NCBI RefSeq assembly: GCF_003704095.1
Contig: NW_020844174.1
Location: 62,001 to 126,000, forward strand
Length of the DNA stretch: 64,000 bases
From: Pocillopora damicornis
Taxonomy: Eukaryota
Direction of reading: 5' to 3'
Part shown: positions 1 to 64,000 of the stretch, one piece after another
How the letters are laid out: each line of letters begins with the position of its first letter
Numbering within the stretch: position 1 is the first letter of the stretch
Program-made: the position numbers and the translations under genes
The notes under the pieces: generated by a model
The model's database searches: none
What the model saw: only the letters and a program-made list of their open reading frames with translations
What the model was told of the DNA's origin: nothing

Positions 1-13800: not shown

Positions 13801-16800
13801 TCCAATGACGAGGTAGATTTGTGTAAGTTAATTTTGGACGATCTCACAACACAGGCTGTAGACATAGCTCATCAGAAAAATTCCCAGATGAAAGAGAATA
13901 GTAGTAAAAGCGTTACGGATCGTGTTGCGTGCTGCCAGTCGTGCGTTGCGTTGCAAAAATCTTGCGACGTGTCGTGTGATAACTCTTTTTGTCAATCTGG
14001 ACGTAAATGCTGTGAGGAAAAATGCAGCAAAACTCTCTCAAATGACAATTCCTGTTCTGTGGAGCAAACTTTGGGTAAGCACTCAGTCGCTAATCATCGA
14101 GATATTCTGGAAATAAATCTTCCCTCCTCTGACCATAGTGTCTGCAACGAAGACAATGACAGTAGGCCATCATATGCTCCAGATGTCGCTGAAAAGTCGG
14201 GTCCGACCGATTTAAACCTCAGCAAAGAAAACAGCTCGATAAGTGATTTAGTCAAGACCCCGATAATATGCGATTCGTCTCCAATTCGTAATCTTAACAA
14301 AGGAGCTGAGAAATTTTTGGATAAGTCGTTCGCATGCTTGGATACCAGTACTGCTAAAGATACACGAGATTCGCGGGCCTGTGTGGAGAACAATGCGTCT
14401 CAACATCCTAATTCAGTTAATAACGATGTGGTGTCGGACGGACCCACTGTGGCGTTCGAAGGAATTCATTCTGTACCCCCCATCGACATAGTTGAACCTG
14501 ATTCTGGGATTTATATCGCTAATGGCCTGGAGGGAACATACTTCGCTGATGGCACTGACTTGCCACCGATTGACTCTGCTCTTGAAGAGGTGGAAGATGA
14601 GGAATCGTCTGATTGGTTTGAACCGCCCTTGGGTGACGCGCCCTCCCCTACAGATAGGGAAAGGGAAGAGTTACTGCCGTACGAAGAAGGAGATGAAATG
14701 AATCAAGTGAGTGCTTTAGGATTTTTTTTTCTCACCATTTTGCACTTCTTTTTATTTTTAAAATAACAAAATTACAACACACGAATGAGCATAAAATAAC
14801 TTACAACATCCGAAGTGAAAAGTACTGGAAAACGACAAAGCGAAATAAACGAGGAAACTTACAAGACGGATGTGACCAAAAACCCAAAAGACATAAAAAT
14901 GAAACCCGAAGCAACTAGACAATATGTTCCGCAAACTAGGAGAGACAACTAACGAAATAAATCACGCACGAACAGAATATGTACAATATGCGAATAAATA
15001 TAACAAGTACAAAACTGATAACTAATAAAGGAAACTAATGAAGACGAAAACTAAACACCTAACACGAAACTATGAGACAGAAATACATTCTTGCGCCTAC
15101 AGTTTCCAAAGATTCATAAAGGACCCACTACTCAGATTCATTATAGGCGTGATTCTTTGGTCAACTATTAGATCGCATGATCGCATGATCGCGCGTTACT
15201 GACTAGCAGCTCATTTGAACGCGCATGTGTATTTATGTTCATTCGTCATCGACCCGTTCATGTCCCTGTGTACACATACACTCATGTATCGCTAATAAGC
15301 CCTTATGAGCGCTCGCGCGCACACGTCCGATTTTTTTTCGTCACTGACCAGCTCAAATCAACGCGCACCAATGCGCGCTTGCACTCACAAGTGTGTGCGC
15401 GCACCCGCACTCAGTAGTCACTCACCAGCTCCCAGTATCGCGTGGGCACACGATCATTAATTTACCTCTGGCCGGGTAACACCTCGCTTCTACATTCGTC
15501 TTTACCCGTCACTGATCAGTTCACCTCACAGCGTGTGCACCCGCATTTGCACGTTACTGAACAACTCTCATGATCACGTGGGCACATGTTCATTCTATCG
15601 TCATTGACAGCTCACATATACGCGCGCGTGCATTGGCATTCACACGTCACTAACCGCTATACGTTAAAGTGCGTGCACCCGTATTCATTTATCACAAAGT
15701 AGTTCTCATAAACGCGTGCAGACCAACGTCCTCAAAGGCGCTTCCAACTCTCAACCTGCGCACACACATTACGTTCTCGTAGAGAAAAGTAGTTATTTAC
15801 GCATACGATTTTAAATATTGGTCTGTTTCCAGATTTGCTGCGAGCCGTCCTAAGTTGTGTTTAGGGCAGCGTATCAAGGACATCAAGAAACTTTGGAAAG
15901 CTATTAGAGGATTGACCAAGAGGAATACACCATGTCTTAACGGTTTTCCATGCTTTGATTTGATAGGTTGAAGGCTTAACTCATGTCAACCTGTATGTAC
16001 AAGCCCACTCTAAAGTTGTCCTCATTCTCCTGGCCGAGGAAGGTTTGAACAATGACTGTAATAGCATCAAGGCTTTGGTAAGGATGTAGATAAACCACAC
16101 CATTCTATTTGTTTGTCGCCAAAGTCGTTGGAATCGCTGTGTTAATATAACTTAATCAGTACTTTGACTGTTTTACAGTGGGAAACATCACTGAATCAAC
16201 TTGGTGAACTGGAGTTCTTGGTCAAAGAATCTTTGGGTGATGAATCAGTTCCTGTAAGTAAAGATCAAAACACACATAGTTCAAACCGTAGATCTTAATT
16301 ACTCGAGCCCTAAGGTGCACTTTTGTTTAATTACCTTTAAAGGTACTTAGACGCCAAAATGTAAGTTATTCTATGAATTTGGAATTAATTTTGCTCCTTG
16401 CAGCTTAGCTAAAAGTAAAAATCTATATATGCTGTCAAGGTAACAACCTCTGCCTGATACGTTTGGGTATTCTCATTTGCTGTTTGCTGGATAATGTATG
16501 AATACTATAGGAAGAAGTTTCACGTTAATTACTTCTGGGTCGTAAAGGGTTATTGTAGAATTATGAAAAGACATGGTTGAAGTTTCTAATGTTATGTCAT
16601 TATATACAGGTACAGTCTGATGAATATAGTTTCCTTTTGTATGACAGCTTTGAGAGAAACATGAAAGGTAATGAACAGAAAACGTGTCACGGAAATGAGA
16701 AGCTGCACGTTTCTAATTTTATACATGTTTATCGCTCGAGACATTTCAAGAACTGTATCACAACTCTTCAAAACGTAGAGATCAAACTCGCATTGTAATC

Positions 16801-17711
16801 CTACCATTGTTGAACATCATAAATGAAATAGTTTACTTACAGATTGTAAAGAAGCCAAATCTTTACCACACCGTTTATTTGTCCCCAAATTCATTTACTC
16901 ACAATTTAATCATTTTATATTTAGCAGTTTCTTCAATCTAAAATTATTAATCTGCACATAATGTAATGAACATTTTGACGTAGGGTTTCTAAGGGGCTAT
17001 ATACGTATGTTATTGTTCTGTATCATGTGTTTAGGCAACCTTGATGAGCTTGTGTATCAAGTGGACCATTCCTTCTGTGAGACGACCAAGCTTTTGCACG
17101 AGCAGTTTGAAAATTGTCCAACCCTGAAGGATGTTATACTCAGGTACTAGATCGACGTTACAGTGCACAACAGAACTTAATGTGTGCCTATTAGTCAATT
17201 TTGAAGACGGAAAAGGCAAGGTGGTGTCTCGCAGCACTTGTAATCATGCCCACATATCAAAGTTTTCCATAGTTTTAGCGCTATTAGAGAAAGCTACCCT
17301 TAAACCCCCAAGACCTGATAGGGAATTCTCTCCTCTGGCTGCCATTCAGTTACTAAATAGAAATTGTATTATTTTAAGATAACAGGAAGATAGGTTTGAT
17401 AACTTTCATCTCCAATCAACCGGACTCGTGTTTTTGTATTGTAAGATATTAAGCTAATTATTTCCGAGAGCAGAAGGGTTTAAGCACTTCCTTGCCTCAG
17501 GTGGCCGCACCTTCTTCATAGAACCTCGAAAGGTACCCATAGCTTGTTCTTCTGCTTAAATTTCTGCCGGCTTTTGGTCGACAAGTGTGTGTAAGTTAGA
17601 GTAGAGTTGTAGTGTGTAGAGCTGGGTACCTTGTACCTGCGAAGGAAAAGGCGCCTTATCCTGACGTGAAAAGTTGACGTGTATATGTATGTATGTATGT
17701 ATGTGTGTATG

Positions 17712-17746
<35 letters not shown>

Positions 17747-17966
17747 GTGTATATATATATATATATATATTCTTAATTTGTTCCTCTCTAGGAATCGGTT
17801 GTCAACGATATATGGTAAACGTAACCTGGGACGAGGCACGTACTTTCATTTGAAGGGCTCAAACAGAAATGGGCATACAGTCCCGTTCCCTCGCGACCCG
17901 ATCTGTCAAGTCGAAAGAAGGGCCTCGAAGATCCTTCACAAAGAGCATGGAGTGAACGTTTTCTAG
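7858..17966 (+). CDS. HPS4: Hermansky-Pudlak syndrome 4 protein homologue (BLOC-3 subunit), 14 coding exons
   Basis: Phase-consistent GT-AG exons: 7858-7892, 7970-8066, 8666-8809, 9491-9598, 10717-10848, 11723-11820, 12161-12230, 12611-12635, 12824-14706, 15967-16077, 16179-16253, 16610-16667, 17035-17143, 17792-17966. Motifs recognisable from HPS4: FFVYD..VKKEADP....YFYP, CGQLIG, FNFYHG, KA..LQACQR..HVLGGCILY, TQLEPSIT, VNLYVQ...LLAEE and C-terminal HGVNVF. The first exon/start is the least certain. Confidence 0.92.
8375..8461. repeat. Two-copy direct repeat (51-bp period), each copy with a small hairpin
   Basis: agagaaca(c/t)gttatgcagtcgcataatgttcct at about 8375 and 8426; TTATGC/GCATAA stem. 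Confidence 0.75.
10135..10225 (+). mobile_element. Possible Tc1/mariner(pogo)-type MITE left end
   Basis: ta|ccataaacgtccatgtataagccgcac...gtgcagcttatccatgga resembles TA-flanked CCGTA termini with an internal sub-terminal inverted repeat. The matching right end is not clearly seen. Confidence 0.35.
11050..11570. repeat. Pyrimidine-rich degenerate (CCATC/CCATT)-like low-complexity tract in HPS4 intron 5
   Basis: Recurrent ccatcc/tcatcc/ccattc units; explains the F/H/P/S-rich spurious ORFs 10915-11304 and 11157-11567. Confidence 0.8.
15190..15725. repeat. Degenerate CpG-rich minisatellite (about 45-bp unit) in HPS4 intron 9
   Basis: Repeated cgtcactgaccagctca....cgcgtgtgcacccgcatt-like units, e.g. 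near 15339, 15416, 15507, 15552, 15599 and 15645. Confidence 0.6.
17680..17770. repeat. (TATG)n/(TA)n microsatellite
   Basis: Directly visible, about 20 bp upstream of the acceptor of the last HPS4 exon. Confidence 0.95.
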
Positions 17967-18249
17967 AGGCGAGGATCTTTATTATGATTGGATTAATCGG
18001 TCAATTATCGATCAAGTCTTCAGTGTATCAGCTTTTTGATCGCGTACCTCCAAGGGAAAACGCCTGGCTGAGAAAGGCAGGCTTTTGTTTGCCTTTCTTC
18101 CACCTGTTGTTTCTGTTACTTATAACAACGCACATTTCATTTAAACTGACGAAATGTTCGGATTGTCTTATCATTGATACTTTAAAAAACAAATGTTGTC
18201 AAATACTTTTTTTAGCTTGGAATTCGATTGAGGTATCTTCCGCAACAGG

Positions 18250-18500
18250 TGTCCGTAGACGTATCATGCCTCTAATTTCCGAATCTACTGCCATACTAGT
18301 TTACAACACCTTAATACAACCTCACTTTGATTACTGTAGCCTCGTTTGGGACGGCTTAAGTAGTAAATTGAGAAACAAACTACAACAATTACAGAGCCGA
18401 GCAGCTAGAACAATTTTAAAAGCCGATTACGATACTAGTTCAAACCTGCTTCTCGAAATACTTAAATGGGACAGACTAGAAATAAGGAGGAAGAAACAAA
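18250..18500 (+). mobile_element. Non-LTR retrotransposon (CR1/L2-like) ORF2 C-terminal fragment
   Basis: VYNTLIQPHFDYCSLVWDG....KLQQLQSRAARTI.....LLEILKWDRLEIRR is the typical post-RT region of CR1/L2-clade LINEs; no RT core present. Confidence 0.8.
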
Positions 18501-19530
18501 ACAGTATATTGGTAGTTTTAACCGATTTAATATTGTAAATAGATAGATTGGGACGCTTTGTTTGACCTGAAGATTTTTTACCGAGTTTAAATAAAGATAC
18601 TACCTCTACTACTTGAAATTTTCAACTCTGTAACTCTTAGAGAGGGATTATTGGAGGCTGGAAATTTGTCTGGAATTACGCTGGCCCTGAATGAGCTCAT
18701 CTATTTTACCGATACATGTATATCGATCTCTGGGTGAGAGTGAGCTAAATAAAACTTAGCTTTATTACTTTATCGACAACCCTAAGGATCACTTTCGTGG
18801 ACCTTTTGGTCACAACAGATGAAATCGAAATGAAGGAAACAGGAATAATTTTTAATTAGGTAAGCTGATAAATAAACACGCACCAAAATATTTTGTGAAC
18901 GAACTAATCAGGGAAAGAAATGTGGGCATGAGATTTTTATTGAATTTGTAATTATCTGAAAGGAATCAGTATGCAGTTTTCTTAGCTTTGTCCATTCGTC
19001 TCGTAGAATAATTCAGTTTGGACACAACATTCTCTATTATGATAACAGTGTAGGAAACATTTGTAACAAAACTCAGCAGAGAGTCAGTGAAAATTCGGGA
19101 AAAAAGTGTGTACGTCTTTTTAATGATCACATAATGCCATGATTGACCGTTTTAACTGAGGTACTCTTGATTTTACTGATTGACGCGATTAATATATCAG
19201 GATCTCGATAAACAGGGAAGAAAAAGAATCTATCATAGAGTGGTTCGCCAGAGGCGTCATATATTCATTACCTTAAGATCCTTGCCAACAATAAAGCTTA
19301 GGGCGATATTACAACATTCTTGCCCATCTCCGTCTGTTGCCAAGATCTAAAAGGTTTTAAAGCAGGACCCCTTCTCCCCTGTAACACTTGGGAATTCTTT
19401 GTTCAGGGTTACCTTTATCCAACGTCCCGAAAGCTGTTTTATTTCTTCAAATGATGTGTAATACAAGTTCTGTTTGGTAATTGCATGCCTGTTTAGAAAA
19501 TACGTACGGAAAGCACAGATCTCTTCTTAT

Positions 19531-20896
19531 TGCCTGATTTCATGGCGCGCGGGAGACTGGCACTACCGGATTTTTGCGGACTNNNNNNNNNNNNNNNNNN
19601 NNNNNNNNNNNNNNNNNNNNNNNNNNNNNNNNNNNNNNNNNNNNNNNNNNNNNNNNNNNNNNNNNNNNNNNNNNNNNNNNNNTCACCTTATCACATCAGG
19701 TATGTTGTCACCTTTGAGGATCACTATGACCATGCTACTCCTGTCGGACCTGGCGTGACCCACAAATTTTATAGATTAAAGTAGAATAAAATTTAACATA
19801 TAGCCTNNNNNNNNNNNNNNNNNNNNNNNNNNNNNNNNNNNNNNNNNNNNNNNNNNNNNNNNNNNNNNNNNNNNNNNNNNNNNNNNNNNNNNNNNNNNNN
19901 NNNNNNNNNNNNNNNNNNNNNNNNNNNNNNNNNNNNNNNNNNNNNNNNNNNNNNNNNNNNNNNNNNNNNNNNNNNNNNNNNNNNNNNNNNNNNNNNNNNN
20001 NNNNNNNNNNNNNNNNNNNNNNNNNNNNNNNNNNNNNNNNNNNNNNNNNNNNNNNNNNNNNNNNNNNNNNNNNNNNNNNNNNNNNNNNNNNNNNNNNNNN
20101 NNNNNNNNNNNNNNNNNNNNNNNNNNNNNNNNNNNNNNNNNNNNNNNNNNNNNNNNNNNNNNNNNNNNNNNNNNNNNNNNNNNNNNNNNNNNNNNNNNNN
20201 NNNNNNNNNNNNNNNNNNNNNNNNNNNNNNNNNNNNNNNNNNNNNNNNNNNNNNNNNNNNNNNNNNNNNNNNNNNNNNNNNNNNNNNNNNNNNNNNNNNN
20301 NNNNNNNNNNNNNNNNNNNNNNNNNNNNNNNNNNNNNNNNNNNNNNNNNNNNNNNNNNNNNNNNNNNNNNNNNNNNNNNNNNNNNNNNNNNNNNNNNNNN
20401 NNNNNNNNNNNNNNNNNNNNNNNNNNNNNNNNNNNNNNNNNNNNNNNNNNNNNNNNNNNNNNNNNNNNNNNNNNNNNNNNNNNNNNNNNNNNNNNNNNNN
20501 NNNNNNNNNNNNNNNNNNNNNNNNNNGGGAAATCTGCTGAACTATTCCAGAAGAAAGTACTTCGCATTAGTCAAACTTGTAAATTCTCCACCTCACTTGA
20601 ACCCTCGGAAGTTCCTCCTCCATCGGCAAATTGGAAAATAATAGGAAGAAATGAAGNNNNNNNNNNNNNNNNNNNNNNNNNNNNNNNNNNCAGGAAGTAT
20701 TTCCCGTCCTGTAACCATAATGTTTGTTGGTAATACACCTACCCAAGCATATTGTCCTTGTGCAGTGGGGAAAAGTGGATTGTGCTGTCATGCAATCGCC
20801 TTGCTGATGCAGTTGAATTATTTTAGAGAACATAAGAAGCTGTTTCTTCATATGACTTGCACAGAAAAATTACAAAAATGGCACCTGAAAGGACCT
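19531..20896 (+). mobile_element. Partial ISL2EU-type element copy (TIR plus YqaJ-gene fragments including a SWIM finger), mostly gap
   Basis: TIR tgcctgatttcatggcgcgcgggagactggcactaccggatttttgcggact at 19531-19582, preceded by AT. 20527-20656 is the reverse complement of about 24545-24674. 20691-20896 encodes AYCPCAVGKSGLCCHAIALL...CTEKLQKWH (SWIM CxCx(n)CxH). Confidence 0.75.
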
Positions 20897-20996
20897 NNNN
20901 NNNNNNNNNNNNNNNNNNNNNNNNNNNNNNNNNNNNNNNNNNNNNNNNNNNNNNNNNNNNNNNNNNNNNNNNNNNNNNNNNNNNNNNNNNNNNNNN

Positions 20997-21074
20997 TTAA
21001 CTGTTTGCTGGATATTGTATGGATATTGTAGAGAGAAGTTACATGTTAATCACCTCTTGGAGTTAAAGGGTTAA
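20997..21074. mobile_element. piggyBac-like MITE end (family also at about 16420-16552, 34060-34192, 35017-35144)
   Basis: Shared ...tgtttgctggata.tgtatg.at..t.taggagaagtt.ca.gttaat.ac.tct.ggagt.aaagggttaa, ending in GGG+TTAA. Confidence 0.55.
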
Positions 21075-21198
21075 GCAACAGTTTTATTTTGATAATCTTG
21101 ATGTAAAACAAGAAATTACAACTACCATTATTGCTAAATAATCCGATGTGACCAAAGCCTTTTTGTTTTGTTTTGTTTTTGCTTTACTTTGCTTTGCT

Positions 21199-22419
21199 TT
21201 ATTTGATGTAAAGAGCATGGCTCACTAAAAATCCCTTTGGCTGACCATTAAACACAGATAGTTTAGAGTTAATTTGTCTTTGTTCTTTAAGTCCATCATA
21301 GATGAGCCAGGTATTGGCATAGCTAAACATACAGATGTAATGACCACCACCCCATAATGTTGCACTGTGTAGATTCAGTAGCTTCCCATTCAAGGTTATG
21401 GTGCTTGGTAGATCTTTAGTTCTAAGATGAGTTCTTCTACTCAATAAATCAACAGAAAAATGAAAAATTTCTTGAAACAGGAAAATGAACATGGTGTACT
21501 AGTCCTAAATACAGTTTGGGTACCGTTGCCATTCAATGTCACATCTGGCTGACTTGGAATACTAACTGGGGGTTTGCTTTGAAATTTCCTTTGACAACAA
21601 TTCATTCTTGGATGAAGCTTTGACAAAGGTACTGTAGTTATCATTACATCCAAGTGCAATGCCATGTGATATTTGAGTCTTAATCATTGATGGACAGGTG
21701 CTCAGGTTATAGGATGAGGTAATTGTAGTTGCTATAAAGGGCTGAAAAAGGCTTATAAAGTTACCTGATTCATTACCATAAAAGTCAATAATTCCATGCT
21801 TTATCACAGGTGTTTAAGGCAGGGTGACCTTTGCATCTCCATACCTCTTGAGGTCTACTGAGAATAATGCTGACTTTATAATGTTTCCAACATTATATAA
21901 CTCATGAAGGACTATTCTCCATTATTTTACCAATGCTTGCAATATCATCAACCAATTGTCTATTAGACAGGTATTTGCTAATTGAATTCCAGAACTTGTT
22001 GTACCACCCCAGGGTATGACTACTAAATCAACAGGAGAATGATTATCACCATGTATTGTTGATCTGCTATTGTTGCCATGGGTTACTGATTGGTCACCAG
22101 TGTCTTTGGTAGCCATAGGGCTGCTGTTGTCATGGGCATTTGATGAATCATTAGTGTCTTTGGTAGCTACTGCATTATCATCGTCCATAGTAGCTACTGG
22201 GCTACTGTCATGGCTAACTGATGGGTCCTCAGTGTCTTTGTTAGCTACAGGGCCATCAATGTCCATGGTAGCTACTGCACTAATGTTGTCATAGGATGGT
22301 GAAAAAAAGTCACTTGGCATCACAAAGGGTGGAAGATTCCTTGGAATGCGCATTTCAAATGTTTCTGGTGCTATTACTCTCTTCCAAAAACCTGATAATG
22401 TTCTTAAAAAGTCAGCAAT
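21199..22419 (-). pseudogene. 3' part of a disrupted YqaJ-exonuclease / USP-like cysteine protease fusion gene (host of the inner transposon)
   Basis: Reads IADFLRTLSGFWKRVIAPETFEMRIPRNLPPF (YqaJ C-terminus), then a D/S/T repeat linker, then PWGG...LANTCLIDNWLMIL (Cys box), then DLPSTITLNG...LHSATLWGGGHYICMFSYANTWLIYDG...SHALYIK (His/Asp box). In-frame stops at 21922-21924 and 21814-21816; frameshifts around 21450-21620. Confidence 0.7.
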
Positions 22420-22498
22420 TGCCTGATTTCATGGCGCGCGGGAGACTGGCACTACCGGATTTTTGCGGACTTTGTACATGTACTATTCCTGATTCAAA

Positions 22499-23815
22499 AT
22501 GGCGGTCGATAAGACCTCTTGGCATTGGAGTTGTGCCAGTCGATGCTGTAAAGCGTCCTGGAAAACGGAAGCCTTAACCTAAACTAAAGTTGCTTCAGCT
22601 AGTAAACCTGTTGTCGAAGCTTATTTGTTTGTCCTCGGGAAAACCATAAACGAAGTCAATTTTAAGAGACAAGTGATTTGTACACAACATTGGCCCAAAG
22701 GCGTACGAAAAAACCTGGAAGATCCGCCTTCAATTAAATACACAAATGTGCAAGGAAAAGAGACTAAAGAAGGTCGTGAACATTGGAACTGTGCTGCAGC
22801 TCTGTGTACAAACTCCTGGCGAACTAAACTCGAGGGATTACAATACTATCGTTTAAGTGACTTCGCTCAATGCAAAGACAAACAACATGCTTATAATAAA
22901 GTATTGATGAACAAAGCAGTTGACTTCAAACGCGATTTTATATGTTCAGTACACTGGTCAAAAGGATTTAGAAACAACTTAGATGATCTCCCAGATAGAG
23001 CGTGCCACCCGGACTACGTGAATAAACAAACAACAAAGAAAGTGACACCACAAAGTAAAATTGCTTCCGCAAAACGTTCTCTGAGTACGACTAAGCAAAC
23101 AAACACCAAGAGAAGGAAACTCATACGTTCATCCTGTTCACTTGACTTTAATTCAGATGAATCTAAATTTGACATAATGCAAAAAGAATTACAAGAGCTC
23201 AAAGAAAAGCTAGAGAACAAAACCGAAGAGGCAAACAGACTGTCTCTGCAAGTGAAAGACCTCACTGAAAAAAATGACAGTTTAAGCAAGCAGATTGCAC
23301 AATTTAAAGGGAAGATGAAAGACTTGACATTTTCATATGAATGTCTCAAGTTACGACCCAAAAGATTTTTTTACATGAGTGGATTAACTGTTGATGATTT
23401 TAATTGTGTTTTGGAATGCATCAAGCCATATATTTCTGTAATAATTTATCCTGATTGCAAAACTAACCAAGATGGGCAAAGAAAACTCACAAAGAGAACT
23501 GAATTGTTGTGTTATTTTACAATATGCCGTCATACATTGCACCTTGGAGTCATGGCTTTCCTCACCAACACAAGTGATTCAACTATATCCCATATTTTTT
23601 CTGCATCGTTAATATTTCTTTCAACTCTTTTTGACTCTATTGACCTCAGTCCATACCCGGGGGAAGTCATTTCATTGTTACCCAAAGAGTTTTGGTCTTC
23701 TGGTTTTCAGGACACTGTACTATTTGGGGACTGTACAGAAAACTGGATCTCATCACCTGAAAACTATGATGTGAGTAGTGCAACATTTAGTTGGAAGGAG
23801 GAAGACCTACTGTGA
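22499..23815 (+). pseudogene. Truncated transposase: two THAP-like C2CH fingers, coiled coil, HTH and start of a Harbinger-type DDE domain
   Basis: ATG at 22499, MAVDKTSWHWSCASRCCKASW, premature TAA at 22580-22582, same frame continuing ...VICTQHW. Second finger HWNCAAALCTNSW...FICSVHW; FFYMSGL; FGDCTENWI (first catalytic Asp motif). Ends abruptly after SSATFS, so the rest of the DDE triad is missing. Confidence 0.82.
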
Positions 23816-23891
23816 TAGCAATGCTTGTATTGAGTACTGTCACTCGATAAAGTATTGACTTTCAGCATTTATGGTTAACTTGGGAGATTAA

Positions 23892-24866
23892 TTATTGATA
23901 TGTTGGTGAAATATTCAATAATGTAATAATCCATTGTCTTACATATGGCAATGGTTTCAATGCAATCTCCATTTTCTTGTTTTTTTCCTCTTCGTTTAGT
24001 TTTTCTAGCTGTGTGTTATTGGGAAGGGATCGGGTTTTTATTTCAACCAAAAACTGCTGCCACCCAGTGCTCACTCCATCAGGACTGGCTCCAAATCTCC
24101 TATCAGAAGGATGTTTGAAGTACCCACACTGAGAGACACTCATTTTACTGTCATTTTGAAATTGTTGTATTGCATTTTGTTCCTGTTGCTTGCCTCTAAT
24201 AAAATTTGGTAATTTACTCCTTCTTGGATTTAAAACATGTTCATCAATTCTGTTCTTTATTGCAAACCATCCATTGTCAAACTCTTTCACATCATTAAAT
24301 CCTAGGAGAGATGGAACCTTGCTTGCAGTGATAGTCCCAACTCTTAGTGCAGGATTTGTGTAGGATTTGAGGATGTTTGCTTTTACAAATGAGCGTTTAG
24401 AATTGCTTTCCATCATTTTCACAGACGTTATTCGTCTCGAAGAAAACATAAGGTGCGCCTTTCGGTACTGACCTTTTTTACCTGCGTATTTGGCTTTTTG
24501 GTAGTCTCGAAAAGTATTTTCTTTAACCACAGGGACGTTAGGATCTTCATTTCTTCCTATTATTTTCCAATTTGCCGATGGAGGAGGAACTTCCGAGGCT
24601 TCAAGTGAGGTGGAGAATTTATAAGTTTGACTAATGCGAAGTACTTTCTTCTGGAATAGTTCAGCAGATTTCCCTAGAGGAGCCAACCTTTCAACAAGTT
24701 CTTGCTTTTCCCCGGTGACCTTTAGCCTCAATTCCTTACAATATTGCTTCAGACTTTCTTTGCCAAGTGATGGCAAGTTTTCTGGTGATATATCACATTT
24801 GATTGCCTCAAAAGTAGACAATTTTGATTCACATTTTAGATGAGTTTTTGGATTGCTTGCAGTCAT
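23892..24866 (-). pseudogene. SAP domain plus YqaJ (lambda-exonuclease-like) protein of the ISL2EU element, internally deleted
   Basis: LGKESLKQYCKELRLKVTGEKQELVERL (SAP); ITASKV, GASPDG and LVEIK (PD-(D/E)xK YqaJ motifs). Lacks the SWIM segment seen in the copy at 20691-20896 and the QxQxQ motif. Confidence 0.8.
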
Positions 24867-24947
24867 TTTGAATCTGGAATATAGTACAAGTACAAAGTCC
24901 GCAAAAATCCGGTAGTGCCAGTCTCCCGAGCGCCATGAAATCAGGCA

Positions 24948-25144
24948 ATTAAAGGCTCATCTCTGTAGATCCTTTCAACTTTGCATACAGCACAAAATCA
25001 CAGAAGGTTCTTTCAGTGACCATTAACTGGGTTTGTATTTGTATTCTTTTGTATTTTGTATTTGTATTCTTTTAAGTTCACATTTACTACCTTTAACAGA
25101 AAATCATTGTCTTTCGAGAGTGTCTTTACCAACTAGTATTCCAC
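24948..25144 (-). pseudogene. Upstream part of the host YqaJ gene interrupted by the inner transposon
   Basis: Reverse strand reads QIQTQLMVTERTFCDFVLYAK, then (frameshift) VERIYRDEPLI: YqaJ C-terminal motifs that join in frame to 22419 and below. Bounded by the gap at 25145. Confidence 0.75.
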
Positions 25145-25244
25145 NNNNNNNNNNNNNNNNNNNNNNNNNNNNNNNNNNNNNNNNNNNNNNNNNNNNNNNN
25201 NNNNNNNNNNNNNNNNNNNNNNNNNNNNNNNNNNNNNNNNNNNN

Positions 25245-25653
25245 TCGTCTTACATGTGGCAATGGTTTCAATGCAATCTCCATTTTCTTGTTTTTTTCAT
25301 CTTTGTTTAGTTTTTCTAGCTGGGTGTTATTGGGAAGGGATTGGGTTTTTATTTCAACCAAAAACTGCTGCCACCCAGTGCTCACTCCATCAGGACTGGC
25401 TCCAAATCTGCTATCAGAAGGATGTTTGAAGTACCCACACTGAGAGACACCCATTTTACTGTCATTTTGAAATTGTTGTATTGCATTTTGTTCCTGTTGC
25501 TTGCCTCTAATAAAATTTGGTAGACAATTTTGATTCACATTTTAGATGAGTTTTTGGATTGCTTGCAGCCATTTTGAATCTGGAATATAGTACAAGTACA
25601 AAGTCCGCAAAAATCCGGTAGTGCCAGTCTCCCGCGCGCTATGAAATCAGGCA
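25245..25653 (-). mobile_element. Second, further-deleted copy of the YqaJ end of the ISL2EU element with TIR
   Basis: 25245-25521 matches about 23935-24211, then jumps at GTA microhomology to about 24813-24947. TIR ends at 25653, followed by AT. Several substitutions versus the first copy. Confidence 0.8.
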
Positions 25654-26130
25654 ATTTTAGCAGTTATAACTTCTATTGACTAAGAGGGTTAGTTTTCAGC
25701 GACTCAAACAGCTGGAACTCATTGTATTGTTTAGAGGTCTCATTTTTTTCTTAGCATGATCAAGCATTTAAAATGTGCACGAGAGAATCTTTGTATCAGT
25801 TTTCCAACATCCTTATTCAAAGTACCTCACTCTCGATCCTTCGATCACTTGGTTCAGACGTTTTCGCGTGTTTTTCTTTTCGGCTCATTAACTTGTTAAG
25901 TGGCGTTGTTATTGATGCGTAACTCCCTCTTGACGACCGCAAATAAAGCGTGGAAGTCAAGGATTACCAATATTATCAGCGCAAACTCTAAACACAGGTA
26001 TCTTGCGCCAAGAAAATATTTTTTCGCTTGATTTTTACTTGGCTCATACAACAGCCTAACTGGGAAAAAGAGATTTTTTCATGATCTAAAGCGACACTTG
26101 AGTATTAGACTGTAATTTGTTTAGTGATAT

Positions 26131-26506
26131 CACAGGCGGTCCAAGCTCACGTCTCGAGAAAAAGTCAGCGATTAATTTACGAAAGCGTCACGCGTTCTGT
26201 GAAAAGACGAAGACAGAGGAAAGACAGTAATAACAGTGATGGAAAAGCAAGCTTGAAACGGCAGAAATCGCCGGAAACTACGACGGAAACACAAGATGTG
26301 AGTAAGTTTTATTGATTTTCAATGTTCATATTTCGAAATGTTTATTGTTGTAAATCAACCATATTACGTTCCCTATACTATTCCTTATAACGTCTTCAAA
26401 TTTTCAAAGGTTCTTCTCGTAACTGAACACCGAGTCACACAACGCGTGACGCTTTCATGAATTAATCGTTGGCTTTTTCTCGAGACGTGAGCTTGGGCCG
26501 CCTGTG
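26131..26506. mobile_element. MITE, 376 bp, about 66-bp imperfect TIRs, CA..TG ends, 7-bp TSD (P-element-like)
   Basis: GTGATAT|cacaggcggtccaagctcacgtctcgagaaaaag...ctttttctcgagacgtgagcttgggccgcctgtg|GTGATAT. Confidence 0.85.
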
Positions 26507-26876
26507 GTGATATCAGTAAAATTCTCACCCAGGTGCTGAATATACAATTTCATTGAAGGTACGGGATGAGTTAACTCTGGTCCTCAAAAGATCCCTATGC
26601 TTGACGGGATGTTAGATTCATTCAAATATCTTTAATTCTAATATGTTCCGTCCAAATGCTTATTTTGCCTGGTTACTCGTTCTTTCTGATTTCCTCGTTC
26701 AACATAGAAAAAGATACATCTTCCCGCATCACTAGAGATGATTAGCCTGAGTCATTGTTCTCCCCTGTATAAATTTCCATTATCAAGTAATTGTTTGTTG
26801 TTCATGGACCTCACATTTGACTTCTTCATTCATCATAGACTAACTACCCGCCCTCTCGTCAGTTAGATCCTTCGAC

Positions 26877-27058
26877 ATGGGCCACAGCGGAGATGATTTT
26901 ACATTAGCACTGGAAAGTTCTCAACAATTTGATCTCCGCTACACGAATCACTCTCTTCGCTTAGAAGTTGCGGCGCATTTTGATGATGATGATGAACCAT
27001 CAACTGAATTTGCCGACAAGTACCGTTATGAAGGAGAAACCGGAGAAAAATTAGGCGA
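26877..27058 (+). CDS. PHKG: Candidate alternative first coding exon (1a) of PHKG
   Basis: MGHSGDD...STEFADKYRYEGETGEKLG followed by ga|GTAAGT. The phase-2 donor is compatible with the acceptor before 31188 and parallels exon 1b ([12 protein letters not shown] gc|GTAAGT). Confidence 0.65.
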
Positions 27059-29778
27059 GTAAGTGTACAATTTTTCGGTGAGATTTTGCTGCCATATAAA
27101 TTAAACCCGCTGGCGAAAGGATCCTATCATCGCTGTAATAGGACTGGTGGTACAACCCTGTAGATTTTCATTTTATTCGTTGTTTTTTAAATGTTTAATT
27201 GGATTAATTCAATTATTCAAATGGACTGAATTTTCAGTCTGTGGGCGGATTCGCCAATATGAAGTTTCACTACGTCGGGTGTTGACTCTACAAAGTTTCA
27301 CTTTGAAAGACAATAAATCCTCCGTCAGCACAAGTAGCGCAAAATTTTAATGACAACAATCGAATAATTTCAGCCGTCATCGGGTTCGCTTATTTCAGCT
27401 GTTATCAATCAAAGCTAAGCTGGTGGGCAAATCGAACAAACTTTGCATAGCCCAAAAGAAGGGGTTAAAGCTTTGGACTCACGGAAAACAGAAGAAAAAA
27501 ATTAAGATATACAAATTTATCGATTCCGCAGAAACACGTCTTCATCAATTTTTTTGTTATGAAACGAAATGATAATTGAGGTAACTTCAAATCAGCCTAA
27601 AAGAATGACTTCATACGCGATTACGACTCAATTATGCAATAAAAAAAAAACTTATTAAGCGCAATTCCACGTCAGACTGATGGCAATCATGGCCAAAACC
27701 TTGTTTCTCTTGACATTAAGGGTGCACTAGAGGACTCAGTCGATCTTTGATTCCTCCTAGACATGGTTTGGACTGTTAACATTTAAAATTACTGCGATTT
27801 GTTGTCAATTTGCACTTGACTGCCTTTTACGCCCGCAAAAATACCGCTTCCTGCCAGGCATGGTAATTTCATTCCGTCAGTGCGAAATGCGTCAATGGAA
27901 AATGAGTCAGTGCAGTGACGCCTGGCGCGCCATGTTCATTCGTTTGTTTGCCTTAAATAATTGGCTAGATTGTTATTTATATATTAGTCATATGACGTTG
28001 ATATTCCTTCAGTTTTGTTAAGTGAGGCAGTGTCATGCTGCCAAGTTGATATTGTTTGTGTTTCCTAACGAAAGAGTACGGACAAAACTTAATAGAAATA
28101 GGCTGAAAATAGCATCGTCGCCGGCAGCCATTAATTTTTTTTTCAGCTCATAGTTTAAGAACCACCTTCTACAACTAGAATGAACTGAATACTGGGTAGC
28201 CTGTGATTGGGCATCACCAATGCTGTATAAGAGTGCATACACGCAGCTGACGTGACAAAATAATAATATTCCTTGTTCGGTTCTACATGACGAACTTTGT
28301 CCCTTATGTTTTTGAAGAGTTTGAGAGATCATTTCCGATCTGAACAAACAAAGTCGATACTGACAAGAGCTCTTTATGAGCAAAAGAAACGAAGAAACCA
28401 AGACGAACATCGTTCTTGGTGACTTAGAGCAGTAGAAACTACCTCTCTGACATGGGACAAATCATCGCTCTGTAGTGTGTTCTGTCCGTAATAACTTGAG
28501 GCATTGTTGGTTACTTTAGGTTCCAACCACACACTGACGTCATTGAGTGATCTCTTCATTTGCCAAAGCGGAATTTGTTTTGTTTCACTAATCATAGCTT
28601 AGTAAAACAGTCAGATAAATTCACGATAAGACATGGTCATGTAACAACGATAAATTAACTAGCTCCTAAGGGTAGGTGTGGCCGAGGATTCTCAGCTTTT
28701 GTGACAACAATTTCACCGGGTATGACCGCGCTAAAAACTTCTACTGTCGTCGCACTCCATGTATTGCGTCATAAGTGCTCTCAGTCTGCAAAAAATTTCC
28801 GTCACCGACTTCCCATGCGACGTCTATGGGACAACGTGAAGACTCGTTTTCCTGTTTTCTGAGTAAGACGGGTATGGGATGGACGTATCATTTGATCGAA
28901 TGAATGATAAGACTGTTTATCATAGAAAATTATATCATATCTAACATTGCAATGTTTTAAGTCCGTGGCAAAGTTTTACATAGTAAATAAAAGATTTTCT
29001 CCGCCCCGCCCCCTTGCTCCGAAGGGGCGGCGGCGGAGTATCTGAAAAGGGGGGGGCAGATGATAGAGTCCACCGCAACATTCCAACAGTTGAAGTCAAA
29101 GTGGCTTTCTTCCCAAACAACTTCGAGTCCCAGTTTCCTCAAGGGTGCAAAAGAAACACCAGCTTTATTATGGTTTTGTTCATCAGAGGTTTTACTCCGG
29201 TTAGGCAAAGATCTTCCGAGTTCATGAGATACGATTAGTGTGAAACTTGCTACGCGGCAGCTCCTTTACCAACTAAGTATTAATGATGTGGAAATTTCTG
29301 AGTAATGCGCAGAAGTCACGCCATGTTCACACAACATTGGACGTGGCCAAATTGCTAAATGATGAAATACCTTTCAGTGGTAAGAAGTTGTGAAATTATG
29401 GAAAATCAATATTTAAGTTACGACTGAAGTGTGAAAGAGAAATTTTACGAGGTTACATCTGAAATTCTCCATTTTAACTTTGTAGTGAACTCCACTAAGG
29501 GTTTTGCTTTTCAGTCAGGACTCACGTTGGATGGGACGTAAGTCACGATAGGCACGTGTTTATATTGTTTTCATTAAGTGTACCGCTGACCACAAAATAC
29601 TCAAGACACGTTCCCTGAATAAAAACTGAAGTCGGGCTTTTCTTTAGCTGCAACAAATAAATGCACGAAGATTTAGTGCTCCAGTGATTTGCATCTTGTC
29701 GAGATGACTCTTTTTAGAAGATTTGAGAGCTATGTTTGAGATTCGAGGGTGGAAACTCTGTGACTTGGCATTCGTGAA

Positions 29779-32700
29779 ATGACAGAGTTTGACTTGGAAG
29801 ATGGGCCTTTAGGAAGCGAAGCAACCGGCGGATTTTCCGACAAATACGAAGTTAAAGAGAAATTGGGCGCGTAAGTAGACATTTCTTGGCTTTTAATTCA
29901 GGTTGATGTCTCAAAAAAGAGCCCATAATCTCATGTGAAGTCAGTCAGGGTTGTTTTCAAACAATCGACATAAATCCTGGCGTGTCGTACGGTGAAGACC
30001 TTGCATTATTACACGTACGTTTGATCTGTAGTAAACGCCTCTGGAAACGCTGTTATTTGCATATCCAATTAATACTCGAGCAAACCTTGCTTAAGTTGCT
30101 TCAGTGATGTTTAACGGGACTATTGGTTTTTGTTAATGCTCAAAACCGATCCACAATACTTGAACAGATGTGACAGGAAGCTAGAGTCATGTCGAAATCT
30201 GTTGAAAGCGTATTCCTGCTCTATCTATTACATCAGTGAACACCACGCTCCAATGTTTGTCTGCTATGATCGTAAAGAAGTTGTAAGATTGCGTAATAGG
30301 GCCATCGCTAGCAGTGAAGTTTGACCGAATTAGCATCGAAGTATGGTCCTGTACACATACATGACTTGTTGCAAAGCAAGCTTTTACCTCCCGCTTGATT
30401 CGCAGAACATTGATTTATGGGATCAAATGTCGCGCGTGACTCGAACAAATTGACACCTTCCTTTGATCCGGGTAGAGAGTTAATTCAATTATTATGGTCG
30501 AAACAAGGTGATGCTCATTCACTTTGGAAGTACAGTACTCTCTAGAGAATTTTACTCATAAGTTTCGTAATCTGTGCGTCGTTAGCGCTGTTGGTTGTAT
30601 CTTTACATGTGCATTTCCTGTCTAATCGTGTTCATGATTACTAAAAAATCAAATATGAATTACAATCTTCTATGTCAGTTTATGCTCCAAAGTGTGGTAC
30701 ATCCTGATACACGATTTCAAGGCTGAAACCCTCATAGTTCAGGCTTGCTATCACAAGGATTTCCTTCAGGCATGCTGTCATAAGGATTTTCTTCCCTTAG
30801 AAATGCCATAACTGCACACAAATTATGATGGTTTTTTAACATGTGTTTGATAAAGCCAATCAGTCGTTGAAAGTTTACTTTGCCCCTGCATCACTGTGTC
30901 AGGTTAATGAATTAATAGGAAAGCATTTACCATTCTCAATCCACAGCTGTTTGTCATCATTAGAGGCCTTTATTGTTTATATAATAAACAAATAATACAT
31001 GATTACTAGCAGGTATGGAATTTCTCTTCTTGGGCTCAATTCAATTTCTCACTCATTTGCTGTGCTCATTAGTGAGATATAGAGTTGACACTCAAGGATA
31101 AATTCTATATCTGTACATGCCCATGCATTATCCTGTATTTCTGGAAGTCCTCACATATGAATTAAAAATATTTTTAATTGCCAATAGGGGAATTTCCAGT
31201 GTGGTACGAAAATGTATCCACAAGATCACTGGAAAACCATATGCTGTGAAAATAATAGACAAGCTTAGTGATGCAGGTGTGGACATTGAAGCAACAACTC
31301 GGGATGAGGTCAGCATTCTGCTTGCTCTGCAAGGACATGAAAATATAAGTAAGTGGCCATTGTTTATCACAATTTTTTTGTTTTTGTCATTGTTGCCCAT
31401 TTTTGACATGACAAAGAGTAAACTTATAATAGAGCATTGGTCAACTGAAAACAGAGTAGATAATGAAGTTTATCTCAAAGTGTTAAATGTGTTTGAACAG
31501 TATATGGTATCTTAAATTGTAAATATATCTCATCTTATCTTTCCTTATCTTATTAGTATCCTATATTGTATCTCTCTCGACAGTTGGCTTAGTTGATGTC
31601 TTTGAGTCCCCAGTGTTTTTCTTCTTGGTGTTTGAATTGTAAGTGCAAAACTGTCTATTTTACAGCAGTTCTTTGGCTTACTACATTGTTTTTTTGCTAC
31701 ATAAATCTGTCATGTGTATGCATCCATTAAAATAAGGAGAATAACTTTTTGCAGTATGTCTACATGATTGTACATTAAAGAGCTTTTCAATTGAGTGTCT
31801 TCGAACCAAACCCAAAGGAATCACTGTGGCTAATTAGACTAAAAAAAATGATGCAAAGAGCAAATGATGACCAAGTTGGTATTGGCTTTTAGATTTGCAT
31901 TTGGCTGGGTGAATAAGTAGCACAAGTTCTGTGGACATTTTGCAGAGTTTATCATTGGAAAATCAATTGAATCCCAGAGGGCAGTCAATTGAAATTTGTG
32001 CATATAAGAACATCTTTCCTTACAAGCCTGTTCATTCTCATCAATAGAAATAAGTTTTTAAAATGTAGTTTTAGACAACTGTTTTATATTGTGGTGTCGT
32101 CTCTTAGCTAAAGATGAATTTGGCAAATTATGACCTGTCATAGATATACAAGTTAATTCACAGTATGTATATTTCTAATGTTTTATTATTATGCATAATT
32201 TAGGGCTGTAAAGGGAGAACTGTTTGATCATCTCACGGACCAAGTTACTTTATCTGAGAAGAAAACCAGGTATATAGATACCCACAAAAATTTGCAGAAA
32301 ATGCTTGAATGAATAAGGTAATTTTCTATTATCAACTGAGAATGGTGGAATTGTGGCTTGTGTGTGTGTTATGTTTTTTTTTTTCCTTGCATACAGTTCC
32401 TCCATTTGCTCTGACAAAGGGCTAACGCTCGAAACATCAGCTTTGAAACTATTAACATAGGCCAATTTACATTATCAACTCAGTTAATAACACCAAATTA
32501 CCTTGTTATACTTAACCACCAATGCAGCACCACAGTTTCTTTCGAAACTCACTCCCTTAATTTGCTTGAATGAACTGATGGGTAAATGAATTTAGTAAAT
32601 AAAAGCATGTAGACATCTGAATGCATAAGAACAAAAATGAAATGGAACATTCAATGTGACACATATATAGAAGAGGAGGAGGAGAATAAGTGAGAACAAA

Positions 32701-35700
32701 CTTATGGCCTTATTGTGTAATTGCATTGCTGGTTGCAAAACAAATTCTGCAGATATCTCTCTAATGGATAAAAAATCAAGTTTATGAGCATTCTACATCT
32801 TGAAAGAGCAGATCAAATGTCGCAATTTTCAAGTATTTACAACTTATTAAATAAATGTATACAAAAGTAGTGACTTTTATGTTGCATTTTAGACGTATCA
32901 TGCATGAGGTATTTGGAGCTGTTAAGTTCATGCATGATCAGGACATTGTTCACAGAGATTTAAAGGTGAGTTAAAATGCCTTTGGGAATTACACCTTTGT
33001 TTACTTGTGGCTGATCCATGTGCACACCAAGTTGTGTTGGATCAGCATTGTGAACACATTACACTTTATCTTATTTGAAGAAGGTTATCATATGTACATG
33101 TACATTCTTTTTCCTTGCACACAGAACAAAGAGTGCATTTGTAACATGGATGACATATACATGTATTTGTATTTTCATAAGCTTTCCTAAAGTAGATTTG
33201 GGAGTAACCTAAACTTTATTAAACCAAGTTGAATACCAGTAAAAACAAAATTCTGATGTTCATTTCCTTTTTATGTGTTCCTGTGTACTTGAAAGCAAAT
33301 TTTTTTGCAATGTTGTTTTACAGCCTGAAAACATTCTCCTTGATGAAGACTACAGAATAAAAATATCAGATTTTGGCTTTGCAGTTAAGCTGAAAGAAGG
33401 GGAAAAGCTCAGAGGTAGTTTAAAATGAAGTTTACTAACAGAAACAGCTCAAACTCTATATATTTGTTACAAGGGTGCCCCCTCTTGTCATTTTATGACT
33501 TTGTGAACACATCCCCTCTTGACTGCCTTTGAAAGCATACAGTTTACAGCCTGTTCTTCTGTTGATACCAGACGAAAATGACAAATCGGTTCATGTGCTT
33601 GAATAGTGAAAATACACTTTTACTGTAAGCATCTGTGTGAAGGTAACATTTACTTGTCAAAGTTCCAAGTTACATGTAGGAAAGTTGTTTTAGCCATAAC
33701 TCATCCACCCCTTGCAATACAAGTACACGTTTAGGCTCCTATACATGTATTTTGACTCCATGTGTGCAGAATTTATGGATTTAAACGCATGTGAATAACT
33801 CAGTACAGAGATATAATCTTTTATTTCATTGGCATTTGCATATAGTATTTTTTTTATATAATATATTTTTTTTCCTAGAGCTGTGTGGTACACCTGGCTA
33901 TTTGTCACCTGAAGCACTACAGTGCTCTATGTTTGGGGATGCTCCAGGCTATTCAAAGGAAGTTGACATGTGAGATAACATTCTCCTTAAATTTTTAATT
34001 ACACTAACATCACATTTTTTACATACACGCATACATCAGCCTGCATAATGGTGATGGATAGAGACAAACTTATCAGCAAGAAAATTGGATGATACCTTGA
34101 TATTACACCAAACTCTTATGATTGCCTTACAAGGAAATGTAAGACAGCTAGTTAGGAGAATTACAAATCCAATCTTTAAAGTTACAGGGTTGAGAGACTT
34201 CTGTGTACATTTTTAAAGCTAGGGTATTTTGAAGACTTTTATACCCTGCTCTATAATATTTACCAGCATGAAAAATAAGTAGAAATAAAAACTCTCATGT
34301 AAATATGTTTTGTCATATTGTCACTTGGTTGAGCAACGACAAGCTGTCTGTAATAGCTACCGTTGTTTGTCTTTTTTAATAACTGATTGCAAAATCATAA
34401 GCTCTTCCCGAGCAGATTCGTCCCACACATCGGCAGGCTATTACTCTCCAGTCACGTAATTTCCTGTTCATGCACACTTTTCCCTCCCCCACACCATTAA
34501 GGAAAGAATAGTATCAAAAATTAACAAAGTTAGCAATACATGCACTCTACAACAATCTCATTATTGCTACTTAAAAGAGGCTTGAAAATTCTCAAGTCTT
34601 AATGAAACAACCTAAAATTTGTTTGCCATTTTTAAATGATGAAGAGAATTCTATTCTAAACTACTGAGAGAGGTTTGCCCCTCGAGTACCATCTGCTGTC
34701 ATATTCGAAAATGTCTTGCATCACTGTTGTGTTTTCTTCTTTGCATGGAACAAGAGTGTCCTCATATATCTGTTAGCAACTGAAATGTTTTTAACTTCCT
34801 TTTTTTGTTTTTATTTTCCAGGTGGGCATGTGGAGTGATCATGTACACTTTGTAAGTATTTTTAAGAAAAATTATTAATTTTGATTTGTCATATAGTTCT
34901 GTATCTTTACAAATAATATGTATCATCTTTTATATGTCACTGAAATGTCAAAATAGCAAATCAAATTAAATTTTGACAGGAAATACATGTACATGTAGGT
35001 TGAAAAATTAGACTCAGCCCCTCAACTTCTAGATGTGATTAACATGTCACTTCTCCTTGTAATATCCACACATTATCCAGTAAACAAGTCATGAGAATAC
35101 TCAAACTTGATATCTACAATCAGATCCTGGGAGTTAAAGGGTTACATGAACAAAGGTGATGCTCATTGTGACATCACTTCATTTTGACAGGCTTGTGGGC
35201 TGCCCTCCCTTCTGGCATCGCCGACAAGTTACCATGCTGCGGTCAATAATGGAGGGAAGATACCATTTTCACAGTCCAGAATGGGACGACATTTCTGAGT
35301 CAGCCAAAAATTTGGTGAGTTCCAGTGTACCAGAGAAAATATAATTTAAAGGAGCTGTGTCACGTTATTAATTTGGGTAATTCTGGGCGTGAAATTGCGC
35401 CTAATACAGGCGCCAATGCAACTAAATTTTCACTTTGGCGACCAAATCCTGAAAATTTTCGCTGAAGAATGCTTCATCATATCCTTACTTAGAGATATAG
35501 AGAATTAAAAAGATCAGAAAAAGTAAATCCGCGGTAAACTTACTCGTTAAGGTCGTTTCCAAAACGCAGCACATGCATCTCGATCGATAACTAGACGTCA
35601 TCTTGGATTTAGGTGAACGTTGTATGTCATCCATTCTAGTGTCCACGTTGTAGCATGTTAAAGATCTTTTTCCTGATTTAATTTTGAAGGGTCTATCTAG

Positions 35701-37061
35701 AACGCTGACAGCATTAAAAAAAAGGCTTTGTCTTTCTTTATAAATGGCGACCAACTTTTTTGAATTGGCTACCACCAAGTGGCTATCGGAAAAGAAAAAA
35801 TTAATTTCACGCGCTGTAATTCATATTTCTGTGATCTGCAAAGTTACAGTAGCACCACTTAGAAAAAGACTACCAGGTAGAAACTTGGAAATATAGATAA
35901 ACAGAAAGTAATGGTGAACCAAGAGGGAACACAGAGGACTAAGGATGAAGAAAATAGCAACTGATTGTATGAAAACAAACTTGAGAATTTTTTAAATACT
36001 GTAGCAAACGTGGTTTCTTTTCTTTTCCAGATTTCAAAGCTTCTAGTTGTTCATCCTAAAGGAAGATTAACTGCAGAGCAAGCTCTAGAACATGCCTGGT
36101 TCCAAGGAGCTCAGGTTTGTTATTTTAGACTGTCATCGTGAACGGAAACTTTGCTTTAATATGTACGATGTATTGATTGCCTACCCTGTGCTATTTATTA
36201 CTATATATTCATATTTTTATTTAATATACTTATCTGTATCTGTATTTTAAATTTGCAGCAGGCGAAAAATGATGGATTTTCTGCAAGGTGGAAATTCAAG
36301 GTAGCTCCAATTCCTTTTTGATAATTAAACATATTAATAATTGGTGCTTTCATGTAGTAGTCAATACAGGTTCCCGATAAATATATGGAGTATTAATGTA
36401 GAGTTCGTCTGTCAAAAATATAATTGGAAACTATTCTGGAGTATTAATGTAGAGTTCGTCTGTCAAAAATATAATTGCAAACTATACTTAGAGCACAGCT
36501 TCGGGAAAAGGGAAAGTGTCCCAGGCAAGAGGTGTCGCTTTTACAGAGGTAACAGAATTAAAGGTTGTTCCGTCAGGACCTCAGATTTTTTCCCTTGAAT
36601 CGATGTGTCCCCAGAAAAGGACTAGCCACGGTGAATTTTACCATTTATTTAAAGGTCTGTGAATACTTTGCTAATTTACTCACAAATCAATGTTTATTTG
36701 TTATTAGGGAACCGTGATTGCCCTTATAGCGGTCAGAGAATTCTACAAGTTTGCAAAGAATAAACTTCAACCAGTGACATTTGATACGATTCTTCGGGAG
36801 CCTTATGGCGTGAAACCTTTGCGTAAAATGATCGATGGATGTGCGTTCAGGATTTACGGACATTGGGTTAAACGCAACAAGGACGAAAATCAAAACAGGG
36901 CTGCGCTATTTGAAAATAAACCTCACAAAGAGAGATACAATGGCAATGGAGATATGCCAAGGAAGATCAGTAACCTTGACACGTATAACGCGTCCTTTCG
37001 GATGTCATCTATGGGGTTGATTCAGTACAAATCCGTTAGAAAACTGAATCCGAGCAACTAA
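29779..37061 (+). CDS. PHKG: Phosphorylase b kinase gamma catalytic subunit, 12 coding exons
   Basis: Exons 29779-29870, 31188-31348, 31584-31638, 32204-32269, 32893-32965, 33324-33414, 33879-33969, 34822-34851, 35191-35314, 36031-36114, 36259-36300, 36708-37061. Motifs: [58 protein letters not shown], and the calmodulin-binding tail [14 protein letters not shown]...QNRAALFEN. Confidence 0.95.
31780..31995. repeat. Abundant dispersed repeat (MITE-like); related copies at about 9645-9800, 56810-57097, 62096-62350
   Basis: Shared terminal ttttcaattgagtgtc...aaccaaa...aatcac..ggccaatca and internal gattgg motifs. Confidence 0.5.
32400..32560 (+). mobile_element. Penelope-like/retrozyme-type repeat fragment with a decayed minimal type I hammerhead ribozyme
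   Basis: gct-CTGACAA-a-gggc-taac-gctc-GAAACATC-agc at 32408-32441; canonical core is CTGANGA...GAAACGTC, here with two CpG-type G>A changes. Confidence 0.65.
35383..35816. mobile_element. Possible non-autonomous DNA transposon (short TIR) in PHKG intron 9
   Basis: ctgggcgtgaaatt...aatttcacgcgctg, flanked by TAATT on both sides; sub-terminal tggcgacca motifs. Confidence 0.45.
36386..36488. repeat. 51-bp tandem duplication
   Basis: tggagtattaatgtagagttcgtctgtcaaaaatataattg at 36386 and 36437. Confidence 0.9.
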
Positions 37062-50400: not shown

Positions 50401-52301
50401 TGAAGACCTTAGACGGCCAGTTAAATTGAATTCTTATGATGTTTTCACCCTTTCTAATCAAAGAATGGAAATCTAAAAGGAGAACAGAGGCAACCCCTGT
50501 GTGAGTCGAATTCAAGGCCATTATTAGATTACTTTCTTGTGAGTAACCGAAAGTATTTGACTTTCTTTCTCGACAATAACTTAAGTAAACTTTGGTCGCC
50601 TTTGCTTTTCCAAAAATTTTGAGCAAATAATTTTTGTACAAACAAACAGTCATTATAGCTTAAGAGACAACTTTTTAAAAAAAGAGTTATGTTTATTTGA
50701 GTGACTGAAAGTTTGCCAAGAGAACGGGATAAATCTCCTTAGAAGGCAATTAACCACTTTAATTCTTCGACAATAAAACGCCGAAATTGGGGGTCTTTCC
50801 GTTTGAAAACCGCAGAAAGGACAGAAAAAGAGAACAGAATTTCCAAACAAGGCGAGACTATATTAACGCGAAAATTTGTTAGAGTTCTGACGGGAGTATG
50901 AAAGTTTTCGAAACTTCTGATTTGTGGAGAATGAGAAATAATTGTCAAGCAGGTCTCGACGATAAATTCTAGTAATAATTAGCCCTGAGGCTAATCTAAA
51001 AAGTCTACAACCGATCCATGACAATTGTCTACACAAGGTTTACTTTGCAAGACCCAAATGTAACAGATAATACCGTTGGCATTTAAAGCAAATTGAAGCT
51101 AAACTAACAAGGACCTCATTGAAATAGTGCGTAGCACTTTTCCACACTATCAGCTCAAACTTCTGTTCTTCTGTTATTCGTGTAATCTTACGACCTTTAA
51201 TTAGCTTAGCATTCATGTTACTTCCTGTCCCTCTCGAGATAATAGAGTTTTCTTTTCATTTCGAATTTTGTTGGGAAAAATGTTGGCAGATAATGTGCTT
51301 GCTGTTTCAAATGCTGGCCACACGCGTTCGTGGCCTACAAATCGCGTTTGTTCATAGAGAAAACAAAACATGGCAACACAAAAGAATGAACCATAATGGG
51401 TCGTTGTTGTGATAACCCTGATTAGGAAATCAAAAACATTTTACCCGGCTAATGGCATAAACAGACTCATTCACTGAAAGTAAACGGATTCATGGCAATG
51501 TTATTTTTTGGCTTTACTAGCATACACGCCAGTAATGAGTGATTTCCTCTTACGATATCGTCCACCGAGATAACGCCTGACAATTTTCGCACAATTTGCG
51601 AATAATTTATGATCGGCCTTTTTTAACCTCCAATCATTGTCAGCATTTAGCGTGGAGATTCTCCAACATATGTTTCGTTGTTTAACGTTTCCATTAGAGC
51701 GCATGTTCCCTACTATTCGAAAGGGTCTCATTTCATTTGTAAGGCTCGCCACATTTTGCTCACCAAGACCATTTATTAGGTATTAAAATCGGAAGAACTT
51801 AATCTCTAACCTTCCAGCTTTTGTGACAATCATCTCTGTGCCCAAAGCGTAGAAATCGTCCCATAAATTCTTCATCTCTATTTCTACTTTCACGTTTGCT
51901 AAAGAACAAGACAGCGGACTGCTTGGAGGGGTAGACGAGGAAGAACATCGTTCGTCGACTCTTCGAAAATCGGACGCCGTTCTTGTCGCGTCGCTGTTAA
52001 TCGTTGTGGAGTTCTGCCGAAAAGCTACCTTTTTCCCCGTTCCTGCATTACGTAGCCTCTCTAAAACAATGAAGCGAAAAAACCAAGGTGTAAGTAATAT
52101 CAGTCACCTATGAGGTGCTGAAATATCTTCTCTCTCACCTTCCATATCTTTCGTAAGCTTGAAGGATCCCCAGTTGAACATAATTGGAGATTGTGTCTGT
52201 CGGTTGTTGATGTTCATAAACTCAGGGAACTGTGAAGCGTCTATCAAATGTGCAATTGAGAACGCGTTCGCCTTAGGAGACAGCAACCCGGAGAGGTCCA
52301 T
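44451..52301 (-). CDS. TBX1: T-box transcription factor, Tbx1/10 class, paralogue A (7 coding exons, complete)
   Basis: Exons 52301-52139, 52060-51811, 47994-47721, 47115-46948, 46021-45954, 45438-45311, 44749-44451. eh1 motif [97 protein letters not shown]. Confidence 0.93.
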
Positions 52302-55300
52302 CTAATGATAAACCGGCTGTTGACCGGTTTATAATATGCAGTCCAAAGGCTACGCGTCTAACGGTGTTTACCACGCGAATTTAGACGCGAAAGATACGCA
52401 AACCGTGTGATGAGCCGAGCCTGTGCGCTTGTCTAAAGGCGGAATTTCCAGTATCTTGGGTTTTGCTCTCGAATTATGTCCTGCTGTCATTCATCATAGT
52501 CATTACGAAAACAATAACTGTCAACCACGCGGACAAACAGTCGAGTGGATAGTCTGAAGAAGATTGCAGTGGAATTACGAAGACGTGAAAATTTGGGTTT
52601 GTTTATAGCGCGATTTGGCCACTAAAGCGCTATTTTCGGATGCGACGAATAAATGAAATCAAGAATCTTCGAGCGGGTCAAGGATGATCTCATGTCCTTT
52701 ATCCTGTTAAGAACGCAACAGGGCGACCGCATAATCACGCTGTGTAAATTGCCATCATTTGATCCGTGGGCAATGCTGTTGTTTTTGCACGTGAGACTTA
52801 AGAGCCATAAAACGCAATCTGTTCTTTAGGTGGCATCGCGGCTGTTAAAATTTCACATCATCGGGTAGTATGACCTAACTAACGCTCGAGAGAAGGTCAT
52901 TAGCCATAGATGGCAAGATAGGAAAGGAGATTTTCACGAGAATAACTCATGATAAGCGACTCCCCTCAGCTGGGCGCAGCGTTCTTGAGGGGAGTGTTTC
53001 TGCGCAAACAACCAAATTGCAGGGTGCTAGATGTGTCCTTAATTGACATTGTTAAACAAACTGAAATGACAACAAGCGTACTGGTAAAACAATTACGCCA
53101 TAATTCTTTGTTATCATTTTCGCTCCTTTTATTAACGAGGTGTCAATCAATTGGGGTGAGTGATTGTTGTTGCTTGGTTTGGCTTCATCGGGCGGTGAAT
53201 TACAGGATTTCGAAAAGCATCTTTCATCGGCCATATTATCAGGACGAACTGTAAATGAATTCAAGAGAGCGGCTTTGCGTTCGCGCAAGATCAGGAAGTA
53301 CGAGCGATATTCAAACGAAATAAAAGACAAAAAATGAAGGTGGTTATCCTCCGTGTCTAATGCCTAAGTTACTGAAATTCCATCACATTCACTTAATTCT
53401 CTGGCAAAAACCAGATGTCAAGAAAAGAATCGATTTTGCGAATAATCCCACCTTTTTATGTCTACTCAGCTCCGATTATTCGTTGTTTCAACGAAAGGTG
53501 TTCATCCATTTGGATTCAGTATGATCATACATTATTTTTACAAAGCATAAGGTTAGCCTGTTACAGCGATGGAAAAAATAGTAAGCACTCATGTTGAAAA
53601 CTTGATATTCGGAGCAAACACAAATGCTATTTTGAACGACCTCAGACATGTCATTTGACCGTCTTGAATTTCGACAAAGAACACACGTTCACGATTTTTT
53701 TACTATTTTCTTTAGATGTTAAAACGTGATAGTTACGGGGCAAGTTACTTCAAAGCCCAAACGGGAAAGTATCTCTATTTTTATTTCGAAAGAAACTGTT
53801 TCTGTAAAAATAATAGTTGGGACACTGTCGGAAACAAGTGTTATTGTTTTCTCAATTTTCTGTGTGCGCGAGATCAAAGCATTTGTGAGAACACGGGGGC
53901 GTATTTCTGCTTACCGCCAAAACTATTCAGAATTCCGCCCTTAGCGAAGGAGGAAATAGGTGTTTAAAAATGATGTTATATTTAAACTATTCCCAAAAAA
54001 TTAAAGCGTATTTAACGTGGGATAATCATTCAAGATTATGAAAAGTGTTTTGAGGATTATTTAGTTCGCCCCACCCCGATTAAATCTATGTCCTTCCCCC
54101 AAAGGTGCAGTTAGTAGCCAAAGAGTCGCACACTCAACTTCCCCGATCTTAAAAGAAAAAAAATATTCCGTAGTGTTTTCTAATTTCATTACTTCCATTG
54201 AAGGCCCCAACAATTTTAATGAATAAAAATGGTTGACCTTACCACTAACTAGTAATATGGGGAACTTCGACCTCTGCAATTGTTTGCCGACGAGAAAGAA
54301 ATTGGAAGGTGCCCAAGAATAATGATAAACCTACACAAGAGTTACTGAATGGGACCCTTAAGCGTTTCTATTTTTGTTATTGTCATTCCCGGCAGCGACA
54401 TGCCATGATGTATTTTGATTTTAACTCGCCGAATATTTTTTTATCTGAAGGTCAAAAAGGCCGCGCAGTGAAACGCCGAATTGCGAACAAACCGCAGCTA
54501 ACGGCTGTCAAATGAAAAATGACTTGAAAAAGTTCTTTTTTTTGTGAGCATAATTAAGAGTGGGTTGAGTTGCGACATCTATGATTGATTTTTTTCCCTT
54601 TTTTAACCTTCCCTTTTATCTGGATATTTAGTATGACTGACCGAGGAGGTGATATAATCATTCTCGCCAGCCACGCGCCTTCCCAGACCTCTTGTGGTGT
54701 TGGTGCGTGTCTTCTCGATAAATCGGAATTATTATCACGCATGGAATATGACTTGAACTATATCTTTAAAAACGCATTAGATTCAAGGTCGTCATTCAGC
54801 ATTCAAGGGCATTGTTGACCCTTCAGTACTTTTGAACACACCAGGTGACCCTTGACTCAGAAATCATTCATCGACTCAATCAATTCTCCCGTTCTTAGCC
54901 GGGTAAAAAAGTGTTTTTAAGTCGTAGCAGAAAAATAATACATTTGACTTGAGTCTCGATGTCCTTGCTCAGGATCGTGTACGAGACCATACTTCAGGTA
55001 TCTGTTCGGTGTAAAACCAATGGAGTCGAGAAAGATGGGACGTAGAAAAAAAATCTGGGTCCCTCGTGAGAGAATAGTGGAAGAGTGGAGAGGTACTTAC
55101 TGTGATTTGAAATGATAGAGAATCCCGGATGGCTCAACATAACATTATGACTGACTTCCCTTTTATAAATCTCGCCATTGGAGAAATTTCTAAGTCCGCT
55201 TAATTAGTTTGTACAAGAGTCATTCAACTCCAGTATTGCTTGTTGCTCTGAGAAAAAAAGTTTCTCTCAAATTAATGAAACAAATCATATTTAAACCACG

Positions 55301-55319
55301 ATGAGAATTAAAAACTGGT

Positions 55320-55460
55320 TGTAACAATTATCTGCCATTAAAGAAATTGCGAAAAAAGATCTGACGCAGTTTGAACCCGTGTTTCCGAGATACTTGTTGA
55401 GCCCCACTTCCAACTGTGATACGAAGCCTCCTATCGGAGGCGAGGAAATTTTTCGCGGGG
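55320..55460 (-). mobile_element. Degenerate tRNA-derived SINE-like fragment
   Basis: tttgaacccgtg...ccaactgtgatacgaagcc resembles the reverse complement of a B-box/A-box tRNA-like head; too decayed for a tRNA cloverleaf. Confidence 0.4.
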
Positions 55461-58400
55461 TCTTAAAAGAATAATCCAGGAAGTATAATAAGATCGAGGG
55501 AATCGTAAAGCAGACTGAAGGGAGAGGAAAGCCCGTCCCTTGGTTATCCTTCCTCTTCTTTTCAATTAATTCGATATGTGCTGGCTCAGGTTTTTCGACC
55601 GTACTCCTAGAGAGTTTCCAACTACCATTCGGGAATTATGGAAAACTTGGATTAACAACCGGATATGCCAAGATTTTGTGGTCACAAAGCCGACTGAGTC
55701 AAACACACGTACACCGGCTTTTGTCAGCCTTATATTCTGAAAAAACATGAACTTAAATTACAACACAATACCTATTTCAGTGGTTTCGCTTTTTCTACCA
55801 CTTGGAATCATTGGAGTGGAACGACGAGGGAGATCGGAATATTCCATAATTTGTGAGTCAGACAATTTTGAGTTTTCCCTCTCGCAACTCGTATCATATC
55901 TAAATTATTACTCTTGTATTGATTGCCGTCGATCTGAAATGCTTTGCATAGGTTCGAAAAGTCCCATACCTCTTCACATCAAAGAACCCGAGGTCGTTTG
56001 CGGCTTTGCGCTTAACCGCCACAAAAAATCTAAGGAATCTAATTTAGATTTTGTCTGGTCAGGATTTGTAAAATTGAAGAAATGAGATACCATAGTTTTC
56101 TACTCAGGAACAAGAATAAATTTTTTAAGAGCAAGTAATATGCTAGTTGTCATATTGCCAAAACAGCCATTTTTTTACGTTTTTTCCGTTCTTTAGAAAG
56201 TGTCGAATAGTAATGTCTAGCAACTATCCTCTGAAGTCCTAGCCGGAACTCGTCAAAAATAGGCCAGACAGAGCTCTCCGGAATTTTTTCCTTCAAGACG
56301 TTTTCAATTTGTTGTTTTCAATCAAATACATTATTTTTAATGCTGTAAATCTTCCTAATACTGTAATGATCAATCAACCAACCCGTTTTGTTTGAGACAA
56401 TAATTGTTTTTTTTAATATTATTTTTTTTGGCCAGACGATTCTAGTGAGATGGAAAAACCATGAAAAATGTCGCACACAATCCAATTCCATCGTTTTTTT
56501 ATGTAATAGCAATCCTCATTTAGAAAATTTCTCAACTTTCAAAGTTGACTTATGAGATAACAAAATGACGGGCTTCCTAGCCATGATGCTTAATCAACAG
56601 AAAATGAATTGAAATAATTCCAAAAAAATGATGTGAGTGTATGGAAATTGTGAAGGAAATATCAGCCGCCTAGAGTGAAATCATGTAATTTAATTGAATT
56701 CAATTTGAGAATGTAGCCGATTTAAAGTGCAGTATGAGGTGCTATATCGTTATAAGAAGTAGGTTGCCATAGATTGAGTAACGCAAGCATTGCATACCAG
56801 TGTAATGGAACGCATTTCGATTGAGTGTCAGGTGGAACCAAAACTGACCAAAGTCATCACAACAGTCAGTCATAACGAAGATTAGTATCACAAGGAGTCA
56901 ATGCGTTTTCAAAGGAAAACAAGCAAACTGCCTGAAGCGCGCGAAAACGCGAGTTATTAAGTCGCAATTGACATGCATCTGATTGCATCTGATTGGTCAA
57001 GAAGGTAGCGCGAATTCTTTGAGCCAATTACGGAACAATATGAACAAAAACTGATGAATTCCCAGATGACTTTGGACTCTCAGCTGAGAAGTGCTCTGTG
57101 ATATGGTTTGAGTAAATCAGCTCAATCCGTGGTATAGATTCAAGTAAGCCCTGCTACATACAGCAGGGTTAACATACACCTTATATCGACTCTGGCATGC
57201 CTCCAATAGGCTTCCTCTCTCTCTCTCTGTAAGGCCGATTGTCACCTGTTGTCAATCACTTATTGAAATTATCGATCTGGGTTTAGAATTTTATTGCAAT
57301 TATTTTAATAAACGGAGTTCTGATGTCCTGAGGCGTATNNNNNNNNNNNNNNNNNNNNNNNNNNNNNNNNNNNNNNNNNNNNNNNNNNNNNNNNNNNNNN
57401 NNNNNNNNNNNNNNNNNNNNNNNNNNNNNNNNNNNNNNTTACTATAAGCACTTTTTTTAAGTTTCAAATCTCTGAGTCAAATCAGAATCTTAAGTTGAAA
57501 GTGTACCGTCAACTTTCCAGCTAGTTCACTGCAAATTACCTAAGTTTCTTCGAGAAAAAAGTACTTTAGATTATTTTTCCCGCATAGAACAGGTCTTGGT
57601 GCGTAAGAATCACCACGCCCATGACAGCTTGAGAAGTCAGGTACAGGTTCCAGTCCTTTTTGATATTGTCAATATCAGTAAGAATTGTTCGACATCTCAG
57701 ACAAGAAATTTCATCGCAGTTTTCCACAATCGGTTGGAGGTGAAAGAAAACATATTTCTTTGAGATAGGCACGACCATTCCAGTTCAGTTCACCGAAGTT
57801 ATCCTGACCATTAGAAGTAATGATAATTTAAATCTGGGTAAAAGTCTCTATAGACTCTTATGAGGCAACAGGCGTCGCAGGTGCAACTGATCAAAACATA
57901 CTAGAGATTGGTTTACACGAAGTTCTCTCATTCTGGGCAGCTAATACAGAGGGAGAAATAATATTCACCCTTACAACCTTGTTTATGTCATGAGGGCATG
58001 CCAGACAGTCTACGACTGCAAATTGATCCATCTAAAAGGTCGTTCCATGTCTGAGAGTCTTATCAACAATATCTCTGTAAGAAATAGGTAAAATGCTTTT
58101 TCTTTTAAACTATTATGATGATATGTTGAAAATATTAAATTTCTCCGGTGCTCCGGTCTCAAATGAAGGTTACAACACTGCCTTTAAAAAATCATAAATC
58201 ACTTGTAATCCACTTGGCAAAAGGTTCAACATCGGCCCATCCGTTTACAATAGAAACCTGAGAAAAAAGTTTATTGCCGTTTCTCTAGCGTTCCTCCTTT
58301 GAAAATGGCTAATCTTTCCAAAATTTATTTAATCACATCGACAGCGAACTTTTAGCCTAAAATTGGGACAGGCAACATTTCACACGCGCGTCTGCCCCGC

Positions 58401-59559
58401 GCGCACGTATGTGTTTGGTAGCTTAAATACACATAAGTGTAATAGAAAGCGATAGCCGATGCTCAGATTAAACAAGTTAATTCCTCGGTCCATCTCGATC
58501 ATACCTCTTATCATTGTAAGTATAACGTTGTTGAGATTTCACTGATATTTCTGCTGACAGATTTATATAATGTCGTGCTTAAAGCGCCAATGTTCCTTGC
58601 TAGGGGTCAAAACGACTCCCGGGCTGCGATGAACGATGATCGTTTTTTTGTTCTAAATATACATCGATGTATTAATTTCTTGTATAACATTTGGCTTCCT
58701 CGTTTTCCGTCTTGAAAATCATTTGTTTTCTTTGCGAAGACGTGTTATTTGAGTGAGCAAATTTTCATGCGAATTACCTTTTGTATTTCTTCAAACTGAA
58801 AAACATTTGGAAAAATTTCTGTGTTTCGTGTTCCTGGGAGGAAACAACAGACATTGCCTTGACGTTCCATAAATGTTTCATCCAATGTTGAGTACACGGG
58901 TTTTTTTTGAACAACAGAAAAACAACAACAGTAAAACAAATACATACTTGAAAACTAACGGATTACCGCGTATTTTGTCGAGTTAAGTGTGATAATGTCG
59001 TTGTGGAAAACGGATTTCATCTACAGGGACTCATTTACACCTGGTTTAGAACAAGTTGACTGACAGAACGCGGCTGATTAAGACAGCATCTGCACCTAGT
59101 GAGCCAACCATGATGAGGTTGTGACCTCAGGCAATATAAGAGTGACTTTTGATAAAGAAAATACATTAACAACTTTTCGTTCATCAATCCACTCCAAAAT
59201 CCAAACCAAATGTCTTCGAAGAACAACCTAAGATCCATTGATATGTAACTGAAGCACTATTCTGAGATAAGTGTACGGTTCGGTGCGGCGTGCATACTCG
59301 GAGGGTCGACTGGCTGTGTTCGAATCGTCAATCTAGAGCCTGAAAAATTCTATCCGCCACCACTGACAATATGCTGTCAATTAACTAATTAATGGTCAAG
59401 GGATATCTTCCAGCCGCTTGACAAGGATTTTTAACAACACGCATGATTGGGTCATCCAGGCACAACGACATCAGTACAGACCGAATCACCAGACGACGTG
59501 AATCAGCCATCAGTTATAAGCAGCCAACTCGACCTTTTATCAGGTATTAGCTTCATGTT

Positions 59560-62500
59560 ATGGACAGTTCGGGATTTCTGTCTCCTAAGGCGAACGCTTT
59601 CTCCATTGCACACCTGATCGACCGAGCACAGCTCGCAGACCTTGCGTTTTTGCGCGGCCAGAATCCTAACTACAACTGGAACTCGCAAGTTCTACTGAAA
59701 GATATGGAAGGTACAACCATAATGCGCGCGCGCGCTATCAATCAAATTCGAGTCCGGAAAGATTTTGGCACTACCTTCCCTGCGGTTTTCCTGGGAGTTG
59801 ATGAGTGTCTGAGCTTATAATTTGTTTTGCAGAGCGCCTGATGAACGTAGGAACGGGTAAGAGAGCACCAGCCAGAAGAGTCAACCAACATATGATGCCA
59901 GAGGACTCTGACGAAGAAAGCGATGCGGGACACTCCCCAGTATCAAACTCCCCGCCACCTCAATCTTCCTGCTCTCAAGCTGTGGCATCTAGGCCATTAT
60001 GCAGCGGACTGATCAACGCTCGAGTAGACTTGGAAATGAAGAGTTTATGGGAAGAGTTTCACGGGCTCGGCACAGAGATGATAGTGACGAAGGCGGGAAG
60101 GTAACCAACCACGAATTTATTTACATTATCCGTTTTGGGGGCATTTAGACCCTCTGGTTCCACTTCAATTTTAGACTTATCAAGGTTTAATCCAGGGTGA
60201 AGTAAACGAGCTCTCGTTTTGTTATCTCAAGATTCTTTAGAGATGCAGTGGTTTTTTCGTATCAGATTTCAAATAATGGTTTCCGTGATTTCAAGGGGAG
60301 AATCGATTCTCTTTAGGTTTCAAGCGAGACCGACCCAAGATCTATAGTTACATCTCAGACATGAACACTGAATGAAATGAGAGTCTAAAAGTCAATTTAA
60401 GAAGCGTGCGCTTAAAACCTCCTTTTGATTGGACTGGAAAGATAGACAATGCTTTTGAAGTCCCGGTTTACACTGCTCGATCCTCGGCCATCTTTCATCA
60501 GAAATGAGGTTTCGTTAATAAGACACGAGTAGGTTATCCATTGTCGCGTTATTTCTTTAACAAGCGATGGTGTAAAACAGCCGTGAAAGATTTATTATGT
60601 TGAAAAGAAGCCTTATTGTAATTACACGAATTGAAACACCGGACGGAATAGACCATAAGTTGCTCGTTGATGGATGTCGCTGGTAAATTAACCGAAAACA
60701 ATACAGCAATAAAAACACTGGCAATAAAAACGTAGGTGAAAATGGGATATGGATTATCAATCGGAAACATACGTCTCAGGGAGTTTTCACATTCTTTATA
60801 TACAAGTATCCATGAAGCAAGACTTAGTAAAACTCGAAGTGGTGATAAGTCCAAAAGAGTTGTGTTCTCTCCTTTTAAGATTTCACGATTCACGATTCAT
60901 GTCCGGACAAGAGACAATTTTACGATGCTTCCTATAAGACGAAGGCTTGTGCGTTCTTGCTGAATTAAATTAGCCATTTCTACAGGATTGTTCGAAGTAC
61001 ATCTGACCTCTGGTATTTGCAGATCATTAGAAATTCAATATGCTGTACTATATTTGGTCAAAAACTGGTAAGGATTCGTAGCAGCGGGAGAGTTTCTGCA
61101 GAAGGAAACCAGAGTGATTTTGACTGAAAACAACCATCGAAGTGATTTGAGAAAGAATCCCTAATATCCTACGTGTTAATACATATTTCTAGTTCCACCG
61201 GTCAAGTTTCTGTATCATTTGAAGGGTGTGACGTCAGTGATAATTAAGTTACCCTTGAAAAGTTATCTCTCAAAACTTTGAAATATAAAGCCAGAGAATG
61301 CAAACTAGTGGTTTTCTTTTTTGTATCAGTAATACACTCATCGAACCTTATTAAAAAGAATTTTCATTCTTTGCAACAGAAACATTTCCTCTGAAATCGT
61401 TTACACTACTGGTGCGATTGGAATAATAAGTTCCGGAAAACCTCACGTGTAGAACTGAAGATGGTGGTTTTTTTTCATTTTAATGTTAAAACCTTCCTCA
61501 TGAATTGTATAGCATTTAACACTACTGCATTGTCTGGAAAATCCATCAGTAACACGTGTGAGTCAGCCAAAGATTTTTACCTTCTGCTTTTCATTGCTTC
61601 GCTCTTGATGAATTTGATTGAAAATGACAATCGAATAATCATTGAAGGTCAGGGAAGGTCTTCCTCCTGAAAAAAAACTGTCATGGCAGAATTGAGACTT
61701 AATCTGTCCTGGAGGATAAGTGAATCATAAAATCCAATTATCATAATTGGACAATGGTGGCATTCTGTAAATTACAATCTATGATTTTTTTTTAATTCTA
61801 AAATTTAATTAAAATTTCCCTCTTCAAACCTTTGCCATTGTAGCCAAGAGTATAACGTGTACAATTGAATATTAAGTAGTCGTTTCTCGCTTATGAGAGG
61901 GCTAATATATAAGCAAGAGTAAAATCCGTAGTTATCAGTCACTTTTAATTCTTCTGCTCAAAAAAAGGTCCAACTGACTATAAAAGACACGGAAAAGATG
62001 CTGAGAGAGACATCCATCAATAGAGCTCTCCCTCGATCTCTCACGAATTCACTTATTGCGGCTCATATCTTTACCCAGGAAATCAAAAACCATTCGAGCG
62101 CGTTTCGACTATGTGTCCTTGAACGAAACTAAAGTGATTTCATTAGCCAATCAAAAAAAAGAAAAAGAAAATGCTAGAAGGAGCCTGCGAGAATCCCAGG
62201 AAAAACAAACAAACTGTTTGAACCGCGTTAAACTGGCGCGAGTGATTGAGTCGTGATGGTTTCAGTTTGCTTATTTTCTTAACAATTCAGTAGTGAAGTA
62301 AGGCGAAACCAAAGCGAATTTCGGGTTCCTCTCTATACTTGATTAAACTTGCTCATGTACCTCATGTACAGAATATAAATCTCACACCAGTGTCTTGCTC
62401 GTTACGATTGAATTAAGGGTTTTTTTTCCCCTGAACGTCATTGGTTTTTGTCCATAAGACAAAACTACTGTCATGGTTTCTATCAAACTTAAATCCTTCC

Positions 62501-63026
62501 CCATGTTGCGAAATCGGCTCCAACGATTTTTGCATAGCTACCTTAAACTTGAGGCTTCCACGAGTAGTTGTCAAGTTACCTCTTTAGTATATTCATTACA
62601 TAACACTCATATCGCCAAATTCTCGTTACTAATCAAAGAGGTAATGAATAGCTGTTAAAAGGAAAAGTTATCGATCATATTTTGAGAGTGTAAAGGTTAA
62701 AACTAAGTGAAAGTTCTTGCTGCAATTTTGCAATACCTCTGGTCTTTTTCAGACGCATGTTTCCAACATTTCAAGTGCGCCTTCAAGGTCTGGACCCGTC
62801 GGCTAAGTACATCCTAATGATGGACTTCATACCAGTCGACGATAAACGTTATCGGTACGCTTTTCACAGTTCCAAGTGGCTGGTGGCAGGCAAAGCAGAC
62901 GCCAGTGTACCCGGGAGAGTACACATTCACCCTGACTCACCCTGCACTGGACAGCAATGGATGAAACAGATCGTGTCTTTTGACAAACTTAAACTCACCA
63001 ACAACCTTATGGATGACAACGGGCAT
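59560..63026 (+). CDS. TBX1: T-box transcription factor, Tbx1/10 class, paralogue B (first 3 exons; continues beyond the window)
   Basis: Exons 59560-59710, 59833-60100, 62753-63026, with the same intron positions and phases as paralogue [43 protein letters not shown]. Confidence 0.93.
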
Positions 63027-64000
63027 GTAAGTCCTAAGACACTGTCTATATCTGTAGAGTTGAGCTCATCGATCAACTCTAAATGATCACCTTGATTGAG
63101 AATATTTAAACTGCATTTATGTTTAGAAGTTCCTTAACTGGTTTTGAACCCGCTTTCCTGTTTCGCTGAAGATATCTTTGTACAAGTTCTTTGCCCAAAG
63201 AGTCTGAAAATACACAAAGGCGCAAGTTGTTGTCGCTAGATTTCGGTTTCTGATTGGTAAGGACAATCTCTTCAAGCAAAAATTTCGGCATGCTCAAAGG
63301 TCGAGAGTGCGTCACTGTCATAAAAACTTCAGAGTCGAAATTTTATGCAGAAAGTTGAAATCAAACACGCATTATTGCGAGTAATCAAATCATTCCTCAT
63401 ACAATTCAGAGTGAATGATGAAGAGAAATTTGCACCAGCCCGTAATAAAGGAACTTGCGCCTATTTATTCTACCATATTGCTCTCGAAAAAATTTGACTA
63501 TTTTTTCATAAACGCAGCTTTTGCATAACTGTGTCACTTGACCTTGTCAGTCATCAAAAATGGTTGTGGTACGAAATCGATATCAAAAATGGACAGTGCG
63601 TGATGAAATTCATGTACACGCCGTGGCTGAAATTAGCTTCATCCCTGTCAGCAGAGTCTGACGACACAAGCTGACTGTGTATGACGCAAATCTAGTTTTC
63701 TGATGATATTTTAAGGCAATCAGTGATAAAGAAAACAGATTGATTTAACAGGCGACGCAGGATTTTCGACATCTAAAGCCACCTTGAAGGCGGCCAGGAA
63801 TATTTTCCACCTGATCCTAAACGTTTGTGCGTCTAAGATTTCAGGAAACGCTTTATTTTTTGTACGCATTAGGGTAACTACATTAATCGTTATGTTTAAT
63901 TCAATTTTGTAATCTTGTAGAGCTGCTCTGAGTGCCAACAGACTTTATCTCGTGATTTTAACTGCTCTCTGACATTTCATTATGACGGCGAATTTTTGTT

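Follow-up and report, generated by a model that had tools for sequence, protein, structure and literature searches.

The question raised by this locus of Pocillopora damicornis is what kind of genetic element would join a YqaJ-type nuclease to something resembling a USP-type deubiquitinase, and what such a pairing might do. Within the window, that is the whole 64,000-nucleotide stretch of DNA that was analysed, the locus is a decayed cut-and-paste DNA transposon of the ISL2EU type (PIF/Harbinger-IS5 related), with one element lying inside another. The broken pieces of the window were searched one by one, and structures were predicted for intact relatives as they occur in nature. The features, in window coordinates, are as follows.

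25570-25653, minus strand: 5' terminal inverted repeat of the outer element, 94-98% identical to the other termini by self-BLAST
25245-25572, minus strand: 5' part of the outer accessory gene, with the protein start and the first half of YqaJ, running into an N gap
24950-25136, minus strand: C-terminal part of the outer YqaJ, QIQTQLMVTERTFCDFV ... VERIYRDEPL, found by tblastn of P0071 and P0038 in frames -3, -2 and -1
22420-24947, minus strand: nested sibling element, internally deleted, in the YqaJ coding sequence, with terminal inverted repeats (TIRs) at 22420-22503 and 24864-24947
23892-24866, minus strand: inner-copy remnant of the accessory gene, SAP and the N-terminal two thirds of YqaJ, by Pfam
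22625-23815, plus strand: inner-copy transposase remnant, convergent with the nuclease gene and colinear by BLASTP with the L019 transposase
22303-22419, minus strand: last YqaJ helix, IADFLRTLSGFWKRVIAPE...MRIPRNLPPFVMP, aligned to P0038, P0046 and P0071, the frame continuing across the excised insertion
22033-22302, minus strand: low-complexity, repeat-rich linker (ATKDT/ATMD), of varying length and sequence among relatives
21202-22032, minus strand: USP-fold cysteine-protease-like domain, a pseudogene, its fold assigned from models of intact relatives
21975-21967, 21780-21769, 21351-21337 and 21300-21292, minus strand: motifs NTC, YGNE, GGGHY and YDG of that domain
19531-20896, plus strand: a further element terminus (TIR 19531-19582, AT at 19529-19530) and accessory-gene pieces, between N gaps

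The nested insertion measures 2,528 bp, carries inverted terminal repeats of about 84-87 bp that are 94% alike at its two ends, and is flanked by AT duplicates at 22418-22419 and 24948-24949, such that excising it with one AT restores the reading frame. The intact relative P0038 aligns straight over this join, with residues 403-414 matching 24979-24944 and residues 412-789 resuming at 22422. From 22419 to 21925 the frame is free of stops as it passes from the last YqaJ helix through the ATKDT/ATMD linker into the Cys box, where TGT at 21967-21969 encodes the Cys of LANTCLIDN; farther along lie CAT at 21340-21342 (the His of GGGHY), GAT at 21295-21297 (the Asp of W..IYDG) and the ORF terminus ALYIK, with its stop at 21199-21201. 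A preliminary description made from the DNA alone had named the three codons, the insertion, its AT duplication, the in-frame join and two TAA stops, all of which we could confirm to the base. It had also called this copy a pseudogene, as the two stops and the frameshifts bear out, and its account of the damage stands as far as two stops and a frameshift are concerned; the Cys and His boxes, however, in fact share frame -2, with the in-frame TAA codons at 21922-21924 and 21814-21816 between them, and the frameshift is an out-and-back one, 21617-21456 reading in frame -3. The first zinc cysteine has been lost (Cys to Tyr), as has the WHC motif, and the C-terminal YqaJ piece at 25136-24947 has two frameshifts. 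The window copy is dead: a sibling element hit YqaJ, and the protease-like part later gained stops, a double frameshift and the loss of a zinc ligand.

Two splicing interpretations were considered and rejected. The breaks are not introns, as intact relatives are intron-free there and both stops lie in frame where the relatives align. The inner-copy 'KPLPYV/gtaag', a candidate splice site, falls in 23816-23935, the breakpoint region of the internal deletion, and the simpler reading is that it is this breakpoint.

The outer element's terminus (...GAAATCAGGCA) ends at 25653, beside an AT at 25654-25655, and its gene opens with an ATG at 25572-25570, within the terminal inverted repeat. The 5' part of this gene is 97.5-97.8% identical to the inner-copy segments 23936-24211 and 24814-24950 and is missing about 600 bp, covering the SAP region, that are still present in the inner copy; an N gap at 25145-25244 conceals part of the outer copy's YqaJ region, and its transposase half is not visible in the window, through either gaps or loss. 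The accessory-gene remnant of the inner copy matches Pfam YqaJ (PF09588, E 1.1e-10) and SAP (E 8.6e-6) and has the PD...EIK motif (SPDG, VEIK). The inner transposase remnant, of which relatives are also present elsewhere in the P. damicornis genome, comprises the N-terminal 396 aa only, with THAP-like CxxHW repeats, a coiled coil and an HTH, as far as the first catalytic Asp ('DCTE'). The plus-strand pieces, with a SAP region at 20527-20656 and a CxC...CxH zinc-finger-like region at 20691-20896, represent a third copy or, alternatively, parts of the outer copy that were misplaced in the scaffold.

As to the type of element, all four element termini are AT-flanked, the nested insertion lying within TTAATT. 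On two contigs, L019 and L020, a 1,006-aa fused ORF converges on the gene of a 516-aa THAP/HTH_Tnp_4/DDE_Tnp_4 transposase, and the P0046 locus is laid out alike; the full transposase of related elements matches DDE_Tnp_4 at E 2.6e-43, its matches to HTH_Tnp_4 and THAP being weak, and a TIR search at L019 gave only a 20-nt subterminal inverted repeat. The TIRs of ISL2EU elements measure 6-259 bp and usually start with GG, whereas those in the window begin with TG (TGCC). A further difference is that the coral ORF2 additionally has a USP-fold domain at its C terminus, besides SAP and a zinc-finger-like motif. Taken together, the AT duplication at A|AT|T, the TIRs, the YqaJ ORF and the THAP/HTH/DDE_Tnp_4 partner place the element in the ISL2EU type, as had been supposed from the DNA alone. 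On insertion, ISL2EU elements duplicate the 2-bp AT of an A|AT|T target (PMC4482050, PMC4122938), and the likeness to this group (IS4EU; PHIS superfamily) extends over the AT duplication, the presence of TIRs and the pairing of a THAP/HTH/DDE transposase with a YqaJ gene (PMC4482050, PMC4122938, PMC9179366).

In intact relatives the accessory protein, the product of the element's second gene and about 950-1,010 aa long, begins at its N terminus with SAP and a zinc-finger-like CxxC...CxH region; next come a nuclease of the YqaJ/lambda-exonuclease type, a linker that is disordered and variable, and at the C terminus a USP-fold domain of about 290 residues. That nuclease and protease-like module belong to one ORF, as proposed, is borne out by uninterrupted single ORFs of 943-1,010 aa holding YqaJ and the full C-terminal domain (P0071 and P0073, 1,006 aa; P0125, 1,010; P0127, 988; P0143, 972; P0129, 955; P0141, 953; P0132 and P0128, 943), with Acropora, Porites and Desmophyllum as the named sources. 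The nuclease half is recognisable from its family profile, which at E 3e-19 matches PDB entry 3syy, the LHK exonuclease, in an alignment that includes the PD...EIK motif (SPDG...EIK). It shares the PD...(D/E)xK motif with phage and viral YqaJ-lambda exonucleases (LHK-Exo 3syy, mimivirus R354), but the phage enzymes stand alone and are partnered by a single-strand annealing protein, whereas the coral nuclease sits within a multidomain eukaryotic transposon protein. The P. damicornis genome holds a second copy (contig C3719), 41-58% identical, and no others; both copies are broken. Because the order of YqaJ end, linker, Cys box and His box recurs in the C3719 copy and in dozens of proteins elsewhere, the arrangement in the window is not due to chance. 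A second subfamily of the USP-like domain lacks YqaJ; in each of two assemblies it has the same kinase gene as its neighbour.

The C-terminal domain had been put forward as a USP/C19-like module. The AlphaFold model of P0040 (pLDDT 94.4, pTM 0.88) gave 385 Foldseek matches in the PDB at E<=1e-3, headed by USP14, USP7 and USP15, and an unbiased structural scan of 48,161 chains returned USP35 as the best match (Z 15.8, 235 residues, 3.8 A, covering model residues 1-293), followed at Z about 14 by USP30, USP14, USP18 and USP12; every one of the 35 best rows had the USP fold. Also among the matches were Pan2 (Z 13.2), Sad1/USP39 (Z 11.3), coronavirus PLpro (Z about 11) and the FMDV leader protease (Z 8.9). 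An earlier, weaker second AlphaFold model gave the same ranking, and the matches in a viral structure library were giant-virus UCH/USP proteins. These models show the coral C-terminal domain to have the thumb-palm-fingers USP fold, and the positions of Cys24 (starting helix 24-38), His247 (just before strand 248-254) and Asp262 (after strand 257-261) in the P0040 model are compatible with a papain-like layout. The fold match to USPs (MEROPS C19/Pfam UCH; USP35, USP30, USP14, USP7, USP12) takes in the whole domain (Z 13-16, about 235 aligned residues), and both have a helix-N-terminal Cys in N-T-C, a G-H-Y box, the Asp of W..YD and, within the fingers, a zinc site of four cysteines, which are kept in 35/35, 35/35, 33/35 and 35/35 relatives.

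Sequence comparison gave a different answer for C19 membership. The coral domain is 8-13% identical to USPs, compact (about 290 residues) and fused to a nuclease within a transposon, and Pfam UCH (PF00443) and UCH_1 (PF13423) had no match at E<=10 among 22 intact members. Nor did any other Pfam family match the C-terminal domain, either in those 22 relatives or in the broken pieces from the window. When the entire genome was scanned with UCH in six frames, the window locus was not picked up, and PDB sequences searched with two family profiles yielded YqaJ-type exonucleases only and no USP. Aligning the domain profile with one host USP exon (L049) by hhalign gave a probability of 0.1, with no sequence-level bridge. 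The fold part of the proposal is therefore upheld by the two models, Foldseek and the structural scan, while assignment to C19 by sequence is not, the domain being too diverged for the Pfam UCH models.

Selection was compared across the parts of the fused protein in two independent pairs, P0073 versus P0071 and P0038 versus P0141, for which dN/dS was 0.22 and 0.215 in the USP-like part, 0.34 and 0.18 in YqaJ, and 2.1 and 0.99 in the linker. Judged by these coding-sequence comparisons, the USP-like domain is intact and under purifying selection in related corals. This bears on whether the module might be a pseudo-enzyme that binds ubiquitin, a ubiquitin-like modifier (Ubl) or another partner and brings the nuclease to modified chromatin while cleaving nothing, a reading to which the pseudo-USPs Pan2 and Sad1/USP39, as good structural matches, and the absent Pfam UCH match lend some support. 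Known pseudo-USPs have lost their catalytic residues. In the coral family, by contrast, the Cys, His and Asp picked out in the preliminary description proved to be nearly invariant (NTC Cys 26/26, GHY His 34/35, YD Asp 34/34) at an overall identity of 28-50%, and this conservation, with purifying selection on the domain, makes a pseudo-enzyme unlikely.

We also considered whether the module could be a processing protease of the PLpro/Lpro type that cuts its own fusion protein or the transposase, for example freeing the nuclease, instead of targeting ubiquitin conjugates of the host. A long disordered linker does separate the two enzymes, and the fold is common to coronavirus PLpro and the FMDV leader protease, but canonical USPs at Z 13-16 match better than the viral processing proteases at Z 9-11, and the linkers of relatives have no common LxGG-like site, the sole motif common to them being a short acidic (Y/H)T.(D/E)E(L/I)(D/E)(V/I)A. 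A linker dN/dS of about 1-2 also speaks against a conserved cleavage site, and we hold self-processing to be quite improbable.

That the fused ORFs are domesticated host genes, with the window only an old relic, seems very improbable to us. The Acropora RefSeq models, the presence of only two dead copies in the P. damicornis genome and the YqaJ-less subfamily beside its kinase gene would fit such a history, whereas the fused gene in the window lies inside TIR-bounded, AT-flanked elements, one inserted in another, a convergent DDE_Tnp_4 transposase adjoins it at L019, L020 and the P0046 locus, and protein clusters hold 72-427 near-identical members each, as expected of multicopy elements. An accidental juxtaposition, in which a host USP-like exon fell beside a transposon fragment or the motifs arose by chance, could draw on the broken window copy and the assembly gaps around it but has practically nothing left to it, being refuted by uninterrupted fused ORFs on many independent contigs and in many species, the diverged second copy C3719, and a fold match that spans the entire domain.

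We thus favor, as likely, the reading in which a decayed ISL2EU element carries a SAP-zinc-finger-YqaJ-linker-USP-like protein whose USP-like module would strip ubiquitin or a Ubl during transposition. The transposase would cut and paste the element, the SAP and zinc-finger parts would bring the accessory protein to DNA, and at the donor or target site the YqaJ nuclease may process the DNA ends. The USP-like module tethered to it, putatively catalytic, would remove modifiers from nearby chromatin, repair factors or transposition proteins, by which repair may be steered or the machinery protected. The preliminary description had suggested that the module perhaps counters silencing or repair signalling based on ubiquitin/SUMO. 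Among USP-fold proteins, USPL1 is specific for SUMO and USP18 for ISG15. Since the USP-like domain is intact and under selection in related corals, ubiquitin-type signalling is probably involved in the element's movement. More tentatively, and as possible rather than probable, stony-coral ISL2EU elements may encode an active, new and highly diverged clade of USP-type deubiquitinases or de-UBLases, tethered to their recombination nuclease, that edits marks at the element's own break and manipulates host damage signalling, with the YqaJ-less branch perhaps joined to another, possibly RAG1/Transib-like, transposase or else domesticated. Candidate targets under this break-editing reading are histones, PCNA/FANCD2-like clamps and the transposase.

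Our literature search found no paper linking YqaJ or ISL2EU to a USP or deubiquitinase, in line with the earlier impression that the fusion is apparently undescribed. The nearest precedents are Ulp1 and OTU proteases in other transposons and a Trichomonas IS5-like transposase-C19 fusion. The Ulp1 (C48) and OTU proteases of Ginger1, MULE/KI-MULE and Helitron are likewise ubiquitin/SUMO-type cysteine isopeptidases within DNA-transposon proteins, and involvement of the ubiquitin/SUMO pathway in transposition or repair has been proposed for them (PMC2836005); they differ in having another protease fold, carried on a transposase/integrase or helicase, whereas the coral USP fold is carried on the accessory nuclease. 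The Trichomonas vaginalis protein XP_001314237.1, as summarised in PMC2836005 (citing Gladyshev & Arkhipova 2009), is a fusion of an IS5-like transposase (transposase_11) with Peptidase C19, and so resembles the coral protein in tying a C19/USP-type domain to a transposase of the IS5/PIF/ISL2EU group. By that summary's description it is set apart from the coral protein, with a CDD-recognisable C19 domain on the transposase itself and in a protist.

That mobile DNA interferes with ubiquitin/SUMO signalling has long been hinted at by the Ulp1 and OTU proteases found on transposons, and the coral elements add USP as a third major deubiquitinase fold, placed on the YqaJ nuclease, the least understood ISL2EU protein. 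Domain databases currently do not recognise this family of at least about 100 sequence clusters as proteases, and its members are consequently given as 'uncharacterized' in coral annotations; the Acropora RefSeq models of the fused ORFs, for instance, are named 'uncharacterized protein LOC...'. The pairing of YqaJ with a USP-like domain suggests a coupling of DNA-end processing with the removal of ubiquitin-type marks. If the break-editing reading is true, manipulation of host DNA-damage ubiquitin signalling would be an integral, element-encoded step of cut-and-paste transposition.

The accessory gene of the outer ISL2EU-type element is a decayed reading frame on the minus strand, and it lies among further element pieces, as follows.

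Element features in the window (window positions)
Between 25653 and 21199, minus strand: accessory gene of the outer copy; start ATG at 25572-25570, within the terminal inverted repeat
25136-24950, minus strand: YqaJ C-terminal segment of the outer copy, with 2 frameshifts
23892-24866, minus strand: accessory-gene ORF of the better-preserved sibling copy, covering the 5' two thirds of the nuclease gene
22625-23815, plus strand: transposase-gene remnant of the inner copy, first 396 codons, convergent with the nuclease gene
19531-20896, plus strand: extra element terminus and nuclease-gene pieces, AT-flanked at 19531, in opposite orientation to the main copy

The outer copy is broken by a 100-N gap (25145-25244), and a 2,528-bp insertion splits its YqaJ coding sequence at 24947/22420. 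The ends of this insertion are inverted repeats of ~84-87 bp that are 94% alike, and an AT lies on either side (22418-19 and 24948-49). The excision proposed in the preliminary description, 22420-24947 plus one AT, is correct because intact homologues align across the join without a break, such that residues 403-414 of the relative P0038 stop at 24944 and the alignment restarts at 22422 with residue 412. From 22419, 165 codons without a stop lead via the final helix of YqaJ and a linker of low complexity to the motif LANTCLIDN, and the catalytic codons fall exactly where they had been placed (Cys 21967-69, His 21340-42, Asp 21295-97). The damage described there, two TAA stops (21922-24 and 21814-16) and a frame shift, is also present, with the correction that the Cys and His boxes share one frame; 21617-21456 of the USP-like part is read in another frame before the original is restored. 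This copy has neither the first zinc cysteine nor the WHC motif.

The insertion itself is a sibling of the outer element that carries an internal deletion. Between them, the 5' part of the outer copy and the sibling ORF have a SAP motif (E 8.6e-6) and a nuclease domain of the YqaJ type (E 1.1e-10). The convergent gene at 22625-23815 is colinear with a THAP/HTH_Tnp_4/DDE_Tnp_4 transposase as far as the first catalytic Asp. The transposase half of the outer copy is not visible in the window, owing to assembly gaps or loss. The pieces at 19531-20896, lying between four N gaps, hold a short SAP region and a CxC...CxH (SWIM-like) zinc-finger region, and represent either a third element copy or misplaced scaffold pieces. 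This zinc-finger-like region goes unrecognized by Pfam, is absent from the inner copy and is present in the intact relatives P0038 and P0071. Two further repeats were seen nearby: a ~70-bp sequence (~81% identity), probably a small MITE/SINE-like repeat, found a short way past the stop codon of the dead gene (21001-21073) and at 16480-16552 and 35018-35086 in both orientations, and an ~85-bp inverted pair (88% identity; 26120-26202 and 26435-26520), ~230 bp apart, just past the outer element's end.

All termini in the window read AT|TGCCTGATTTC. Published descriptions characterise ISL2EU elements by TIRs, a target-site duplication of AT within A|AT|T, a transposase of the THAP/DDE type and a second ORF that encodes YqaJ (PMC4482050, PMC4122938, PMC9179366). 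Elsewhere, two contigs (L019 and L020) each hold a 1,006-aa fused ORF convergent with a 516-aa DDE_Tnp_4 transposase gene, and the locus of the relative P0046 presents a SAP+YqaJ ORF, a C-terminal-domain ORF and DDE_Tnp_4 ORFs in the same order. The fused protein is encoded within an ISL2EU element, adjoining the transposase, and with such neighbours the fused ORFs are less likely to be domesticated host genes. A pogo/Tc5-type transposase ORF (BrkDBD, HTH_Tnp_Tc5, DDE_1; L019:7062-8549, minus strand) directly adjoins the Acropora-type ISL2EU element, which therefore sits in a transposon cluster.

Searches for relatives revealed only 2 copies of the C-terminal domain in the 234-Mb genome, the second of which (contig C3719) is 41-58% identical, runs from the YqaJ end through the linker to the Cys and His boxes, and is also broken. 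With a 97-aa His-box piece as query, phmmer run exhaustively over 1.84 billion representatives recovered 35 proteins, and word-indexed searches with intact relatives and the family profile as queries recovered 19, 45 and 72. Many of these are fragments. Nine ORFs (P0071, P0073, P0125, P0127, P0128, P0129, P0132, P0141 and P0143), at 943-1,010 aa, run uninterrupted through YqaJ and the whole C-terminal domain, and a SAP match is present in seven of them. Members with a species name, none of them annotated beyond uncharacterised or hypothetical, are from Acropora millepora and A. digitifera, from Porites evermanni and from Desmophyllum pertusum; the taxonomic range of the fusion is drawn from these few named sequences, the others being from marine or coral metagenomes and assemblies. 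YqaJ proteins at greater distance (31-41% identity; those with a species name are from insects and one bacterium) are without the C-terminal domain.

Sequence searches with the C-terminal domain returned no Pfam family at E<=10 (22 members) and no USP among PDB sequences, and a six-frame UCH scan of the whole genome misses the locus. Structural comparison, in which every sequence modelled was a natural one, placed the domain in the USP fold. A first model (P0046, 22-sequence alignment; domain pLDDT ~75-90) matched USPs only, and a domain-only model (P0040, 35 sequences; pLDDT 94.4, pTM 0.88) gave 385 Foldseek matches against the PDB at E<=1e-3, with USP14, USP7 and USP15 at the top. A Foldseek-independent scan of 48,161 representative chains ranked USP35 first (Z 15.8, 235 aligned residues, 3.8 A), followed by USP30, USP14, USP18 and USP12 (Z ~14); its top 35 rows are all of USP fold, including SUMO-specific USPL1 and inactive Pan2 and Sad1, and after them come coronavirus PLpro (Z ~11) and FMDV Lpro (Z 8.9). 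Matches in the viral library were compact USPs of giant viruses. Among ESM Atlas look-alikes of P0040, the nearest clusters were basidiomycete proteins without a name and a cluster from chordates that bears the automatic name 'Chromosome 14 open reading frame 28' (0.95), above genuine UCH clusters at 0.90-0.92; going by this language-model score, the nearest clusters may represent additional USP-like proteins that have gone unrecognised.

In the model, the conserved Cys starts the central helix and the GHY His and YD Asp lie on neighbouring strands, a predicted papain-like arrangement. Across the family the Cys is kept in 26 of the 26 sequences covering the site, the His in 34/35 and the Asp in 34/34, and each of the four cysteines of the zinc site in 33-35 of 35. 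About 65 residues past the Cys comes a conserved YGNE.D(Y/F)F motif, at what we take, as a lead only, to be the position of the USPs' QQD-box. A single protein combines motifs for DNA binding, a nuclease of the lambda-exonuclease type and a module of USP fold whose catalytic signature is intact, and we hold these structural and architectural claims, taken together, with high confidence. With somewhat better than even confidence, the domain would be an active isopeptidase; a non-catalytic binding module, the condition of Pan2 and Sad1, is less likely.

Nei-Gojobori counting on two independent pairs of natural intact genes gave dN/dS values of 0.22 for the USP-like part, 0.34 for YqaJ and 2.1 for the linker between P0073 and P0071 (whole-gene dS 0.07), and of 0.215, 0.18 and 0.99, respectively, between P0038 and P0141 (whole-gene dS 0.51). 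The USP-like part is therefore as constrained as the nuclease. The linkers evolve neutrally and have no LxGG-like site, both of which argue against the less likely reading of the module as a PLpro-like processing protease.

A second branch of the domain (contigs L018, L030, L041 and L042; proteins P0027, P0115, P0173-P0176 and P0182), absent from this genome, is ~30% identical and keeps the catalytic motifs; it is preceded by an unrelated N-terminus of ~150 aa and not by YqaJ. Two assemblies place it ~3.5 kb upstream of a gene for a protein kinase. L030 and L041 hold an upstream exon-like ORF (...GHLT(V/I)EH.PML...SNQGFEA.HKLQRQLYSRATNH) with faint Pfam RAG1 matches (E 0.015 and 0.089) and a RAG1 match in the PDB at E 1.3; this branch may have a Transib/RAG1-like partner or be a domesticated gene.

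Transposon-borne Ub/Ubl proteases and ISL2EU elements with YqaJ are already known. The ISL2EU papers covered by our literature search describe ORF2 with a YqaJ domain alone and call its function unknown, and the search found no paper in which a USP or other deubiquitinase is paired with YqaJ or ISL2EU. The closest precedent is a Trichomonas vaginalis protein, noted in PMC2836005, with an IS5-like transposase and a recognisable Peptidase C19 domain. What appear to be undescribed are the addition of a USP-fold domain to the YqaJ accessory nuclease, the extreme distance of this domain from UCH models and, from few named sequences, its presence across both major stony-coral clades.

All major break-repair choices are under ubiquitin and SUMO control. 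In the fused protein, the nuclease would process the ends that transposition makes, and the tethered USP-like module would strip ubiquitin or a ubiquitin-like modifier at that site, a proposal like that made for the Ulp1/OTU domains of Ginger1, MULE and Helitron elements (PMC2836005). The candidate targets of this predicted de-modification would be chromatin, repair factors or transposition proteins.
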